Shown piece after piece: positions 1-64,000 of a stretch of 64,000 bases of DNA. The notes below the pieces were generated by a model. That model did no database searches and was not told the origin of the DNA. It was given only the letters and a program-made list of their open reading frames with translations. The stretch covers positions 1,229 to 65,228 of the forward strand of contig DASVCV010000007.1 of NCBI GenBank assembly GCA_036381415.1, in the 5' to 3' direction. The DNA comes from Patescibacteria group bacterium. GTDB taxonomy: Bacteria; Patescibacteriota; Microgenomatia; UBA8517. The translations under genes and the position numbers were made by a program. Within the stretch, counting starts at the first letter, position 1; each line of letters opens with the position of its first letter.

Positions 1-371
1 AACTCATTGGAATTGAAAAAGAAATTTTTAGCCCCATAAAAACATTTTCAGGGGGAATGAAAAGAAAACTAGAAATTATTAGAAGCCTAATGCATAACCC
101 CAAAATACTATTCCTTGATGAACCGACCTCAGGTCTTGACCCTTTAAGCAGAAAAAATCTCTGGAGTTATATCAATAGTGTTAGAAAAACAAATGGGACT
201 ACCATATTCTTAACTACCCACTACTTGGAAGAAGCAGAAAATGCAGATCATGTGATAATCATTAATCATGGAAAAATTGCAGTAGAAGGCTCTCCACATG
301 CAATTAAAAAACATGCAAAAACCTTGGAAGATGCATATGTAAAAATAATACACGAGGAGGCCGAACTATGA
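1..371 (+). CDS. ABC transporter ATP-binding protein, 5'-truncated at window edge
   Basis: Frame continues from base 3. ABC signature FSGGMKRK, Walker B ILFLDEPTSGLD and H-loop TTHYLEEA are present. Confidence 0.85.
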   Translation, partial: LIGIEKEIFSPIKTFSGGMKRKLEIIRSLMHNPKILFLDEPTSGLDPLSRKNLWSYINSVRKTNGTTIFLTTHYLEEAENADHVIIINHGKIAVEGSPHAIKKHAKTLEDAYVKIIHEEAEL

Positions 372-1147
372 GGGAAGTAAATGCAGCCCTCACTATTGCC
401 TACCGTGATGTAACCAAATTCCTTCGTGATAGGACAAGAATGATTTTTACATTTGTATTCCCTTTTCTTTTTATTGGAGTTTTGGGAAGCTCACTTCAAT
501 CAAACCTGGGTCCTCAAATTGGATATAACTTTTTAACATTTGTTTTTACAGGAGTTATTGGCCAGGCACTTTTCCAATCAACTGCCTCTGGAATAATTTC
601 TTTAATTGAAGACAGAACTAATGATTTTTCCCAGGAAATTTTTGTATCTCCAATTTCTCGCTACACAATTATCATTGGAAAAATACTTGGTGAATCAATT
701 GTCTCTCTTTCTCAGGTCATTGGAATTGTTATTTTTGGATATTTGGTAGGAGCAGAAATTTCACTTCCCCAACTAATTAGTCTAATCCCTGTAGGAATTG
801 TTGCTTGCCTTTTAGGAGGTGCTTTTGGAATTATAGTGTTGGCAAATCTTTCCTCAGAAAGATCAGCCAATCAAGTTTTTCCATTTTTAATGTTCCCACA
901 ATTTTTCTTGGCAGGTGTTTTTAATCCAATCAAAAAACTTCCTCTTCTTTTAGATATTCTTTCCCGTATTTCACCAATGAGATATGCAGTCGATTTTATA
1001 AGAGGAGTTTATTACTGGGGGCGACCTGAGTATGACAAAGTAGTTCTTCTTTCTCCTATCTCAAACCTATTAATAATTACAGCTATGTTTGTTGCCTTTT
1101 TGTTTCTCGGAACTTTTCTTTTCGTTAGAAACGAAAGAAACAGGTAA
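368..1147 (+). CDS. ABC-2 family transporter permease
   Basis: 259 aa with multiple hydrophobic helices. ATGA start/stop overlap with the upstream ATPase gene. Confidence 0.75.
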   Translation: MREVNAALTIAYRDVTKFLRDRTRMIFTFVFPFLFIGVLGSSLQSNLGPQIGYNFLTFVFTGVIGQALFQSTASGIISLIEDRTNDFSQEIFVSPISRYTIIIGKILGESIVSLSQVIGIVIFGYLVGAEISLPQLISLIPVGIVACLLGGAFGIIVLANLSSERSANQVFPFLMFPQFFLAGVFNPIKKLPLLLDILSRISPMRYAVDFIRGVYYWGRPEYDKVVLLSPISNLLIITAMFVAFLFLGTFLFVRNERNR

Positions 1148-1151
1148 AAAA

Positions 1152-2963
1152 TTATTTTATTCCTTTTTTAATTCTTCTTGCTTCAACAGCATCTAATATC
1201 ACTTTTCTTACTCTAATGTTTTTTGGAGTAATTTCTACCAACTCTTCATCATCAATATATTCCAAAGCTTCTTCCAAACTCATTTTCTTTGGTGTATTAA
1301 AGTGGTCCATTCCACCATCTCCCTTTGAGCGCATGTTTGAAAGTTTTTTCTCTTTACAGACATTTACATCAATATCTCCTTCTCTTGAGTTTTGTCCAAC
1401 CACTTCTCCTTTATATACTTCCTCTCCAGGACCAACAAAAAGCACTCCTCTATCCTGAATGTTTACTAGTCCATATAATCTAGTAATTCCAGATTCAAAT
1501 GCAACTAAAGATCCATGTGTTCTTCTATATCCTTCACTTGTATCAGGTCTAAATTCTTCAAAGGTTGAGTTAATTACCCCCATTCCTTTAGTATCAGTTA
1601 GCATCTCAGATCTATATCCAAACAAATCTTTGGTTGCAATTACAAATTCCAAAAAAGTATTTCCATTAGTAGTAATCATATCTGTCATTTGAGCGCGTCT
1701 TTGCCCCATTTTTTGTACAACCACACCAGAATAGGTTTCAGGAGCTTCAATATAGACTCTCTCATATGGAGTAAGCTTTACTCCATCAACTACTTTTGTA
1801 ATAGCACGAGGTCTAGATACCTGAAATTCATATCCTTCTCTTCTCATTCTCTCAATTAAAATTGCAAGATGAAGTTCTCCGCGTCCGCTTACAATCCAGC
1901 CCCCGCTGCCATCTTCTTCAACTTTTAATGCAACATCGTTTTCAAGCTCTTTGTATAAACGTGCTTTTAACTGGCTTGAGGTTTTATATTCTCCCTCACG
2001 CCCAGCAAAAGGAGATGTATTAATTCCAAAGGTCATTTTAATTGTTGGTTCTTCAATATCAAGAAGTGGAAGCGCAATTGGATTAGTAGTATCTCCAATT
2101 GTTTCTCCAATTGTGATATCAGGTATACCTGATATTGCAACAATATCTCCTGCCTCAGCCTCTTTTGCAGCCACCCTTTCTAATCCATCAAATGTCATAA
2201 GTGAAGAAATTCGGTAATTAGTTATTTGACCTTTTCTGTTAATATGAGCGACATCTTGTCCTTCTTTAATTGTTCCATTGCTTATTTTTCCTGTGGCAAT
2301 TCTTCCTTTGAAATTATCATATGAAATAGTTGTGACAAGTATTTGAAGAGGTTTTTCACTGTCTCCTGCTGGAGCTGGTATTTCTTTAATAATTGCATCA
2401 AATAAAGGAGAAATATCCTTCATTTTGGTTATATCTGCTTCATCCCCTGCTAAGCCATTTTTGGCAGATGCATATATAACTGGGAAAAAGGCTGTTTCTT
2501 CATTTGCACCTAATTCAACAAAAAGGTCAAAAGTTTTACCAAGTACATATTCAACCCTTGCATCTTCAAGATCAATTTTGTTAATAACAACAATAATCTT
2601 AAGTCCTAATTCCAAGGCATGTTTTAATACAAACCTGGTTTGAGGCATTGGTCCATCTTTTGCATCTATTAATAGTAGTGCCCCATCTGCCATTTTTAGG
2701 ACGCGTTCTACTTCCCCTCCAAAGTCAGCATGTCCCGGAGTATCAATGATGTTTATTTTAGTATCATGGTATGTTACTGAGGCATTTTTAGAGAAAATTG
2801 TAATTCCGCGCTCACGCTCCAGCTCATTTGAGTCCATGATGAGCCCGGCATCATCTCTTTCCTTTTTGAGCTTGGTATGAGATTGCCTTAGTAGTGCATC
2901 AACCAGGGTGGTTTTACCATGGTCAACGTGTGCAATAATGGCTATATTACGGATATTTTTCAT
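1152..2963 (-). CDS. typA: Translational GTPase TypA/BipA
   Basis: 603 aa. [15 protein letters not shown] (G1), [14 protein letters not shown] (G3) and NKID (G4). Length and N-terminal region fit BipA rather than LepA. Confidence 0.9.
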
Positions 2964-3065
2964 ATAATTAATATTATTTCCAACAAAAAACCGCGCACCT
3001 TACGCGGGTAATGTATTGTATCATAACTTGACCTGTTTTAGTAAATTGTATAAGCTTTAACTAAT

Positions 3066-3839
3066 ATGGATAGAAGAACCTTTTTAAGTTCAGTCTTAAC
3101 TGCATTTTTAACAGTGCTTTTTGGAGTATTAGTTCTTTATCTTTTTCCCTGGGACAAAATAAAAATTGGCAACAATCCCCTTTTTCCTAAATCAACAATC
3201 ACAGTTAGCGGTGAAGCCCAAGGAAATGAGAAAAATCAAATAGCAACATTTACTGCTTCTGTTATGTCAACAAATGATGACAAACAAAAAGCAGTTGATG
3301 AAACTAACACAAAAATGACAGATCTTATTAAATCTGTAAAAGCCCTAGGAATAGTAGATGATGATATTAAAACTGAAAACATCAGTATTTATGAGCAGCC
3401 CTCCCCATACCCTGTTCCAATGATGTATCCAACAAGGACTGGTACAGGACAAGGCGCCTGGGCAGCCAACAACACAACTACTGTTACAGTCAGAGATTTA
3501 ACAAAAGTTTCTCCTTTAGCTGATTTGCTTCAAAAAGGTGGAGCAACAAATGTGTATGGTCCAAACTACACAGTTGATAACACAACAAATACTCAAGCAG
3601 ATGTTTTAGGTCAAGCAATTGAAAATGCCAGAAAGAAAGCAGAAAAAATAGCTCAAGCTTCAGGAAGAAGTCTTGGAAAAGCAGTAACAATTCAGGAAGG
3701 CGGCCAGTATGGCGGAATATATCCTCTTCAAATGGATAAAGCAGTCGGTTTAGGTGGTGGATCTGCTCCTTCTACTCCAGTCCAGCCAGGAACTCAAACT
3801 GTTTATAAATCAGTAACTGTCACCTTTGAATTAAAATAA
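3066..3839 (+). CDS. SIMPL/DUF541 domain periplasmic protein
   Basis: 257 aa with an N-terminal TM/signal segment. Overall similarity to the YggE/SIMPL family. Confidence 0.6.
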   Translation: MDRRTFLSSVLTAFLTVLFGVLVLYLFPWDKIKIGNNPLFPKSTITVSGEAQGNEKNQIATFTASVMSTNDDKQKAVDETNTKMTDLIKSVKALGIVDDDIKTENISIYEQPSPYPVPMMYPTRTGTGQGAWAANNTTTVTVRDLTKVSPLADLLQKGGATNVYGPNYTVDNTTNTQADVLGQAIENARKKAEKIAQASGRSLGKAVTIQEGGQYGGIYPLQMDKAVGLGGGSAPSTPVQPGTQTVYKSVTVTFELK

Positions 3840-3892
3840 CTTCAAGTAAAAATTAAATAGAAAAAATTATTTCAGTGTGTTTATGGAAGAGT

Positions 3893-4432
3893 TTATTTTT
3901 TGAAGCGCTTTGCACACTCTTCAATTATTTTCCAAGCAGCTTCTGTGTTTCCCCAACCTTCTACTTTAGTGCTTCCTGGTTTTTTGAGATCTTTGTAGTG
4001 ATTAAAATGATGTTCAATTTGTGCTTTCCATGCTCCATATAAATCATCCAACTCTTTAATTTCATTTCCTTTGTGTCTATCATCCTCAGGAACACAAATT
4101 ATTTTATGGTCATTTTCATCACTGTCAACAAAATTAAGTATTCCAACTACTCTTGCCTTAACCACAACTCCCATTGGAAGTGGTTCTGAAGTTATAACTA
4201 ACGTATCAAGTGCATCTCCATCCTCATCAAGTGTTTGTGGAATAAATCCATAATTAACAGGTTTTGCAAATATCCCCGGTTCTACTCTATCAAGTTTAAA
4301 GACTTTGTGTTCACGGTCATACTCAATTTTATTCATTGAGCCTTTGGAGATTTCAATGACAGTATTAACGTATTCTCCCTTCTGGCCAAAATCAAATTCT
4401 TTGTCAAAGTCAGTCATGTAAGTATTATGCAA
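3893..4432 (-). CDS. ppa: Inorganic pyrophosphatase (family I)
   Basis: 179 aa. Cluster of Asp residues (DEDGDALDTLV) and the overall PPase pattern. Confidence 0.85.
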   Translation of the reverse strand: MHNTYMTDFDKEFDFGQKGEYVNTVIEISKGSMNKIEYDREHKVFKLDRVEPGIFAKPVNYGFIPQTLDEDGDALDTLVITSEPLPMGVVVKARVVGILNFVDSDENDHKIICVPEDDRHKGNEIKELDDLYGAWKAQIEHHFNHYKDLKKPGSTKVEGWGNTEAAWKIIEECAKRFKK

Positions 4433-4441
4433 CCTCTTCTT

Positions 4442-6394
<1,953 letters not shown>

Positions 6395-6501
6395 TTAATA
6401 TTACTAGAACCATTATAGCCTGTCTAGAGTGTATAAACAAGGCTACTTAGCTTCAAATCTGGCTCTTGAACCCCTTTTTCTCATAGTTTAAAACTATATT
6501 A

Positions 6502-7140
6502 ATGCCTACAGTTGAGAACAGGATTTCAAGAAGAAAATTCATATCTGGCTTCACCCTCTCAACTCTTGCAGTTCTTGCATCTTCCAACTTGGCTACTCAT
6601 GAAATCCTTAATTCCACTCTATCTTTAGAACAGGTAGAGGCATCTATGAGACAAAAAGCAGCAGACGGGATTGAGATTGAGGAGGCCTATGTTTATGATC
6701 CCAAAACCAAAATTCAACTACTTCACATTCAGGGTGTTATTGGTGGAGTAAGAGCTTTAACTGACAAAGAAAGAAAAATAGCAGATAGAAAAATTTACAC
6801 TCATTTTCACCCTCAATACGTTAAAGGAGAACTTGCCATCCCAACTCTTGGTCTAGAAGATATGTATGAAGCTTATTATGACGGCTTTCTAGAAACAAGA
6901 GCAACAGGAGTAAACCCTGAAACAGGACTAAATTATCTTTCTAGAGCAAATCTAGGAAATAGAATGTGGTGGCCTGATATGCCAAAAAACAATTTACAAA
7001 GGTTAATAGATAAAGAACTATATAATCTACAAGACTCAGGTATGTCAGAACTTGCTAAATACACCCAGGCTTACAATACTGTCTTTTTAAGACACGCTAA
7101 AGAGAATAATTTCATATATGAATACCTTGAGTGGAAATAA
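6502..7140 (+). CDS. Hypothetical exported protein with a Tat-like signal
   Basis: N-terminus SRRKFISGFTLSTLAVLAS resembles a twin-arginine signal. No recognizable domain. Confidence 0.55.
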   Translation: MPTVENRISRRKFISGFTLSTLAVLASSNLATHEILNSTLSLEQVEASMRQKAADGIEIEEAYVYDPKTKIQLLHIQGVIGGVRALTDKERKIADRKIYTHFHPQYVKGELAIPTLGLEDMYEAYYDGFLETRATGVNPETGLNYLSRANLGNRMWWPDMPKNNLQRLIDKELYNLQDSGMSELAKYTQAYNTVFLRHAKENNFIYEYLEWK

Positions 7141-7143
7141 CTA

Positions 7144-7740
7144 TCAGTCTTCTATATTTACTACAAAGTTTGTAAGTTGAAGTGCTACATTTCCATTTGC
7201 TTTCAAATTAGTCAAAGTACTAGTTGCACTCTCAATTATTTTTAAAGAAGCACCTCCACTTACAAGTTGTGAGTGTCCTCCATTAATAATGTCTGTTATA
7301 AATTCCGCTGCTTCTTCCCTTGTTTTAATTTTTGAAATTTCTTCAAACTTCCTTCCTAAACTCATACTTATAAATTCATTAAAAAAAATAGATGTATCTT
7401 TCCTTTTTTCCTCTCCCCCTATTTCCACAACCTCGCATCTTGAAATGATGGTTGATAAACAATTATCAATTGATGTTGCTGTTAAAATATATATAAGATT
7501 TGCTTGGGGCTCTTCTAAGCTTTTTAAAAATGCATTTTGAGTCTCTTCAGAAGCTAAATCAAAATCACTAATTAAAACTGCTGTTTTTTCAGTTAAGCTA
7601 AGCTTTGTAAAACTAGAAAGATTTTTAATATCAGCAATTTTTTTAAGTTCAAAAGGAAAAATCTTTGCCTTTAATTTTTTTGCAAGTTCAGATATTTTCT
7701 TTTCTTTCTCTCCACCTCCAACAATTAAAAATGAGTGCAT
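7144..7740 (-). CDS. holB: DNA polymerase III delta-prime subunit, minimal form
   Basis: 198 aa. FLKSLEEPQANLIYILTATSIDNCLSTIISRC matches the delta-prime clamp-loader core (LLKTLEEP...SRC). Confidence 0.7.
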   Translation of the reverse strand: MHSFLIVGGGEKEKKISELAKKLKAKIFPFELKKIADIKNLSSFTKLSLTEKTAVLISDFDLASEETQNAFLKSLEEPQANLIYILTATSIDNCLSTIISRCEVVEIGGEEKRKDTSIFFNEFISMSLGRKFEEISKIKTREEAAEFITDIINGGHSQLVSGGASLKIIESATSTLTNLKANGNVALQLTNFVVNIED

Positions 7741-9532
7741 GATAAGGCATTATACGCCCTTGCAGGGTATCCCAATACATGCATATAATGAATCTAATAT
7801 GGCTGCTCAGTCTGCCGCGAGTTCCGATGGATCTCTATCACTTGCCGATATCTTAGTTTCTCAGGGTGGTATAACTGCTGATGTTGCTCAAAGATTAAAG
7901 CTTGCTGAAGTTCAAACCGGAAAATCTCAGGAAGACATGATCATTGAGCAAAAGCTTGTGACTCCTGGAGCTTTGGCCAAAGCAAAAGCAGCTTTCTACA
8001 ACATTCCCTACATTGATCTTGCAACTACCCCTGTCAGTCCTGATGCCATAGGAATGGTAAGCCAAGATATGGCAGATAGATTCCATGTCTTTCCAGTTTC
8101 TGCTGACCGTACTTCTAAAGAATTGACTCTTGCCATGAAAGAGCCTTTGGATTTCTCATCTATTGAATTTATTGAACAAAAAACAGGATTTCATGTAAAG
8201 CCAGTTGCTGCAGAACCTGAAAAAATTGATGAATTAATTGCTGCCAACTATTCAACCACTCTCTCCCAGGAGGTAACAGAAGCTCTTAAAGATATTGCTC
8301 CTGAAAAGCAGGGAGTAAAAACTCTTGATGCCTCAGTTTCAGGTACTGGAGTAATTAAACAGGAAAAAATAAGCGAAATTGTAACTCATATTTTAGGGTT
8401 TGCTGTTAAGGCAAGAGCATCAGATGTCCACATTGAACCTCTTGACCGCGGAACCCGTGTCCGCTACAGAATTGACGGAATTTTACAGGAAAAACTTACT
8501 ATTCCAAAAGAGCTCCATGAAGCTCTAGTTTCCCGCATTAAAATCCTTTCTGATATGAAAATTGATGAGAAAAGAATTCCCCAGGACGGAAGATTTAACT
8601 TTAAAAATGGAGATGAAGAGGTAGATCTTCGTGTTTCCACTCTTCCTACTGTATGGGGTGAAAAAGTAGTCATGAGGCTTCTTAAAAAAACAGGTGGAAT
8701 TCCAACTCTCGCTGACCTTGGACTTAGAGGTCAAGCTTTAAAAAGCTTGCAGGATGCAACACTTAGGCCTCATGGAATTATTACTATTTGCGGACCCACA
8801 GGTTCAGGAAAAACCACTACTCTATATTCCCTTTTGACCCGTCTTAATACTCCCAAAGTAAATATCATGACTCTTGAAGATCCAGTTGAGTATAAAATGT
8901 TAGGGATTAACCAGGTCCAAATTAACCCAGGTGTTGGACTTACCTTTGCTTCAGGTCTAAGATCATTTCTTCGTCAGGACCCAAACATTATTCTAGTTGG
9001 AGAAATTAGGGATAGAGAAACAGCAGATCTTGCTATTCAAGCCTCCCTTACAGGGCATTTGGTGTTTGCCACCCTTCATACCAATGACGCAGCAGGAGCC
9101 CTTCCTAGGCTTCTTGACATGGGTGCAGAGCCATTCCTCCTTGCCTCCTCCATGACTGCAATTGTTGCTCAAAGGGTCTTAAGAAAAATTGATGAATCTG
9201 CAAAGGAAGAATACACGCCAGATCCTAAAATCAGCGAGGACATTCGAGGTGTTTTAGGAAACTTATATCCAGCCGATAAGCCTCTTAAGCTATATAAAGG
9301 AAAGCAAACTCCAGACAACAACAATACAGGTTATAAAGGCAGAGTTGGAATTTTTGAAGTAATTCCTGTAACAGACAAAATCGGAAGGCTTATTCTTGAA
9401 AGAGCTCCAGCAACAGCGATGCAAAAAGAAGCAACAGCAGAGGGAATGGTTACAATGAAACAAGATGGTTACTTAAAAGCTCTTGAAGGAATAACAACTC
9501 TTGAAGAAGTAGTAAGGGTTGCACAGGAATAA
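7739..9532 (+). CDS. pilB: Type IV pilus assembly ATPase PilB (GspE family)
   Basis: Walker A GPTGSGKTTTLYS and an Asp/His box. The start overlaps the holB start on the opposite strand (CATG). Alternative start at 7799 (MAAQSAAS), preceded by TATAAT at 7783. Confidence 0.9.
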   Translation: MIRHYTPLQGIPIHAYNESNMAAQSAASSDGSLSLADILVSQGGITADVAQRLKLAEVQTGKSQEDMIIEQKLVTPGALAKAKAAFYNIPYIDLATTPVSPDAIGMVSQDMADRFHVFPVSADRTSKELTLAMKEPLDFSSIEFIEQKTGFHVKPVAAEPEKIDELIAANYSTTLSQEVTEALKDIAPEKQGVKTLDASVSGTGVIKQEKISEIVTHILGFAVKARASDVHIEPLDRGTRVRYRIDGILQEKLTIPKELHEALVSRIKILSDMKIDEKRIPQDGRFNFKNGDEEVDLRVSTLPTVWGEKVVMRLLKKTGGIPTLADLGLRGQALKSLQDATLRPHGIITICGPTGSGKTTTLYSLLTRLNTPKVNIMTLEDPVEYKMLGINQVQINPGVGLTFASGLRSFLRQDPNIILVGEIRDRETADLAIQASLTGHLVFATLHTNDAAGALPRLLDMGAEPFLLASSMTAIVAQRVLRKIDESAKEEYTPDPKISEDIRGVLGNLYPADKPLKLYKGKQTPDNNNTGYKGRVGIFEVIPVTDKIGRLILERAPATAMQKEATAEGMVTMKQDGYLKALEGITTLEEVVRVAQE

Positions 9533-9534
9533 AT

Positions 9535-10590
9535 ATGGATATAAGAGAATATTTACAACTGACTGTAGCAAAAAATGCATCAGACTTGCATTTAATTGTT
9601 GGTGTTCCTCCCATGCTTCGCGTTGAAGGAAACCTATTTCCTATTCCTAATGAACCAGTTCTAACTGCCGACCAGATGCTTCTCCATTTAAAAGGAGTTC
9701 TTGCATCAGACCAAATTGAACGCCTTTCTGTAAACAAAGAAATTGACTTTTCCCTCTCATTTTCTGATAAAGCAAGATTTAGAGTTAATGCCTACACTCA
9801 AAAAGGGTCAGCTGCAGCAGCTTTTAGAAGAATTCCTCTCGAAATTCCTCCAATTGATTCTCTTAATCTGCCTCCTGTAGTTCACAACTTCACTACTCCT
9901 AGACAAGGCTTTATTCTTGTTACTGGTCCAACGGGTCATGGAAAGTCCACCACTCTTGCTTCAATTTTAGAAGAAATAAATAGAACAAGAGCAACACATA
10001 TTGTCACAATTGAAGATCCAGTTGAGTTTATCTTTAAGCCAAATAAATCAATAATTTCTCAAAGGGAAATGCATCAAGACACTCACTCTTGGACAGTTGC
10101 CTTAAGGAGCGTTCTTCGTGAGGACCCTGATGTTGTTCTAATTGGGGAAATGCGCGACTATGAAACAATTGCAGCAGCTCTGACAATTGCTGAAACAGGC
10201 CATTTAGTTTTTGCAACACTACACACCAATTCAGCTGCCCAAACCGTAGACCGTATTGTAGATGTCTTTCCAGAAGAGCAGCAATCTCAAGTGAAACTTC
10301 AGCTTTCAAATGTACTGGAAGCAGTCTTTTCCCAAAGACTTGTTCCAGGGCTATCTGGAGGAAGAGTCATTGCATATGAGCTTATGCTTGCAACAAATGC
10401 CATAAGGACTGCAATTAGGGAAGGAAAAACTCATCAGATAGATTCTATTATGGAAACAAGTTCAGATGTTGGTATGAAAACAATAGAGTCAACTCTTGCT
10501 GATTTAGTAAAGATCGGAAAAATCTCCGTTGAGCAAGCCCAGGCATTTGCTTTAAGGCCGGATGAACTAACAAGGCTTCTTCACAAATAA
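9535..10590 (+). CDS. pilT: Twitching motility retraction ATPase PilT
   Basis: 351 aa. GPTGHGKSTTLASIL and GEMRDYETIAAALTIAETGHLVFATLHTNSA, the PilT signature. Confidence 0.9.
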   Translation: MDIREYLQLTVAKNASDLHLIVGVPPMLRVEGNLFPIPNEPVLTADQMLLHLKGVLASDQIERLSVNKEIDFSLSFSDKARFRVNAYTQKGSAAAAFRRIPLEIPPIDSLNLPPVVHNFTTPRQGFILVTGPTGHGKSTTLASILEEINRTRATHIVTIEDPVEFIFKPNKSIISQREMHQDTHSWTVALRSVLREDPDVVLIGEMRDYETIAAALTIAETGHLVFATLHTNSAAQTVDRIVDVFPEEQQSQVKLQLSNVLEAVFSQRLVPGLSGGRVIAYELMLATNAIRTAIREGKTHQIDSIMETSSDVGMKTIESTLADLVKIGKISVEQAQAFALRPDELTRLLHK

Positions 10591-10598
10591 AAAAGATT

Positions 10599-11804
10599 AT
10601 GAAAAAGTATATTTATAAAGCAATCGGAAAAGATGGCAGACCTGTTACAGGTGAGGTAGAAGCAGCAGATCCTCAAAGAGCATCTAAGCTAGTTAGAAAC
10701 CGCGGCTTAATTTTAGTAAGTCTTAAGCCAAAAGACTCAGGCATTATAGGTTGGATTACAGGCTATAGAAGTAAGGTTAAGCCTTCTGATGTGACAAACT
10801 TTACAAGACAGTTTTCAACCATGGTTAATGCAGGGCTTCCTGTTACTGAATCTCTTTCCATTCTTAAACTTCAGTCAGAATCAAGTATGCAGCTGGTTGT
10901 TTCCCAAATTCTTTCAGATATTGAAGATGGAGAGTCTCTTTCAGTTGCCCTAAATCATCACCCAAAAGTATTTGATACTACCTATGTATCTTTGGTCAAA
11001 GCAGGTGAAGCAGCAGGAGTATTAGATAAAGTGCTTACCCGTCTTGCAGACAGTATGGAAAAAGATGAAGAGTTTCAAGGCAAAGTAAAAGGAGCTCTTG
11101 TTTATCCAGTTATTATTGTTGTTGGAATGGTAATAGTTGCAGCAATAATGATGATTTTTGTGGTTCCACGTCTGACCTCCCTTTACAAAGATTTTGGAGC
11201 AGAGCTTCCCCTTCCAACAAAGATCTTAATGGCAGTCTCAGATGCCTCAGTCCGATATTGGCCAATAACTATTATTCTTGTTATAGCTGCAATTTGGGGT
11301 TTTACAACATATAGAAAAACAGATGCAGGCAGGCACAAACTTGATGCACTCCTTTTTAAAGTTCCTATTTTTGGTGAGCTTCAAAAGAAAGTAATTTTAA
11401 CAGAACTAACCCGCACTCTTTCCTTAATGGTAGGAACTGGAGTTCCAATTCTTGAAAGTTTAACAATAACTGCAAACGTTATTACAAATGTAATTATTAA
11501 AGATGCTCTTAAAGATGCAGGCCGGCAAATAGAAAGGGGCTTCCCTATTGCCTATTCATTTGCCAAGCATCCAGAAGCATTCCCATATATCTTAAGCCAA
11601 ATGATTGCAGTTGGAGAAGAAACTGGAAAAATGGAAGAAGTTCTTTCCAAGGTTTCGCATGTTTTTGAAATAGAGTCAGACCAAAAAGTAAAAACTCTTA
11701 CAGCAGCTATTGAACCCCTTGTCATGATTGTCCTTGGAATTGGTGTTGCTTTCCTGGTTGTTGCCATCATTTTACCCATCTACAACTTGACTAGTAAGTT
11801 CTAA
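10599..11804 (+). CDS. pilC: Type IV pilus platform protein PilC (GspF family)
   Basis: 401 aa. Two GspF repeats and three TM segments. Confidence 0.88.
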   Translation: MKKYIYKAIGKDGRPVTGEVEAADPQRASKLVRNRGLILVSLKPKDSGIIGWITGYRSKVKPSDVTNFTRQFSTMVNAGLPVTESLSILKLQSESSMQLVVSQILSDIEDGESLSVALNHHPKVFDTTYVSLVKAGEAAGVLDKVLTRLADSMEKDEEFQGKVKGALVYPVIIVVGMVIVAAIMMIFVVPRLTSLYKDFGAELPLPTKILMAVSDASVRYWPITIILVIAAIWGFTTYRKTDAGRHKLDALLFKVPIFGELQKKVILTELTRTLSLMVGTGVPILESLTITANVITNVIIKDALKDAGRQIERGFPIAYSFAKHPEAFPYILSQMIAVGEETGKMEEVLSKVSHVFEIESDQKVKTLTAAIEPLVMIVLGIGVAFLVVAIILPIYNLTSKF

Positions 11805-11835
11805 ATGATCAATACTGAAATAATGATGAAAGGGG

Positions 11836-12369
11836 GTGAGAAAATTGAATTTTAAAATACTTAAAAGAGAAGAAGGTTTTACACTTATTGAGCTTTTGAT
11901 TGTTATCGCTGTTATAGGAACACTTGCCGTCGTACTTTTGATCGCAGTAAACCCAGGTGAACAACTTGCCCGCACTCGTGATGCAGGTCGTCAACAAGGA
12001 GTAGGTCAATTGGGACGCGCTATGGAAGCCTATGCAGTAGGCCACAACAGTACCTATATAACCCCAGCTGCAACTTGGATTACATCCTTGCAAACAGCAG
12101 GAGAAATTAGTACTGTCCCAGCAGCAATCACATATGGTTCTGGTACATCTGCTTGTACGACAAATGCCCAAAACGGGTTCTGTTATACATCAGGAGCTGC
12201 AGGAGCTGCACCCATGATCGTTTACGCCAGACTTGAATCCAAAGCTAGTTCAACCAAGTGCACAGCACCAGCTGTCCCTTGGACAGTTTACTCAAGTCAG
12301 GATGGAAGAGGCGGAACAACTTGTAGCCAAGCAGAACCAACAACCGGAGCACAGACATTTGTCCCATAA
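11836..12369 (+). CDS. Type IV pilin (prepilin with class III signal)
   Basis: GTG start. KREEGFTLIELLIVIAVIG is a prepilin cleavage/methylation motif (G|FTLIE). Likely the major pilin. Confidence 0.8.
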   Translation: MRKLNFKILKREEGFTLIELLIVIAVIGTLAVVLLIAVNPGEQLARTRDAGRQQGVGQLGRAMEAYAVGHNSTYITPAATWITSLQTAGEISTVPAAITYGSGTSACTTNAQNGFCYTSGAAGAAPMIVYARLESKASSTKCTAPAVPWTVYSSQDGRGGTTCSQAEPTTGAQTFVP

Positions 12370-12375
12370 ACGAAT

Positions 12376-13125
12376 ATGTTTGTCGTTCCAATCCTTTTCG
12401 CCTTGGGTTTGATTGTAGGGTCATTCATAGGAGCACTTACCTACCGCATGCCAAAACATGTAAGTATAGTAAGTGGCTACCAAGGCCGCTCAATCTGCCC
12501 AAGGTGTAAGGGTCAAATAAGGTGGTATGACAATATACCGCTTATTTCTTTTCTTCTTCTTAAAGGAAAATGTAGAGACTGCAAAGGAAAAATTTCATAT
12601 AGAGAACCTTTAATTGAACTAGGAGGTGGCTTTATATTTGCTCTTTCATTTTTTAATACACTTTTTCCTTTTTATATCTTTATACTTATTGCCTCAGTTC
12701 TTTTGGCAATTGCAGTTATAGATATAGAAAATCAAATTATTCCAGATGAAATAATTTGGGTTGGTCTATCTGTCTTATTGATCTGGTATCTAGTTTCAAA
12801 CACAAGTTCTTTATACCTATATCTATTAACAGGATTGTCTTCTGCGCTTTTTCTTTTGCTTGTTAATCTAATAACCAAAGGAAAAGGAATGGGTTTAGGA
12901 GATGTTAAGCTAGCAATTTTGATAGGGGCAAGTCTTTCTCCCTCGTTAGCACTCATCTGGTTTCTTGTCTCTTTCGTAACAGGTTCAGTCATTGGTATAA
13001 TGTTAATAACATTAGGAAGAGCTAATATGAAAGCAAGAATTGCTTTTGCACCCTTTCTAATAATAGGATTTTTAGTAGTTTCATTTTTTGGTAATAGCCT
13101 TACCAAATTACTGTTGCCAATTTAA
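12376..13125 (+). CDS. pilD: Prepilin peptidase PilD (A24 family)
   Basis: Zinc-ribbon CPRCKGQI...CRDCKG, multiple TM segments and a GLGDVKL catalytic-Asp region. Confidence 0.85.
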   Translation: MFVVPILFALGLIVGSFIGALTYRMPKHVSIVSGYQGRSICPRCKGQIRWYDNIPLISFLLLKGKCRDCKGKISYREPLIELGGGFIFALSFFNTLFPFYIFILIASVLLAIAVIDIENQIIPDEIIWVGLSVLLIWYLVSNTSSLYLYLLTGLSSALFLLLVNLITKGKGMGLGDVKLAILIGASLSPSLALIWFLVSFVTGSVIGIMLITLGRANMKARIAFAPFLIIGFLVVSFFGNSLTKLLLPI

Positions 13126-13682
13126 TGAGAATTTTTTCAAAACAAGAAAGTATCGCCTTAACTGTTATTCTTTCAATTCTTTTTGTTGTTTCATATTTTA
13201 ATTTTGCCAAAGCACTCGTTAGGTCCCGTGACCTAGAAAGAAGAAATGACATTGGTGCAATTACCAAAGGACTGGAAGATTTTAGAACTGATTTTGCCTC
13301 CTATCCCCAATCAACCAAAGAAGGATTAATAAATGCCTGCAACGGAGGATGCGTTTGGGGCAAAGACCCATTAAGAGATATAAACGACCTAACCTACCCT
13401 GCTTATATGAATGTAATACCTCTTGACCCTCGCACTGGTGATGGCTATTCCTATCTTTATTTTTCAAATGGTAGAAGATTCCAAATATATGCAACTCTGG
13501 AAGACGCTCAAGGAGTGGAATATGATCCTAAAATTGTAGCTATGAATTTAAAGTGTGGAACTAAGATCTGTAACTTTGGAAGATCATCTCCAGAAACACC
13601 ACTTGATAAATCTATCGAACAATATGAAAATGAATTAATACAAGAACAATTGCGGTTAAGAAAACTGCAGTTGGGCAAGTAA
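13125..13682 (+). CDS. Pilin-like protein with a degenerate N-terminus (no G|F cleavage motif)
   Basis: Hydrophobic N-helix followed by the RSRDLERRNDI motif shared with neighbouring pilins. No GFTLIE motif. Confidence 0.55.
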   Translation: MRIFSKQESIALTVILSILFVVSYFNFAKALVRSRDLERRNDIGAITKGLEDFRTDFASYPQSTKEGLINACNGGCVWGKDPLRDINDLTYPAYMNVIPLDPRTGDGYSYLYFSNGRRFQIYATLEDAQGVEYDPKIVAMNLKCGTKICNFGRSSPETPLDKSIEQYENELIQEQLRLRKLQLGK

Positions 13683-13686
13683 AGAT

Positions 13687-14160
13687 ATGACTGCCCTAAA
13701 AAAAGGTTTTACATTAATTGAGCTTCTAATGGTAATGGCAATAATTGCAGTTATTGCAACCTTCTTTATTACCTATTCAACAGGAGGCACAAAAAAAGCA
13801 AGAGATGCCAAAAGAGAAAGCGACATTAAGCAATATCAGAATTCACTAGAAATTTATGCAGCCAAAAACAACACTCTTTACCCTTCCAGAACCTCAGGCG
13901 TAGGAGTCCAAGCTTCTGTTACAACATGCCAAGACCTAACCCTTACAAGTTGCCCAGAAGATCCTATTAATGGAAGCAATTCAAATTATATGTATAGATA
14001 TCAGTCTGATGGTACAGGCAATGGAACAGTTACCGGAACAAGATATGTTCTGTGGGCACAGTTTGAAGGCCAAACAGGATACTGGGTAGTTTGTTCCAAT
14101 GGAAAGACAGGGATAATGGCATCAGTTACAGTTTCAACAGGTACGTGTCCTTTGCCATGA
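13687..14160 (+). CDS. Type IV pilin
   Basis: KKGFTLIELLMVMAIIAVIA. Confidence 0.8.
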   Translation: MTALKKGFTLIELLMVMAIIAVIATFFITYSTGGTKKARDAKRESDIKQYQNSLEIYAAKNNTLYPSRTSGVGVQASVTTCQDLTLTSCPEDPINGSNSNYMYRYQSDGTGNGTVTGTRYVLWAQFEGQTGYWVVCSNGKTGIMASVTVSTGTCPLP

Positions 14161-14177
14161 ATAAACAATCTATTATT

Positions 14178-14603
14178 ATGAAAAAAGGGTTCACACTCAT
14201 TGAACTTCTAGTAGTTATTACAATTATTGGAATTCTTTTAGCTATTTCAATATTTGGACTTATTGGAGCACGTGAGTCCTCTCGTGATGTCAAAAGAAAA
14301 GCAGAGCTGGAACAGATTAGATCAGGTATTGAAGTATATAAATCAGACTGTAATGTCTATCCTGCTAGTCTTGGAGCAAGTCTTGTAGGAAGTGGCTCCC
14401 CGTCAACTTGTGCAGCAACAAATGTATATATTGCTACAACTCCAGTAGATCCACTCTCTCCAGCTCGTGCTTATTCATACTATTCAAACGGCTCTACTTA
14501 TGAAGTATGTGCTAGCTTGGAAAGTGGAACAGGAAGTGTTACCTGTGGAGGATCTTCAACTTGTGGAAGTTCAACCTGCAATTACAAAGTTACAAATCCC
14601 TAA
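14178..14603 (+). CDS. Type IV pilin
   Basis: MKKGFTLIELLVVITIIGILLA. An upstream in-frame ATG at 14157 (ATGA overlap with the previous gene) is an alternative start. Confidence 0.75.
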   Translation: MKKGFTLIELLVVITIIGILLAISIFGLIGARESSRDVKRKAELEQIRSGIEVYKSDCNVYPASLGASLVGSGSPSTCAATNVYIATTPVDPLSPARAYSYYSNGSTYEVCASLESGTGSVTCGGSSTCGSSTCNYKVTNP

Positions 14604-14612
14604 ACTATATAA

Positions 14613-15506
14613 ATGGCAAACTTAAAAAGATTATCTTCTAAAAAAGATGGATACACCCTAATTGAAATACTTGTTGTGCTTGTCATCATGGGGATTTTAT
14701 TTGCAGTTGGATATGCCAACTATAGAGACTTTTCCCGTCAGCAGCTTGTTATAAATGCAATGAGAACTCTTAGAGCTGATCTAAGACTTGCTCAAGAGCA
14801 GGCAATTGAGGGAAAAAAGCCAACAGGATGCACAGGCAACTTGAGTGGCTATAAATTTACAGTTCTAAACCCTGCTTTGTACCAAATAAGTGCCGCCTGC
14901 GGCAGTGGAGACGTGGTAGTAAAGACTGTTGATGTGCCGGCAGGCATTACAATAAGTACACCTAGTTTAAATCCAATTGTTTTTAATATTTTAGGAACTG
15001 GAACAAATATTAACCAGGCAAGCCCTTCCCGTGCTGTTATTGGTTTAACTCAAACAGCAACTAATTATTTCCGTTCAATTATTGTTTACCCAAGTGGTGA
15101 GGTAAAAGAGTCGACTGAAACTCCTGATCCTGTTGCTACTCCAACTCCCACTCCAACACCACCACCAGGATCCTGGCATGCCTTAGGTACATGGACATTC
15201 GGATGCGGTACTGTTGTAGCTGTTTTTCCAACCAAAACCGCATCGTCTATCCTATTTACGAAAGTAAGTGGCGGTGGCGGAGACGGTATGATTTCATATC
15301 AGTGTTATGGCTCAAATGGAATGCAGGTACAAACAGGCGGCCTCTTTGGTGGTACCTGGCAAATTGCCCCTGGTCCCTGCGGTTGGCTAAATGGCCAGTC
15401 AACCACAATAAGTTTTGCCGAAACTACAGTTGGTCAGTTCAAAGGAGCAATCGGATGCAATGATGGAGAAACTGCAGGAGTATCAATATCCTACTATGGA
15501 CCATAA
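14613..15506 (+). CDS. Minor pilin / pseudopilin-like protein with a C-terminal globular domain
   Basis: KKDGYTLIEILVVLVIMGIL N-terminal pilin motif. PT-rich linker (PDPVATPTPTPTPPPGS) before a C-terminal domain. Confidence 0.7.
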   Translation: MANLKRLSSKKDGYTLIEILVVLVIMGILFAVGYANYRDFSRQQLVINAMRTLRADLRLAQEQAIEGKKPTGCTGNLSGYKFTVLNPALYQISAACGSGDVVVKTVDVPAGITISTPSLNPIVFNILGTGTNINQASPSRAVIGLTQTATNYFRSIIVYPSGEVKESTETPDPVATPTPTPTPPPGSWHALGTWTFGCGTVVAVFPTKTASSILFTKVSGGGGDGMISYQCYGSNGMQVQTGGLFGGTWQIAPGPCGWLNGQSTTISFAETTVGQFKGAIGCNDGETAGVSISYYGP

Positions 15507-15957
15507 ACAAAGCATGCAGCTTCGCGGTAAAAAAAAGGAAAAAGGACAGTCCTTTTTTGAAGTAGTATTAGCACTTGCTCTTGTAGCAATAGTCTTAATG
15601 GCTCTTGTTTCTCTTGCAACAGTTTCAGTCCGTACTGCTACTTTTTCGAGAAATAAAAATTTAGCAACAAGACTTTCCCAAGAAGCAATTGAGTGGTTAA
15701 GAAGCCAAAGAGATGCAGGTTGGACAAACTTTGTAACAAAGGCTACAACTGCAAACTGGTGTCTAGTTAATCTAGATTGGAGTCAGCCAGGATCCTGCAA
15801 TTCAACTAATGTAGTTACTGACACGGGAATCGTAAGACAAGTTACTCTTTCTATTCCCGATGCAACCACAGTCCAGGCTGATGTAAAAGCTAGCTGGGTT
15901 GATGGTCAAGGAAGCCATCAGATAACAACATCAACATTCTTTACAAGTTGGAAATGA
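15496..15957 (+). CDS. Minor pilin-like protein (PilV-like)
   Basis: KKKEKGQSFFEVVLALALVAIVLMAL. Start is either 15496 or 15514 (MQLRG...). The track ORF from 15415 overlaps the previous gene. Confidence 0.6.
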   Translation: MDHKQSMQLRGKKKEKGQSFFEVVLALALVAIVLMALVSLATVSVRTATFSRNKNLATRLSQEAIEWLRSQRDAGWTNFVTKATTANWCLVNLDWSQPGSCNSTNVVTDTGIVRQVTLSIPDATTVQADVKASWVDGQGSHQITTSTFFTSWK

Positions 15958-16472
15958 ACAAATTTAAGAATATAAACAGGCAAAATAATACAAAAGGTTT
16001 TTCCTTAGTAGAAATACTTGTAGTTCTTGCTGTGTTTGCAATTCTAGGAATTGTAATGTCCCAGTCTCTCCTTATTATTTTAAGAAACGCTAGAAAATCA
16101 GATACCAGTAACAAAGTAAGGGAAAGCCTTGATTTCGCAATTGCTTCAATTGAGCGTCAGCTCCATAATGCAATTGATGTAACCCCCTGTCCTAATGCCA
16201 ACACAACAACTATTACTGTTATGGACCAAGGAAGGCAAACTTATTCATTTTCCTGCAACAATATTGGCCCTACAGGCTACATTGCTTCAGCTTCCGCACG
16301 CATGACCTCAACTGATATTTCAATTGTTTCCTGCTCTTTTGTCTGTTCTCCAGCTTCTGCAAGTGTTCCTACATCAGTAACAATTGATATAGCTGCACAA
16401 GATGCTAATGCAGTTGGCCCCGAAAATACCAAGGTTATGGACTCAACAACGGTTTACTTAAGAACCCACTAG
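15948..16472 (+). CDS. Minor pilin-like protein
   Basis: NTKGFSLVEILVVLAVFAILGIV. Confidence 0.7.
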   Translation: MEMNKFKNINRQNNTKGFSLVEILVVLAVFAILGIVMSQSLLIILRNARKSDTSNKVRESLDFAIASIERQLHNAIDVTPCPNANTTTITVMDQGRQTYSFSCNNIGPTGYIASASARMTSTDISIVSCSFVCSPASASVPTSVTIDIAAQDANAVGPENTKVMDSTTVYLRTH

Positions 16473-16489
16473 TTGTAAACTGAAAATAG

Positions 16490-17368
16490 ATGAAAAACCA
16501 GTCTGGACAAGCCCTACTCCTTGTACTTCTTGGAATGTCTGTGATTCTGACAATTGCTCTTTCTATTCTTTCAAGCTCAGTTGTTGATGTGAAAGTAACA
16601 ACAAATGAACAAGATGCACTTCGTGCCTTTTCAGCTGCAGAAGCAGGTATTGAAAAAGCTCTTGTTGCAGGAAGTGCTGCAAACGGAAACATCAATGGTT
16701 CCTCATATAGTGCAATTTTTACAGCAGGCGCATCCTCCACCTCCTATTTATACCCTGCAAATATAATTAGCGGAGACACAGCTACTATTTGGCTGGTAAA
16801 TCATGCTGCAGATGAATCGCTTGTTTGTGATGCAACCCACCTTTGCTTTACTGGAAAAACTATTAAATTCTGCTGGGGAAACCCAGGAACTGCTGCAGGA
16901 TCTGCAACCACTCCAGCAATTGAAATTTCTTTCCTATATCTAAATACTCCTGGTGATTATTCCACAGTTAGAATTGCAAGAGGAGTTTATGATCCAAATA
17001 GCTCAAGAACTCCTACAAACTTTTTTTCAGCTCCTGATGCAGGAGCATGCACAGTTAATGGGGCTAACTATGCTTTCCAAAAGACAGTTGATGTATCAAC
17101 TTTAGGTGTGCCTATAACTGTCTATAATGTTGCCAATGGGCTTCAAATGGCCCGAGTAAGACTTCTTTACAACACCTCAGTTGCTCATCCTATTGCAATT
17201 GATACAAATTTTGCCGGAAATGCCAACTTCCCTCCCCAGGCAGTAAGAATTGAGTCAACTGGAACATCAGGTGAGTCAACCAGGAAAGTAGAAGTGTTTA
17301 AAGGATATGCTGATTTACCGCCAATCTTTGATGGTGTAATTTTCACTTCACCTGATATAGTTAAATAA
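16490..17368 (+). CDS. PilX-like minor pilin
   Basis: GQALLLVLLGMSVILTIALSIL...LRAFSAAEAGIEKAL matches the PilX N-terminal domain pattern. Confidence 0.65.
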   Translation: MKNQSGQALLLVLLGMSVILTIALSILSSSVVDVKVTTNEQDALRAFSAAEAGIEKALVAGSAANGNINGSSYSAIFTAGASSTSYLYPANIISGDTATIWLVNHAADESLVCDATHLCFTGKTIKFCWGNPGTAAGSATTPAIEISFLYLNTPGDYSTVRIARGVYDPNSSRTPTNFFSAPDAGACTVNGANYAFQKTVDVSTLGVPITVYNVANGLQMARVRLLYNTSVAHPIAIDTNFAGNANFPPQAVRIESTGTSGESTRKVEVFKGYADLPPIFDGVIFTSPDIVK

Positions 17369-17375
17369 GAATAAT

Positions 17376-18395
17376 ATGAGCGTTGGAATAGACATAGGAT
17401 CAAAAACCATAAAAGCAGTAGAAGTTGTCTTTGAAGGCGGCAAGTATGTCTTTAAAACTGCGGGAATTATTCCTGTTCCAGCAGGTGTTGGAGTTGATCA
17501 TCTTCAGGACGACAAAGATTATGCTGCCTTAGCTGAAACAATTAAAAAGCTTTTTAAAGATGCAAAGTTTTCTGGAAAAGATGTTTCTGTAGCTCTTCCC
17601 GAGTCTCAAGTTTTTACAAGGCCTATTAAGCTTCCTCTTCTTACAGATCAGGAAATTGCATCAGCTATTAAGTGGCAAGCAGAAGAAAGCGTTCCCATCC
17701 CAATCAATGAAACAATTGTCCAGCACATAATTGTAGAAAGGAAAGAAAATACAACTCCTCCAGAGGTATTAGTGCTTTTAGTTGCAGCCCCTCGAGTATT
17801 GGTGGAAAAATATGTCAAGATTTTAACCCTAGCTGGTCTTAATGTAGTTGGAGCGGAAACAGAGTTAATGGCAATGACTCGTGCCCTTGCTCCAGCAAAT
17901 CAATCTTCAATTATTGTAGATTTTGGAGCTAGATCTACTGATATTGCAATTGTAAAAAACACCCAGCTTGTCTTTAGTAGAACAATTCCTACAGCAGGAG
18001 AAGCATTTACAAGAGCAGTTTCTCAGGCAATAGGAGTTGATGTTAACCAGGCAGAAGAATACAAAAAAACATACGGGCTTTCCGGAACCCAGCTGGAAGG
18101 AAAAATTGGAAATGCAATCTCTCCTGTTTTTAGAGTAGTAACAGAAGAAATTAAAAAATCCATCCATTTCTATCAAACAGACCAAAATGAACCCGCTCCT
18201 ACTTTAATAGTATTATCAGGTGGAACCGCAGGTCTTCCAGATGCAGGTCCAACTATTACAAAACTTGTGGGTATTGAAACTCAAATAGCTAATCCTTTTG
18301 CAAAACTTGCAATTGATCCGGCAAAGTTTAGAGCTCTTTCAAACTATGCCCCGCTTTATTCAGTTGCAATAGGCCTTGCCTTAAGAGGAGATTAA
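17376..18395 (+). CDS. pilM: Type IV pilus assembly protein PilM (actin-like ATPase fold)
   Basis: 339 aa. GIDIGSKTIKAVEV N-terminus and synteny with pilN/pilO. Confidence 0.85.
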   Translation: MSVGIDIGSKTIKAVEVVFEGGKYVFKTAGIIPVPAGVGVDHLQDDKDYAALAETIKKLFKDAKFSGKDVSVALPESQVFTRPIKLPLLTDQEIASAIKWQAEESVPIPINETIVQHIIVERKENTTPPEVLVLLVAAPRVLVEKYVKILTLAGLNVVGAETELMAMTRALAPANQSSIIVDFGARSTDIAIVKNTQLVFSRTIPTAGEAFTRAVSQAIGVDVNQAEEYKKTYGLSGTQLEGKIGNAISPVFRVVTEEIKKSIHFYQTDQNEPAPTLIVLSGGTAGLPDAGPTITKLVGIETQIANPFAKLAIDPAKFRALSNYAPLYSVAIGLALRGD

Positions 18396-18396
18396 T

Positions 18397-18924
18397 ATGG
18401 CTACCAAAATTAATCTTCTACCCAACGAGTTAGGAAGAGGAAAAGAAGCTCTCAAGGTAGCTGCTCTTCTTAATAAAGTTTCAATGATAATAGGAGGAAT
18501 TTTTCTTCTACTAGGAATTATTGGAATAATCTATCTAGTTGCACTTCAATCTCAAATTACAGGTCTAATAAATGGTAACAGTCAAAAACAGGCACAGATA
18601 AGAAATTTGGAACAAACTGAGCAGAAACTTGTCTTAATTAAGGATAGAGCTGGCAAAATAAAAGGTATTATTGCTACAAAAAGTGCATATGATGCTTCAT
18701 CTAGCATTTCTGATATCCTCTCAGGCCTTCCGCCTGAAGTAAGTTTGGAAGAAGCAAACATTGCCCCCATCCAGGTAAGGTTTTCAGTCATCTCCCAAAG
18801 CTCGCTTGGAATGATTGCATTCTTAAATAAAGTAAGCCAAGCAACTAATTTTAAGCAGGTTATATTGAAAAACTTTGGATTTAGGCCCCTAAGCGGCTAT
18901 TCAATAACAATTGAAACAAATTAA
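18397..18924 (+). CDS. pilN: PilN-like assembly protein
   Basis: N-terminal INLLP motif, a single TM segment, and position after pilM. Confidence 0.7.
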   Translation: MATKINLLPNELGRGKEALKVAALLNKVSMIIGGIFLLLGIIGIIYLVALQSQITGLINGNSQKQAQIRNLEQTEQKLVLIKDRAGKIKGIIATKSAYDASSSISDILSGLPPEVSLEEANIAPIQVRFSVISQSSLGMIAFLNKVSQATNFKQVILKNFGFRPLSGYSITIETN

Positions 18925-18926
18925 AT

Positions 18927-19616
18927 ATGGAAAAATTAATACGAGCCAATTTAAGATTTTTAGGAGTCCCTCTTGGAATTTTGGCAACAATTGTTGTATT
19001 GTCCTTGGTTTCATTTAAGATCTTTTCAGACCGTTCAACTGATGAAAATAACCAAATAGCAACCCTTACTGCTCAAAGCTCCATTCTGGATCAAAAGCTT
19101 TCTGCTCTTCAAACTGTAGGATCAACAATTAATGCTGCTCAAAATATCTCTCTTGCACTTCCGTCCGATAATCCAACCTTCATCATTTCCAATCAGATAA
19201 AAAGATACTCTCAAGATACATCAGTTAGTGTTGAAAGTGTTCAAATTGGGCAAGAAGTAGTAGACACCAAAGGAGTGTCCCATGCTGATGTAAGTGTAGA
19301 TGCAGTGGGAAATCCTATTAGTATCCTTGCATTTGCCAACAAATTAAAAAATGCCTCTCCCCTAACTCTAGGAAATAATATTGTAATAACTCAAAAAGGT
19401 GGAGAAACAAGGGCAACAATAGCTCTTTCTGTTTTCTGGGCAGCATTTCCAGAGAAACTCCCCGCAATTACAGAACCTATTTCAGAGCTAACAGCTGATG
19501 AAAAAGAGATTATTGCAAAGATTGCAGCCCTTCAGACCCCGTTCCTAGTAACAGGAACAGAACAGCCTGTTGCTTCACAACCCGCCACTCCTAAATCAAA
19601 CCCGTTTGGATTTTAG
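18927..19616 (+). CDS. pilO: PilO-like assembly protein
   Basis: Single N-terminal TM, coiled-coil segment, and position after pilN. Confidence 0.6.
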   Translation: MEKLIRANLRFLGVPLGILATIVVLSLVSFKIFSDRSTDENNQIATLTAQSSILDQKLSALQTVGSTINAAQNISLALPSDNPTFIISNQIKRYSQDTSVSVESVQIGQEVVDTKGVSHADVSVDAVGNPISILAFANKLKNASPLTLGNNIVITQKGGETRATIALSVFWAAFPEKLPAITEPISELTADEKEIIAKIAALQTPFLVTGTEQPVASQPATPKSNPFGF

Positions 19617-19675
19617 TAGATAATTGCGCCAAGAAGTTAACTGAGAAAAGTATCTAAGAAGTGTATCTGGAGTTT

Positions 19676-19906
19676 TTATTTTTCTTCTACTGAGACAGCA
19701 ACTGATTTTCCTTCAAGTACTGCTCTTACAGAAAGTATCTTTCTTATGTTTTTAATAGTTCTTCCGCTTTTTCCAATAATGAGTCCGATAATGGAAGGAT
19801 CAGATTTTACATTGTAAATAACTCTTCCTTCTTCTTCAGTCTCTGATATCTCAAACTCACTTGAATTTGTAATTTTGTTGATTAAAAATGACAATAAATC
19901 TTTCAT
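19676..19906 (-). CDS. KH-domain RNA-binding protein (UPF0109)
   Basis: IIGLIIGKSGRTIKNIRKIL GXXG KH motif. Canonical position downstream of rpsP. Confidence 0.8.
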   Translation of the reverse strand: MKDLLSFLINKITNSSEFEISETEEEGRVIYNVKSDPSIIGLIIGKSGRTIKNIRKILSVRAVLEGKSVAVSVEEK

Positions 19907-19915
19907 TGTAGTTTG

Positions 19916-20140
19916 TTATTTAGCTTCCATGAGCTTTTTAACAGCTGGCGTTATTTGAGCTCCTTTTGATACCCATTTTTGGATTTCTTTCAAATCAACC
20001 TCTTTGGTGTCATCACTTGGATGCCAAAAACCCAGTATTCCAAGATCTTGTCCAGATCTTTTGCTTCCTTCCTCAATAGCAACAATTCTATAAAATGGAT
20101 CTTCCTTTTTTCCTAATCTTTTTAGTCTGATTTTTACCAT
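19916..20140 (-). CDS. rpsP: 30S ribosomal protein S16
   Basis: MVKIRLKRLGKKEDPFYRIVA. Confidence 0.9.
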   Translation of the reverse strand: MVKIRLKRLGKKEDPFYRIVAIEEGSKRSGQDLGILGFWHPSDDTKEVDLKEIQKWVSKGAQITPAVKKLMEAK

Positions 20141-20179
20141 GTCCGTATTTTACCACAAGATATACTTGAGGCCAAGCTT

Positions 20180-20857
20180 TTACTCTTCTGGAAAAAGCTC
20201 CTTAAGTGCAATACTTGCTGCCATTTGCTGAGCTTCAGCTTTACTTTTACCTGTTCCTTTAGCCGCAATTTTGTCTCCCACTCTTACTTCCACTCCAAAC
20301 TGCCTGGCATGGTCTGGTCCTTTAATTTCAATAACTCTATATCTTGGTGTAGGTAGTTTTTTAGATTGAACTTTTTCTTGAAGCAAGCTTTTTGCATCTT
20401 TAAGAGGCTCTTGAATCTTTTCAGGAAGGTTCTCAAGTATATTTTCCATTATGAAATTTTTAGCTGCCTTAATCCCTAAATCAATATAAATGGCACCAAT
20501 AATTGCTTCTATGGTATCAGCAAGAAGTGATGGATTAGTTCTTCCTCCTCCTCTTTCCTCACCATGGGATAGATAGATGCTCTCTCCAACTCCCAGCTTT
20601 TGGGCTACAATACTTAAGTTTTTAGTATTAACAAGATTTGCCCTTAATGCAGTTAAATATCCTTCACTTTGATCAGTAAACTTCCTATATATCTCATCTG
20701 AAACAATATACTCAAGAATTGCATCTCCCAAAAACTCCAATCTTTCATTAGACTCTCTTTTGCCTTTGTTCTCATTAAGCCAAGATTTATGAGTCAGAGC
20801 CTGATCAAACAGTTTTTCATCCTTAAATCCCTTTTTAACTTCTTCTAGTTTTGTCAT
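20180..20857 (-). CDS. rnc: Ribonuclease III
   Basis: ERLEFLGDAILEY RNase III signature plus a C-terminal dsRBD. Confidence 0.9.
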   Translation of the reverse strand: MTKLEEVKKGFKDEKLFDQALTHKSWLNENKGKRESNERLEFLGDAILEYIVSDEIYRKFTDQSEGYLTALRANLVNTKNLSIVAQKLGVGESIYLSHGEERGGGRTNPSLLADTIEAIIGAIYIDLGIKAAKNFIMENILENLPEKIQEPLKDAKSLLQEKVQSKKLPTPRYRVIEIKGPDHARQFGVEVRVGDKIAAKGTGKSKAEAQQMAASIALKELFPEE

Positions 20858-20868
20858 GATATTTAGAA

Positions 20869-21231
20869 TTATTTTTCTTGTAAATTGCTGCTAGATACAA
20901 TTTTACCTAATACTCCATTTATAAAAGAGGAAGAAGCATCAGATCCATATTCTTTAGCAAGTTCTACTGCTTCATCAATAACAACCTTAGGAGGGACCTT
21001 TTCTTCAGATAGTTCAAATACAGCAAGTCTTAAAATGGCTAGATCAATCTTATTTAGTTTATCTACTGGCCATTGGGGAGCAGCCTTTGCTATTTTTTTA
21101 TCTATCTCCTTCTCCTGATATAGAATTTTTAAAGTAATTTCTGTAGCTGGCTGTTTTGCAAAGTCGAGTGCAAAAAGCTCCTTGACGATTTGGCGTCTTT
21201 TTATGTGTCTTGGGTCAGTGGCTTTCTTCAT
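20869..21231 (-). CDS. nusB: Transcription antitermination factor NusB
   Basis: 120 aa with NusB-like helical pattern ([10 protein letters not shown]). Confidence 0.8.
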
Positions 21232-21380
21232 TTATGTCCGCAATTGGAGCATTCCTTGTGGGGAAGCTTGAATTTCCCGCAGTTAGGACATCTGACCAGA
21301 GTTGGAAGCCCGAGCCTTACTGAGTTCCTTCTTTGGTTGCTTCTAGACCTTGTGTGCTTTTTCTTTGGTAATGGTGTCAT
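21228..21380 (-). CDS. rpmF: 50S ribosomal protein L32
   Basis: 50-aa minus-strand ORF, too short for the ORF track. Translation [50 protein letters not shown] shows the L32 N-terminal basic motif plus a CxxC...CxxC zinc ribbon. Stop overlaps the nusB start (ATGA). Confidence 0.8.
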
Positions 21381-21404
21381 TGCTCTTGTATTGTAACACT
21401 AAAG

Positions 21405-23438
21405 CTAGTTTGGAGCAATTTCTTTACTAGAGATAATTTCTACTAAATCAGTAAAGTTTTCCGGGTTTTCTATCACTTTTTCAGCCAGCTCCTTAGTTTC
21501 TTTTATCAAATCAGTGTCAGTCCACCTTGCTACCTTAAGTTCTGCAAATCCGTGTTGAGCTAATCCAAACACCTCGCCAGGTCCTCTTAATCTTAAATCA
21601 AGTTCAGCTAGTTCAAATCCAGACATTGACCTCTTTAAAGCAGCTAGTCTTGCTGCCACTTTTTCTGATTTGCTCTCTGTCATGGCTAAACAATATGACT
21701 TTTTACTTCCTCTTCCTACTCTTCCTCTTAACTGATGAAGTGAAGCAAGTCCAAATCTGTCAGCTGCCTCAATGACCATAATTGTTGCATTTGGAATATC
21801 AATTCCAACTTCAACCACGGGAGTCGCAACTAAAATATCTGTTTCTCCATCCTTAAATTTAGACAACACCTTTTCTTTCTCCTCATGTTTTTGTTTTCCA
21901 TGCAGTACTCCTATTTTCCTTTTTGGAAATATTTTCTTTAATTTCTCCGCTTCACTTGTAGCAGCTTTTACTTCAGTTAAGTTATGAGATTCTTCTATTA
22001 AAGGACAGATTACAAATACCTGTATCTTTTCTTCTTCTATTTTCTTTTCAATCCACTCATATGCTCCATTTCTTTTTTCTTGTCCTACTATCCAAGTTGT
22101 AATTTTTTGTCTTCCTTTAGGTAATTCATCAAGTGTAGAAAGTGCCAAATCTCCATAAATAGTAAGGGCTACAGTTCTTGGTATTGGAGTTGCTGTCATT
22201 GTTAAAACATGAGGTGCAAATTTTTTCTTCCCAATTTTATTAACTAAGTGCTGTCTTTGTTCAACTCCAAATCTGTGCTGTTCATCAATTACTACAACTT
22301 CCACTCCTTTTAAATCCACTTTTTTATGAATAAGTGCATGTGTACCAACATAAACGTCTGACTTTCCTACTTCTTCCTGAACTTTTCCTCCAGTAACTAA
22401 ACTAACTCTAACCTTAAAAGGAGCAAACAGTTTTGTTAAGGTGTCAAAATGCTGATGAGCAAGTATTTGGGTAGGAGCCATTAATATGCTCTTATGTCCA
22501 TTTACAAAAGCCATAAACATAGCTGCAGCTGCTACCACTGTCTTTCCACTTCCTACATCCCCTTCCAGTAGTCTGTTCATTGGCACTTCACTTTTTAGAT
22601 CTTTCATTATTTCCTCCATAGATTTCTTTTGAGAACTAGTTAATTCAAAGGGAAGATTTTTTAAAAACAAGTCAACTTTGTCATCCTCAATTTTAAGAAC
22701 ACTTCTAACCTTGTTTTCCTTCCAATCTCCTTTTCTTCTTAAATTTTTTAAGTGGCTAAAAAGCAGTTCATTAAAGGCAAGCCTTCTTCTTCCCATATCA
22801 AACTCCTGGGGGTTTGTTGGTGAATGTACAAAAAAAGCTGCCTGTTTAAAATCAATTAAGTTGTATTTATCTAAAATATCTTTTGGTAAATAATCTTTAA
22901 TTTCTAGCCTTTTTAAAGCATCTGATACTCTTCTTCTAATCCACTTAGAAGAAAGTCCTTCAGTTGCTGAATATATTGGGACCAGTCCCTTGGTATGAAT
23001 TGGAACTATCCCCTCTTTAATTACTTCAAATTCAGGAGAAATCATGGCAAGCTTGCGTCCAAACCAATCTATTTTCCCAGATAGTGAAACTTTCTCTCCT
23101 TCTCTTAAAACCCTTGATAAATAAGGTTGATTAAACCAAGTAACCATTATTTTTCCTGTCTCATCTTCTACTTCTGCAACTTGAAGTTTTCTACCTATTT
23201 TTGTGTATTGGTTTTTAAAAAGAGTAATGGTTCCTTCAATATTTACAATATCTCCATCACGAAGCGATGATATTGCAGCACTTTCCCTAAAATCCACAAA
23301 CCTAAAAGGAACATGATTAATTAAATCCTCAATGGTAGTAATGCCGAGTTTTTCAAGCCTTCTTAAGTAGACTGGTCCAACAAAAGGAAGCGTGCTTATT
23401 TTATCTGAAAGACCAACTTGTTTATCTTCTCTATTCAC
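21405..23438 (-). CDS. recG: ATP-dependent DNA helicase RecG
   Basis: 677 aa. N-terminal wedge domain and DEAD-box helicase motifs (GDVGSGKT, DEQHRFG). Confidence 0.9.
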   Translation of the reverse strand: MNREDKQVGLSDKISTLPFVGPVYLRRLEKLGITTIEDLINHVPFRFVDFRESAAISSLRDGDIVNIEGTITLFKNQYTKIGRKLQVAEVEDETGKIMVTWFNQPYLSRVLREGEKVSLSGKIDWFGRKLAMISPEFEVIKEGIVPIHTKGLVPIYSATEGLSSKWIRRRVSDALKRLEIKDYLPKDILDKYNLIDFKQAAFFVHSPTNPQEFDMGRRRLAFNELLFSHLKNLRRKGDWKENKVRSVLKIEDDKVDLFLKNLPFELTSSQKKSMEEIMKDLKSEVPMNRLLEGDVGSGKTVVAAAAMFMAFVNGHKSILMAPTQILAHQHFDTLTKLFAPFKVRVSLVTGGKVQEEVGKSDVYVGTHALIHKKVDLKGVEVVVIDEQHRFGVEQRQHLVNKIGKKKFAPHVLTMTATPIPRTVALTIYGDLALSTLDELPKGRQKITTWIVGQEKRNGAYEWIEKKIEEEKIQVFVICPLIEESHNLTEVKAATSEAEKLKKIFPKRKIGVLHGKQKHEEKEKVLSKFKDGETDILVATPVVEVGIDIPNATIMVIEAADRFGLASLHQLRGRVGRGSKKSYCLAMTESKSEKVAARLAALKRSMSGFELAELDLRLRGPGEVFGLAQHGFAELKVARWTDTDLIKETKELAEKVIENPENFTDLVEIISSKEIAPN

Positions 23439-23550
23439 TACCTAGAGGATAGCAGATATGGCAAGAACGGCAAGAAACTTGTAGCAAGAAGAAGAATTCC
23501 TGCAATTATGATAATTATGGTAAATAATTTGCTTCTTTTCTTTTTGGGTG

Positions 23551-24687
23551 TCATTTTACAGTTACAAATATTCGTTTTCCTATTTTTATTTTCTCTCCCC
23601 CTTTAAGCATAAGTGTTGGATCACTCACTCTAGTTCCATTTACATCAACTGCTCCCTGGGCAATAAGTCTCTTGGCTTCAGAATTGCTCCCTACTAATTC
23701 AGATATAGTAGCTGACAATATTCCAGAGCTTTTAATCTTTTGTGAATAGTCAGGAGATCTGCCTTGGAAAGTTTTTTCAAAGTACTCTTTTGCCTCGCGT
23801 GCTTTTTCTTCCCCATGTATTTGCTTAACTACTTCATATCCTAATACTTTCTTTGATTCTAAAGGTCCTACTTTTTCAACTGTATCAAGAGGCAAATCAG
23901 TAAGAAGTTCAATAGCACTTGTAAGAACTGCATCATTAAATGCCATTACTTTACCAAAAACATCAGAAGGTGAGTCGCTTAAAAATATTGCATTTCCTTC
24001 AGTCTTTCCCATTTTCTTTCCTTGATCATCTGTCAAAAGTTTCATGGTTAGTACAAACTTATCTTTATTTTTTAAATTCTTCATTAATATGCGTCCTGCA
24101 AGCATATTAAAGAGTTGATCATTTCCACCTACTTCAAGATCTACATCCATGGCAACAGAATCATATCCCTGCATTAATGGATACAGAAACTCATGAAGAT
24201 ATATTGGTTTTTCTTCCTTAATTCTGTTTGCAAACATATCTCTTTCAATCATTTGTTGTACTGTAAAGTTGGTAGCTAGCTCTAAAATCTCTTCAAAATT
24301 AAGTTTTGATAGCCAAGTTGAATTAAACATAATTTCAGCTGGGTTAGCTCCGTCAAAACGAATTATTCTTTCTACCTGTTTCTTATAATCTCTTAAGTTT
24401 TTAAGAACTTCCTCTTTTGTTAGTTTTGTTCTTGCTGCCTTTTTGTCAGTTGGATCCCCAATCATTGCAGTAAAATCTCCAATCAAAAAAATTACTCTGT
24501 GTCCTAATTCTTGAAACTCATGAAGTTTCCTTATACCAATAAAGTGTCCAACATGAAGGCTGGGAGCAGTTGGATCAAACCCTTGGTATAAAGTAATTTT
24601 TCTTTTAAGAAGGGTTTCTCTTAGTGCTTCCTTGGTAGGAAGTACTGCTGCAACTCCTCTATTTAAAACTTCATCTATTTTATTCAT
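23551..24687 (-). CDS. tyrS: Tyrosyl-tRNA synthetase
   Basis: HIGH motif (LHVGHFIG), KMSKS motif (KMGKT) and a C-terminal S4-like domain. Confidence 0.9.
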   Translation of the reverse strand: MNKIDEVLNRGVAAVLPTKEALRETLLKRKITLYQGFDPTAPSLHVGHFIGIRKLHEFQELGHRVIFLIGDFTAMIGDPTDKKAARTKLTKEEVLKNLRDYKKQVERIIRFDGANPAEIMFNSTWLSKLNFEEILELATNFTVQQMIERDMFANRIKEEKPIYLHEFLYPLMQGYDSVAMDVDLEVGGNDQLFNMLAGRILMKNLKNKDKFVLTMKLLTDDQGKKMGKTEGNAIFLSDSPSDVFGKVMAFNDAVLTSAIELLTDLPLDTVEKVGPLESKKVLGYEVVKQIHGEEKAREAKEYFEKTFQGRSPDYSQKIKSSGILSATISELVGSNSEAKRLIAQGAVDVNGTRVSDPTLMLKGGEKIKIGKRIFVTVK

Positions 24688-24782
24688 ATAAATCTAAAGA
24701 CAAACTTTTGTATGCTTACCACTATATTCTACCTCAAAATTTAGATTGTACAAACAAGCTGTGCTAAAATCTTCTATAGACC

Positions 24783-27365
24783 ATGTGGAAAGATTATTTT
24801 GAAAGAAGAAGAGCTCGTCGTTCATACCGCACTCGAGTTCCTTTCTCAAGTATGACTAGATCTCAAAAGATAGCTAAATTAACTAAATTTGCTTTCCTTG
24901 GAGTAGTCGGCATTATTATTCTTTCTCTAATTGCACTCCCCCTTTTTGCAATTGGTCTTCCCTCTCCAGATAAAATTGTAAGACGCCAAGGTTTTTCCAC
25001 CCAGATTCTAGATAGAAATGGAAAAGTTCTATATGATATTTTTACCAATGAGCAAAGAACTCCTGTTGTTTTTAATGACACTCCAGTTTTCTTAAGACAG
25101 GCAACCGTTGCAATAGAAGACAAGAATTTTTACAAGCACCAAGGTTTTGACCCTGTTGGAATAGTAAGAGGCGCAATGAGTACTCTTTTTAGAGGAAGGG
25201 TAGCAAGCGGATCAACCTTGACTCAGCAGCTTGTTAAAAATGTTCTTCTTACTTCAGACCAAACATTAATTAGGAAAGCAAAAGAATTAATTCTTACTCT
25301 TCAGATAGAAAGAAAGTACACCAAAGACCAAATACTTCAAATGTATCTTAATGAAGCTCCATATGGAGGAACTGCCTGGGGAGTTGGCACCGCAGCTGAA
25401 ACTTATTTTGGCAAAAAGGTTCAGGATTTAAACCTAGTTGAGTGTGCATTCTTAGCAGGACTTCCACAAAGTCCTTCCTACTATTCTCCCTACTCAGGAA
25501 GTCCTAAAGCATATGTAGCTCGTACTCAAGATGTTTTAAGAAGAATGAGAGAAGATGGCTATATAACCAAAGATCAGGAAAACCAGGCAAGACAGGATTT
25601 AACCAATCTTGATTTCCAAACTCAAGGAGCAAGTTTTAAAGCACCTCACTTTGTACAATATGTACAAAAAATTCTAGAAGATAGATATGGAGCAAATGTT
25701 GTTGAACAAGGCGGCCTAAAAGTAACAACTACTCTTGATCTTGATCTTCAGGAAAAAGCACAAGAAATAGTTGCAGATGAAATAGATAGTGCAACTTCAC
25801 TCCATATTACGAATGGAGCAGCTGTTGTAATGGATCCTCAAGACGGAGAAATATTAGCCATGGTTGGATCTAAGAATTTTAACGCCAAAGATTATGATGG
25901 CCAAGTTAATGTGACTCTTTCTTTAAGACAGCCTGGGTCTGCCATAAAGCCATTCACATATGTAACAGCATTTAAAAAGGGATATACTCCGGCAACTGTT
26001 GTAGCAGATGTCCCAACAACCTTTCCGGGAGGTGTAGGACAGCCTGAATATAAGCCGGTTAATTATGATGGAAAATATAGAGGTCCTATTCAATTAAGAT
26101 ATGCTCTTGCTAATTCCATAAATATTGTTGCAGTAAAACTTCTTGCAATGGTTGGAATTAAAGACGTTCTTGCTACAGCTAGTGATATGGGAATCACAAC
26201 TCTTGCTCCAACCCAAGAAGTCCTAAATAGGGTTGGACTCTCCTTAACCTTAGGAGGGGGTGAAGTTCGTCTTCTTGATTTAACAGATGCTTATTCTCCT
26301 TTTATGAATGGTGGGTCCCGTGTTGACCCGATTTCTATTTTAAAAGTGACAGATTCCCAGGGTAAAGTTTTGGAAGAAAATCATCCTCAAAAAGGCAAAA
26401 AAGTATTAACTCCTGAACAAGCTTATTTGATTGCAGATATTCTTTCAGATAACGATGCCAGAAAAGAAGTTTTTGGACTTTCCTCACTTCTTAATATTCC
26501 TGGACGTCAGGTAGCAGTTAAAACTGGTACCACAAATGACAAAAGGGATAACTGGGCAATAGGTGGGACTTCCCAAGCAGTTGTTGGAGTCTGGGTAGGA
26601 AACAACGACAACTCACCCATGCTTTCTGTCGCCTCAGGTGTATCAGGCGCCTCCCCTATTTGGAGAAGAATTGTAATTGAAGCTTTAAATGGCAAACCCA
26701 GTGTTAAGTTCTCTGTGCCAACTGGTATTGTAACAGCAGACGTTGACAAGATTTCAGGTTATAGAGCCCACGATGCCTACCCATCCCGTCCTGAGCATTT
26801 CATTAAAGGAAGTGAGCCAGGAGGAACTGATCCAGTACACACCAAATTAAAGTTATGTAAATCAGATGGGAAACTAGCAACTCCATCAGATATTTCTGGA
26901 GGAAATTATGATGAAAAAGAATTCATAGTTTTAAAAGAAGAGGATCCAACAGCAGCTCCAGGTGGGCAAAACAAATGGCAGGAAGGAATATTAAACTGGA
27001 TTGGTACTCAAACAGATGAAAAGTATCATCCTCCAACTGATTTCTGCGGCACTAAAAATCCAGTAAATGTAGAGTTCGTAACTCCATCTGACCAGTCGTC
27101 AAATTTGCCTGCAAACTTTGATATTAAAATAACCGCAGATTCAACTAGTGCAATCACACAGGTTAGGTTTGAAATAGATGGAGCAGCTCTAGGAACAGTA
27201 TCAACCTACCCCTATACTTACTCTGCAACTAATATTCCAAATGGAATCCATGAATTAAGAGCAGTTGCAAGAGATACCAATGGAAATGAATCGGATAGAA
27301 AAATTAATGTTGGTGTAGGTGTTCCCTATTCCTCACCAACCCCTACTCCCACTGCCACACCCTAG
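24783..27365 (+). CDS. Bifunctional class A penicillin-binding protein (glycosyltransferase + transpeptidase) with a C-terminal Ig-like domain
   Basis: 860 aa. GT51 motifs (EDKNFYKHQG, RKAKEL), transpeptidase SxxK (SAIKP) and KTGT. PT-rich C-terminal tail. Confidence 0.88.
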   Translation: MWKDYFERRRARRSYRTRVPFSSMTRSQKIAKLTKFAFLGVVGIIILSLIALPLFAIGLPSPDKIVRRQGFSTQILDRNGKVLYDIFTNEQRTPVVFNDTPVFLRQATVAIEDKNFYKHQGFDPVGIVRGAMSTLFRGRVASGSTLTQQLVKNVLLTSDQTLIRKAKELILTLQIERKYTKDQILQMYLNEAPYGGTAWGVGTAAETYFGKKVQDLNLVECAFLAGLPQSPSYYSPYSGSPKAYVARTQDVLRRMREDGYITKDQENQARQDLTNLDFQTQGASFKAPHFVQYVQKILEDRYGANVVEQGGLKVTTTLDLDLQEKAQEIVADEIDSATSLHITNGAAVVMDPQDGEILAMVGSKNFNAKDYDGQVNVTLSLRQPGSAIKPFTYVTAFKKGYTPATVVADVPTTFPGGVGQPEYKPVNYDGKYRGPIQLRYALANSINIVAVKLLAMVGIKDVLATASDMGITTLAPTQEVLNRVGLSLTLGGGEVRLLDLTDAYSPFMNGGSRVDPISILKVTDSQGKVLEENHPQKGKKVLTPEQAYLIADILSDNDARKEVFGLSSLLNIPGRQVAVKTGTTNDKRDNWAIGGTSQAVVGVWVGNNDNSPMLSVASGVSGASPIWRRIVIEALNGKPSVKFSVPTGIVTADVDKISGYRAHDAYPSRPEHFIKGSEPGGTDPVHTKLKLCKSDGKLATPSDISGGNYDEKEFIVLKEEDPTAAPGGQNKWQEGILNWIGTQTDEKYHPPTDFCGTKNPVNVEFVTPSDQSSNLPANFDIKITADSTSAITQVRFEIDGAALGTVSTYPYTYSATNIPNGIHELRAVARDTNGNESDRKINVGVGVPYSSPTPTPTATP

Positions 27366-27389
27366 CCCCATAGTGCTATAATTTTTTAT

Positions 27390-27710
27390 ATGGCAGAACT
27401 AGAAAGACAAAGAAAGTTAGCAATTGGAATTCCTGAAAACAGACAAGGCAGAGTAAGGTCCTGGTATGAGATGTGCGATCTTCTTAAAAGTTTAAGTATT
27501 GATATGGAGAATGTATCAGGGATGGAAAAAAGGTATGCCATTAGATACTTCCATACACAAAAGTTAATAGCAGAAGGAGAATTAGACAAAGCAAAAAGAA
27601 TATTTTCAAGGATAGGAAGCAGGAAAGATTATGAAGATTTTGAAGATAACAATGGATTTCTTCTAAAGATTATTGATGTTGCAGTTAAAGGTAAATCTAG
27701 CTGGAGTTAA
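27390..27710 (+). CDS. Hypothetical protein
   Basis: 106-aa ORF with no recognizable motif. Confidence 0.4.
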   Translation: MAELERQRKLAIGIPENRQGRVRSWYEMCDLLKSLSIDMENVSGMEKRYAIRYFHTQKLIAEGELDKAKRIFSRIGSRKDYEDFEDNNGFLLKIIDVAVKGKSSWS

Positions 27711-27715
27711 TTTAG

Positions 27716-29668
27716 TTATCCCTTCACTGTTCCACCAAACTTTTGTTTTACTTCATGAATCAATTTTTCTCTAATTTTCTCCACTTCCTTGTCCTCTAAT
27801 GTTTTGTTAGGATCTTGGTACCAAACTCTAAATGTATATGCATTGTCATATATTTCAACCAAGCCAGTTTTGCTGACAAATTTGTTTGCATTAATGGTTG
27901 CCATTACTTCCCCAATCTTTGTTCGTTCTGGGAAAATTATTGTAATATCCTCAATCTGGGGAGGATATTTTGGAGTAGGTCTATATTTTGCAAATGGTTT
28001 TGCATGTTTTCTTAAAAGCTCTACATCAAACTCATAGTATAGAAATTCATTGTCAGAGAGAACACCAAATTCACCTAAGGTTTTTCCTTCTGATTTAATT
28101 TCAGTTCTCTGATTTACTAAAAATCCCTGTTTCTCACTTATTTCTTCTTTGTAAATTATATGAAGCTTCTCAAGCATTGCTTCTACTATTCCTTTTGCTT
28201 CCCTATAAGAATATCCAACAAATATTCCACCAAGTGTCATTTTTTCCTTTGGTAATTCCTCTTTATTAGTTGAAATATATGCATTAGCCATTTCAAACAA
28301 ATGGAAAGGCTCTTTCTCTCCTAGGTTTGAATTTGCAGCTCCAACTAAAGATGTCCGAAGAGTGCTTCTTAAATATTCTGTTTCACTTCCCAGTGGATTT
28401 CTAAGTCTAAGTGAGTTTCTATCTGTCATATCAGATGAAACAAGAGAAAGTGTGTATACCTCATTTCCCCCTACACCTGCCAAAAACCTTTTTATGTTCA
28501 CCTCAAACTCAAAAGGAGAGTCTGCAAGAGATTCTGGGATTTTACCTGTCATTACCTGGCTTGGTAAATTAAAATACCCATATATTCTGGCAATTTCTTC
28601 AACAACATCTTCAGCAATTGCAATATCCTTTGCTCTATAGGAAGGAACTTCCACAGTTATTTTTTTACCTTTTACTTCAGTTTTAAATCCTAATTTGTCT
28701 AAAATTTCCTTTACCTCACTCTTTGAAATTTCTACTCCAATTACACGATTGATAAAATCAATACTAACCTCAATCTTTTTTGATTTGTATGGTGTTGGAT
28801 AAATATCAAGTGCAGCTTTTTCGGCAGTACCTGATGTTGTTTCAACAAACAAATCAACTGCTTTTCTAATTGCAGTCTCTACCAATTCCGGATCTAGCCC
28901 TTTTTCAAATAAAACTGCAGCTTCTGTTCTTTTAGGAATAGCCATTGAAGTTCTTCTGATATTAACTGGGTTGTATGTTTGCACAAAAAGAAGAACATTC
29001 TTAGTATTTGTACCAACTGCGCTATTTTCGCCTCCCATTATTCCAGCCAAATCAATTAGTTTCTCGCCATCCTCAATTACAATATCTCCTCCAGGCAAAA
29101 TATGTTTTTTTCCATCAAGAGTAGTTATTTCTTCACCCTTTCTGCTTTCTCTTAAAACCATTTGCTGTCCTTTAATTTTGTCATAATCAAAAGTGTGAAC
29201 AGGCTGTCCTAAATCATGCATAATGTAGTTTGAAATATCTACTACATTGTTGATTGGTCTTACTCCTACTTCACTTAATCTCTTTTGCATCCAGGCAGGT
29301 GAAGGTCCGATTTTGACATCTTTAATTAATATTGCAGTAAACCTAAAGCATAGCTTTTTGTCTACTTGTGCTTTTAAATAAGATACTTTCTTTGATAAGC
29401 TAAATTTTGATTTGGGTTTAATCTCATTAAATCTGGCTGAAATTTTAAATCTGGGTAGAATTACAGCAGCTTCCCTTGCAAATCCATAAATACTAGCAGT
29501 ATCTACCCTGTTAGTTGTTACTTCAGTCAAATAAACTGGAGATTTTGCATCACCTGATATTCTTTCCACAGATGGTCCGCACAAAGATATATATTTTGCA
29601 ATATCGCTCTTTGTTGCTTTTGTTTTAAGATAATCTCTTAACCAATTATCAGGTATTAATATATCCAT
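27716..29668 (-). CDS. pheT: Phenylalanyl-tRNA synthetase beta subunit (short form)
   Basis: 650 aa. B3/B4 and B5 regions and a C-terminal FDxY-like anticodon-binding domain. Immediately downstream of pheS. Confidence 0.85.
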   Translation of the reverse strand: MDILIPDNWLRDYLKTKATKSDIAKYISLCGPSVERISGDAKSPVYLTEVTTNRVDTASIYGFAREAAVILPRFKISARFNEIKPKSKFSLSKKVSYLKAQVDKKLCFRFTAILIKDVKIGPSPAWMQKRLSEVGVRPINNVVDISNYIMHDLGQPVHTFDYDKIKGQQMVLRESRKGEEITTLDGKKHILPGGDIVIEDGEKLIDLAGIMGGENSAVGTNTKNVLLFVQTYNPVNIRRTSMAIPKRTEAAVLFEKGLDPELVETAIRKAVDLFVETTSGTAEKAALDIYPTPYKSKKIEVSIDFINRVIGVEISKSEVKEILDKLGFKTEVKGKKITVEVPSYRAKDIAIAEDVVEEIARIYGYFNLPSQVMTGKIPESLADSPFEFEVNIKRFLAGVGGNEVYTLSLVSSDMTDRNSLRLRNPLGSETEYLRSTLRTSLVGAANSNLGEKEPFHLFEMANAYISTNKEELPKEKMTLGGIFVGYSYREAKGIVEAMLEKLHIIYKEEISEKQGFLVNQRTEIKSEGKTLGEFGVLSDNEFLYYEFDVELLRKHAKPFAKYRPTPKYPPQIEDITIIFPERTKIGEVMATINANKFVSKTGLVEIYDNAYTFRVWYQDPNKTLEDKEVEKIREKLIHEVKQKFGGTVKG

Positions 29669-29692
29669 ATAATTATTTTCCCATCACTTTCA

Positions 29693-30718
29693 CTAGAATT
29701 GTCTTAAATAGGTTAGATTAGAACTATAAAGTGTTCTTACATCTCCAATTGCAATTCCAGACTTCATCATATATGTTCTTTCTACTCCCCAGCCAAAAGC
29801 AAAACCTGTGTATTTTGTTGGATCAATTCCTCCTGCCTTTAAAACATTAGGATGAACCATTCCGGCTCCACCTAATTCCAGCCAACCTTCTTTGCATAGC
29901 TTGCACCCTTCTCCTTTACAAATATCGCATGTAATATCTACTTCGAATGAAGGCTCTGTGAATTGAAAATGGTATGGCCTAAGTCTCGTTTTTCTATCTT
30001 TTCCAAAGAAATTTCTTGCAAAATAATCAAGTGTTCCCTTAAGATTAACAACTGAAATGTTTTCATCAATAACAAGACCCTCAAACTGATGAAACATTTG
30101 TGTATGTGATATATCAGACTGCCTCCTATAACACTTTGCAATATTAATCATCCTAATTGGCGGAACCTTAACTCTTTTCATTTCTCTTACCTGACCGTTT
30201 GAAGTATGTGGGGTTAAAACTACTTGTCCCAACTTAGAGTTAATTGGATGGTCAACAAAGAAAGTTTCCCAATCATCTCTTGCAGGATGATTCTTTGGCA
30301 TATTTAGTGCCTCAAAAGCAAACCAGTCCCAATCAACCTCAGGATATCTCACTCTAGAAAAACCAATTCTCTCAAAAGTATGAGCAATTTCGTCAATTGC
30401 GTAAGTTAATAAATGTAGAGTTCCTACTTTTGGCTTAATTCCAGGAATTGTCGGGTCAAACCAAACTCTGGATGTTTCATTAATTTTATTCTTTTGTCTT
30501 GCAAGGGTCTCATAGATAGTGTCTTTTGCTTCATTAATAATTGTCCCTGCGCTTTTTCTTTCATTTTGGCTTAACTCTTTTATCTTTTTTATAAGAAGGG
30601 TTAGTTTACCGCTTCTTCCCAGATATGACATTTCTACCCTTTCCAGCTCCTCAATACTTGCCGCATCCATTATCTGGGCTAACGCCTGGTTTTTAATATT
30701 AATTATTTCTTCTCTCAT
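29693..30718 (-). CDS. pheS: Phenylalanyl-tRNA synthetase alpha subunit
   Basis: 341 aa. Class II motifs (FRPYHFQFTEP, GFAFGWGVERT). Confidence 0.9.
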   Translation of the reverse strand: MREEIINIKNQALAQIMDAASIEELERVEMSYLGRSGKLTLLIKKIKELSQNERKSAGTIINEAKDTIYETLARQKNKINETSRVWFDPTIPGIKPKVGTLHLLTYAIDEIAHTFERIGFSRVRYPEVDWDWFAFEALNMPKNHPARDDWETFFVDHPINSKLGQVVLTPHTSNGQVREMKRVKVPPIRMINIAKCYRRQSDISHTQMFHQFEGLVIDENISVVNLKGTLDYFARNFFGKDRKTRLRPYHFQFTEPSFEVDITCDICKGEGCKLCKEGWLELGGAGMVHPNVLKAGGIDPTKYTGFAFGWGVERTYMMKSGIAIGDVRTLYSSNLTYLRQF

Positions 30719-30854
30719 AATTTATGTACTAACTGCAATCTCATTCTCTGCATTAAAAAAGCCCTCCTGGTGGAGAGCTATAAATAAAACATTTTCTCCA
30801 CCCTTAGCTTATCTTATTCTAAAGCAAAAGGTGGTAAAAAACATTATCATATTT
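30719..30854 (-). promoter_or_regulatory. Attenuator/T-box-like leader of pheST
   Basis: Minus-strand CUAAGGGUGGAGA lies upstream of a terminator gctctcc-acca-ggagggc plus T6 (plus-strand 30755-30778). GGUGGAGA can pair with the terminator 5' arm as an antiterminator. Confidence 0.4.
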
Positions 30855-31193
30855 TTATTTAAGTGAAGATACTATTTCTTTAAAAGCAACAGGGTCAGTT
30901 GCTGCTACTTCAGCTAGCATTTTTCTGTCTAATTCAATCTTTTTAGTCTTAAGTAGGCTAATAAATTTGCTGTAGCTTAATCCATTTTCGCGTACTGCAG
31001 CATTGAGTCTTACTATCCATAATGCTCTCATATCTCTTTTCCTAAGCTTTCTTCCGGCATATGCATACTGGCCGGCATGGATTAAAGCTTCTTTTCCAGC
31101 CTTTACTCTTCTTCTTCTGGCTTGCTTCATGCCACGAGTAGCACTTCTTAGTACTCTATGTCTTCTTTGTGCTGGTGATTTTACTCTTGCCAT
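30855..31193 (-). CDS. rplT: 50S ribosomal protein L20
   Basis: MARVKSPAQRRHRVLRSATRG. Confidence 0.9.
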   Translation of the reverse strand: MARVKSPAQRRHRVLRSATRGMKQARRRRVKAGKEALIHAGQYAYAGRKLRKRDMRALWIVRLNAAVRENGLSYSKFISLLKTKKIELDRKMLAEVAATDPVAFKEIVSSLK

Positions 31194-31194
31194 A

Positions 31195-31404
31195 TTACTT
31201 TGCTGTGTATTTTACCCCTAAAAATGTTCTAATCTTTTTAGCCATATAGCCTTTCATTTCAACTGGCCTTTTTTGTGCTCTTTTCTTATTCTTTGATTTC
31301 TTCTCACGCAAATGGCTGCTAAAAGATCTTCTTCTCATTAGCTTTCCATTTTTTGTAACTCTAAATCTTTTTGTGATTGAGTTTCTTGATTTTTGTTTTG
31401 GCAT
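31195..31404 (-). CDS. rpmI: 50S ribosomal protein L35
   Basis: MPKQKSRNSITKRFRVTKNGKLMRRR. Confidence 0.9.
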   Translation of the reverse strand: MPKQKSRNSITKRFRVTKNGKLMRRRSFSSHLREKKSKNKKRAQKRPVEMKGYMAKKIRTFLGVKYTAK

Positions 31405-31405
31405 T

Positions 31406-31975
31406 TTACTTTGTTTCCTTTTCTTTAACTTCCACTTCCTCTTTGGGCTTTGCTGATTTGGTTACAGGTGAGATTGTCATTATTAGGTGCCTTCCAATAA
31501 ACTTAGGCTCCATATCTACATGAATTGTCTCTCCCAGATCTTTTATGGTTTTGCCTAAAAGATCATATCCAAATCCTCTACTTCCCATCTGTCTTCCCTT
31601 AAATACAACTGTTAATTTAACTTTGTTTTTCTCTTTCAAAAACTCTTTTACTCTTTCCAGTCTTGTATTGTAATCGTTCTCTGCTATAAAAGGAGAAAGC
31701 CTGATTTCCTTAACTTCCCCTCCTTTAGATTTCCTTGCCCCTGCTTTTTTCTTTTTTTCCTCTTGATATATGTATTTACCTAGATCAGCTATTTTAGCTA
31801 CAGGTGGTTTTGCACCAGGTGCAATCTCAATTAGATCTAGTTCTACCTCGCGTGCTTTAGCTAAGGCAGTACTTCTATCTAACAACCCAACTTGCTTTCC
31901 GTCTTCCCCAATTACTCTTAATTCCGGGGCACGGATCTCTTCATTCACTCGTAAATTTATATTCCCTTTTCTCAA
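31406..31975 (-). CDS. infC: Translation initiation factor IF-3
   Basis: INLRVNEEIRAPELRVIGEDGKQVGLL, in the canonical thrS-infC-rpmI-rplT order. Confidence 0.88.
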   Translation of the reverse strand: MRKGNINLRVNEEIRAPELRVIGEDGKQVGLLDRSTALAKAREVELDLIEIAPGAKPPVAKIADLGKYIYQEEKKKKAGARKSKGGEVKEIRLSPFIAENDYNTRLERVKEFLKEKNKVKLTVVFKGRQMGSRGFGYDLLGKTIKDLGETIHVDMEPKFIGRHLIMTISPVTKSAKPKEEVEVKEKETK

Positions 31976-32025
31976 TGTGACGCAGTTATTTTACCACAAG
32001 CTGGGCTTGGAGCCAAGCTATCTTC

Positions 32026-33297
32026 TTAAATATTGCTCTTCTTTTCAATTTCACCCTCAATTTTTGATAAAAACTCACTCAAACTAACCTGTCCATAGTC
32101 TTTGCCAGACCTGTCTCTTACTGCTACTTTTTTAGCCTCTTCCTCCTTATTTCCAATTATAAGCATGTAGGGGACTTTTTCCATTTGGGCATCCCTAATC
32201 TTAGCTTGAAGTGTTTCATTCCTGTCATCTGCCTCTACTCTTATTCCTTTTTCAAGTAGCTTGCTAACTATCTCTTCTGCATATTTAACATTTTTCTCAG
32301 TTAAGGCAAGTACTTTTACCTGGACTGGAGCAAGCCAAGTAGGAAATGCTCCTTTATATTTTTCTATTAAGAAAGCAATGCTTCTCTCAATGGCTCCTAC
32401 TGAAGATCTATGAATTACAACTGCTTCCTCCTGTTCACCTTTTTCATTGGTGTAGGCTAATTTAAATCTTTTAGGAAAGACAAAGTCATATTGAACAGTA
32501 AAAGCAGTGTCTTCTTTTCCATTAGCATTAATCATTTGAATATCAACCTTTGGTCCATAAAAAGCAGCTTCTCCTTTAGCTTCAACAAATTTGTCTTTTC
32601 TTCCCTTTAATACACTTCTTAATATCTCTTCTGCCTCATCCCAGGCTTTATCATCCTTGTAGTATTTCTTTGTATTCTCTCTATCACCCAAAGATAGTCT
32701 GTAGTGATAATCGTTATCTTTAACCAATCCTAATACGCCTGAAACATACTCAATCAAATCAAAAACACCATTTAGCTCAGAATTAACCTGGTCCTTCCTT
32801 GCAATAATATGGGCATCAGCCAAGCAGAAAGATCTTGTTCTAATTAGTCCCATTAACTCCCCTGATTTCTCGTATCTAAATAACTTTGATAATTCTGCAA
32901 TCCTAATAGGGAGCTCTCTATATGAATGTGGTTTTGACAAATAAAGTTCAAAATGATGCGGACAAGTCATGGGCCTAAGCATGTACTCTTCATCCTCAAT
33001 TACAATTGGAGCATACATTGAATCTTTGTAGTAAGGATAATGTCCTGACTTTTTATACAAATCTAGTTTTGCAATTTCTGGAGTATAAACATGGCTATAT
33101 CCACGCTTTAGCTCTTCATCCACTATAAAGCGCTCAAGGACTCTCCTTACAGCAGCTCCTTTATAAGTCCAGAGTGGAAGTCCTTTTCCCACAGTGTCAG
33201 AAAAGGTAAAAAGATCAAGTTTCTTTCCAAGGACTTTGTGGTCCCACTCTTTTTCCTTTACTTCACTTTCATTAATTTTTTTATTTTTACTATTCAT
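32026..33297 (-). CDS. thrS: Threonyl-tRNA synthetase, catalytic core + anticodon-binding domain only (no N-terminal TGS/editing domains)
   Basis: 423 aa. Class II core motifs (HRSSVGAIERSIAFLIE) and a C-terminal anticodon-binding fold. Begins directly at the catalytic domain. Confidence 0.85.
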   Translation of the reverse strand: MNSKNKKINESEVKEKEWDHKVLGKKLDLFTFSDTVGKGLPLWTYKGAAVRRVLERFIVDEELKRGYSHVYTPEIAKLDLYKKSGHYPYYKDSMYAPIVIEDEEYMLRPMTCPHHFELYLSKPHSYRELPIRIAELSKLFRYEKSGELMGLIRTRSFCLADAHIIARKDQVNSELNGVFDLIEYVSGVLGLVKDNDYHYRLSLGDRENTKKYYKDDKAWDEAEEILRSVLKGRKDKFVEAKGEAAFYGPKVDIQMINANGKEDTAFTVQYDFVFPKRFKLAYTNEKGEQEEAVVIHRSSVGAIERSIAFLIEKYKGAFPTWLAPVQVKVLALTEKNVKYAEEIVSKLLEKGIRVEADDRNETLQAKIRDAQMEKVPYMLIIGNKEEEAKKVAVRDRSGKDYGQVSLSEFLSKIEGEIEKKSNI

Positions 33298-33480
33298 ATT
33301 AATTTCCTTCTAAAAACAAAAAATCCGCCTTCCTAATTATTTAAGAAGACGGCTAAACCGTGGTTCCACTTCTCTTACTTCTCTTAGTCCGTTTCGTGAA
33401 CAACCCGTCTTTAGCTTTCTGGTTGGTGAATCCAAATAATAACGCTTCAGAATAATTTATTATGAGATTTCAAAAACTCA
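33298..33480 (-). promoter_or_regulatory. T-box-like leader/attenuator of thrS
   Basis: Minus-strand GAAGUGGAACCACGG resembles the T-box consensus. A terminator hairpin ccgtcttc/gaaggcgg plus a T-run (plus-strand 33314-33352) lies ~20 nt before the thrS ATG. Confidence 0.45.
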
Positions 33481-33491
33481 TTGTCAAGTTG

Positions 33492-33562
33492 TGGACCCGG
33501 AGGGAATCGAACCCTCTATCCTTCTATGCCATAGAAGTGTGTTACCAGTATACCACGGGCCC
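33492..33562 (-). tRNA. tRNA-Ala (anticodon GGC)
   Basis: Hand-folded cloverleaf. Acceptor GGGCCCG with a G3:U70 pair, anticodon loop AUGGCAU, T-loop TTCGATT. No encoded CCA. D-stem has one mismatch. Confidence 0.7.
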
Positions 33563-33570
33563 TTGTTATG

Positions 33571-33643
33571 TGGTCGATGCCAGGCTCGAACTGACGACCT
33601 CCTTTACGTCAAAAAGGCGCTCTACCAACTGAGCTAATCGACC
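33571..33643 (-). tRNA. tRNA-Val (anticodon GAC)
   Basis: Cloverleaf GGTCGAT/ATCGACC, D-stem GCTC/GAGC, anticodon loop TTGACGT, T-arm GTCAG-TTCGAGC-CTGGC. Confidence 0.8.
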
Positions 33644-33645
33644 AA

Positions 33646-34323
33646 CTACTCCAGTATTTTACTGCAAAAGCCCTCATTTATAAAGCTTATCCTCCTCATT
33701 AGATCAATCCTGCCACACTCAATGGCACATACTCCTTTATATGTCTCATAAGTTTTAGAACTAACAGGACGCTTCTCTCTGGTAAAACTAAAATTTTTAC
33801 GAGGTATTTTTAATTGAGCTGACCAAAACCTTATTAACTTTTCTGCATCTTGATCCACCCTTAAATGGAGTTCGCATCTCAAGTTTTTTCTATCCACTCC
33901 ATAAAGGATATGTAAACATTCCACGAAAAACTTAAGAATTACTGGATTAGTATTTCCAAGAGATGTACGTCCTTTTTTTGTACCTTCACCAAGATAAAGC
34001 ATAGACAATGCAAGCTCCAGAAGACTCTTGTCTTGGAAATTTATATTGCTTAAAACAAGGCTTGCTTGATGTCTTGCTTCAAGTATTCTTTTTTCCTTTT
34101 GGGCGTGGTGCCATACAACAGCTTTTTTTCTTGCTTGTTTAAGGGACGCTCTTACTCTCCTGTCTAGACTTTGTTTTTGAGTAGGAGTTAGTTCAATTCC
34201 TCTTAGCCAGCCACTCAATGTAGACCGAGGTATACCCAGCTTTCTTTCAATCTCACCGATAGATTTTCCACTTTGTCTTAAGTTGATAGACTTATTTTTG
34301 TACTCGTACCACTGTGATCTCAC
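33646..34323 (-). CDS. HTH + LAGLIDADG-like homing-endonuclease-like protein
   Basis: N-terminal HTH (GKSIGEIERKLGIPRSTLSGWL). Central LSMLYLGEGTKKG resembles a single LAGLIDADG motif. Stop codon lies 3 nt from the tRNA-Val 5' end. Confidence 0.5.
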   Translation of the reverse strand: MRSQWYEYKNKSINLRQSGKSIGEIERKLGIPRSTLSGWLRGIELTPTQKQSLDRRVRASLKQARKKAVVWHHAQKEKRILEARHQASLVLSNINFQDKSLLELALSMLYLGEGTKKGRTSLGNTNPVILKFFVECLHILYGVDRKNLRCELHLRVDQDAEKLIRFWSAQLKIPRKNFSFTREKRPVSSKTYETYKGVCAIECGRIDLMRRISFINEGFCSKILE

Positions 34324-34384
34324 TATTTAAGAATATCTCCTATATACGAACAATACAAGTATTATTCTATGCACTAAATTCTGC

Positions 34385-34588
34385 TTATCTGCCTTCTTCC
34401 ACATTAGTCTTATTACTGTTACCTTTAATAAATGCTATATCTGTAGTTACTCCCAATCCCGAAGCTCCATGATAATAATCTTCAATTTCAATAACAGGTT
34501 GCGTATTTCCTTTTTCTTCCTCTTTGTTTTCCTTAACTTGGGAAAAATCAGGTCCTTCAATAAATCCATAAGCTTTCTTTATTTCCAT
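34385..34588 (-). CDS. Hypothetical small acidic protein
   Basis: 67-aa ORF overlapping the upstream gene by 10 nt. Confidence 0.4.
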   Translation of the reverse strand: MEIKKAYGFIEGPDFSQVKENKEEEKGNTQPVIEIEDYYHGASGLGVTTDIAFIKGNSNKTNVEEGR

Positions 34589-35169
34589 TTTTGATCACCT
34601 CCTTTTAAGTTAACAGGACGTCCATTTGATGCTAATGGAACAATTCCTTGCTTAAGTAAAGTTGAAACTATTGTGTAATTTGAACTAGGGTAATCTACTT
34701 CCTTTTCACTTAATAAACAGTCAAGTAGTGCCACTCTTACTTTATATCCCCCAGGAACAGTTATGTATGCTAAGTGTCCTGATCTCACAACACCTCCATC
34801 TTTTTGTCTATTTATATAATCAACCTCCCTGTTTAAAAAATCATGCAACTTAGCTTCTCCATTTGGATTTATTTTTCCCCACTCAATGACAAATGTACCA
34901 TCTTTTAAGAGAGTAAAATAAGCTGACGCTGGCCTGTCTTCTCCAAACACATCTTTAGAAGCTACACAACTATTGTTGTGAAGTCTAAACTCTAGTGCTC
35001 GTGCAGTCTCACTATCACCAATCCAGTTATAAGCTCTTCTTAAAAGTCTCATTTCGCCAGGTCCAATTGTAGAAGAAGAGACATAAACCTCTCTTCCTAT
35101 TAATGGACTAATATTTCCTAGATCCTCATTATGTTCTTGTATGTTTATTTCTTTTAATTCTGTTAACAT
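34579..35169 (-). CDS. Hypothetical protein
   Basis: 196-aa ORF with no recognizable motif. Confidence 0.5.
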   Translation of the reverse strand: MLTELKEINIQEHNEDLGNISPLIGREVYVSSSTIGPGEMRLLRRAYNWIGDSETARALEFRLHNNSCVASKDVFGEDRPASAYFTLLKDGTFVIEWGKINPNGEAKLHDFLNREVDYINRQKDGGVVRSGHLAYITVPGGYKVRVALLDCLLSEKEVDYPSSNYTIVSTLLKQGIVPLASNGRPVNLKGGDQKWK

Positions 35170-35178
35170 TTTGGTATT

Positions 35179-35215
35179 AAAAAAACCTCTCTGGTGAGAG
35201 GTTTGTTCTTTTTTA
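35179..35215. terminator. Bidirectional intrinsic terminator hairpin
   Basis: cctctc-tggt-gagagg stem-loop flanked by an A-run on one side and a T-run on the other. Confidence 0.5.
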
Positions 35216-35389
35216 TTTGTTTATTTTAATTTATTTATTTGTTCTTTTTCCTCCCACCAAATCTTAGCCCTTAATAATAAGGTTAAAGAGTACTGATGTG
35301 AGAAAATTCCTTGACATTAAAAGTATTCTAGCACAAGTATATCTTGCTGCCAAGCTTTGCTTGTCTGAAGAGCTACACACATGTCAAAC

Positions 35390-36028
35390 CTAGCCAGCTG
35401 ATCTTTGTAAGTAATCTTCAGAAGAAAGAAGTCTTTTACCTCCATGTTTTTTATATTGTCCCCAGAAGGTTTTCTTTTGTGCTCTTTTGTTTGCAGCTCC
35501 AAGCCAGGCATTGGCGCTTTCTATGTTTTTTCTAAAGCTTCTAACAAATTCCAATATTCTTTCAAAGAAAATCAAATGGTAAACTCCAGGATTTGCTGGA
35601 GCCTGTATTGTTGCAATCTCAACCTGACGTGCTAGTTGTGGAGTTGAGTGTGCAATTTTTGCAATCTCAGTTGTAATTGCATGAAGTTCAAGCCTTAAAT
35701 TTTGATTTTGTTTTTCAAGTATGCCCTTCTCTTCTTGTCTAATCTGTCTTTCAAAACCAAGCTGTTTTTTTAGTTTATCAGTCTGTTCTTGCTTTCCGGT
35801 TTTTACATCATTCATGACCACTTCTTTTCCTGGTTCCATATCCCCGGAAAACTTTCTCTTGGGCTTCATTCCCAAGATTTGATTCATGAATTCTCTTGCT
35901 GATTCGCGGAGTAAATCTTCTTTAACAGATTTGCCAGTGGAGTTTCCTACTTCTTTTAAGGCTTCAAGTACATTTTGCCTTCTAATTTGCTTTTGAGCTT
36001 TTTGCTGTTTAGTCTGGTTTTTATCCAT
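35390..36028 (-). CDS. Hypothetical coiled-coil protein
   Basis: 212 aa, K/Q/E-rich with a helical pattern. Confidence 0.45.
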   Translation of the reverse strand: MDKNQTKQQKAQKQIRRQNVLEALKEVGNSTGKSVKEDLLRESAREFMNQILGMKPKRKFSGDMEPGKEVVMNDVKTGKQEQTDKLKKQLGFERQIRQEEKGILEKQNQNLRLELHAITTEIAKIAHSTPQLARQVEIATIQAPANPGVYHLIFFERILEFVRSFRKNIESANAWLGAANKRAQKKTFWGQYKKHGGKRLLSSEDYLQRSAG

Positions 36029-36085
36029 ACTTCTAGATTATATCTTGGATGATACCTCATCCGCTAATTGAAAGTTGGAAACATT

Positions 36086-36973
36086 TTAGACTAGTGCCAT
36101 CAAGCGGTCAAGCGCAGCCCGACGCCTTAAAACTGATTTCACAACTAATTTCTGCTCAGGGTTTTGAGGTGCTTCAACCCCAGTTGCTTTAATGGCGTCA
36201 TCTACCTGTTTTTCAGACACCTCTACTGCCTCATTTTCTGCAATTTTATTTAAGGCCAATTCAATAGTAATTCCTTCTTTTACCTGTTTTTCATACTCAT
36301 TTCTTAATCCTTCTCCTGTTTTGCCAATAGAAGCCAAGTATGAATCAAGATTAAGTCCAAGTTTTTCAATTCTTGCTAGTAAGCTTGAAAGTCTGGTGTT
36401 TACCTCTTCATCAATTAAGAGTCTTGGAAGTTTTACTTTGACTGTTTCTAAAAGAGTAGAAATTACCTTTTGCTCTTTTTCTTCTTTAGTAAGTTCTTTT
36501 TTAAGTGAGGCAGCTCTTAAAGCTCCTTCAACAGTCTTTTTGTAATCTCCCAATTCAATCTCAGGGAAAAGGGCTGTAGTAGCTCTTACCTGCCAAGTAT
36601 CTCCCTGGCTCAAAAGTTCAAACTTGGGGTATGTGATTGGCTTTATTTTATTTGCAGTAACTGCTTCTGAATAAGCCAAAGGAAGAATCTGGGCCAAACA
36701 TTTTTCTGTTAATTCCTGCTCTCCAATTTTTGCTTTTACCTTTTCAAGTGGGGCATTTCCCTTCCTAAATCCGGCAATAGTAGTGTTTTTCTGATAATCA
36801 AGAACAATCTTTTCCTGTGCATCCTCAATGACTTTTTTAGGAATGCTAAAAGTAATCTGGACGCTACCGTCTTCTGTTGTAGCAACAGTGGATGTTATTT
36901 TAGAAACTGACTTCTCTTTTGGATGAGCTTTGGCCATAGCTCGTATTATACCTGAAAATTGACCAAAACCCAA
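36086..36973 (-). CDS. tig: Trigger factor lacking the PPIase domain
   Basis: GFRKGNAP ribosome-binding signature and a C-terminal arm domain. No FKBP segment. Probable true start at M13 (36937). Confidence 0.75.
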   Translation of the reverse strand: MGFGQFSGIIRAMAKAHPKEKSVSKITSTVATTEDGSVQITFSIPKKVIEDAQEKIVLDYQKNTTIAGFRKGNAPLEKVKAKIGEQELTEKCLAQILPLAYSEAVTANKIKPITYPKFELLSQGDTWQVRATTALFPEIELGDYKKTVEGALRAASLKKELTKEEKEQKVISTLLETVKVKLPRLLIDEEVNTRLSSLLARIEKLGLNLDSYLASIGKTGEGLRNEYEKQVKEGITIELALNKIAENEAVEVSEKQVDDAIKATGVEAPQNPEQKLVVKSVLRRRAALDRLMALV

Positions 36974-36975
36974 AA

Positions 36976-37158
36976 TCAGCCTTTATGCTGGGTTTTAAAT
37001 CTGGCTGGATCAAATTTGACAGTATTTCCTTTTCCACCAAACTTACTTCCCCTAAAGAAGCTTGGGGTTCTAAACCCTAAAGTGCTTGCAGGGGTAGTTT
37101 TGATAAAACTGTTTTTCTGTTTAGTCTTTTTGTTTTCACTCATGCCTAAATTATACAA
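36976..37158 (-). CDS. Hypothetical small basic protein
   Basis: 60 aa, K/R-rich. Translationally coupled upstream of tig. Confidence 0.3.
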   Translation of the reverse strand: MYNLGMSENKKTKQKNSFIKTTPASTLGFRTPSFFRGSKFGGKGNTVKFDPARFKTQHKG

Positions 37159-37175
37159 GAAAGAGCAATTTCTAG

Positions 37176-37940
37176 CTAATTTTTTCCTTTGGGTGAATTT
37201 GCTGAAGAATTTGTATCATTGTTTGGACTATTAGGAATATTTTGTTCTTTATTATTTTGTATCTCTCTAGCTCTCTCTGAAGCCTGGGGTGGAAGGTCTT
37301 TCTTCACTTCTTCCTTAATTTTTTCCAGGTTCTCATTCACTTGATTTAGTTGAATGATATTTTCTTGGGTCTGTGCAGTGCTTGTCGGTATATTAGTAGT
37401 TGCAGCAACTGGAGCTGTTGGTGTGTTTACCTTTTGCGAAGGTGTCTGTGTAGTTGTTTGGGCGGTACCAGATGTAGGGAGAACTGTATTGGTATTTGCA
37501 GTTACTTGTGTTTGAGGAATTACCGGATTAACACTTGTAGTAGAGGCTTGATATTGTAAAGCTGTGCTTTTTGCCTCAATGCTTTTTTGATATTCATCAA
37601 TGCTTGCTATAAATTCAGCTGCCTTTTTTGGATCTTTCTGGTCTGATATCAATTTTTGTGTTTGTTGAGCTTGTTCAACTAAGAGTGAATACCCCAAGGT
37701 TGAACCTTTATTTGCAAGAAGTTTATCTGCTTCTTTAAACCTCCTATCTGTAAAGTTAATTGAAAGAGCTGATCCAATTGGAGTCTTAACTGTAATTGCC
37801 AAGGCAACACCTTCAAATGCTCTTTTAGTTGAATAAAGGGTGTCTCCGGGTATTGCATTCCAGGAAGCAAGTATAAGTCCAGTTGGTGCAAAGAAAAAAA
37901 TGGCAAAGATTGTTGCAAGAGTTCCTAAGACTTTTCTCAT
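37176..37940 (-). CDS. Hypothetical exported protein with a T/Q/N-rich low-complexity region
   Basis: N-terminal TM/signal segment and low-complexity repeats. Confidence 0.5.
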   Translation of the reverse strand: MRKVLGTLATIFAIFFFAPTGLILASWNAIPGDTLYSTKRAFEGVALAITVKTPIGSALSINFTDRRFKEADKLLANKGSTLGYSLLVEQAQQTQKLISDQKDPKKAAEFIASIDEYQKSIEAKSTALQYQASTTSVNPVIPQTQVTANTNTVLPTSGTAQTTTQTPSQKVNTPTAPVAATTNIPTSTAQTQENIIQLNQVNENLEKIKEEVKKDLPPQASERAREIQNNKEQNIPNSPNNDTNSSANSPKGKN

Positions 37941-38275
37941 TCGCGTGCCAGTTTATGGAGAAACCAGGAAATGAGAGACAGTGCAATTGAAGCAATAATT
38001 GCAGTAGCAAAACTTGAAATTGTAAATCCAGGAACAATTAAACTCACTGCCCACAAAAGTGCAACATTAATTAAAAAGGCTGCAATTCCAAAAGTAAGAA
38101 GCGAGATTGGAAGTGCAATAAGCTGCAGGATTGGTTTTATAAAGGTATTAACTACTCCAATTACAACAGCAGCAACAATTGCACTGGTTAAGTTGTCTAA
38201 ATTAAACCCTGGAACAATATAGGCAACCACAAGAAGAGCAAACACATTAATAGCAAGCTTCATTACCAACTTCAT
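37937..38275 (-). CDS. Small 4-TM membrane protein (DUF360 / phage-holin-4-like)
   Basis: 112 aa with four hydrophobic helices. Overlaps the downstream gene by 4 nt. Confidence 0.55.
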   Translation of the reverse strand: MKLVMKLAINVFALLVVAYIVPGFNLDNLTSAIVAAVVIGVVNTFIKPILQLIALPISLLTFGIAAFLINVALLWAVSLIVPGFTISSFATAIIASIALSLISWFLHKLARE

Positions 38276-38290
38276 ATCTCTTCTTTTATA

Positions 38291-39310
38291 TTAGATATGC
38301 TTATTAAAAAAAGCAATATCTCTTGCCACAACTGTATTCCAGGAAGGCATTAAGTTGTGGTCTGCTCCTGGGTAGACATTGTAAATTATCTCTACTTTAT
38401 CTTCTTTTAATTTTTTGTTTAAATCATCACTCCAGATAAATGGAACAGACACATCAGCTGTTCCCTGTTCTAACTCAATTGGTGCTTTAATTCTATCTAA
38501 ATAATTATGTATTGAATAAAGATTAGGATCATATACTGCCTCAAAATCAGCAAGCTTCTTTCGTAAGAATCTTCCTAAATCATCTGCTTCATCTGTATAA
38601 AAAAGAATTGAATATGGAAAAGGTTTTGAAACAGGTGCCCACAAGACTGTTGGATATTCCACTCCTGTAATCTCAAGCACTGTTAATAGAATCTGTCCTC
38701 CATTTGAATGCCCCCAGAGAAAAATATTCTTGCCATCCCATTCAGGTATATTGTTTACTGACTTCATTAGTGTCATAAAAGTAGTGTAGGTTTGAAATCT
38801 TGCCTCAAATGTATCAGAAGGCTCTTTATCACTTTCTCCATATCCAAGAAAATCAGGTGCAACAGTGATAAACCCGTTGTTAGCAAAAGCTTCTGCCCCA
38901 TGCTGTGTTCCCTCGCCGCTGACGTATTTGTCTGCATCAACATATCCCCTTGCCATTAAAATAAGAGGAAACTTCTTGTCTACAACTGTTGATTTTGGAA
39001 TATTTATTATTCCAGAAACCTTTTTTGTGCCTCCTCCACCCAAGCTTGGATCAAAGCTAAAAGTAAAAAGATAGGAGGTAAAGCCCGGTTTATCTTCTAC
39101 CACTCTTTCTTTTGTAATAGCAACAGGGTTAATGTTAGGATATGCTTTTCCCAAACTATCAATTGTGTATTTATCTAGAGTTCTATCAACTATCTTTTGA
39201 ATTATCTTATTTTGAGTAGGTTTAGAAAGTATTTGTCTTTGAACCAAAATTCCAGCAAGTAAACCAAGGATAAGACTTAGAAAGGAGAAAATTGCAATTT
39301 TTTTCTTCAC
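38291..39310 (-). CDS. Secreted alpha/beta hydrolase (esterase/peptidase S9-like)
   Basis: Signal/TM segment, GxSxG nucleophile elbow (WGHSNGGQ) and downstream Asp/His residues. Confidence 0.7.
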   Translation of the reverse strand: MKKKIAIFSFLSLILGLLAGILVQRQILSKPTQNKIIQKIVDRTLDKYTIDSLGKAYPNINPVAITKERVVEDKPGFTSYLFTFSFDPSLGGGGTKKVSGIINIPKSTVVDKKFPLILMARGYVDADKYVSGEGTQHGAEAFANNGFITVAPDFLGYGESDKEPSDTFEARFQTYTTFMTLMKSVNNIPEWDGKNIFLWGHSNGGQILLTVLEITGVEYPTVLWAPVSKPFPYSILFYTDEADDLGRFLRKKLADFEAVYDPNLYSIHNYLDRIKAPIELEQGTADVSVPFIWSDDLNKKLKEDKVEIIYNVYPGADHNLMPSWNTVVARDIAFFNKHI

Positions 39311-39359
39311 GCCTTCATTTTACAACATTCCTAGCATCAAAGTTCAAAGTTTTATAGCC

Positions 39360-39701
39360 TTATCCTCTTTTCTGTCTAGTCTTTCCTCTTTCTTCTCTTA
39401 ACCTATCCTGAGTTCTATCAAGCTCTTCTGAAACTTTATCCAAACCTTTCTCTTTTAAGTCTTTTGCTTTTTCCCCAACATCTTCCTTTGCCTGATCAAT
39501 TTTGTCCTGGATCTCATCAATCTTGTCTGCCCCTTTTTCTTTCCAGTCATTAACTGTAGCCTTCACTCTTTTTCTGTTTCTTTCATCAGAGAAAAAAACA
39601 GCAGCAGCTCCCACTACAAGTCCAGTCAAAGCTGCCCAGAATACTCCCATTCCATTTGCCATATCTCTCGAATATCTGTCGTAGTCATTATTTCTTGCCA
39701 A
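39360..39701 (-). CDS. YtxH-like membrane-anchored coiled-coil protein
   Basis: TM segment followed by a K/E-rich coiled coil. Confidence 0.5.
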   Translation of the reverse strand: MARNNDYDRYSRDMANGMGVFWAALTGLVVGAAAVFFSDERNRKRVKATVNDWKEKGADKIDEIQDKIDQAKEDVGEKAKDLKEKGLDKVSEELDRTQDRLREERGKTRQKRG

Positions 39702-39707
39702 TGTGTA

Positions 39708-39938
39708 TCACCTCCTTCCCCTTCCACCTAACAAACTTTTAATAAATGATAATGCTCCAATTTTTACTTCACTTCTAAATAAAGAAATATTATGTGCAGT
39801 GTTTCTAACTTCCTCAGCAACAATTCTTATAGCTTTCAAAGTTAAAGATATCTGAATTAGAGTAAATGATATGACTGCAACAAGAGATAAAAATCCAATG
39901 GCCAAACAAATATTTAATAAGTCTTGTGTTGTTAGCAT
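39708..39938 (-). CDS. DUF948-like small membrane protein
   Basis: 76 aa with an N-terminal TM segment. Confidence 0.45.
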   Translation of the reverse strand: MLTTQDLLNICLAIGFLSLVAVISFTLIQISLTLKAIRIVAEEVRNTAHNISLFRSEVKIGALSFIKSLLGGRGRR

Positions 39939-40032
39939 CAGTTATATTTTTTCAATACCCCATAAGTTTAAGGTAAGAACCTATTAAGAAACTGGTATGA
40001 TATAATCCCAAACCACAACCTAGGATAAAAAT

Positions 40033-40428
40033 ATGAAAGAGAAAGAGCGTGCCCTACCACTAAATTACAAAGATCTTCTGGTTTTAAGATTTATTTGGGA
40101 AGGAATTGGAGAAAAAGGATATCCTCCAACCATGGAGGAACTAAAAGAAAAGCTTCAGAAGGAAAGAAAATATATTCATGATGTTTTAGGACTAGAATCA
40201 GTGGACTTTGGATCCAATTCCAAATCAATTGTCTATAAATGTATCCAAAAGCTTGAGGAAAATGACATGGTTACTTGTAACTATGAAAAAAGGAAAGCAA
40301 GAGCAATTATTCCTCTTGTTCCCAGTGTCTTGCCTCTTGTTGGAACCCATAATCTCACTTCTTCTGAAATAGACTCACGCATCCAAGCCTATAAGAGAAA
40401 TCATAAAGTGATTTTACCTAAATATTAA
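40033..40428 (+). CDS. LexA-like winged-helix DNA-binding protein (no S24 peptidase domain)
   Basis: LVLRFIWEGIGEKGYPPTMEELKEKL matches the LexA N-terminal DNA-binding domain pattern. No Ser-Lys dyad region. Confidence 0.55.
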   Translation: MKEKERALPLNYKDLLVLRFIWEGIGEKGYPPTMEELKEKLQKERKYIHDVLGLESVDFGSNSKSIVYKCIQKLEENDMVTCNYEKRKARAIIPLVPSVLPLVGTHNLTSSEIDSRIQAYKRNHKVILPKY

Positions 40429-40681
40429 AACTTCCATATTGACTTCGGTTTCTTTTTGGGTTTATAAATAAGTATGATCCAAAGAATATCCGAACCAGTA
40501 TCAGTTGTCTCTACTTTTAACAGTGCCACCAAAAAGGTTTATCCCACAAACATTGTCTGGAGACAAAGAATTTACAAAATCACAAAAATAGGACTTCACC
40601 ACACTTATAGGCAGGGCCGGACTTTATATCATGTTTTCTCAGTGGCAAGCCAGAACCTTTTCTTTAGATTAGTTCTTAATA

Positions 40682-41968
40682 GTGAAACTCTCTTTTGGAG
40701 ACTTGAAGAAATCTCAGATGGACTTTCAAACTAATTTTAATCCTGAAAAGCCATATGTTATGCACATAGACCTAAATTCTTGTTTTGCCATGGTTGAACA
40801 GCAAGCCAATCCTCTGTTAAGAAACAAGCCGGTTGCAGTTGCAGCATATGCTACTTCCTCAGGCTGTATTCTAGCTGCCTCATATGAAGCCAAAAGATTA
40901 GGAGTAAAAACAGGAATGAGGGTAAAAGAAGGCAGGCTTCTTTGTCCTTCTTTAATTGTTCTTCCCCCAGATGCTCCTAAATATAGAGATGTTCATCTTA
41001 AATTAAGAAAAGTCCTCTCTTCCTACACTAATGATTTTGTTCCCCGTTCAATTGATGAATTTGTTTTAAATTTAAAAGATTACCCAGTAAGTGCAAAAGG
41101 AATGACAAATATTGGTCTAGAAATCAAAAAAAGAATTAAAAAAGAAGTTGGAGACTACCTTACTGTTTCAGTTGGAATTTCAACAAATAGGTTTCTAGCT
41201 AAAACTGCCTGCTCTCTTCATAAGCCTGATGGCTTAGAAGAAATAAACAAAGATAACTTTGAAAGTGTTTTTTCAAAACTTAACTTAGTTGACCTTTGTG
41301 GAATCAAAGCAAGAAATGCCAGCCGCCTCATGGGCATGGGAATTTATTCAGTTAGCCAGTTTTATGACTCCCCAATCTGGAAACTTAAAGCAGCATTTTC
41401 CTCCATTGCCGGATACTACTGGTGGGTGCGTCTTCATGGGTTTGAGATTGATGATGTTGAGTGGGGAAGGCGTAGCTATGGCAACTCATATTCCCTTCCA
41501 AAACCATTCAAAAGTCCTAAGGACCTTTCCCCAATATTAGCTAAGCTTTCTGAAAAGACTGGCTTTAGATTAAGAAAAGCCGGCTACAAGGTCCAAGGGG
41601 TTCATTTAGCACTTCTTTTTAAAGACCACACTTATTGGCACAAAGGATTAAAGCTTCCCCACCCAATCTTTGACTCAAGAGATATTTTTAAAACAGCATT
41701 TAGACTAATGTGTAAATCTCCTCTTCCTAAACCAGTTGCAAATATTGCAGTTTCCTGCTTCAACTTAACCAAAAAAGATACTTTGCAGCTAAACCTATTT
41801 GAAAACATTGAAAAGAAAAAAGAATTAGTAAGTGCTGTAGATAACATCAATAAAAGATGGGGACACTTTGTGGTAGCCCAAGGCGGGATGCTAGAAACAT
41901 CTGACTATGTTCCAGATAGAATTGCTTTTGGAGGAGTAAAAGAACTGGAAGAAATTACAACTGACTAG
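40682..41968 (+). CDS. Y-family DNA polymerase (DinB/UmuC-like)
   Basis: HIDLNSCFAMVEQQ matches the DxDxFFAxVE motif of Y-family polymerases. Possible later start at 40718. Confidence 0.8.
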   Translation: MKLSFGDLKKSQMDFQTNFNPEKPYVMHIDLNSCFAMVEQQANPLLRNKPVAVAAYATSSGCILAASYEAKRLGVKTGMRVKEGRLLCPSLIVLPPDAPKYRDVHLKLRKVLSSYTNDFVPRSIDEFVLNLKDYPVSAKGMTNIGLEIKKRIKKEVGDYLTVSVGISTNRFLAKTACSLHKPDGLEEINKDNFESVFSKLNLVDLCGIKARNASRLMGMGIYSVSQFYDSPIWKLKAAFSSIAGYYWWVRLHGFEIDDVEWGRRSYGNSYSLPKPFKSPKDLSPILAKLSEKTGFRLRKAGYKVQGVHLALLFKDHTYWHKGLKLPHPIFDSRDIFKTAFRLMCKSPLPKPVANIAVSCFNLTKKDTLQLNLFENIEKKKELVSAVDNINKRWGHFVVAQGGMLETSDYVPDRIAFGGVKELEEITTD

Positions 41969-42467
41969 TATCAACTGTGGTACCCACTTTTATATTATTT
42001 TTCCCAACAAATCCGGAATTAACTTCTAATATATAATCAACACTTTCCTTTGGAAGGTATATCTTTAAATCAGCATCCCTTGTGCCAGGAACCGGTTGTG
42101 AAACATTAGTAGTTACTTCTATAACCTTACCTGCCTTAATCCATATAAAATCTAAGGGGAAAAGCATATCTTTCATCCAAAATGCAGGACGTAGTCCTTG
42201 GTCTTTGTAGTCAAAAATCATTCCCTGGTCTTGAGCCATTAAAGACACTCCAGAAAGGCCTTTCCTTTTTTCATCTTCACTTTTTGCAACAGCTACCTTG
42301 ATAGAAGTGCCTCCAACACTAATTGTCTTTAAATTAGTTGAAGGTAAGGCAGAGGTGGAAGTAGGAGCAGGTATTCCAACTCCTGTAATTTTGTTGTTTT
42401 TAACTAAAAGTCCAACAACAATTATAAAAATGACAACTCCAATTATGTATAAAAAAATCTGTTTCAT
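41955..42467 (-). CDS. DUF192 family exported protein
   Basis: N-terminal TM segment and a GMIFDYKD...FWMKDMLFPLDFIWI pattern typical of DUF192. Confidence 0.6.
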   Translation of the reverse strand: MKQIFLYIIGVVIFIIVVGLLVKNNKITGVGIPAPTSTSALPSTNLKTISVGGTSIKVAVAKSEDEKRKGLSGVSLMAQDQGMIFDYKDQGLRPAFWMKDMLFPLDFIWIKAGKVIEVTTNVSQPVPGTRDADLKIYLPKESVDYILEVNSGFVGKNNIKVGTTVDTSQL

Positions 42468-42616
42468 TTTTGAGTTTCTGTCCCCAATACTGTGGGTGCT
42501 TCATAAACTGCTGCTTGTTGCTGTTTGGCATTCTTTGTCATAAAGACTAACACCAAAGCAAAAACAATTGATGGGATTAGAAGCAGAAGTAGGTATAAAC
42601 TATTCCTAGACTTCAT
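42464..42616 (-). CDS. Hypothetical 50-aa membrane peptide
   Basis: MKSRNSLYLLLLLIPSIVFALVLVFMTKNAKQQQAAVYEAPTVLGTETQK. Stop overlaps the ATG of the downstream DUF192 gene. Confidence 0.3.
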   Translation of the reverse strand: MKSRNSLYLLLLLIPSIVFALVLVFMTKNAKQQQAAVYEAPTVLGTETQK

Positions 42617-42661
42617 AATCCTAGTTTAGAGACTTGCTAAATTTTTGCAAGAAGAAAAAAG

Positions 42662-42744
42662 TGCCCCCGAGAGGACTCGAACCTCTACAGAATTGCTTCC
42701 ACAGGATCCTAAATCCTGCGCGTCTACCATTTCGCCACGAGGGC
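42662..42744 (-). tRNA. tRNA-Leu (anticodon TAG)
   Basis: Type II tRNA. D-arm GCG-AAATGGTAGA-CGC, anticodon loop TTTAGGA, 15-nt variable arm, T-arm AGAGG-TTCGAGT-CCTCT. Confidence 0.8.
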
Positions 42745-42757
42745 ATGCTACAAGGCT

Positions 42758-42766
42758 ATTATATCA
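42758..42766 (-). promoter_or_regulatory. Extended -10 promoter (TGATATAAT) for tRNA-Leu(TAG)
   Basis: Minus-strand TTGATATAAT about 13 nt upstream of the tRNA 5' end. Confidence 0.35.
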
Positions 42767-42776
42767 AATTTATGGC

Positions 42777-42804
42777 AAAAAAAAGGCCCTCCAGAAGGAG
42801 GGCC
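42777..42804 (-). terminator. Intrinsic terminator after the methyltransferase gene
   Basis: Perfect 8-bp hairpin ggccctcc-ttct-ggagggcc followed by T8 on the minus strand. Confidence 0.6.
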
Positions 42805-42903
42805 AAGGAAATCCTAACGCTTCTTCTGCATTTAACAGAATCAGCCTCAGAACGTGCTGTCAATATATCAAAGCATTATAGGATTGTCAAGTTTTGACAA
42901 CTT

Positions 42904-43662
42904 TCATCCCTTTTTACGAGCGAGGATAAAAATAGAAGGCCCAAAATTGAGGTAAGCAAAGGGTATTTGCACTAGCTTTTCAACCCATAACAATACAGAT
43001 ATAGGTATATGTTTCTTAGCAGAAACACTTCTAATATTAGAAACTGACCTTTTTTGGACTACCTCAAAACCATGTTTTGAAAGCTCATCCTCAATAGCCT
43101 TAGGGTGATGATTAAGAAAAGGAAGTGTTTTAGCTTTTATCGATTCTGCACTTCTTACATCAATAGAATTAGTGTCATTTAGGAACTTAAAATCTCCCTT
43201 TAATAGATGAGAAATCACGGCTTTTCCATGCATTTTATTTGCAAATTCAAATATCACATGCCCATTAGGTTCTACCAAATACTCAATAATATCAAAGGCT
43301 TCACTAACATTTGGAATATGGTGTAGCACCCTAACTGTTAAAACAAGATCAAAACTGCCTTTTCTAAACTTGTTTTTGGCATTTTCCAGAGATGTCTGGA
43401 CATACTTCATGTTGCTATAGGCACTTAGCTGTTTTCTAGCAATGCTAAGAAGCTTTGCAGAAGGGTCTGTCAAGGTAACTGTTTTGGCTCTAAAAAGGTA
43501 GTAAGGAGCAAGTCTTCCAAATCCTCCCCCAAGCTCAATAGCCTTGGCAATCTTTGGAATTCTATCTAAAAAGCACCTTAGAGCATAAACCTCAGATTCA
43601 TGCTCATACTTTCTTTCATTCCAATAAGACAGATAGTCATAACTGTCATATGCTGCTCCCAT
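42904..43662 (-). CDS. Class I SAM-dependent methyltransferase
   Basis: Motif I ELGGGFGRL followed by an acidic residue after a beta-strand. Confidence 0.7.
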   Translation of the reverse strand: MGAAYDSYDYLSYWNERKYEHESEVYALRCFLDRIPKIAKAIELGGGFGRLAPYYLFRAKTVTLTDPSAKLLSIARKQLSAYSNMKYVQTSLENAKNKFRKGSFDLVLTVRVLHHIPNVSEAFDIIEYLVEPNGHVIFEFANKMHGKAVISHLLKGDFKFLNDTNSIDVRSAESIKAKTLPFLNHHPKAIEDELSKHGFEVVQKRSVSNIRSVSAKKHIPISVLLWVEKLVQIPFAYLNFGPSIFILARKKG

Positions 43663-43710
43663 TGCTCTAGTTTACTACATACTTGAGTGTGGAGCCAAAA
43701 AAAGAAGGCC

Positions 43711-44328
43711 TTATTCCATTTCATCCATGAACTGTCTTACACCTTTTGCCCATTCTCCATTAGGTGAACCTGGGTTGTACTTGGTCATAATTTCTTCAGG
43801 AGTCTTTAAACCTTCATCTATATAGTTTTCCTTTAATCCGCGGCTTACTGTTTCAATTCCTACATCAAAGGATTTAAAGGCTAAAGAAGAAACACTGGTT
43901 ATTCCCCATCCCCAGCAGTTATAGCTTCCATATGGAATGATCTTGCAAAGATTTGATTCCTTCTGGGCAATAGCAGCAAGAAGCCTAAAATCAAGTTCAT
44001 TCTTGTCAGCTTCTTCAACCAGTTTAGAAGCATATGGCAATAAAGGTGAATCATAGTTTGCCAAGTATTGTCTAACTATCTCCACCCTTGCATCCTTTAC
44101 CTCAATTTCACTTGAAACAGTAGGAAAGTTGGTTGGAAGTGAGGCGTATACTTGTACTCCTGGTCTTAAGGCTGTGCTTGTTGCACTAGGAACATTAGAA
44201 GCAGAAGCACTAGGTGTGCCTAAGTTAATTAAGGAAAAAATACTTAGTCCCAAAGTAATTGGTGCAAGTATGAAAAAGGCAGCAATTAGGGTTAAATCAC
44301 GCCAAAACTTTAATGGCTCTTCTAGCAT
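43711..44328 (-). CDS. Hypothetical membrane-anchored protein
   Basis: 205 aa with an N-terminal TM segment. Confidence 0.5.
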   Translation of the reverse strand: MLEEPLKFWRDLTLIAAFFILAPITLGLSIFSLINLGTPSASASNVPSATSTALRPGVQVYASLPTNFPTVSSEIEVKDARVEIVRQYLANYDSPLLPYASKLVEEADKNELDFRLLAAIAQKESNLCKIIPYGSYNCWGWGITSVSSLAFKSFDVGIETVSRGLKENYIDEGLKTPEEIMTKYNPGSPNGEWAKGVRQFMDEME

Positions 44329-44381
44329 TCTAGCTCTTAGAATGCCATATATGAGGTTGGGAAGTCAAGTTTTATAGTTAT

Positions 44382-44891
44382 TTATTTCCTTGACTGTGGA
44401 GGAAGGGATGGCTCATAAATTAGCTTAGTTTCCCATCTTACATCATAATTCCCTCTTACATCTTCAAGTCTCTTCTCTATAAGTTTTTGACTGTTTAATC
44501 TATCAAAAAGTGTAAAAACCTCAGGAAAACTTTCAACTCGTTGATGTCTAGTTCCGTTTAGATCTACGATAGGTTCTTCAGGTCTGATTATTTCTTCAGA
44601 ACTCCATGTATTGAAAGGCTTCGGGAAAAACATCCTCATACAACCTGGCAAGTCCGTTCTCCAAGACAAACCTAAAGTATCATTATCTATAATTCTTAGT
44701 TTACCTTCAGCATCTCTCAAACTTTTTCCCTCAACATCAGCCTCTTCCTTACCCTTTAGTTTCACAACCCACCCATTGTGCAGCTTCTTTTCTCTTGAAA
44801 GAACAACATGCCCCACCTTTTCCATCTGTATATTTCTTTCAGTGGAAGAGAACTCGTAAAGAACAACTTCTGACTTTAATTTAAAAGACAT
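44382..44891 (-). CDS. Hypothetical protein
   Basis: 169-aa ORF with no recognizable motif. Confidence 0.45.
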   Translation of the reverse strand: MSFKLKSEVVLYEFSSTERNIQMEKVGHVVLSREKKLHNGWVVKLKGKEEADVEGKSLRDAEGKLRIIDNDTLGLSWRTDLPGCMRMFFPKPFNTWSSEEIIRPEEPIVDLNGTRHQRVESFPEVFTLFDRLNSQKLIEKRLEDVRGNYDVRWETKLIYEPSLPPQSRK

Positions 44892-44901
44892 ATTTGCAAA
44901 G

Positions 44902-44973
44902 TGAGCCGCAGAGGATTCGAACCTCTAACCGTTACCTTAAGAGGGTACTGCTCTACCGTTGAGCTAGCGGCCC
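44902..44973 (-). tRNA. tRNA-Lys (anticodon CTT)
   Basis: Cloverleaf GGGCCGC..GCGGCTC, D-arm GCTC/GAGC, anticodon loop CTCTTAA, T-arm AGAGG-TTCGAAT-CCTCT. Confidence 0.75.
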
Positions 44974-45017
44974 GTAGATTGCCCTATTTTATCATTTCCG
45001 AAGAAAACTAGCCAAAA

Positions 45018-46427
45018 TTATCTTCCTAGGCTTAATTTAGAGATGAAGAACATTTTTGCATTTTCGATAATAGTCTGGAGTGTTACAAAAGGTATGACTT
45101 TAATTTCAAAGAAATACTTCTGTGTAATAGGCTGATTGTTAAACAAGAGGAAAAAGTCTTTGTATGACCCTGACTCCTGAGGAAGTTTTCCTTTAATTGA
45201 AATTATGCCTATTTGTCCTGGTTCAATAGTTGCAGGTACTGTAGAAACTATCTGGAAACTTTCCCCCTTATCAGATCTTACCCCCAAGTTTGCCTTATCC
45301 CAAATAGCCTGACCGTTATTTTTAACAAAAAGAAGGGAGTAAAAATCATTGTCAGTATTTCCTATTTGAGGAGTTATCCCGCTTAATATTTCCCCCTCAT
45401 TTACCTGAACTGGCTTGCCAGCTACTTTAGTTAGGTTCTGTACTGAGTAGTAAAAGTTATAGAAATTTCCATCCCTTTTTTTCCAGGAAAACATATCAAA
45501 AAGATTATCCTGGTAGCTAAAAACAAAAGGAGTAACCGCAACCACATTTGGACTGTTCCAAGCATATTTGTATGCTTCCTCATATTTTGCTCCTAAGTCA
45601 TTTGAACTGGTATTTCCAGGAAGCCTTCCACTTGCATCATGAGTCCATCCTGTTTCTGTAATAAAAACAGGAAGATTTTTAGTCACTCCTAAGGTCTTCA
45701 AATAGTCTTCTTCCCACAAATAAGACCTAACACTTCCCTTTCCAACTCCATCTGGGCTTCCTGAGAAATTGGGGTTGGGATATGAATGAGATGCCCACCC
45801 ATCTATATTGTTAAAAAGATCTGGCTCGCTAGATATCATTCTAGCTAGGTAGGTAGACTCATCCATGCTGTCTCTTGTATTGCCTGCTGAGGCATCTAAT
45901 CCAGCAGGTAGTATGAAGTAGTCCCCAGAGGCACTTTTAAGCTTACCTGAGAAGGTTTTAAGGTAGGTAGCATACTCAGAGGGGTTAATTTGCCCTCCCC
46001 ACTCTTTGGCATGGTTTGGCTCGTTCCCAACTGTAATATACCTGTTTTTAATAACCCAGTTTAGAGAGTTAAAAAAAGATACCCAGCCGTCTATTTCATC
46101 AGGATTAGGTTTTTCCCAGACATCACCATTTGGGGCTGTTGCTACACGGACAATAGGTATTAAATGGAGTCTTCTCATTTCATCAAAAACCCTTTGCCAG
46201 CGTCTGGTGTCTCTTTCTCCTTTTTGAATAACTAAAGTCACATAACCCCAATCTCCTCCATTGGAATTAGTTAACTTTGCAACATTTTCCAAGTCCCCTG
46301 CATCTACAACATGGATGCCAAATTTATTGTTAGGAACCAAAGTAGGGTCAGTAATTGCAGAAACAGAAGGTGCAAAAACGAAGAGTGTTAAAAAGAAAAA
46401 GGACAGTAAAAATATTATTTTTTTCAT
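45018..46427 (-). CDS. Secreted clan GH-A (TIM-barrel) glycoside hydrolase-like protein
   Basis: Signal peptide and a VGNEPN motif (NEP catalytic-acid motif of GH5-like enzymes). Confidence 0.55.
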   Translation of the reverse strand: MKKIIFLLSFFFLTLFVFAPSVSAITDPTLVPNNKFGIHVVDAGDLENVAKLTNSNGGDWGYVTLVIQKGERDTRRWQRVFDEMRRLHLIPIVRVATAPNGDVWEKPNPDEIDGWVSFFNSLNWVIKNRYITVGNEPNHAKEWGGQINPSEYATYLKTFSGKLKSASGDYFILPAGLDASAGNTRDSMDESTYLARMISSEPDLFNNIDGWASHSYPNPNFSGSPDGVGKGSVRSYLWEEDYLKTLGVTKNLPVFITETGWTHDASGRLPGNTSSNDLGAKYEEAYKYAWNSPNVVAVTPFVFSYQDNLFDMFSWKKRDGNFYNFYYSVQNLTKVAGKPVQVNEGEILSGITPQIGNTDNDFYSLLFVKNNGQAIWDKANLGVRSDKGESFQIVSTVPATIEPGQIGIISIKGKLPQESGSYKDFFLLFNNQPITQKYFFEIKVIPFVTLQTIIENAKMFFISKLSLGR

Positions 46428-46439
46428 TTAACTAAAATG

Positions 46440-46511
46440 TGCCCCTGGGGGGAATCGAACCCTCATCTCCTCCTTAGAAGGGAGATGCTCTATCCATTGA
46501 GCTACAGGGGC
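46440..46511 (-). tRNA. tRNA-Arg (anticodon TCT)
   Basis: Acceptor GCCCCTG/CAGGGGC, D-arm GCTC/GAGC, anticodon loop CTTCTAA. T-stem has one A-C mismatch. Confidence 0.7.
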
Positions 46512-46517
46512 ATTTTG

Positions 46518-46589
46518 AGCGGCGGAGCGGACTCGAACCGCCGACCTTCTCCTTGGCAAGGAGACATTCTACCACTGAACTACCGCCGC
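46518..46589 (-). tRNA. tRNA-Gly (anticodon GCC)
   Basis: Acceptor GCGGCGG/CCGCCGC, anticodon loop TTGCCAA, discriminator U. Confidence 0.8.
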
Positions 46590-46637
46590 ATTTAGAACAA
46601 TTTAATTACTCTAAAACTATCAAAAATGTCTTATTTG

Positions 46638-46710
46638 TGCCGAGAGCAGGAGTCGGACCTGCATAGCTTGTTCTTCAGACAAGTGCCTTGACCACCTTGG
46701 CTATCTCGGC
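46638..46710 (-). tRNA. tRNA-Phe (anticodon GAA)
   Basis: Acceptor GCCGAGA/TCTCGGC, anticodon loop CTGAAGA (G at position 37), T-loop TCCGACT (atypical), discriminator A. Confidence 0.65.
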
Positions 46711-46735
46711 TTTTACGAGATTATATCAAATTTTG

Positions 46736-46807
46736 TGGGCGCTGAGGGATTCGAACCCCCGACTTTTTCGATGTAAACGAAACACTCTACCGCTGAGTTA
46801 AGCGCCC
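46736..46807 (-). tRNA. tRNA-Val (anticodon TAC)
   Basis: Acceptor GGGCGCT/AGCGCCC, D-arm ACTC/GAGT, anticodon loop TTTACAT, T-arm GGGGG-TTCGAAT-CCCTC. Confidence 0.8.
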
Positions 46808-47514
46808 TTTGGTGCGGGAGAGAGGACTCGAACCTCCACGGATTTCTCCATACGCTCCTTAGGCGTACGCGTATAGCCAGTTCCGCCACTCCCGCTTGTT
46901 GATTGTATTATACCCAATGCTTGGTCAATTTTAAACTTTTTCCTACTTAAACAGGTAACTCCTTCTGAATAGTACAGCACCTCTAACAACCTTAAAGAGC
47001 TATATTTTGCATATTTTAGCAAGTAGCTCCCTCGCCCACCTTTTGAAATATACCCTTTTATTTGATAGAGATATTCTATTTTAAATTTTAGCCAACACAG
47101 AAAATCCCTGCTTGCTGATACATAACCGCTATAAAATACAAAACTGTTAGGCCACTGTTTGCTCCAATAAGAAAAAGTATATCCATCACCATCTAAACAG
47201 CCTCTTAAAAAGTCAGGAAAATATTTATTAGGCACTTTTATATTCTTGATAGTCTTCGATTTTTTCGAATGCAATCCTATAGATTCTAAATACCTATATA
47301 ATTTTACATTTCCCCACTCGATGCGATAATATCTTTTGTTGCTACTACCCGAATTCTTAATACCTATCTTGTTACTTAAACGTAATATTCTTTTAAAATT
47401 TTCTACTTGTTCTAAATCCTTAGAAGTAAAATCAATATGGCGCCCATCTTTCGACAAATATCCATCAGTAGCAATCAACCCAACTACATATGCAAAATCT
47501 CTTGACCAGCGCAT
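46798..47514 (-). CDS. LAGLIDADG homing endonuclease (double-motif, free-standing)
   Basis: Two motifs, VVGLIATDGYL and LRGCLDGDGY, about 100 aa apart. The 3' ~100 nt of the ORF reads through tRNA-Leu(AAG). Confidence 0.75.
   Translation of the reverse strand: MRWSRDFAYVVGLIATDGYLSKDGRHIDFTSKDLEQVENFKRILRLSNKIGIKNSGSSNKRYYRIEWGNVKLYRYLESIGLHSKKSKTIKNIKVPNKYFPDFLRGCLDGDGYTFSYWSKQWPNSFVFYSGYVSASRDFLCWLKFKIEYLYQIKGYISKGGRGSYLLKYAKYSSLRLLEVLYYSEGVTCLSRKKFKIDQALGIIQSTSGSGGTGYTRTPKERMEKSVEVRVLSPAPKGA
46810..46896 (-). tRNA. Type II tRNA, Leu-like, anticodon reads AAG; CCA encoded
   Basis: Acceptor GCGGGAG/CTCCCGC, D-arm GCG-GAACTGGCTATA-CGC, anticodon stem TACGC/GCGTA with loop CTAAGGA, 13-nt variable arm. 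3' ACCA is genomic. Lies 2 nt from tRNA-Val. Confidence 0.6.
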
Positions 47515-47567
47515 TATCTCCTACCTCTATCTCATTAACATTATACCGAAAATATAACGAATGCAAG

Positions 47568-47653
47568 TGCCGAAGAGAGGACTCGAACCTCCACGCCCGG
47601 TAAGGGGCACACGATTCTGAATCGTGCCTGGCTACCAATTACAGCACTTCGGC
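47568..47653 (-). tRNA. tRNA-Leu (anticodon CAG)
   Basis: Type II tRNA. Acceptor GCCGAAG/CTTCGGC, anticodon loop TTCAGAA, 16-nt variable arm, T-arm GGAGG-TTCGAGT-CCTCT. Confidence 0.8.
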
Positions 47654-47727
47654 AAGTGTTTACATTATACCAGGAATACAGCCTCACATGAATAATAGCA
47701 TTTAGCTTTTTGTGATATTATTCTGAT

Positions 47728-48411
47728 ATGCTCGAAAGGATAACTCATACTCCTGAAGTTGAAGCTTCAAATATCAGTTTAACCATGCGCTACCACAGGT
47801 TAGCTACTTTATATGGAGACTACACAATGTACATTAAATTCCTTATTTCAAGCTATGCATCATATGGGAAAGCTATGGATAAAATATTTGAATTCAAATC
47901 CAGGCTTTTAACAATTGATTTGAATCAAAAATATGCCTCTGAGGTTGCAATGTTTATAGCATCTCAAAAAGCAACATTTTTATACAGCCTTCTTTTTCCA
48001 GAAAAGGTAGGTAAGGATTTAAACCAAACTAAAATATCAGAATATATAGGAGAAGATGGTCAAAACACTCCTTCTTTTCTTCACTCCTACTACGACTGGT
48101 TAAATAAGATTTTTAGTTTAAACCCCAACAGTATTGTGGGTTTTAACTTTGAGCCAGATGGAGCTTGTTTCTCAAGCAATACTCCTCCCCATTGCACTTC
48201 AGATAATATCTTAGTTTTAGACAAACAATATAAGGCAGGTATTTCTTTTGTCTTAGCAAACGATACAAGCCATTCCACATATATAGATCCCAAGACAAAC
48301 TCAAAAGAACTGGCAGTTCCAGCTTATGCTGTCAGAGACTACAGCCTTCTTCACAAACTGTTTAAAGCAAGTATTGAAATAGGCAGTGGAGTGGTTGATA
48401 ATTCTATATAA
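47728..48411 (+). CDS. Hypothetical protein
   Basis: 227-aa ORF with no recognizable motif. Confidence 0.45.
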   Translation: MLERITHTPEVEASNISLTMRYHRLATLYGDYTMYIKFLISSYASYGKAMDKIFEFKSRLLTIDLNQKYASEVAMFIASQKATFLYSLLFPEKVGKDLNQTKISEYIGEDGQNTPSFLHSYYDWLNKIFSLNPNSIVGFNFEPDGACFSSNTPPHCTSDNILVLDKQYKAGISFVLANDTSHSTYIDPKTNSKELAVPAYAVRDYSLLHKLFKASIEIGSGVVDNSI

Positions 48412-48944
48412 TGTCAGAGCCAATACCAGAACAGTCATCGGGCAATTTTATAGACTCTGCTGCATTTAAAAGTTTTCTATCAAGCCCTAAAGACACTAAG
48501 TTCAAAGGAATAATAGATTTGGCAGGAGGTTTTCCCACCCCTTCTGATGAAATAAGTGTTACAGATACAGCCTTAATGCTATTAAGAAAAGATGTCACAA
48601 GAATTCCAATCATTGCAATTAAAAAAGGTAATGAAACAAATATTTTTGGATTAGTAACAAACAATGGAAGACAAGAACACAAAGCACTTCTTTCAGACCT
48701 GCAGGAAAAAGGATATTCAGTAAACGATATTCTTTTTACTACATCTATTGAATGTGGAGAAGCAGGCCAATACACGGCCACTTTTGAGTCTGCTCCAAAA
48801 GTAGGTGGTGCTGTTTCTTCCCCAGATCACCTAAGCTTGGGTAAAGGTTCTGATCTTCACGAACCCAAACTTCCTCCTTTTACTTCAGAAGGAAGAAAAA
48901 TGATGGAAAAAGTATTAGGTGGAAGAATATCTATGTCTTATTAG
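48411..48944 (+). CDS. Hypothetical protein
   Basis: 177-aa ORF coupled to the upstream gene by a TAATG overlap. Confidence 0.45.
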   Translation: MSEPIPEQSSGNFIDSAAFKSFLSSPKDTKFKGIIDLAGGFPTPSDEISVTDTALMLLRKDVTRIPIIAIKKGNETNIFGLVTNNGRQEHKALLSDLQEKGYSVNDILFTTSIECGEAGQYTATFESAPKVGGAVSSPDHLSLGKGSDLHEPKLPPFTSEGRKMMEKVLGGRISMSY

Positions 48945-48993
48945 TCTTCTTCATGATATTGACACACCTCATCAATAAGGTAAAATCTGCGTA

Positions 48994-49317
48994 ATGAGCG
49001 ATAAAGAGAGAAAAGCTTCAGAAATTATAAATATTAATAAGTACGATAGTCTTTTTGGTGTTGGTGGAAAACCAGCAAACCAAGAAGCAATTGATATTGT
49101 TCTGGGAGAAAACCAAACAGAATCACAAAGTACCACACCAGAAGCCAAACCTACCCCAACAGAGGAAAAAATGCCGCCTACTCTAACAGATTTAAGGTTG
49201 CAGCAAACTCCCAAATTTGGATTTTCAAAAATAACTACAGAAGTTTCAGTAGGAGAAACATTTGCAAAAAGCAGTGAAGGAAAGAAGAAAAAGAAAAAAG
49301 GTTACTTCTCCCATTAG
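48994..49317 (+). CDS. Hypothetical protein with a lysine-rich C-terminal tail
   Basis: 107 aa ending in KKKKKKGYFSH. Confidence 0.4.
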   Translation: MSDKERKASEIININKYDSLFGVGGKPANQEAIDIVLGENQTESQSTTPEAKPTPTEEKMPPTLTDLRLQQTPKFGFSKITTEVSVGETFAKSSEGKKKKKKGYFSH

Positions 49318-50396
49318 ATAAACCTTATTTGCATCCCATCCTGAACACGGGTAGCTAAAGATACTTCCTGGGCTGCAAACTTAGCCCCTTTACCCCAAAT
49401 CTTTGCTTTAGATTTGCCCTCCATAAACTCAGTTCCAATTTTATTTGCAACATCTTCTAAACTAAATTCTTTCTTTACAACTATTGGATTATCAAAATTA
49501 ACTTCATCTTCAGGTCTTACTAAATAAACTGTAACAAATCCCAGCTTTTCCCATATTGTTTCTTTAATAGCATCTATTCCATCTCCCTTTTCTGCACTGA
49601 TTAAATGTATTCTTTTGTCTATCTTCTCCTTTTCTTTTGCCTTCATGGTATCTGCCTTATTTACAACATAAATTGCAGGTACATATATTCTGTTTTTAGA
49701 AAAAGCATCAATAAGCCTTTCAATTGTCAGCTTCTCATTTATTTTTATCTCTCCATTTTTAATTCCCAATTCTCTTGCCACTTCTTTAACAGTTTCTCTG
49801 TCCAAATCCTGCTTAATGTTTGAGTGGACTAAAAGCCCACCACCAAGCTTTTTCTCATACTTAATATCAGGTGGTGTTTTATTAATTCTAATTCCAGCAT
49901 TTTCTAGCTCTTTTACAAGTTTTTTAAGAAAATCTAATCTTTTGGGGTCTGTAATAAAAACAAGTAAATCAGCAGCTCTTGCTACTGATAACACTTCCTT
50001 TCCTCTTCCTTTTCCTTCCTGAGCTCCTTCAATAAGTCCAGGGACATCAAGTATCTGAATATATGCTTGCCTATATTTAAGCATACCTGGAATTACTGAA
50101 ACAGTTGTAAATGCATATGGAGCAACCTTGCTTTCAGCATTTGTAAGTTTATTTATTAAAGTAGATTTTCCTGCTGAAGGAGGTCCAATTAGTACAACCG
50201 TTGCATCTCCTTGCTTCTTAACAGCATAGCCTCCACCTCCTCCACCCCCCTTTTTAGCGTTACCCGCAACAATCTTATCTTTAAGCCTAGCAATACGTGC
50301 CCTTAGCATTCCAATATGATGCTCAGTACCTTTGTGGTAGGGAGTTTCTCTAATCTCCTTTTCAATATCTTCAATCTGGCGTGTAATTTCCTCCAT
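49314..50396 (-). CDS. DRG-family (developmentally regulated GTP-binding protein-like) GTPase with a C-terminal TGS domain
   Basis: N-terminal IEDIEKEIRETPYHKGTEHHIGMLRARIARLK matches the DRG signature helix. G1 GPPSAGKST, G3 DVPGLIEG, G4 NKAD. C-terminal TGS-like segment. Confidence 0.7.
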   Translation of the reverse strand: MEEITRQIEDIEKEIRETPYHKGTEHHIGMLRARIARLKDKIVAGNAKKGGGGGGGYAVKKQGDATVVLIGPPSAGKSTLINKLTNAESKVAPYAFTTVSVIPGMLKYRQAYIQILDVPGLIEGAQEGKGRGKEVLSVARAADLLVFITDPKRLDFLKKLVKELENAGIRINKTPPDIKYEKKLGGGLLVHSNIKQDLDRETVKEVARELGIKNGEIKINEKLTIERLIDAFSKNRIYVPAIYVVNKADTMKAKEKEKIDKRIHLISAEKGDGIDAIKETIWEKLGFVTVYLVRPEDEVNFDNPIVVKKEFSLEDVANKIGTEFMEGKSKAKIWGKGAKFAAQEVSLATRVQDGMQIRFI

Positions 50397-50442
50397 AAAT
50401 ACCCTTTAGTGTATAATTATACCTGAAATAAGGGTTAAATTC

Positions 50443-50514
50443 GCGCCTGTAGCTCAACGGATAGAGCAATTGTCTTCGGAACAATTTGTGAGGGTTCAAT
50501 TCCTTCCAGGCGCA
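50443..50514 (+). tRNA. tRNA-Arg (anticodon TCG)
   Basis: Acceptor GCGCCTG/CAGGCGC, D-arm GCTC/GAGC, anticodon loop CTTCGGA, T-arm GAGGG-TTCAATT-CCTTC. Confidence 0.75.
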
Positions 50515-50521
50515 CAGAAGT

Positions 50522-51079
50522 CTATATTCCTTTATCTTTAGGTTCCCTATTAAAAGCTACTGAAAGAAAAACTGCTCCAAATTTACCCAAACGTTTAATT
50601 CCTCTTAACTCATTAAAACTTGCTTTTCTAATATCCCCTACTGTTTCATATTGATAAACTAGTCCTGAATCGCTTGACCCAAAACAGCGAAGTGCAGCAT
50701 TAATAGAAGAAATAACTAAATGAGCATCGGAGGTATCTAAATCCAGTAAGTTAAGGAGTTTAAACCACTCAGGGTATTTTTCTTTTCCTATTGGAATTGG
50801 TCTAAAAACCCTTTCATATCTTTTGCTGGCAAGATCTTCTAATCTTGCATTGTCTTCAACTTTTCCTCCAAACCCATCTCTTATCTTTACTGCCAAATCA
50901 ATAACTTCCAATTCCCTATCTACATCGCGTTCCTGCTTACTTTTTTTATCTGTTGATTTAAGGCTATATGGGAGTTTTCCTTCTTCTAATAGGCGGTCAG
51001 CAACTTCACCAAGAGTTTCTGCAGCTTCTGGATGGGTAATTTTAAGTTCTTCTAAAAACTTGCCAAGTTCAACAGCCAT
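50522..51079 (-). CDS. Hypothetical protein
   Basis: 185-aa ORF with no recognizable motif. Confidence 0.45.
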   Translation of the reverse strand: MAVELGKFLEELKITHPEAAETLGEVADRLLEEGKLPYSLKSTDKKSKQERDVDRELEVIDLAVKIRDGFGGKVEDNARLEDLASKRYERVFRPIPIGKEKYPEWFKLLNLLDLDTSDAHLVISSINAALRCFGSSDSGLVYQYETVGDIRKASFNELRGIKRLGKFGAVFLSVAFNREPKDKGI

Positions 51080-51179
51080 GAGGGCTATTATAACAAAGAC
51101 AATTTAAAATTAAATACCTAAACCTCATCCTTGACAGAATAGACTATCTAAGTGTTATCCTATCAAGGGTTAGTAATTA

Positions 51180-51572
51180 ATGGCTGTTGAAAATAGTTTA
51201 GGTAAAATAGAATCTTTTCAATCTTCTAGTTCGTTAACACCCACTTTAACCAAAGAAACTACTGTAGAAGGAAGCAAAGACAATGACGTTTGGATAAGTA
51301 ACAGGTTGCTAAATATGGTTAGAATAGTTCTTCCCACTTCTCTCCAAAACACTCTTTTCCCACATCCTAAAAATGGTGAGCTCTATTTGGGATTTGATAG
51401 TAAAGGAAAGAATGAATTTTTTCTTTACAAAGGTGATCCTAATAATCAGCTGGAAAAAGACAAGTTTGCCCAAAAGCACGGTGAAAGGTGGAGTGAACCG
51501 CTTAATGGATGGGTAGCTAAAAAAGAAGTACCTCCTTTAGCCAAAAGAATAATAAATTTTATTATTGACTAA
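51180..51572 (+). CDS. Hypothetical protein
   Basis: 130-aa ORF with no recognizable motif. Confidence 0.4.
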   Translation: MAVENSLGKIESFQSSSSLTPTLTKETTVEGSKDNDVWISNRLLNMVRIVLPTSLQNTLFPHPKNGELYLGFDSKGKNEFFLYKGDPNNQLEKDKFAQKHGERWSEPLNGWVAKKEVPPLAKRIINFIID

Positions 51573-52791
51573 AATTAATAAATCTTTCCAGGTTGTTAAC
51601 AGCACCATATGCTCTTGCTTCTTCAATTGTCACACTTGTTACAAAATTTCTTGGATCTATCCCCAAACACCTCATTAACTCTGGTGTGACCCTCTTAGAT
51701 CTTTCAGTAATATCTTCATTTGTTAGTCCAAAGCTACTTAGCTCTTTGTCAGAATCAGAATGTGCCTGGGATGGAGCCAATCTGTTAGCTGACCAATTCC
51801 ACCATGTACATGCTGAGTCTGCCGCCTCACCATATACTACTTTCCTTAACTCTAGGTATGCTGGATCAACTGAAGCTTGTGGTACATCCATAAATGGAGG
51901 ACATGCATAAAAATCTGGCTCTTTTGCATGAAGAATAGAAGAAGATGTAAATATTGTTGTTTTAACTCCCTGTGCTGCTGCAATCTGAGAAATAACTACT
52001 GCCCCTTCAAGGGTAGCAAGAGGGGCAAATACTACCAAATCTGTTAGGTGATGGTCTCCTCCATTTAACTTTCCAATCTCTGCTAGATGAGAATTAAAAG
52101 ATTCAACTATTTGCATCCCGGAAGCATATAAGTCGCATATTGCAATTACTTTGCATTTTTCTGCATCAAGACCTTCTGCCTTTAAATTCCCTGCCTGTGC
52201 TATTCTATGAAAAACATTTTTCGGATCATCATCAAAAATATGCTCAATTTTTTGTTCAGTGGTATTTACACTCATTCCAGTTAAGAGATATATAGCTTCC
52301 TGCAAGTTAACATTGGGGTTTCTAATTATGTCTGTGATAAAAATTTCTTTTTCTAAATCAGAAGGCAATATATTTATAAAATCTAATGTCTGAACTAGTT
52401 GCCTAGTTAGTTCTCTAATGTTTCTTTGCATAGGGACTCCATGGTCCATTCTTGGAGTTATAAAACCAATACTTCCATCCTCGCGAACCTTCCATCTTCC
52501 ATGAATCATGGCATTGGCCTCAGGAGTATTTACGCAAACTATTCTTGGACTTTCAATTCCTTCAGGAAAGCCGGGAATATTTAAAGTTGCAACCATTTCA
52601 GTAGATCGAAATATCTTCTCATCTTTCCCTCTTAATTTGAAAAAATTTCTGTCTCTTGATACTTCTAAATCACGATAGAAGAATGGCCCAGAAGATATTT
52701 CCATAATTTTAGGCAAATCCTCATTTCCAAATTTTCCTTCTGAAACAGTTTTAAAATCTTTTGTCCTAGCTGTTTTTATTTCAACACTCAT
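51562..52791 (-). CDS. Hypothetical protein with a possible phosphoribosyltransferase-like motif
   Basis: 409 aa. KVIAICDLYASGMQIV weakly resembles a PRPP-binding loop. Otherwise unrecognized. Confidence 0.45.
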   Translation of the reverse strand: MSVEIKTARTKDFKTVSEGKFGNEDLPKIMEISSGPFFYRDLEVSRDRNFFKLRGKDEKIFRSTEMVATLNIPGFPEGIESPRIVCVNTPEANAMIHGRWKVREDGSIGFITPRMDHGVPMQRNIRELTRQLVQTLDFINILPSDLEKEIFITDIIRNPNVNLQEAIYLLTGMSVNTTEQKIEHIFDDDPKNVFHRIAQAGNLKAEGLDAEKCKVIAICDLYASGMQIVESFNSHLAEIGKLNGGDHHLTDLVVFAPLATLEGAVVISQIAAAQGVKTTIFTSSSILHAKEPDFYACPPFMDVPQASVDPAYLELRKVVYGEAADSACTWWNWSANRLAPSQAHSDSDKELSSFGLTNEDITERSKRVTPELMRCLGIDPRNFVTSVTIEEARAYGAVNNLERFINFSQ

Positions 52792-52899
52792 TTATGCCCC
52801 TTAACAAAGGAGATTAATATACACAATAACCCCTTGTCAACAACTCATCCTTGACAGATCTATTGACTAGTGTGTTAATGTAACAAGGGCAATTACTTA

Positions 52900-54660
52900 A
52901 TGAAGTATATTTTTGTTTCTGGTGGAGTTGTATCAGGCCTTGGCAAAGGTGTAACAACTGCCTCTCTTGCTTTTCTTCTCAAATCACGCGGTTTCAGAGT
53001 CACTCCAGTTAAAATTGATATGTATCTAAATGTGGATGCAGGAACTATTCGTCCCCAGGAACATGGTGAAGTTTTTGTAACACATGATGGAATAGAATCG
53101 GATGAGGATTTAGGTCACTATGAAAGGTTCTTGCACGAAAATCTCACAAGAACAAACTACATTACAACCGGCCAGATCTATCAGGAAGTAATTAGAAAAG
53201 AAAGAGCTTTTGAATACCAAGGAGAAGATGTTGAGGCAATTCCCCATGTAACTGATGAAATAATTAGAAGAATTAGACTGGCAGGAGAAACAAATAAATC
53301 AGAAATAATTATTGTGGAGTTGGGAGGAACTGTAGGTGAATATCAAAATGGCATTTTCTATGAAGCCTCCCGCATACTTCATTTAAAAGAACCAAGAAAT
53401 GTAATCCATGTTCATGTTACTTATCTTCCCTATCTTCCTCATATTGGAGAACTAAAAAGTAAGCCAGCTCAAACAAGTGTCAGAATTTTAAATGGGATGG
53501 GAATTCAACCAGATATTATGGTTGCAAGATCTGAAAATAAAATTGACAAAAGAAGGCTTGAGCGTCTAGCTCTTTTTTGCAATATGAAGCCAAACTGTAT
53601 TTTCTCAGCCCCTAATTTAGATACTATTTACCAGGTACCTCTCCTTTTCCATAAACCCCAGCAGCATCTTGCAACAACCTGCCTTAATCTCTTAAGTCTT
53701 AAAAGCAATCACCACAGAAATCTTTCTTCTTGGCAAAAAATGGCAAACAGATCTCTTAAAAAATGGAAGGATAAATTAAAAATTGCAATGGTAGGCAAAT
53801 ATTTTGCAACAGGAGACTATAAGCTGGTTGACTCATATGTTTCAGTTGTAGAAGCAGTAAGGCATGCCTCCTGGTTTTTGGGTGTTGAACCAGTTTTTGA
53901 GTGGATTGACAGTGAAGAAATAGAGAAAAAAGGAACAGATATGTTAAGAGAATTTGATGGAATAGTAGTTCCCCAAGGATGGGGCTCAAGAGGAACAGAA
54001 GGAAAAATAAAAGCAGCAAGGTTCGCTAGAGAAAACAAAATACCATATCTTGGACTTTGTTTTGGAATGCAAATGGCGACCATTGAATTTGCACGAAATG
54101 TCCTTAAATTAAAAGATGCAAACACAACAGAAGCAAATCCCAAAACTTCTCATCCTGTAATTCATATCATGCCAAATCAGCAGGAATACCTTGCTAAAAA
54201 ACAATATGGAGGAACAATTAGATTGGGAGCTTGGCCATGTGCAATTAAAAAAGGAACAATTCTTGAAAAATCATACCTTAAATATGGGGACGAAAAAGAA
54301 GCTCCTTGGAATAAACCAAGAAACAAAGATGATTCCTATCCATCCAAAAAGAATCTGGTTATTTTTGAAAGACACAGACATAGATATGAGTTTAATAATA
54401 AATTTAAAGAAAAATATGAAAAAGCAGGGTTTGTTTTTTCAGGTACTTCCCCAGATGGAAAACTAGTTGAAGCAATTGAACTTAAAGATCACCCATTCTT
54501 TGTAGGTACCCAGTATCATCCAGAATATATAAGCAGGCCTCTTACCCCTCATCCAATATTTGTTTCTTTCATGCAAACAATGTTGAGCCTAAAAAAAATG
54601 AAAAATAAAGAAGCAAACAATAGCAACACAAAAACAAAAATTGAATTCGCAGTTAATTAA
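52900..54660 (+). CDS. pyrG: CTP synthase
   Basis: N-terminal VSGGVVSGLGKG. Glutamine amidotransferase GLCFGMQ with the catalytic Cys, and His/Glu region (HRHRYE). Confidence 0.9.
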   Translation: MKYIFVSGGVVSGLGKGVTTASLAFLLKSRGFRVTPVKIDMYLNVDAGTIRPQEHGEVFVTHDGIESDEDLGHYERFLHENLTRTNYITTGQIYQEVIRKERAFEYQGEDVEAIPHVTDEIIRRIRLAGETNKSEIIIVELGGTVGEYQNGIFYEASRILHLKEPRNVIHVHVTYLPYLPHIGELKSKPAQTSVRILNGMGIQPDIMVARSENKIDKRRLERLALFCNMKPNCIFSAPNLDTIYQVPLLFHKPQQHLATTCLNLLSLKSNHHRNLSSWQKMANRSLKKWKDKLKIAMVGKYFATGDYKLVDSYVSVVEAVRHASWFLGVEPVFEWIDSEEIEKKGTDMLREFDGIVVPQGWGSRGTEGKIKAARFARENKIPYLGLCFGMQMATIEFARNVLKLKDANTTEANPKTSHPVIHIMPNQQEYLAKKQYGGTIRLGAWPCAIKKGTILEKSYLKYGDEKEAPWNKPRNKDDSYPSKKNLVIFERHRHRYEFNNKFKEKYEKAGFVFSGTSPDGKLVEAIELKDHPFFVGTQYHPEYISRPLTPHPIFVSFMQTMLSLKKMKNKEANNSNTKTKIEFAVN

Positions 54661-54746
54661 AATTAAATTCAATTTATTATTCCTCTAGCCCTAAACCACC
54701 CTCCTCTTGGCCATACACATAGGCACATGGTAAAATACTGCTATAC

Positions 54747-54831
54747 GCCGAGGTGGTGGAATGGTAGACACGCGGGCCTTAAGAGCCCGTGCAGCAATAG
54801 CTGCGTGGAGGTTCGAGTCCTCTCCTCGGCA
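54747..54831 (+). tRNA. tRNA-Leu (anticodon TAA)
   Basis: Type II tRNA. D-arm GTG-GAATGGTAGA-CAC, anticodon loop CTTAAGA, 17-nt variable arm. Confidence 0.8.
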
Positions 54832-54842
54832 CAAGAACTTTC

Positions 54843-54915
54843 CGGGGTATGGCTCAGCTGGTAGAGCGCCTCGTTTGGGACGAGGAGGTCGCCCGTTCGA
54901 ATCGGGCTACCCCGA
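54843..54915 (+). tRNA. tRNA-Pro (anticodon TGG)
   Basis: C1:G72 acceptor CGGGGTA/TACCCCG, anticodon loop TTTGGGA, T-arm GCCCG-TTCGAAT-CGGGC. Confidence 0.8.
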
Positions 54916-54943
54916 CACAACTTTTGGTATAATACTCAAAGAA

Positions 54944-55014
54944 GCGGGTATGGTTTAATGGTAGAACAAGAGATTTCCAATCTCTTTGTGGGAGTTCGAT
55001 TCTCCCTACCCGCT
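54944..55014 (+). tRNA. tRNA-Gly (anticodon TCC)
   Basis: Acceptor GCGGGTA/TACCCGC, anticodon loop TTTCCAA, discriminator U. Confidence 0.8.
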
Positions 55015-55148
55015 CAGAAAGAAAGTCAGCGGGTCGCGCTCGGAAATGGGGCGAGCGCGAAGTTTCCGAATACACCGTATCGAAGCCCGGATTGTAATTT
55101 GGGGAGATATGACGCCTTTAAAAGAAAAAACTCGAAACGTAAAATTTT

Positions 55149-55185
55149 GATCCCGCCTCGCGGGATCCGCGTTATATTTTTATCC
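55149..55185 (+). terminator. Intrinsic terminator after the tRNA trio
   Basis: gatcccgc-ctc-gcgggatc perfect 8-bp hairpin followed by a T-rich tract. Confidence 0.5.
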
Positions 55186-55248
55186 TAGCTCGTGAAGTGT
55201 TTTCTTCAACTACCACTCTTTATATAAAACTAGGAGAATCAAATAAAC

Positions 55249-56364
55249 TCAAGGGTAGCTCAAAACATTTTTCAGTCTTGGATACAAGATAACATCTTTA
55301 ATGTCATCCCTACAAAGAGCCCATGCAATAAATCTTTCTACTCCAAGTCCAAATCCGGAAGTGGTCTTATAATTAGGGAGCCTTCTTAGGTTTATGTACC
55401 ATTCATACGGTTTTGAATCTAATCCCTGTCTTCTCAATGATTCATACATCTCTTCAGGATTGTTTTGTCTCTGTCCACTTCCAACAATTTCTCCACCAAA
55501 TGAACTATCTACAATTGCCGGAAATAACAAATCTGCATTTATGGCTTTATTTTCATTGTTACTGTCAGGACTCTGATAAAAAGGAACTCTGTCTCTGTCA
55601 AAACTTTTAATCCAAATCGGAGTGCCTGTTTTTAACAATTCCATTAGTTTAAGTTCACCTCTACTCGTCACATCTGAACCGTGTTCCGTTTTATTTACAA
55701 ATTCTCCAAAGCCAGCATCCTCAAGAAGTTTAATAGCTTCATCTAAAGATATTTCTTTAAGTTTGTCCGCTTTCGATAAGTCATTGAGTTTTTTAAATGA
55801 AACCTTAGAATTTGTTGTTAATAAGTCCAATATATTTGGCATTAACAAAAGTGTTTCTGAAAGAAACTTTACATAACCTTCTATTTGCGGTCTCAAATCC
55901 TTCAATTCCCCAACAATTTCGGCTTCGCAATGAAAAAATTGATTGAGATGTCTTTTATTAGGATCTTCCCCTCTCATTGAAGGTAAATAACAATATAATT
56001 TCTTGATGTTATTTAAAAGTATTGGCTCAAAACCAAATTGAGATGAATCTACCAAAAATGTATCAAGTTCTCCTAGTTTAAGACGCACCGCTTCTGAATC
56101 AGAACCAGGACCCATTGGCGAAGAAACGCTAGATGTTAACATGAATAAATCCACATTGTAGGCAGCTTGCATTTCTCCCCAATAAACATCTGATGCCAAT
56201 TTTATAAAATGTCTTAACACAACTAGAGCTTGGTAATAACCAGCCTTCGCAATATCTAAAGAATAAGTATCTTTATTATATTCAGGCAAGACGTAGTCAT
56301 CTTTATTTTTATCTGCAAATAAAGCGTCAGCTTCTTGTATTTTATTTTTTAAATCTGTTTTCAT
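55249..56364 (-). CDS. AsnRS-derived class II aminoacyl-tRNA-synthetase catalytic core lacking the anticodon-binding domain (AsnA/AS-AR-like or novel amino-acid ligase)
   Basis: SMRGEDPNKRHLNQFFHCEAEIVGE aligns to AsnRS motif 2 ([21 protein letters not shown]). GGEIVGSGQRQ aligns to GGEIIGGSQRE. Motif 3 is GFGLGVERFIAWAL..DIKDVILYPR. No N-terminal OB fold. Confidence 0.7.
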   Translation of the reverse strand: MKTDLKNKIQEADALFADKNKDDYVLPEYNKDTYSLDIAKAGYYQALVVLRHFIKLASDVYWGEMQAAYNVDLFMLTSSVSSPMGPGSDSEAVRLKLGELDTFLVDSSQFGFEPILLNNIKKLYCYLPSMRGEDPNKRHLNQFFHCEAEIVGELKDLRPQIEGYVKFLSETLLLMPNILDLLTTNSKVSFKKLNDLSKADKLKEISLDEAIKLLEDAGFGEFVNKTEHGSDVTSRGELKLMELLKTGTPIWIKSFDRDRVPFYQSPDSNNENKAINADLLFPAIVDSSFGGEIVGSGQRQNNPEEMYESLRRQGLDSKPYEWYINLRRLPNYKTTSGFGLGVERFIAWALCRDDIKDVILYPRLKNVLSYP

Positions 56365-56366
56365 AT

Positions 56367-57194
56367 TTATTTCTTTAAGAAAAATTCCTTTTCTTCAGGA
56401 TAGATGTTCTTTCTAAATAGAGCGACAAAATAAGACAGATATTTGTTATTTTCCATGAAAGCACCCATATATCCGAGCCATTTATCGTAAATTTCTTTTT
56501 TAATATCATCATCTAATTTAGCAATATGCGGTTTCTTTAAAAATAGATTTACGTAATTTTCCAAGTCTTTCTTGGTTCTATCCTCGAATTTAAATTCTTC
56601 AAAATAATACAATTCATAATCACTATTGGTGTTAAAGATCTTAAGCCAATCCTGCTTATTTAGATATTTTATTTTTGCATTAATAATCTTACTTACAGAA
56701 TTCATTACCTCTATTGGTGGCTTTTGGCTATAAAACAATTGGGTAACAGCTAAAAATCCCCATGGTTTTAAAACTCTGAAATATTCGCTTACGGCTTTGT
56801 TTTTATTGTCCATGAACGAAGTAGCGCCACCACACATTACTAAATCAAAGAAGTTGTCTTTAAAAGGGATGTTATATGCTGATCCAACTTTAAAACCTAC
56901 TCTTTTCTTTACATCTTCTGTGTCCTTGTTAAGGGTATTAATAGATTCATTTACACAGCTTTCTGAAATATCTATCCCGTAAACTTTAGATTTTGTGATA
57001 TGAGCGAATTCTAAAGAATTAAATCCGGTATTCGAACCCACATCTAATATTCTGGAGTTTTCGCCCAAAAAACTATTTTGCACAATTCTTCTAATTGAAT
57101 CCTTACCTCCAGGGCATCTATTTGTTTCTTTAATAAACGAAATAAAATCAGTATAAGACAAGGATTTTATGTACTCCGTTGTTATTTTGTTCAT
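56367..57194 (-). CDS. Class I SAM-dependent methyltransferase
   Basis: Motif I ILDVGSNTGFNS, acidic motif II YGIDISE, motif III LVMCGG. Confidence 0.7.
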   Translation of the reverse strand: MNKITTEYIKSLSYTDFISFIKETNRCPGGKDSIRRIVQNSFLGENSRILDVGSNTGFNSLEFAHITKSKVYGIDISESCVNESINTLNKDTEDVKKRVGFKVGSAYNIPFKDNFFDLVMCGGATSFMDNKNKAVSEYFRVLKPWGFLAVTQLFYSQKPPIEVMNSVSKIINAKIKYLNKQDWLKIFNTNSDYELYYFEEFKFEDRTKKDLENYVNLFLKKPHIAKLDDDIKKEIYDKWLGYMGAFMENNKYLSYFVALFRKNIYPEEKEFFLKK

Positions 57195-57267
57195 ATAACT
57201 CTTTCGTGGATATTATTATCTCACAAACCCATCATAAGCCCAAATTTAGGGCAATAGGGACATTTAT

Positions 57268-57276
57268 TGATATAAT
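57268..57276 (+). promoter_or_regulatory. Extended -10 promoter (TGATATAAT) 8 nt upstream of the kinase ATG (near-leaderless)
   Basis: Same TTGATATAAT element as upstream of tRNA-Leu(TAG). Confidence 0.35.
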
Positions 57277-57284
57277 ATCTGACA

Positions 57285-58325
57285 ATGGCGAATCTAAACA
57301 AACATGACGTTCTGTTTTTGAGCTCAAATAAGTATAAGAGTCTGGCGGTTCTTATTGAAAAAAGTTATGACTTAAAAATAGATTCTGTGGAATTTCCTTC
57401 ATTTATTTCTTTCACATCACGAAAAGCAATAATTCACACCAATAAAGGCATTTTCTTCCTCAAAGAAAAACCACAATATTCTGATGATAAATTATCAAGA
57501 GAGAAATCCGCTAGTTTCCAAAAATACGCAAGCACAAAACTAGATATTGTGCCTAAAATTTTAACCACAGTAAGTGGTCAAGACTACATCCTATGGAAAA
57601 AACGATATTTTTTCTTAACTGAATATAAGGAAGGCAGAACATATAACGGATCCGATTCTGACGTTAAAGCCATGTTAATCGCCTTACAAAAGCTAAACAA
57701 TTGTGGAAAAGATTTTGTTAGTGAAAAAGATATTTCCCAAAATATAATAAAGAAAATTGAATCTTACGAAGTCGCCTCACTTGTTCCTTTAATCGAGAAA
57801 TACATTAAATCTGATTCTGAAAAGGAAACTTATCAGCGCATACTGAAGCTTTTTGAAAAATTGAAATCTGAATATCTTGAAATTCCAAAATCAGAATATC
57901 TGATGAGCCATTCTGACTTCATTGTGTTTAATTTAATTTTTAAAAACGACAAAGTTTTGGCGATAAACGATTTTGATAATGCAAAATGTTTACCAAAGAT
58001 TCATGACTTGGCAGAATTTTTAGTTTCAGCAACCTTGCTTAATTACAATGGTTCGGTTACCAATATGAAATTGCCAGTATTACTTAATCCCGATAAGAGT
58101 AAGTTCCAAATTATTACTAAATCTTACGCAAATGATTTCTCATTAAATAAGTCCGATTTTAAACTTTTGGCTGTAGTTGCAGAAATCGTTTGGGCTTGGA
58201 CGCTTTGTCTATCAATTCTAAAAGAAGACTATACGATTTCTGATTTAAGTCCTGTTATAAGTTTACTAGAAAAGAATTATCTGTCAGGCTTAATCCGTCA
58301 AAACTTTGAACTTGAGTCGTTTTAG
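57285..58325 (+). CDS. APH/ChoK-fold small-molecule kinase (paralog 1)
   Basis: Catalytic loop HSDFIVFNL (HxDxxxxN) and a NDFDNAK metal-binding motif. Confidence 0.65.
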   Translation: MANLNKHDVLFLSSNKYKSLAVLIEKSYDLKIDSVEFPSFISFTSRKAIIHTNKGIFFLKEKPQYSDDKLSREKSASFQKYASTKLDIVPKILTTVSGQDYILWKKRYFFLTEYKEGRTYNGSDSDVKAMLIALQKLNNCGKDFVSEKDISQNIIKKIESYEVASLVPLIEKYIKSDSEKETYQRILKLFEKLKSEYLEIPKSEYLMSHSDFIVFNLIFKNDKVLAINDFDNAKCLPKIHDLAEFLVSATLLNYNGSVTNMKLPVLLNPDKSKFQIITKSYANDFSLNKSDFKLLAVVAEIVWAWTLCLSILKEDYTISDLSPVISLLEKNYLSGLIRQNFELESF

Positions 58326-58341
58326 ACTATAATCACTAAAT

Positions 58342-60024
58342 ATGAAAATATCTTTTTCAGAATTACTTCAAAAATACCTATTATCTGTAGGAATTAATAA
58401 GATGTATGGAATTGTGGGAAGAGAAGACGCTATTTTGTCATTTAATACACTAAAGGATTTTGAATTTGTATTAACTCGACATGAGATGACAGCGGGAGTT
58501 ATGGCAAGTGCTATCTCAAGCTTTACAAAAAGTCCACAAGTTTGTTTTGGAACATTAGGGCCTGGTATTACAAATTACATGACCGCGCTTGCAACAGCAA
58601 CCATGGATCGCCACCCTTTAGTTTTAATCGTGGCTCAAATGGAAACGCCATATATTATTCATAATGACATGCATCAATGCCTTGACAATGTTTCTATTGC
58701 AAAACCACTTGCTAAATATACCTATGAACTCAAAAGTCCAAAAGAACTCAAGACCGTTCTTGAGTCAGCATTTAAAGCATCGATGACTTTTCCTTTCGGT
58801 CCTTCAGTTATATCGGTACCAATTGACATCTTATCTGCTGACATAGAAATTGACCCCAAGTCAGAAATGAACCTAAACAAAGAATCAATTCTACCTTCCA
58901 CTGCTGAAGATTCAAATGTTGAGGAAATGATAAAAGAAGCAGCTAAAATCATAAAATACAGCAAAAATCCTTTAATTATAGCTGGCAATCTGGTAATTAA
59001 AGAAAAAGGATTGGGAAAGAAAATAAATGAATTTTCAAAAAGCACAAATATTCCTATGGTTACAACTTACTCAGCTAAAGGAATCATTGATAGGAATTCA
59101 AAATTAAATTATGGAGTACTAAGCTCTTATACCGATTCAGTCGTCGAACAGAGAGTTAATGAAATGATCTTTGATAAAGTAGATACAATTATCTTTTTAG
59201 GTTATGACTTATGTGAAAGACATCCTTTTGTTTGGACTAGTAATAGTGTGCCTAAAACTTTTATAAACATAAATCAATATCACAATAATATCCACAGAGC
59301 ATTAAATCCAAAAGTTAATGTAATTATGAAACTGGACAAAAGTCTATCTTTATTAAAACATCAATTAAAAGGCTATAAGAATAAAAAACTAGTCGATATG
59401 ACCAAAGTAAACAAAAAAATCGATAGTTTATTGGCAGATAAGACTGAATATAAGAACGGTATAACCCACCCTCAAGTCATGAATGCTTTGAATAATCATT
59501 ATAAAAGTGGATTTATATTAGCAAATGACATTGGGATGCATAGACACTTATCAAGTATCTTTTTTAAGAGTGCTAACCCAGAATATTATGTAACCTCAGA
59601 AGGTTTATCGTCATTTGGAACGGGTTTGGCTTTGGGTATGGGAGCCAAAATCGCAAACCCAACAAAACCTGTTGTAATGATCGCGGGCGATGGTGGATTT
59701 CATTCTAATGACGGTGACATTGAGACTGCGGTTAGGCTTGGTCTAAAGATGCTAATAATAGTTTTAAATAGCGGATCAAACGCATTAATTGAACGATATC
59801 AACTAAAAGGAAAGTATCAAAAAATAAATAAGAAAAACACATCGTTTGGTAAGGTAGACTTTGCTCTTCTTGCAAAAGCTAATGGATGTGAATCAGGAAT
59901 AGCCCACAACATAAAAGAATTAAACAAACTAATTGAAAAGGCTGATAAAATTAATGGCCCATTTCTTATCGAAGTACCAATTCATTACCCAAATCACTAC
60001 ACAAACGATCTTCCTAAAATATGA
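58342..60024 (+). CDS. Thiamine-pyrophosphate-dependent enzyme (acetolactate synthase / decarboxylase family)
   Basis: N-terminal Pyr domain (GTLGPGITNYMTALATATMDRHPLVLIVAQ). C-terminal TPP motif GDGGFHSNDGDIETAVRLGLKMLIIVLNSGSN. Confidence 0.75.
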   Translation: MKISFSELLQKYLLSVGINKMYGIVGREDAILSFNTLKDFEFVLTRHEMTAGVMASAISSFTKSPQVCFGTLGPGITNYMTALATATMDRHPLVLIVAQMETPYIIHNDMHQCLDNVSIAKPLAKYTYELKSPKELKTVLESAFKASMTFPFGPSVISVPIDILSADIEIDPKSEMNLNKESILPSTAEDSNVEEMIKEAAKIIKYSKNPLIIAGNLVIKEKGLGKKINEFSKSTNIPMVTTYSAKGIIDRNSKLNYGVLSSYTDSVVEQRVNEMIFDKVDTIIFLGYDLCERHPFVWTSNSVPKTFININQYHNNIHRALNPKVNVIMKLDKSLSLLKHQLKGYKNKKLVDMTKVNKKIDSLLADKTEYKNGITHPQVMNALNNHYKSGFILANDIGMHRHLSSIFFKSANPEYYVTSEGLSSFGTGLALGMGAKIANPTKPVVMIAGDGGFHSNDGDIETAVRLGLKMLIIVLNSGSNALIERYQLKGKYQKINKKNTSFGKVDFALLAKANGCESGIAHNIKELNKLIEKADKINGPFLIEVPIHYPNHYTNDLPKI

Positions 60025-60025
60025 A

Positions 60026-60553
60026 ATGAAATTAGTAAGCCAAAAAGAAGTTTATAAAAAAGGTAGTATTATCCTAACCGAAAAAGTTTTCCGTTCAGGA
60101 GACAAAGAAATTACAAGAGTCTCTTTAAGTTTAGGAAAAAATACCGTACTGATTATTCCTATTGGTAGGGATGGTAATTTCTATCTTGGCCAACAAAAAA
60201 GAGCCGACAATAGCAATTCTGTTTTAGAATTTCCAAATGGAGGAATAGAAAAAGATGAACGGGAATTAGACGCAGCCAAAAGAGAGCTTTCCGAGGAACT
60301 CGGCCTGGAGGGCGATATGGAATATCTGGGTGAATTTCGACCCTTTGATAATTTAGTGGATTTGAAAGTAACTGTTTTTATATGTAGAAATGCGGAAGTA
60401 CAAGATGACGTTATAAGATTAAGGCCTGATTTCTATGAAAAGATTGAAAGAAAAAGATTCAATGAAAAAGAAATTTACAATTTAATAAAGGAAGGAAAAA
60501 TCAAACACTCATATTTTCTAAGCGCACTTAGTTTATATAATTCACAAAATTAG
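60026..60553 (+). CDS. NUDIX hydrolase
   Basis: Nudix box GGIEKDERELDAAKRELSEELGL. Start is 2 nt after the TPP enzyme stop; the track ORF from 59933 is an upstream extension. Confidence 0.7.
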   Translation: MKLVSQKEVYKKGSIILTEKVFRSGDKEITRVSLSLGKNTVLIIPIGRDGNFYLGQQKRADNSNSVLEFPNGGIEKDERELDAAKRELSEELGLEGDMEYLGEFRPFDNLVDLKVTVFICRNAEVQDDVIRLRPDFYEKIERKRFNEKEIYNLIKEGKIKHSYFLSALSLYNSQN

Positions 60554-61674
60554 ATTAACTTTGGTATTTGATCTTCCATGAAGCCTATAAAACCTAAGGC
60601 GTTAAATACATCTTCGTAATTAAAATCTCCTCTAACTATTCCCAACGCCATAATCTTTGTCCAACGTATACACATCTCACCAACTAAGTCAGTTTTCTCT
60701 TTTTCTGAAAAATGTTCTGAATTAGCTTTATATCCATCTATAAAAGCTCTGGTTTTTTCAATGTTCAGTGAAGTTGCAATGGGTCTACGTAAAGTTGATG
60801 TGGCACCTGCATAGCTTAAACCGTCACAAAAAGAGAGAATTGCACCAGCAAGATCCCTTGTTCTCGGGCGAAAATTAACATTATCAAAATCATTCACAGC
60901 AATAACCTTACCCTGCTTATCATATACAAGATTAAAGGGTGCGTAATCGCCATGATTAACAATATAAGGTACGTCCCAATCTAGTTGGTCTTTATATCTG
61001 TCTACCAAAGACCGTAAAGCAGATATAGTTCTTCCTCTCCAAACGTCATTCTCTGCTCCTCTAAGCTGATCTGCCAAATCAACAAATTGCAATGCATCTT
61101 CACTTGCATGCAAATTGTGCGGATTAGAAAAACTAAATTCTTGCGACTGAGAATGCATTACACCTAATGCTTCACCAGCTCCTTGTACATCCAGTATGCT
61201 TCCGTTAAACATTCTTCCGTCTGTATATTCTGTAGTGAAAAAATATTTTTCACCGAGTCTTAAATACGAATCACCGGAAGTCGTTTGAATAATTCTTGGA
61301 ACAAAGCCAGTTCTTTCCGATAAAAATGCTTGAAATTGTGCTGATAGAGTAAGACTGTACGGAGTGCAACAATATCCTGGTTTCTCTTTAATAAAATATC
61401 TATTCTTTCCGTTATCTACAATTACTTTTCTACTTGTTGTAGAAAAAGCAGCAGATGAGTCACAGCTGATTATAGTACCCAATGAGTATTCATCAACTAA
61501 TATTTTAGCTAATGAATTACCGGGTCCTAACAGTATCATGTCTACTGAATTTAGATCTCTACCGTATACAGCAGGTCTTGTTTCTGTTGAGGCAGTAGTC
61601 GGCTGCATAACAACCACATCGTCTCCTTGAGAGCTTACAGATGCAGGTAATAATTTACTTTTATGTTCAACCAT
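60550..61674 (-). CDS. APH/ChoK-fold small-molecule kinase (paralog 2)
   Basis: HGDYAPFNLVY and VNDFDNVN. Roughly 35-40% identity to the 57285..58325 product by eye (YF.KEKP...TEY..GR..NGS). Confidence 0.65.
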   Translation of the reverse strand: MVEHKSKLLPASVSSQGDDVVVMQPTTASTETRPAVYGRDLNSVDMILLGPGNSLAKILVDEYSLGTIISCDSSAAFSTTSRKVIVDNGKNRYFIKEKPGYCCTPYSLTLSAQFQAFLSERTGFVPRIIQTTSGDSYLRLGEKYFFTTEYTDGRMFNGSILDVQGAGEALGVMHSQSQEFSFSNPHNLHASEDALQFVDLADQLRGAENDVWRGRTISALRSLVDRYKDQLDWDVPYIVNHGDYAPFNLVYDKQGKVIAVNDFDNVNFRPRTRDLAGAILSFCDGLSYAGATSTLRRPIATSLNIEKTRAFIDGYKANSEHFSEKEKTDLVGEMCIRWTKIMALGIVRGDFNYEDVFNALGFIGFMEDQIPKLI

Positions 61675-61745
61675 AGTTTTACCGAATAACCGAAGTTTAG
61701 ATCAAAACCTGATCCTAAGTCAAACATTTTATAATAGCTAACTAA

Positions 61746-61773
61746 TTGACTTTTTGTTCAAATGAATTAGAAT
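61746..61773 (+). promoter_or_regulatory. Sigma-70-like promoter for aspS (TTGACT -16 nt- TAGAAT)
   Basis: Read directly from the sequence. Confidence 0.35.
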
Positions 61774-61779
61774 ATATCC

Positions 61780-61935
61780 ATAAGCGTTGATGTATTAACA
61801 CTACGGAGCTTGAGGAAGAAAAGTTTAAACACTTATTAGAACCTCGCAATAAATTAAGAACCAGCTTTTGGTGGCACCTCGATAAGGCCGAAGCACGCAA
61901 ATATAGGCGTGCTTTTTTATTGGTTTATTTAAAAT
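61780..61935 (+). promoter_or_regulatory. T-box-like leader/attenuator of aspS
   Basis: UUGGUGGCACCUCG (61868-61881) resembles T-box AGGGUGGNACCGCG. A terminator hairpin aagcacgc/gcgtgctt plus T6 at 61891-61919 ends 16 nt before the ATG. Confidence 0.45.
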
Positions 61936-63348
61936 ATGAAAAGAACTTTAATCAAAGAAACAGTTAACGAAGTTGGCCGTAAAGTAAAACTTCAAGGGTG
62001 GATTAATGTTATACGTGATCACGGAAAAATAACCTTTATTGACCTGAGAGATAGAACTGGGATCATACAGTGTGTGGGAAAAGATTTACCCAAATTAAAT
62101 GCAGAGGATGTAGTTGAGATAACTGGAAAAGTAAGTGAACGACCGGAAAAACTGGTCAATAAAGAATTAGAAACTGGAAAAGTCGAACTGCAAATTGAAG
62201 AAGTAAAGGTTGTAAGTAAAGCAAAAGAATTGCCTTTTCCAATTGATACTGATGGATACGAACTTGATGAAGAGTTAAGAAATAAATACCGTTATCTTGA
62301 TTTAAGAAGACCAAGAATGGCCAGAAATATTCGTATAAGGTCAAAGGTTACACAGTTTATGAGAAATTGGTTAACAAAGCGTGACTTTGTAGAAATAGAA
62401 ACACCTATTCTAACCAAGACAACACCTGAAGGAGCAAGAGATTTTTTGGTTCCATCCCGACTTCAACATGGTAAATTTTATGCTCTTCCTCAATCTCCAC
62501 AACAATATAAACAACTTTTAATGGTTGCTGGATTTGAAAAGTACTTTCAGTTGGCTAGAGTTTTTCGAGATGAAGATCCGAGGAAAGATCGCGCATATGG
62601 TGAATTTACACAACTTGACATTGAAATGTCGTTTGTAAGTCAAGAAGATATTTTACAGATGGCTGAACAGTTATTTACAGAATTGGTAAACGAGATTTTT
62701 CCTGAAAAAAGAATTCAAAAATCTCCATGGCCGAGAATTTCCCACAAAGAAGCAAAAGAAAAATACGGCAACGATAAGCCTGATTTACGAGAGGATAAAA
62801 ATGATCCAAATGAGTTGGCGTTTTGTTGGGTAATTGATTTTCCGCTCTTTACAGAACAGACAAAAGACGATTTCTTCCACGGATCCGGAAAAGCTAAATG
62901 GGCTCCATCTCATCATATGTTTACAGCCCCTCATCCAGACGACATAAAGCTTTTGGACACCAATCCTGGTAAAGTTCGGGGTCTACAACACGATATGGTA
63001 TTAAACGGCTTTGAGGTAGGTGGGGGAAGTGTTAGGATTCATGATTCAAAAGTACAAACTAAAATATTTGATTTAATAGGCTTTTCAGAGAAACAAAAAC
63101 ATGAATTTGAGCATATGTTAAATGCTTTTACTTACGGGGTTCCTCCCCATGGTGGAATTGCCCCCGGGCTTGATAGATTTATGATGACCGTATTAGGTGA
63201 ACCTAGTGTCCGTGAAGTAATGGCCTATCCGACATCTTCTTCTGGCCAGGTTTCTGTTATGGATGCACCTAGTGAAGCAACTGAAGGACAATTGAAAGAA
63301 TTGGGAATTAAAGTAGACAAGAAAGACAAGAAAAAGACTAATGATTAA
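61936..63348 (+). CDS. aspS: Aspartyl-tRNA synthetase, short archaeal/eukaryal-type (no GAD insertion)
   Basis: 470 aa. N-terminal OB fold and class II motifs (FRDEDPRKDRAYGEFTQLDIEMSF, GGIAPGLDRFMMTVLG). Confidence 0.88.
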   Translation: MKRTLIKETVNEVGRKVKLQGWINVIRDHGKITFIDLRDRTGIIQCVGKDLPKLNAEDVVEITGKVSERPEKLVNKELETGKVELQIEEVKVVSKAKELPFPIDTDGYELDEELRNKYRYLDLRRPRMARNIRIRSKVTQFMRNWLTKRDFVEIETPILTKTTPEGARDFLVPSRLQHGKFYALPQSPQQYKQLLMVAGFEKYFQLARVFRDEDPRKDRAYGEFTQLDIEMSFVSQEDILQMAEQLFTELVNEIFPEKRIQKSPWPRISHKEAKEKYGNDKPDLREDKNDPNELAFCWVIDFPLFTEQTKDDFFHGSGKAKWAPSHHMFTAPHPDDIKLLDTNPGKVRGLQHDMVLNGFEVGGGSVRIHDSKVQTKIFDLIGFSEKQKHEFEHMLNAFTYGVPPHGGIAPGLDRFMMTVLGEPSVREVMAYPTSSSGQVSVMDAPSEATEGQLKELGIKVDKKDKKKTND

Positions 63349-64000
63349 TAATTCGAATTAGTTGTTTTTCTTTTTTAATATCAATCTCCACCGTTCCACC
63401 AATCGGAAAAGTAATTTTAGGATCAGTATGTCCAAAGTCTACATTTGCAACAATAGGCATAAGGTCCAATTCTTTTTTTGTTTTTATTATCTTTACAAGT
63501 AAATCGCTGGACATTTTACTTTCGTTTTGAAATCTTCCTATTATTAATCCTTTTACCCCGTCAAATCCCGGTTGATGAATTAAAGATTGCAAATCTCTAT
63601 CAAAATGTTTAGAATCAGATTCGGAGTCGTCCTCTACAAAAATAATTGAATCTTTCAAATTAGGCATATACTCAGTCCCTTGCAAAAGATTAAAGGTATT
63701 AAGATTTCCGCCAATAATATTTCCTTCTGTCTTTTCGCCCTCATTAATAACTAAAAATCCGTCATTACCAATAAGTTTTCGGTCATTTTGATTCTTATAC
63801 CACATATCATCACTCCACTGATTACTAGAAGTTATATCAAAAGGCTTAGTCTCAAAAAGACACTTCTTGAAATAATCAAGTGTGTAATCAAAATAAAGTT
63901 TTTGGCCGAATGAAGAATAATGTGGACCATAATATGTCATTAAACCTGACTTAACCAAAAATGCATTATTGAGAATAGTTACGTCTGAATATCCACAAAA
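63338..64000 (-). CDS. Peptidase S66 family (LD-carboxypeptidase LdcA / microcin C7 immunity MccF-like), 5' end beyond the window
   Basis: The frame stays open to the window edge. Upstream in-frame sequence contains CGYSDVTIL (S66 catalytic Ser motif GxSDxT). C-terminal VDFGHTDP supplies the His. Overlaps the aspS 3' end by 11 nt. Confidence 0.65.
   Translation of the reverse strand, partial: FCGYSDVTILNNAFLVKSGLMTYYGPHYSSFGQKLYFDYTLDYFKKCLFETKPFDITSSNQWSDDMWYKNQNDRKLIGNDGFLVINEGEKTEGNIIGGNLNTFNLLQGTEYMPNLKDSIIFVEDDSESDSKHFDRDLQSLIHQPGFDGVKGLIIGRFQNESKMSSDLLVKIIKTKKELDLMPIVANVDFGHTDPKITFPIGGTVEIDIKKEKQLIRIINH

Follow-up and report, generated by a model that had tools for sequence, protein, structure and literature searches.

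The 64,000-nt stretch of DNA analysed here (the window), from an ultrasmall bacterium of the CPR/Patescibacteria, carries what is probably a free-standing LAGLIDADG homing endonuclease cassette, belonging to a CPR-wide family that sits 5' of tRNA-Leu(GAG/AAG). We put the probability of this reading, in which the homing itself is inferred, at about 0.7. In the usual view, a homing endonuclease spares its host gene by residing in an intron or intein, or else it occupies a phage intergenic region. Here, an intron-less LAGLIDADG gene of cellular genomes keeps company with one and the same tRNA gene throughout a bacterial superphylum, and it appears to be harmless by virtue of its position in a processed tRNA leader and because it supplies the tRNA promoter from its own coding sequence.

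The gene lies in an array of six minus-strand tRNA genes. The array had been read from the bare sequence in an earlier note, and all six genes are called by ARAGORN and match the Rfam tRNA model. The features of the locus, in the direction of transcription, are as follows.

47664..47672, minus strand: candidate -10 (TGgTATAAT, of the extended type) for the tRNA array as a whole, from sequence reading; ends 10 nt upstream of tRNA-Leu(CAG)
47567..47653, minus strand: tRNA-Leu(CAG), upstream neighbour of the insertion (ARAGORN; Rfam tRNA 49.3 bits, gathering score 29)
46896..47566, minus strand: 671-nt insertion (leader plus endonuclease core), against 12 nt in the allele without the endonuclease gene (HEG-less)
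47515..47566, minus strand: leader of the endonuclease gene, 52 nt non-coding (sequence reading)
47566-47561, minus strand: TTGCAT, candidate -35 side of the leader, 15 nt before TATAAT (sequence reading)
47545-47540, minus strand: TATAAT in the leader (sequence reading)
47522-47518, minus strand: ribosome-binding site AGGAG, 3 nt ahead of the ATG (sequence reading)
46897..47514, minus strand: conserved endonuclease core, aa 1-206 (Pfam, PDB sequence match, homologues, AlphaFold, Foldseek)
47466-47464, minus strand: codon of catalytic Asp17 (alignment)
47187-47185, minus strand: codon of catalytic Asp110 (alignment)
46907..46935, minus strand: promoter-like TTTAAA-17-TATAAT (promoter scan); ends 11 nt before tRNA-Leu(AAG) +1
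46798..46896, minus strand: tail, aa 207-238 plus stop, from tRNA-Leu(AAG), a 2-nt spacer and 10 nt at the start of tRNA-Val
46810..46895, minus strand: tRNA-Leu(AAG), the downstream partner conserved in the family (most lineages have GAG; ARAGORN; Rfam 49.4 bits)
46735..46807, minus strand: tRNA-Val(TAC), with the ORF end inside its first 10 nt (ARAGORN, Rfam)
46637..46710, minus strand: tRNA-Phe(GAA) (ARAGORN, Rfam)
46517..46589, minus strand: tRNA-Gly(GCC) (ARAGORN, Rfam)
46439..46511, minus strand: tRNA-Arg(TCT) (ARAGORN, Rfam)

The score of tRNA-Leu(CAG) comes from a permissive Rfam scan; the match is absent from the fast-filter scan. The candidate -10 of the array went uncalled in the consensus promoter scan because no good -35 is present, and TGaTATAAT stands at the equivalent position of the HEG-less locus L083. 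Co-transcription of the array is plausible, since no terminator-like site was found on the minus strand between 46300 and 47900.

The ORF (47514..46798, minus strand, in the ORF list) starts with ATG between tRNA-Leu(CAG) and tRNA-Leu(AAG) and encodes 238 aa. The earlier reading of it as a double-motif LAGLIDADG gene is upheld: both motifs are present, GLIATDGYL at aa 12-20 and GCLDGDGY at aa 105-112, and Pfam LAGLIDADG_3 (PF14528) is matched above its cut-off (E 9e-7, 29.5 bits against 22.5). In monomeric LAGLIDADG endonucleases the two motifs are spaced by about 90-100 residues. These enzymes make site-specific double-strand cleavages in targets of about 20 bp, and the conserved acidic residue ending each motif is metal-binding and catalytic. 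D17 and D110 are invariant in an alignment of 20 sequences, and both acidic residues were found in 72 of the 72 loci examined. Homologues of the endonuclease (n=1753) have a typical length of 205-225 aa. In the AlphaFold model (pLDDT 86 overall, pTM 0.80, with pLDDT of at least 90 across most of residues 1-205), the order of secondary structure is alpha-beta-beta-alpha-beta-beta-alpha in each half, and the top Foldseek matches are I-Tsp061I, I-AniI, I-DmoI and I-SceI (probability 1.00). The closest solved structures, I-Tsp061I (2DCH) and I-DmoI (phmmer E 5e-5; Foldseek E 3e-11, TM 0.61-0.70), resemble the window endonuclease in size, in having both motifs and in being two-domain monomers; however, they are only about 20% identical to it, are encoded in archaeal rRNA introns and, as far as known, have unrelated targets. 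Judged by its motifs and predicted fold, the ORF product is a monomeric two-motif LAGLIDADG endonuclease, with cleavage predicted.

Comparison with related contigs identifies the gene as an insertion. Two of them, L083 and L085, match the window in tRNA order, Leu(CAG)-aaggcatgataa-Leu(AAG)-Val-Phe-Gly-Arg(TCT)-gene-Lys(CTT), and homology of the flanks was confirmed by blastn and tblastn. Their Leu(CAG)-Leu(AAG) spacer is only 12 nt long, from which it follows that the window holds a 671-nt insertion. The earlier note had proposed insertion into the spacer of a tightly packed array and had foreseen an allele in related genomes without the gene; these two contigs bear out both. At the same locus, the gene is present in the window, L001, L002, L004 and L110-L113. 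A neighbouring protein of 469 aa places the lineages with and without it at the same distance (53-55% identity). One assembly, GCA_009772455.1, contains the HEG-less L083 as well as L112, which has the gene; the two come from different organisms.

Beyond this locus, the family is CPR/Patescibacteria-wide (Microgenomates, Parcubacteria, Saccharibacteria and Berkelbacteria) and is tied to the tRNA-Leu(GAG/AAG) gene directly downstream. At 77 of 80 reference-genome loci (GTDB), the gene is followed immediately by a same-strand tRNA-Leu(GAG), rarely AAG or CAG, and at L110 and L112, which are rearranged, the pair is unbroken. With a tRNA link of this extreme strength, the objection anticipated in the earlier note, that relatives might carry the gene at unrelated loci with no tRNA association, falls away. 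The spacer flanked by two Leu tRNAs, on which that note dwelt, is not what is conserved, however: the upstream flank of family loci is variable, most relatives have no upstream tRNA, and the conserved partner is the downstream tRNA-Leu.

This association may extend to a tRNA promoter within the ORF. The TTTAAA-17-TATAAT is embedded in the last conserved codons, F194-K195...G201-I202-I203 (FKI...LGII). A perfect TATAAT ending 8-13 nt before the tRNA is found at 26 of 69 family loci, against 0.35% of random ORF positions. The Ile codon at the embedded TATAAT is ATA in 37 of 45 cases, against a background of 39%, and although the residue before 'II' varies (G/A/S/D/C), the third base of its codon is T in 27 of 27 perfect cases. 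Because synonymous sites are conserved there, we propose that the element is probably a tRNA promoter. The leader has a promoter candidate of its own, TTGCAT-15-TATAAT, whose function is inferred from sequence and whose 15-nt spacer is suboptimal. A leader motif, TTGAC(T)TCGT..TTCGG, is kept in L001, L002, L004, L110, L111 and L112; in L110 it is present despite the lack of an upstream tRNA.

These elements suggest how the cassette may work. It consists of a short leader with a ribosome-binding site, an enzyme of about 206 aa, and, in the last ten conserved codons, a TTTAAA-17-TATAAT that could drive the downstream tRNA. The insertion would be harmless because it is placed in a transcribed spacer, where intact tRNAs would be freed by routine processing of their ends, with RNase P acting on the 5' side of Leu(AAG) and Leu(CAG) being matured at its 3' end. 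Because the ORF abuts the tRNA so tightly, a stop before the tRNA is often missing, and in the window the frame stays open, by chance, through the whole tRNA, adding a 32-aa unstructured tail. The cassette would spread by homing: an HEG-less allele would be cleaved by the enzyme within its tRNA-Leu gene or beside it, and the cassette would be copied in during repair, the conserved tRNA genes serving as homology arms. Mitochondrial 'tRNA punctuation' is a general transcript-processing scheme for polycistronic transcripts; its likeness to the window is only one of layout, an ORF abutting a tRNA with processing that would set the mRNA end, and, unlike the window cassette, it is not a mobile element.

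Indirect traces that would fit mobility are found in the relatives. Just upstream of the gene, 47 of about 72 carry a truncated 5' half of tRNA-Leu that ends at the anticodon (...CTTGAG). Sequences of the remnant type read GGTAKACGC-N6-CTTGAGG. The presence of these 5' halves upstream of the gene suggests that the tRNA-Leu gene is targeted. In L029, there is a fossil of a foreign junction, in which 2 nt separate the 3' end of a Leu(CAG) from a 5' half of Leu(GAG), which suggests co-transfer of flanks. A profile built from 33 remnants found no 5'-half remnant in the 52-nt leader of the window, an absence that counts against the homing reading, and a resemblance seen by eye (GGTATA...TGAGATA) was not significant. 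Downstream of the intact tRNA there were no 3'-half remnants, the only matches being the T-arms of the next annotated tRNAs.

On the basis of these remnants, we tentatively suggest a 'self-healing' cassette, a possibility we hold well short of even odds. In this model, the anticodon loop of tRNA-Leu(GAG) would be cut, and the endonuclease, its hidden promoter and a replacement tRNA-Leu or 5' half would be copied in. The target would be restored without intron or splicing; the displaced 5' half would be the upstream fossil, perhaps serving as homology arm or operator; and the cassette would have been kept beside one tRNA gene through the CPR radiation, the window being a derived case in which the fossil was lost. 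Mobile endonuclease ORFs of fungal mitochondria (such as the Allomyces atp6 hybrid gene) bring with them a substitute for part of the invaded gene. The remnant model, if right, follows a matching logic, with a substitute part brought in and the native part left as a fossil, but the Allomyces type concerns 3' ends of mitochondrial protein genes, while in the present family a bacterial tRNA gene would have its 5' half (plus promoter) replaced. The model would also imply a third route by which the insertion of a homing element is neutralised, besides splicing and intergenic placement, and a natural family of compact meganucleases with a tRNA-gene target.

A difficulty for the homing reading is that the intact tRNA beside the endonuclease gene must somehow be immune. 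The idea that the endonuclease brought about the AAG anticodon (A34) as a mutation conferring immunity finds no support, as HEG-less alleles also carry AAG. In the window's clade, the anticodon stem-loop as sole discriminator between cut and immune alleles is contradicted by L004, which has the gene, and L083, which lacks it: their anticodon stem-loops are identical. Another target candidate came from the earlier note, which had pointed to the identical 3' stretch of the two flanking Leu tRNAs. The stretch is there, 21-22 nt of T-arm and acceptor side, but it is not a conserved feature of the family, and it constitutes weak evidence for a target because L001, L002 and the HEG-less L083 have unlike T-arms in their two Leu tRNAs.

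Could the protein instead be a domesticated LAGLIDADG protein, inherited vertically since early CPR evolution, beneficial to its host and no longer mobile? It might, for example, regulate the tRNA-Leu locus by binding DNA, or simply carry the tRNA promoter. The position is fixed beside one tRNA gene across the superphylum, the ORF contains the probable tRNA promoter, and domesticated LAGLIDADG folds exist, with WhiA among the structural matches of the model (Foldseek). Furthermore, endonuclease subfamilies broadly track host synteny groups and about 96% of copies are intact, a pattern that also fits long vertical inheritance under selection. Yet we consider domestication unlikely. In WhiA-type domesticated proteins the catalytic Asp residues are not known to be invariant, whereas both are in the present family. 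An equally related lineage has the HEG-less allele with its tRNA array intact, and loci of relatives bear footprints of insertion and fossils of foreign flanks. The family has only 263 matches among the genomes of 185,579 species, which suggests a patchy distribution, and pseudogenes exist, three decayed copies (L013, L059 and L062) having in-frame stops. In the window's clade, endonuclease identity does not scale with host distance, as judged by pairwise identities: the endonucleases of the window and L001 are 68.5% identical and those of L001 and L002 68.8%, while the neighbouring protein is 54% and 71% identical, respectively. When strain-level polymorphism was sought, neither the window endonuclease nor the neighbouring 469-aa protein had an exact match on record, and no relative more than 70% identical to the window genome was available. 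A search of IMG/VR for phage carriage returned only distant LAGLIDADG genes (24-34% identity).

Returning to the cassette, the earlier note had stressed that its frame has no stop until it has crossed tRNA-Leu and 10 nt of tRNA-Val. This is correct: the frame enters tRNA-Leu(AAG) at codon 207 (46896-46894), crosses its 86 nt and the 2-nt spacer, and meets its first in-frame stop at 46800-46798, 10 nt into tRNA-Val. The C-terminus is thus encoded by tRNA, as that note held, but this appears to be an accident, variable in relatives. Of the reading frames in the family's tRNA-Leu genes, 53 of 207 (about 26%) are open from end to end, so the read-through is not beyond chance. The tail has no conserved counterpart among homologues and is predicted to be disordered (AlphaFold pLDDT below 50). 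Among 67 full-length members, the stop lies before the tRNA in 27, inside it in 37 and beyond it in 3. The conserved, predicted folded protein ends at about residue 206, and the read-through is, on sequence and model, incidental, the accident of a missing stop.

A functional read-through is improbable, either with the tail as part of the protein or with the missing stop as a built-in throttle. In the latter version, mRNAs processed by RNase P would be non-stop and their products tmRNA-tagged for destruction, leaving only unprocessed precursors to give enzyme. That the stop is inside or beyond the tRNA in 40 of the 67 full-length members, and that the junction of ORF and tRNA is extremely compact at most loci, would fit such a function; the lack of conservation and predicted disorder of the tail, the 27 of 67 members that stop before the tRNA (the close relative L001 included) and the rate at which frames across the tRNA are open by chance all speak against it. 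Still less probable is an error of assembly or sequencing behind the read-through or behind the arrangement as a whole. A single-base indel near the D-loop would switch the frame crossing the tRNA, and the window is probably of metagenome origin, but the same architecture is found in more than 85 independent assemblies, P0006 / L111 likewise has a frame open through the complete tRNA, and tRNA-Leu(AAG) itself is intact and scores normally. For annotation, the locus is a warning that ORFs of CPR tRNA arrays can legitimately overlap tRNAs.

LAGLIDADG genes are typically carried by introns or inteins; the earlier note had said this of free-standing endonuclease genes, which is a misnomer, as these are by definition outside both. 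CPR rRNA genes abound in insertions of this kind (PMC11270868; PMC8172020), and the 5'-half remnants of the relatives end in the anticodon loop, the classic position of tRNA introns. Nevertheless, the idea that the endonuclease lies inside a group I or other intron, or an intein, with the flanking tRNAs being mis-called exons, can be dismissed: both flanking tRNAs are complete with normal tRNA scores, the non-coding sequence on the two sides of the ORF amounts to just 52 nt and 0 nt, leaving no room for a ribozyme, and the gene has its own ATG and ribosome-binding site. The search for a group I intron core proposed in the earlier note, run as a permissive Rfam scan of 46300-47800 and seven related loci, detected none at E<=1, only tRNAs. 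As for inteins, Pfam gives LAGLIDADG_3 only, and neither Pfam nor NCBIfam matches a host-protein or intein splicing domain. The one NCBIfam match (E 0.0037, 14.5 bits against a cut-off of 2400) is to positions 1003-1111 of a 1684-position ribonucleotide reductase model, a segment taken to be an intein endonuclease insert within that model.

The best functional analogue of the cassette, to judge from the available part of its description (PMC2330249), is T4 SegB, which is not of the same family. Like the window gene, SegB is a free-standing endonuclease between tRNA genes; according to the same text, a conserved motif of the tRNA T-loop forms part of its 27-bp site, and neighbouring tRNA genes travel with it on homing. 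The window gene is SegB-like in its placement between tRNA genes and outside an intron, and has no GIY-YIG domain. As there described, SegB is a GIY-YIG enzyme of a phage and is not tied to one tRNA species, whereas the window gene is LAGLIDADG and on a cellular chromosome; that part of the description (PMC2330249) mentions no overlap of ORF and tRNA, no embedded tRNA promoter and no 5'-half remnants. We found no description of a tRNA-linked LAGLIDADG family in CPR in the literature searched, the coverage of which is incomplete and the novelty of the family therefore unproven. The LAGLIDADG insertions of CPR rRNA (PMC11270868; PMC8172020) come from the same host group and superfamily and also sit in stable-RNA units, but in 16S/23S rRNA genes or rRNA operon spacers rather than at tRNA-Leu(GAG/AAG), and tRNA is nowhere mentioned in PMC11270868. 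Common to both settings is that RNA processing can render the insertion harmless.

The larger result lies at the level of the family: the window's endonuclease belongs to a LAGLIDADG cassette without an intron that occurs across the CPR and keeps to tRNA-Leu(GAG/AAG), with a probable embedded promoter in one subfamily and fossil tRNA-Leu 5' halves upstream in many members. With one genome taken for each GTDB species, 185,579 in all, a scan yielded at least 263 relatives, the strict search patterns making this count a minimum. We examined the loci of the best 80 of the 263, which are spread over many Patescibacteria lineages. A same-strand tRNA-Leu directly follows the gene in 77 of the 80, with anticodon GAG in 74, CAG in two (L007, L073) and AAG in one (L004), and the ORF ends from 31 nt before to 114 nt after the tRNA start. 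Two of the three exceptions are cut by contig ends; in the third, L050 (2983-3985), which lacks tRNA-Leu, the first tRNA to follow is Ser(CGA), at a distance of about 230 nt, and the copy could be degenerate or relocated. The upstream flank is variable: many Microgenomates-like loci have Leu(CAG) there on the same strand, some loci have a tRNA on the opposite strand, and others have a protein gene. The rearranged loci of the window's own clade (L110, L112, L113) keep the endonuclease-Leu(AAG) pair. The endonuclease is associated with one downstream tRNA-Leu gene, not with the Leu-Leu spacer in which the earlier note had set it, and the census decisively contradicts the prospect, also raised there, that related genes have no tRNA association.

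In the window, ARAGORN places six minus-strand tRNA genes in 46439-47653, namely Leu(CAG), Leu(AAG), Val(TAC), Phe, Gly and Arg(TCT). The Rfam tRNA model agrees on all six, Leu(CAG) scoring 49.3 bits in the permissive scan and being skipped by the fast-filter scan. The ORF has 52 nt of non-coding sequence on its 5' side and 0 nt on its 3' side: its frame runs into tRNA-Leu(AAG) at codon 207, continues through all of that tRNA and the 2-nt spacer, and reaches its stop 10 nt inside tRNA-Val. The features are as follows.

47514..46798, minus strand: endonuclease ORF, 238 aa, ATG start
47522-47518, minus strand: ribosome-binding site AGGAG, 3 nt before the ATG (47514-47512), read from the sequence
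Upstream of the ORF, minus strand: candidate leader promoter TTGCAT-15-TATAAT
46935..46907, minus strand: promoter-like TTTAAA-17-TATAAT from a promoter scan, the hexamer ending 11 nt before tRNA +1
47672-47664, minus strand: counterpart of the extended -10 of the endonuclease-less array, read from the sequence
46810-46895, minus strand: tRNA-Leu(AAG), found also at L001 5619-5700, L002 5632-5714, L004 3622-3704, L083 3888-3973, L085 2428-2513 and in L110-L113

The neighbourhood is ordinary chromosomal CPR-type sequence, with genes for a GTPase, for CTP synthase and for a methyltransferase, and many for proteins that match no family. The search for an intron core that had been proposed was carried out, and permissive Rfam scans of 46300-47800 and of seven related loci find no group I intron.

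The ORF matches Pfam LAGLIDADG_3 above threshold, and its best solved-structure match is the archaeal intron endonuclease I-Tsp061I. It has 1753 relatives among 5.8 billion proteins, nearly all of 205-225 aa, those with names coming from Woesebacteria, Daviesbacteria, Collierbacteria and other Patescibacteria. Conservation in the alignment extends from the N-terminus (MxWSxDFAYAVGL) through ...RKKFKIDxALGII, at about residue 203; the motif aspartates D17 and D110 are invariant in it, and the acidic residues are present in 72 of 72 loci examined. An AlphaFold model on the family alignment (pLDDT 86, pTM 0.80) is confident over residues 1-208, a span that takes in a C-terminal helix at 190-208, and falls below pLDDT 50 at residues 209-217 and 223-233, the tRNA-encoded tail. 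In Foldseek the model groups with the monomeric LAGLIDADG enzymes I-Tsp061I (E 3e-11), I-AniI, I-DmoI and I-SceI. On the basis of the conserved aspartates, the model and these matches, the protein is predicted to be a bona fide two-domain LAGLIDADG enzyme with intact catalytic residues. Parcubacteria-type members (L044, L052, L064, L025, L079 and others) have an apparent earlier start and a basic N-terminal extension, MGKRGPKPK..., not found in the window's subfamily; automatic start-codon choice may be wrong for them.

Metagenome contigs were scanned for a Leu(CAG) 3' end followed within 0-30 nt by a Leu 5' start, which yielded L083 (a 792-kb contig) and L085. Both are homologous to the window on both flanks and read Leu(CAG)-12 nt-Leu(AAG)-Val(TAC)-Phe-Gly-Arg(TCT)-gene-Lys(CTT), the order of the window without the endonuclease, so that the window has 671 nt (46896-47566) in place of the 12-nt spacer. 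The endonuclease-less orthologous array that the earlier note anticipated thus exists. The feature described in that note is real, and its core view, of a homing endonuclease gene inserted into a tRNA array, is borne out. A neighbouring 469-aa protein is 55% identical to the window's in the endonuclease-less lineage and 53-54% in the carriers L001, L002 and L004; at such equal distance, presence of the endonuclease varies among sister lineages. Endonuclease identities (68.5% window-L001, 68.8% L001-L002) are out of scale with those of the neighbouring protein (54% and 71%, respectively), which hints at exchange between lineages. Carriers and non-carriers share one community, since assembly GCA_009772455.1 holds, from different organisms, both the empty array L083 (WNFI01000001.1) and the carrier L112 (WNFI01012713.1), whose endonuclease shares 67% identity with that of the window. 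The empty spacer, aaggcatgataa in L083 (3876-3887) and aaggcataataa in L085 (2416-2427), resembles ...tAGGTATAATAA... at the 3' end of the L004 endonuclease gene (~3598-3621), L085 with 10/11 matches; by this likeness the empty allele might be a deletion derivative instead of a never-invaded site.

When a profile of the family's tRNA-Leu genes was run on the 300 nt upstream of each endonuclease, it found complete Leu(CAG) genes and also, in L044 (E 5e-6), L072 (5e-5) and L029, matches confined to model positions 1-36/38, with weaker ones elsewhere. These are tRNA-Leu 5' halves that stop right after the anticodon (...GGTAKACGC-N6-CTTGAG), followed by a TATAAT-like box and the endonuclease start. 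A regular expression recovers the motif in 33 loci and a further profile search (E<0.01) in 14 more, 47 of ~72 altogether. Even distant hosts have similar D-arm and anticodon-loop parts in their remnants, which could act as a homology arm, as an operator or within the promoter of the endonuclease; the acceptor part, where present, is variable (GCGCGGG, GCCCAGG, GCGGATG), and every remnant differs from the intact tRNA of its own locus. In L029 (438-549) the fossil lies between that locus's own complete Leu(CAG) and the endonuclease, and comprises a 3' fragment of a different-lineage Leu(CAG), TT, and a Leu(GAG) 5' half with acceptor GCGGATG that breaks off at the anticodon. The arrangement looks as though flanks of the donor had come along in the transfer. 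In L024, similarly, the 3' end of Leu(CAG) is duplicated. No matching 3'-half remnants were found downstream, nor any remnant in the window's clade, which has a conserved leader, TTGAC(T)TCGT..TTCGG, instead. The footprints in relatives point to the tRNA-Leu gene as target. In the simplest reading, the enzyme would cleave tRNA-Leu(GAG) genes close to the anticodon, the stretch that is copied would hold the endonuclease gene with an intact tRNA-Leu or its 5' half, and the displaced 5' half would survive upstream. The intact tRNA beside the gene would then have to escape cleavage, yet in the window's clade the anticodon stem-loops are identical in L004, a carrier, and L083, which is empty.

These sequence comparisons speak for a homing element that is active or was so recently, to which we give a probability of about 0.7, because of the empty allele in L083 and L085, the few matches among the species' genomes, the insertion footprints and foreign flanks, the retained catalytic residues, and decayed copies. 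The last carry in-frame stops, one in L013 (3001-3615), one in L062 (2989-3606) and three in L059 (3001-3609), each beside an intact tRNA-Leu(GAG). The same evidence makes it unlikely that the gene has instead been domesticated, a reading to which the intactness of ~96% of copies, the tracking of host synteny groups by endonuclease subfamilies and the dependence of a tRNA promoter on the ORF in one subfamily lend some weight. By analogy, a homing element of this kind would cut empty alleles, and repair would copy the cassette with the flanking tRNA genes as homology.

The promoter-like TTTAAA-17-TATAAT coincides with codons F194-K195 ... G201-I202-I203. In 26 of 69 loci the tRNA is preceded, at 8-13 nt (mode 10), by the end of a perfect TATAAT, as against 0.35% of random positions in the same ORFs. 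The residue preceding 'II' varies (G, A, S, D, C), with T as its third base in 27/27 perfect cases; ATA encodes the first Ile in 37/45 (background 39%), and the -35 codon, when Leu, is TTG in 9/12 (background 18%). As constraint acts at the nucleotide level, the last codons probably serve both the C-terminal helix and the tRNA promoter. The embedded promoter is missing from other subfamilies (Parcubacteria and Saccharibacteria types). The endonuclease-less allele has no space for a promoter between its Leu tRNAs, and appears to rely on TGaTATAAT, an extended -10 that precedes Leu(CAG) in L083. The minus strand shows no terminator-like site from 47900 to 46300, making co-transcription of the ORF with the tRNAs plausible. 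The array promoter, possibly with the leader promoter, would transcribe Leu(CAG)-ORF-Leu(AAG)-Val-Phe-Gly-Arg; end-processing would free intact tRNAs, rendering the insertion neutral, and the internal promoter, as its conservation suggests, would let Leu(AAG) and the tRNAs after it again be transcribed on their own. More speculatively, the processed ORF mRNA would be without a stop codon, so that the 238-aa product would come only from unprocessed precursors, which could hold the enzyme low.

The read-through into tRNA, which the earlier note had emphasized, loses its significance among relatives. Of the closest ones, L001 has a TAG 3 nt before the tRNA, and the L002 and L004 stops lie 35 nt and 21 nt within it. 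Across 67 full-length members the stop falls before the tRNA in 27, within it in 37 and beyond it in three (the window, L070, L073), family member P0006 (L111) being a fourth case of an ORF running past; 53 of 207 frames across family tRNAs (~26%) are stop-free. The window's D-loop is 2 nt longer than that of L002, which puts the anticodon-loop TAA out of frame. With the ORF abutting the tRNA and leaving no space for a stop, the poorly modelled tail is a by-product and the read-through incidental.

The closest functional analogue is phage T4 SegB, a free-standing GIY-YIG endonuclease within a tRNA cluster, whose 27-bp site includes an 11-bp tRNA T-loop motif and whose homing carries the tRNA genes beside it along (PMC2330249). 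Nearest in host and enzyme family are the LAGLIDADG genes that lie in rRNA insertions and in the spacers of rRNA operons in CPR (PMC11270868; PMC8172020), the former paper nowhere mentioning tRNA. Our literature search found no description of a tRNA-Leu-linked LAGLIDADG family, its incomplete coverage making the novelty provisional.

Some metagenome-assembled genomes with a clearly Patescibacteria-type locus (L004, L005, L009-L014 and others) are labelled 'uncultured Gammaproteobacteria' or 'Nanoarchaeota', probably through mis-assigned taxonomy or mis-binned contigs. The tRNA-Leu anticodon is AAG (A34) in the window's clade and GAG in most CPR relatives. Apart from Arg(ACG), A34 tRNAs are seldom met with in bacteria, and such a tRNA would imply that inosine is formed or that decoding is unusual. 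The AAG anticodon is not a consequence of the endonuclease, because endonuclease-less alleles carry it too. In L001 (5619-5700) the anticodon loop CCAAGGA has C instead of the near-universal U at position 33, if the ARAGORN call of AAG is correct.

The window (1-64000) has 14 tRNA genes in 64 kb, among them four further Leu, Val, Ala, Pro and Gly tRNAs in small clusters at 33491-33643 and 54747-55015; no rRNA genes or Rfam families besides tRNA reach threshold in it. Sub-threshold Rfam matches to 'Plastid-ycf2 5'UTR' on the plus strand, antisense to tRNAs at 46439-46511 and 46735-46807 and recurring in related loci, are regarded as an artefact of the model. The window's two Leu tRNAs are identical over ~22 nt of T-arm and acceptor side (46817-46838, 47575-47596), and the corresponding stretches differ at paired positions in L001, L002 and endonuclease-less L083; the identity may reflect local gene conversion between the tRNAs flanking the insertion.

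Follow-up and report, generated by a model that had tools for sequence, protein, structure and literature searches.

In the window (the whole stretch of DNA that was analysed, 64,000 nucleotides) an earlier note had described an accessory island of six genes at 55249-61674. All six open reading frames were found there (the Nudix frame starting at the ATG at 60026, 175 aa, and called likewise in locus L001), as were the flanks, a tRNA-Leu/Pro/Gly trio at 54747-55015 on one side and aspS at 61936-63348 on the other, and Pfam searches returned tRNA-synt_2, class I methyltransferase, APH (twice), TPP_enzyme_N/M/C and NUDIX domains. The boundaries are too narrow, as the conserved block of relatives takes in aspS and an S66 peptidase gene as well; the peptidase had been overlooked and is the most conserved partner of the ligase (LIG). 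Thus the genes, domains and motifs first reported stand, but the boundaries, the explanation of the GC content, the description of the ligase N-terminus and the ALS label do not. The features are as follows.

55249..56364, minus strand: LIG gene, 371 aa, PF00152 only
56367..57194, minus strand: MccD/AgnB1-like class I SAM-dependent transferase, 275 aa
57195..57284, no strand: divergent intergenic region with an extended −10-like box, TTGATATAAT, at 57267-57276
57285..58325, plus strand: APH-fold kinase 1 (APH1), 346 aa, PF01636, first gene of the APH1-TPP-Nudix operon
58342..60024, plus strand: CEAS-like ThDP (TPP) enzyme, 560 aa, TPP_enzyme_N/M/C
60026..60553, plus strand: Nudix hydrolase, 175 aa, PF00293
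60550..61674, minus strand: APH-fold kinase 2 (APH2), 374 aa, PF01636 at 49 bits
61936..63348, plus strand: aspS, 470 aa, bacterial-type AspRS without the GAD insertion domain
63338..64000, minus strand: MccF-like S66 serine peptidase (Peptidase_S66 and S66C), continuing past the window end

As the stop codon of the SAM enzyme gene lies 2 nt from the LIG start, these two genes form one operon. APH2 is convergent with the Nudix gene and divergent from aspS. The proposed near-leaderless promoter was borne out in so far as TTGATATAAT is present 8 nt upstream of the APH1 ATG (57285), a consensus match only, by direct reading of the sequence, but promoter-like matches in the region were about as frequent as in shuffled sequence (39 versus 34 ± 7). 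For the S66 peptidase, the C-terminal ~220 aa lie inside the window and the complete protein (329 aa) is encoded in L001 at 1541-2530. The aspS product scored 602 bits against NF001750 (cutoff 443), in two stretches. The gene occupies the same place in L094 and L095 (LIG 83-85% identical) and in L096 (63%), where APH2 also lies beside it; in relatives a GNAT or HIT gene borders the block together with aspS. In L045, too, aspS adjoins LIG. The gene is either part of the block or its conserved neighbour, possibly a target or a co-selected gene.

LIG is predicted to be a truncated class IIb AsnRS-derived adenylate-forming ligase, its family being sister to AgnA (‘agrocin 84 synthetase’). The class II motifs (RGE..RHLNQF, GGEIVGSGQR and GFGLGVER..DVILYPR) are all present, and both Pfam and an AF2 model (pLDDT 86) confirmed that the OB anticodon-binding domain is missing. 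The top fold match of the model was AsnRS 1x54 (TMq 0.78; 345 columns aligned by Foldseek). LIG shares the class IIb catalytic fold of AS-AR and AsnRS and retains motifs 2 and 3; it differs in lacking an anticodon-binding domain, falling under every NCBIfam AsnRS/AsnA cutoff, being separate from AsnRS in the tree and having another genomic context. The ‘novel ~130-aa N-terminus’ was not upheld, as an NCBIfam AsnA-type profile spans residues 21-363 and AgnA-family proteins align from about residue 31-43; only ~40 helical residues at the N-terminus are extra. LIG and AgnA (34% identity, E = 2e-43) form a clade with 100% bootstrap against AsnRS/AspRS, and their families have the derived active-site motifs ADSxQF, RGE, PFYQ and T[SA]GFG in common, although the LIG family has a 7-residue insertion and GQR replacing GER. 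The proposal of a tRNA-independent AsnRS descendant is supported. A search of 1.84 billion sequences gave 93 superfamily representatives at E <= 1e-30, which makes the superfamily small and rare. The family is rare as well, with about 104 of 185,579 species in a pattern scan and few 50%-identity clusters.

Among PDB proteins the S66 peptidase matched BA_5613 (‘MccF-like’, 4e5s) at E = 3e-115 and MccF at 5e-48 and 4e-38 but LdcA only at 1e-17 to 1e-21, which places the predicted protein with MccF and not with LdcA; it is also homologous to AgnC5 (E = 2e-36). The top PDB match of the SAM enzyme was MccD (5fcd, E = 2.7e-20, residues 3-240; runner-up 6e-11), and its identity is 33% with AgnB1 (E = 5e-53, 274 aa aligned) and 28-37% with ligase-adjacent methyltransferases of Xenorhabdus, Bacillus and Streptomyces. 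The two kinases are true paralogues (29% identity, E = 1e-40), both with HxDxxxxN and DFD, as the note had proposed; no PDB sequence relative of APH2 was found at E < 0.01. ‘ALS-family carboligase/decarboxylase’ proved too generic for the TPP enzyme, which is CEAS-like (1upa, E = 3.7e-111, versus 1e-60 for the best ALS) and reached 303 on the NCBIfam ALS models against a cutoff of 509. Homologues 65-88% identical to it were confined to CPR contigs bearing the same block. CEAS, a secondary-metabolism enzyme, is its closest solved relative. The Nudix protein is NudE-like (40.7 bits; PDB 1v8i, an ADP-ribose pyrophosphatase, at 5e-10) and so resembles ADP-ribose/ADP-compound pyrophosphatases.

A census of ligase neighbourhoods covered 81 loci. 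An S66 gene lay within 6 kb of the ligase at 72 of them and a SAM-dependent transferase accompanied it at 70, making these two its most constant partners. Ten loci elsewhere link a ligase homologue to APH kinases, four to Nudix and four to the TPP enzyme. Genes for APH, Nudix, TPP, PLP-decarboxylase and AdoMetDC proteins were associated with the MccD-like version of the module by p-values uncorrected for phylogeny (9/10 for the APH loci, Fisher p = 1.6e-5 with the kinship of loci ignored; 4/4 for the Nudix loci). Most CPR loci carry a non-MccD-like methyltransferase and other partners (an AlaRS-like X protein, or c3), which counts against an agrocin/microcin-type reading. Other truncated aaRS paralogues (AlaRS-like, LysRS-like) occur within the module. 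An AlaRS-like protein is joined to S66 in L059, and other members of the superfamily carry the ligase in fusion with a methyltransferase, GNAT (Acetyltransf_3), HIT or Asparaginase_2 domain. Plasmids of Streptomyces, Bacillus and Bradyrhizobium bear the ligase-SAM-S66 triad too, as does a Xenorhabdus bovienii megaplasmid, where an additional leuS and an MFS transporter accompany it.

The earlier note did not recognize the gene combination as a described pathway, but the triad is homologous to AgnA-AgnB1-AgnC5 of agrocin 84, the SAM enzyme being MccD-like and the peptidase MccF-like. On pAgK84 of Rhizobium rhizogenes K84 the truncated AsnRS-derived ligase AgnA lies directly beside MccD-like AgnB1, followed by a resistant LeuRS, and AgnC5 (S66) and two Nudix genes are also on the plasmid; like the block, the cluster encodes kinases, Nudix proteins, an aminoacyl-tRNA synthetase and a peptidase of the S66 ‘MccF-like’ type. 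Published work proposes AgnA as the phosphoramide-bond former and assigns defined functions in microcin C to MccD, MccF, MccH and MccE2 (PMC8323819). In contrast, only three of about 22 pAgK84 proteins have homologues in the window. AgnC1-C4, C6 and C7 are absent from it, as are the exporter and the PPDK-like AgnD proteins; it has AspRS where the agrocin 84 cluster has LeuRS; and it adds APH-fold kinases and a CEAS-like ThDP enzyme. Two proteins link the block to microcin C (mcc), a transferase like MccD (E = 3e-20) and a peptidase of the MccF clade, and related loci or fusions add HIT (MccH class), Acetyltransf_3 GNAT (MccE2 class) and type III PLP decarboxylase (MccE1 class). The microcin C target, AspRS, fits the link to aspS. 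The MccA peptide, ThiF-like MccB and the MccC exporter are not in the block, where the bond-forming enzyme is instead an aaRS-derived ligase, so that a ribosomal peptide would play no part in making any product. In Xenorhabdus bovienii CS03 the megaplasmid cluster runs from an AsnA-like ligase through an MccD-like methyltransferase (37% identity) and S66 to nucleoside phosphorylase, VOC and GloA proteins, an extra leuS, another aaRS-related protein and an MFS exporter, but has no CEAS-like, APH or Nudix genes. Carboxyethylarginine synthase of the clavulanate pathway has the three-domain ThDP architecture of the TPP enzyme (~37% identity, E = 4e-111 to 1upa), but its partners beta-lactam synthetase, clavaminate synthase and amidinohydrolase are absent here, unlike in Anoxybacillus L089.

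Of the earlier interpretation, the view that the genes form one functional set pointing to a small aminoacyl-/nucleotide-linked metabolite held up, as did the origin of the ligase, whereas the novelty of the pathway, the horizontal origin and the ALS assignment did not. The most likely explanation is an Asp/Asn-type aminoacyl-nucleotide biosynthesis-plus-self-protection cluster, its product and chemistry being predictions. We see about an even chance that the ~9 kb from 55249 up to the end of the window and beyond (>64000) form a single conserved block and are a CPR variant of the agrocin 84/microcin C-type clusters, making and protecting from an aminoacyl-nucleotide that mimics an aminoacyl-adenylate. 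LIG, with its adenylation motifs intact, no tRNA anticodon domain and AgnA as sister family, would bind ATP and an Asp/Asn-type acid and, like AgnA, join the acyl/amide moiety to a nucleotide; the conjugate would probably be a non-hydrolysable N-acyl phosphoramidate. The translationally linked MccD/AgnB1-like enzyme would then decorate the conjugate by MccD-style 3-amino-3-carboxypropyl transfer or by methyl transfer. The products of APH2 and of the APH1-CEAS-like-Nudix operon may, to judge by the chemistry of their families and by how often the genes recur together, modify both the amino-acid and the nucleotide moiety, with N-carboxyethylation from glyceraldehyde-3-phosphate, phosphorylation and the trimming of pyrophosphate as examples. 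By analogy with MccF, the S66 peptidase would cleave the aminoacyl-N bond for self-immunity or processing, and the conserved neighbour aspS hints at AspRS as the target. The match of the core to these ‘Trojan-horse’ antibiotic pathways suggests that tiny CPR bacteria make or handle an aminoacyl-adenylate mimic. Counting against such a reading are that the roles of AgnA and AgnB1 in agrocin 84 are themselves predictions, that the block has no MccA/MccB, exporter or PPDK-type N-P kinase, that aspS adjacency is seen in only 3-4 independent lineages, and that LIG is 50-65% identical across distant CPR classes, about as conserved as the AspRS of those loci and unusually so for the product of a secondary-metabolite gene.

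This strong conservation, the missing exporter, the truncated aaRS paralogues in the module and the annotation of S66 as muramoyltetrapeptide carboxypeptidase (sub-threshold, 105 versus 378) would all suit a housekeeping-type modification in which LIG aminoacylates a macromolecule or cell-envelope precursor, as the LysRS paralogue EpmA does on EF-P, and S66 trims peptidoglycan stem peptides as an LD-carboxypeptidase. Such a role is unlikely given the rarity of the ligase family, its presence on plasmids of unrelated phyla, the far closer relation of S66 to MccF than to LdcA, and fusion partners (HIT, GNAT, Asparaginase_2) that suit small-molecule nucleotide chemistry. We also consider it improbable that the block serves detoxification or immunity only, with S66 (plus HIT or GNAT in relatives) destroying exogenous aminoacyl-adenylate mimics and LIG and the SAM enzyme modifying or repairing related compounds and building no toxin. 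Stand-alone MccF homologues do give microcin C resistance (PMC8323819), the window S66 is closely related to the stand-alone BA_5613 and Lmo1638 proteins, exporter and precursor genes are lacking, and GNAT and HIT genes flank the block in relatives; but sister AgnA sits in a cluster needed for antibiotic production, the tight ligase-transferase operon is kept in clusters with tailoring enzymes, exporters and resistant synthetases, and the CEAS-like enzyme and two kinases would be difficult to account for. That LIG is simply an archaeal-type asparagine synthetase supplying Asn, its neighbours unrelated, is very improbable. Its top NCBIfam match is indeed the ‘asparagine synthetase A’ model PRK06462.1-5, and PGAP labels AgnA-family proteins likewise, but the score (155 bits versus a cutoff of 389) is far too low, P. 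abyssi AS-AR 3p8t gave a partial match at E = 1.6e-11 against 1e-36 for AsnRS, LIG did not group with housekeeping AsnA (14-22% identity to the E. coli protein), synteny with S66 and the SAM transferase is kept, and fusions are known.

The earlier note had argued for horizontal acquisition from a compositional shift and tRNA adjacency. The island is indeed lower in GC than the rest of the window (0.333 versus 0.369), but the drop is confined to codon positions 1 and 2, GC3 of its genes (0.237-0.301 versus 0.248 ± 0.035) and codon bias (0.4-1.2 SD from other genes) match the rest of the window, and its proteins are rich in K/N/I/F/Y (0.32-0.42 versus 0.278 ± 0.035), so the dip stems from amino-acid composition. 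Neither an integrase nor an att-like repeat was found in the window, there are 14 tRNAs in 64 kb, and the trio is missing at the equivalent junction in L094, L095 and L096; there is no evidence of tRNA-targeted integration. A recent low-GC island inserted beside the trio is thus a slim prospect, the more so as the core gene aspS is part of the block, although the sequence flanking the block varies among relatives, a serine recombinase lies ~3 kb from it in L095, and the ligase family, which is rare and patchy, is present on plasmids too.

The six open reading frames that the earlier note had assigned to a low-GC island at 55249-61674 were all confirmed with the ends it had given, and the Pfam domains of their products likewise: tRNA-synt_2 only (the 371-aa ligase), a class I methyltransferase domain, APH (two proteins), TPP_enzyme_N/M/C and NUDIX. 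The class II motifs quoted for the ligase are all present, the two kinases are paralogues (29% identity, E = 1e-40) and the neighbouring tRNA trio is genuine. The finding is real and of more interest than ordinary housekeeping; the boundaries, the composition argument and two enzyme assignments of the note required correction. In particular, the block does not stop short of aspS but takes in that gene and the S66 peptidase gene beyond it. The features needed for what follows are:

54747-55015, tRNA-Leu/Pro/Gly trio
55249-56364 (-), LIG, the truncated AsnRS-derived ligase
56367-57194 (-), MT, a SAM enzyme resembling MccD and AgnB1, 2 nt from LIG
57267-57276, TTGATATAAT box, 8 nt upstream of the start of the kinase gene APH1
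61936-63348, aspS
63338 to past 64000, S66 peptidase gene (complete in L001)

LIG, encoded on a contig of a Patescibacteria MAG, belongs to a family of proteins of about 372 aa, 50-65% identical and annotated as 'amino acid--tRNA ligase-related protein'. Its N-terminal 130 aa had been called novel, but AsnA-type profiles and AgnA-family proteins already align from about residue 21-43. An AF2 model of LIG (pLDDT 86, confident) superimposes on AsnRS (1x54) over 345 columns. LIG was rejected as an AsnRS, being without the OB anticodon-binding domain (PF01336) and scoring 142-143 bits with asnS models against cutoffs of 343-414. As AsnA or AS-AR it fared no better (155 bits with the best NCBIfam model against a cutoff of 389, 14-22% identity to E. 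coli AsnA, and a match to 3p8t that is partial only, at 1.6e-11), which speaks against the rival explanation that the gene encodes a plain asparagine synthetase. In plasmid searches agnA of pAgK84, 'agrocin 84 synthetase', was 34% identical to LIG (E = 2e-43), and copies at 52% identity were found on Bradyrhizobium symbiosis plasmids. Neighbour-joining with E. coli AsnA was unstable because the distances were saturated, so only a tree without AsnA was used (254 catalytic-core columns, bootstrapped; archaeal AS-AR not among its sequences). It separates a Patescibacteria (CPR)/Calothrix/Bradyrhizobium ligase family (99%) from an AgnA family (pAgK84, Xenorhabdus, Bacillus, Streptomyces and Pantoea; 99%) and unites the two against AsnRS and AspRS (100%). 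LIG is a member of AgnA's sister family and not an AgnA orthologue. Both families retain the ATP-binding arginines and have in common the derived motifs ADSxQF, RGE, PFYQ and T[SA]GFG, which are missing in AsnRS.

Within the ligase superfamily there are fusions to methyltransferase, Acetyltransf_3 GNAT, HIT and Asparaginase_2 domains. The fused methyltransferase domain of one library representative (P0312) was considered as MccD-like, a likeness that BLAST did not bear out. Four others (P0257, P0264, P0277 and P0321; 1,049-1,569 aa) combine carnitine-acyltransferase-like and Asparaginase_2 regions, sometimes with HIT, and a C-terminal AgnA/LIG-type ligase domain. Ligase matches in the phage collection were ordinary AsnRS of about 390-430 aa in 'UNVERIFIED_ORG' records and were set aside as host AsnRS; the 'phage' records of Listeria and Staphylococcus (OR849060, OR844988 and others; loci L099 and L100) carry such genes at 42-50% identity to the AsnRS of E. 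coli and P. horikoshii and are probably host DNA.

MT aligns with AgnB1 over 274 of 275 aa (33% identity, E = 5e-53); on pAgK84 the gene order is agnA, agnB1, agnB2 (a resistant LeuRS), with agnB1 directly after agnA. The ligase-adjacent methyltransferases of Xenorhabdus, Bacillus and Streptomyces are 28-37% identical to MT. Among solved structures MccD comes closest to it (5fcd, E = 2.7e-20, residues 3-240), with the runner-up nine orders of magnitude weaker at 6e-11. MT is accordingly predicted to be an MccD-type SAM-dependent transferase, with acp or methyl transfer as candidate activities. The S66 peptidase matches B. anthracis BA_5613 ('MccF-like', 3e-115) and characterised MccF (5e-48 and 4e-38) far better than LdcA (merely 1e-17 to 1e-21), and it is 30% identical to AgnC5 over 315 aa (E = 2e-36). 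By family it is of the MccF type, and its predicted role is that of an immunity peptidase.

Agrocin 84-type products are nucleotide N-acyl phosphoramidates that inhibit an aminoacyl-tRNA synthetase. Besides the genes already named and agnC5 (S66), pAgK84 has two Nudix genes, further SAM enzymes and PPDK-like kinases. When its 22 proteins were compared with the window by tblastn, AgnA, AgnB1 and AgnC5 alone were matched; AgnC1-C4, C6, C7, the PPDK-like AgnD and the AgnG exporter gave no match, and the block belongs only in part to the agn cluster type. With regard to MccA and MccB, Pfam found no ThiF/E1 domain in any block protein, and no precursor peptide was identified. The earlier note had recognised no described pathway; the homology to AgnA, AgnB1 and AgnC5 marks the block as a CPR form of the agrocin 84/microcin C type. 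AgnA is the proposed phosphoramide-bond-forming enzyme, MccD moves 3-amino-3-carboxypropyl from SAM onto the microcin C phosphate with MccE1 decarboxylating afterwards, and MccF, MccH (HIT) and MccE2 (GNAT) are the immunity enzymes of microcin C (PMC8323819). Apart from K84 itself, such agrocin-84-like clusters had been recorded in just one Ensifer strain and about 19 actinobacteria (PMC8323819), and in the literature library that we searched no paper describes the module in CPR.

Related clusters were met on other plasmids. On the Xenorhabdus bovienii CS03 megaplasmid (L091, 8866-18939) there is an apparently undescribed agrocin-84-like cluster: it opens with an AsnA-like ligase, an MccD-like methyltransferase and an S66 peptidase, and continues with genes for a nucleoside phosphorylase, VOC and GloA proteins, an additional leuS, an aaRS-related protein and an MFS transporter. 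A Streptomyces plasmid carries a ligase, a methyltransferase, a class IIa aaRS-like protein and S66. At least six Pantoea agglomerans plasmids encode a 531-aa fusion of an Acetyltransf_3 GNAT with an AgnA-family ligase, and the next gene is that of an MFS transporter (L085, 8407-11230). Symbiosis plasmids of Bradyrhizobium elkanii/barranii (L082, 7979-11764) have S66, a ligase (52% identical to the CPR protein), a HAD hydrolase and a class I methyltransferase; as this module adjoins nodU and has IS elements on either side, the CPR-type module is mobile outside CPR.

A scan for the ligase at one genome per species returned 80 loci, from many CPR lineages that include Paceibacterota, Gracilibacteria, Moraniibacteriota, Magasanikbacteria, Shapirobacteria and Kaiserbacteria, with one locus on a Calothrix plasmid. 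All genes within 6 kb of the ligase were then clustered without prior assumptions over 81 loci. An S66 peptidase was present in 72 of these and a class I SAM-dependent transferase in 70 (the MccD-like MT subfamily in 22, unrelated class I methyltransferases in the remaining loci); APH (10), TPP (4) and Nudix (4) were rarer partners. Arrangement A consists of methyltransferase, X (an AlaRS-core paralogue found in 24 loci; E = 1e-16 to PDB 1riq), S66 and ligase in that order, and in one locus (L059, 11841-13919, -) X and S66 are fused in a 692-aa protein (X part 51% identical to the X of L011, S66 part 65%), which links the two activities. Arrangement B has the ligase, a methyltransferase, occasionally a second one, S66 and, on the opposite strand, the 385-aa protein c3, and some of its loci also carry a type III PLP decarboxylase or a LysRS-like paralogue. 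Arrangement C, that of the window, has one or more APH kinases and Nudix together with either AdoMetDC or the TPP enzyme. The block S66-aspS-APH2-Nudix-TPP-APH1-MT-LIG is conserved in the nearest relatives, whose ligases are 83-85% identical, and in a lineage at 63%; in the window S66 lies across aspS, whereas in L002 and L096 it adjoins the MT-LIG pair instead. A GNAT gene (L094) or a HIT gene (L096) stands at the block border in CPR relatives. Of the 10 loci with APH, 9 have the MccD-like module (p = 1.6e-5 without correction for phylogeny), and so do 9 of the 10 with a decarboxylase-type enzyme, be it PLP, AdoMetDC or TPP (p = 1.6e-5, likewise uncorrected). The superfamily fusions, the GNAT/HIT borders and the APH and decarboxylase associations are compatible with the agrocin/microcin picture.

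X and c3 (which has a weak HisZ/HisRS-like motif) are unrelated to one another and neither is encoded in the window. Profile comparison detected no similarity of either to AgnC1 or to the Xenorhabdus aaRS-related and Streptomyces class IIa-like proteins, so no equivalence is claimed. A PLP decarboxylase cluster (c20) was rejected as a specific link, its plasmid matches being at superfamily level only, including 23% identity to Salmonella MccE-like fusions. Divergent LysRS-like paralogues, 430-460 aa long and scoring 276 bits where the LysRS cutoff is 468, lie right after S66 in L020 (12946-14334), L026 (13153-14448, with a canonical LysRS in tandem), L046 (12990-14312) and L052 (2622-3935), and may be resistance copies or further ligases.

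The TPP enzyme had been taken for an acetolactate synthase (ALS), an identity that falls short of its model cutoff (303 bits for the best ALS model against 509); carboxyethylarginine synthase (CEAS) is by far the better match (E = 4e-111, against 1e-60 for the best ALS). CEAS couples glyceraldehyde-3-phosphate to the alpha-amine of arginine (PMC6097109). Distant homologues of the TPP enzyme occur in other secondary-metabolite-like contexts. A Candidatus Levybacteria locus (L087, 5746-11336) has an operon-like set of an adenylosuccinate-synthetase-like gene, a CEAS-like TPP enzyme (44% identical), a 461-aa protein and an APH kinase, possibly another nucleotide-amino-acid conjugate pathway in CPR. 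The Nudix protein resembles hydrolases of ADP-ribose and ADP compounds. Known N-P bond-forming kinases are PPDK-like rather than APH-fold and APH2 has no sequence relative of solved structure, so the APH kinases are not proposed in that role. The aspS gene encodes a genuine bacterial-type AspRS of 470 aa, from which the GAD insertion domain is absent, since the 590-position profile matched in two stretches; the syntenic aspS product of L096 (575 aa) has the domain. Its position at the block edge is conserved in relatives (L094, L095 and L096). Full-length aaRS genes near the module show, as a group, no clear enrichment over chance, and only the adjacency of aspS, within the window's sub-lineage, is taken as suggestive.

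A recent arrival by way of a tRNA-targeted island was weighed as a rival explanation; the earlier note had read tRNA adjacency and the compositional shift as pointing to horizontal acquisition. The lower GC is real (0.333 against 0.369 elsewhere) but confined to codon positions 1 and 2: GC3 of the island genes is 0.237-0.301 against 0.248 +/- 0.035 for other window genes, their Karlin codon bias lies 0.4-1.2 SD from the remaining genes, and K/N/I/F/Y content is unusually high in the methyltransferase, APH1, TPP and Nudix proteins. The window holds no att-like repeat and no integrase among its ORFs, and so, with codon usage typical of the window, neither composition nor tRNA adjacency supports recent transfer. 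Compared with the relatives L094, L095 and L096, the window alone has the tRNA trio, and the outer flanks of the block vary. The box of the note's near-leaderless promoter is present; promoter-like matches in the region are no commoner than in shuffled sequence. In L095, an 85% relative, some 3 kb separate the ligase end of the block from a serine recombinase gene (Resolvase/Recombinase domains; 13955-15244, -), the sole mobility-type gene seen near the block in this lineage.

The best-supported reading, to which we give an even chance, is that the block serves both to make an Asp/Asn-type aminoacyl-nucleotide mimicking an aminoacyl-adenylate and to protect the cell against it. The AgnA-sister ligase would form the bond, the MccD-like and CEAS-like enzymes, the two kinases and Nudix would carry out tailoring steps, the MccF-like peptidase would serve immunity or processing, and AspRS would be the candidate target. 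This reading builds on observed homologies, synteny, fusions, co-occurrence and intact adenylation motifs, from which we infer the substrate and the biological target, the N-P chemistry, and what each tailoring enzyme does. Several points count against it. The block has neither an exporter nor a PPDK-type kinase, and the partners in most CPR loci are X, c3 and non-MccD-like methyltransferases. We know of no AgnA-family member characterised biochemically, and what AgnA and AgnB1 do chemically is unproven. The ligase is also unusually well conserved for a secondary-metabolite gene. Further rivals are a detoxification-only module and an EpmA-like housekeeping modification combined with peptidoglycan trimming. 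A general housekeeping role is made less likely by the small size of the superfamily, which has 93 representatives at E <= 1e-30 among 1.84 billion.

The comparison reveals a well-conserved sister module of the AgnA-AgnB1-AgnC5 core. It occurs in a wide range of CPR lineages, with at least 100 species representatives, as well as on plasmids of Calothrix and Bradyrhizobium. If an aminoacyl-adenylate mimic is made, this would be rare specialised antibiotic-like metabolism in ultra-reduced episymbionts, would suggest a means of interfering with host or competitor translation, and would offer a compact two- or three-gene system for resolving how aaRS-derived ligases form N-acyl-phosphoramidate nucleotides. 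A bolder joint reading, which we think rather unlikely, is a ribosome-independent, microcin C-like warhead route in CPR and some cyanobacterial and rhizobial plasmids. The AsnRS-derived ligase would convert free Asn or Asp and ATP to a non-hydrolysable (iso)asparaginyl- or aspartyl-phosphoramidate nucleotide, the MccD-like, CEAS-like and kinase enzymes would decorate it, the MccF-like peptidase would hold it in check, and minimal-genome episymbionts would deploy it against the AspRS of hosts or competitors. If true, CPR would have their first widespread antibiotic-type pathway, and the AgnA family a biochemical function. The analysis also corrects the misleading current annotations 'asparagine synthetase A', 'acetolactate synthase' and 'LD-carboxypeptidase'.

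PADLOC gave generic methyltransferase and Nudix matches only, and an Rfam scan returned the three tRNAs and nothing else. Next to pyrG, a 409-aa ORF (51562-52791, -) and two smaller ones (50522-51572) match neither Pfam nor NCBIfam. At 61890-61925 on the + strand, a terminator-like hairpin with 5 GC pairs in its 9 bp stem is followed by a T-run, about 10-20 nt before aspS begins. No + strand gene precedes it, and Rfam gave no match; it could be a leader/attenuator or a bidirectional element.
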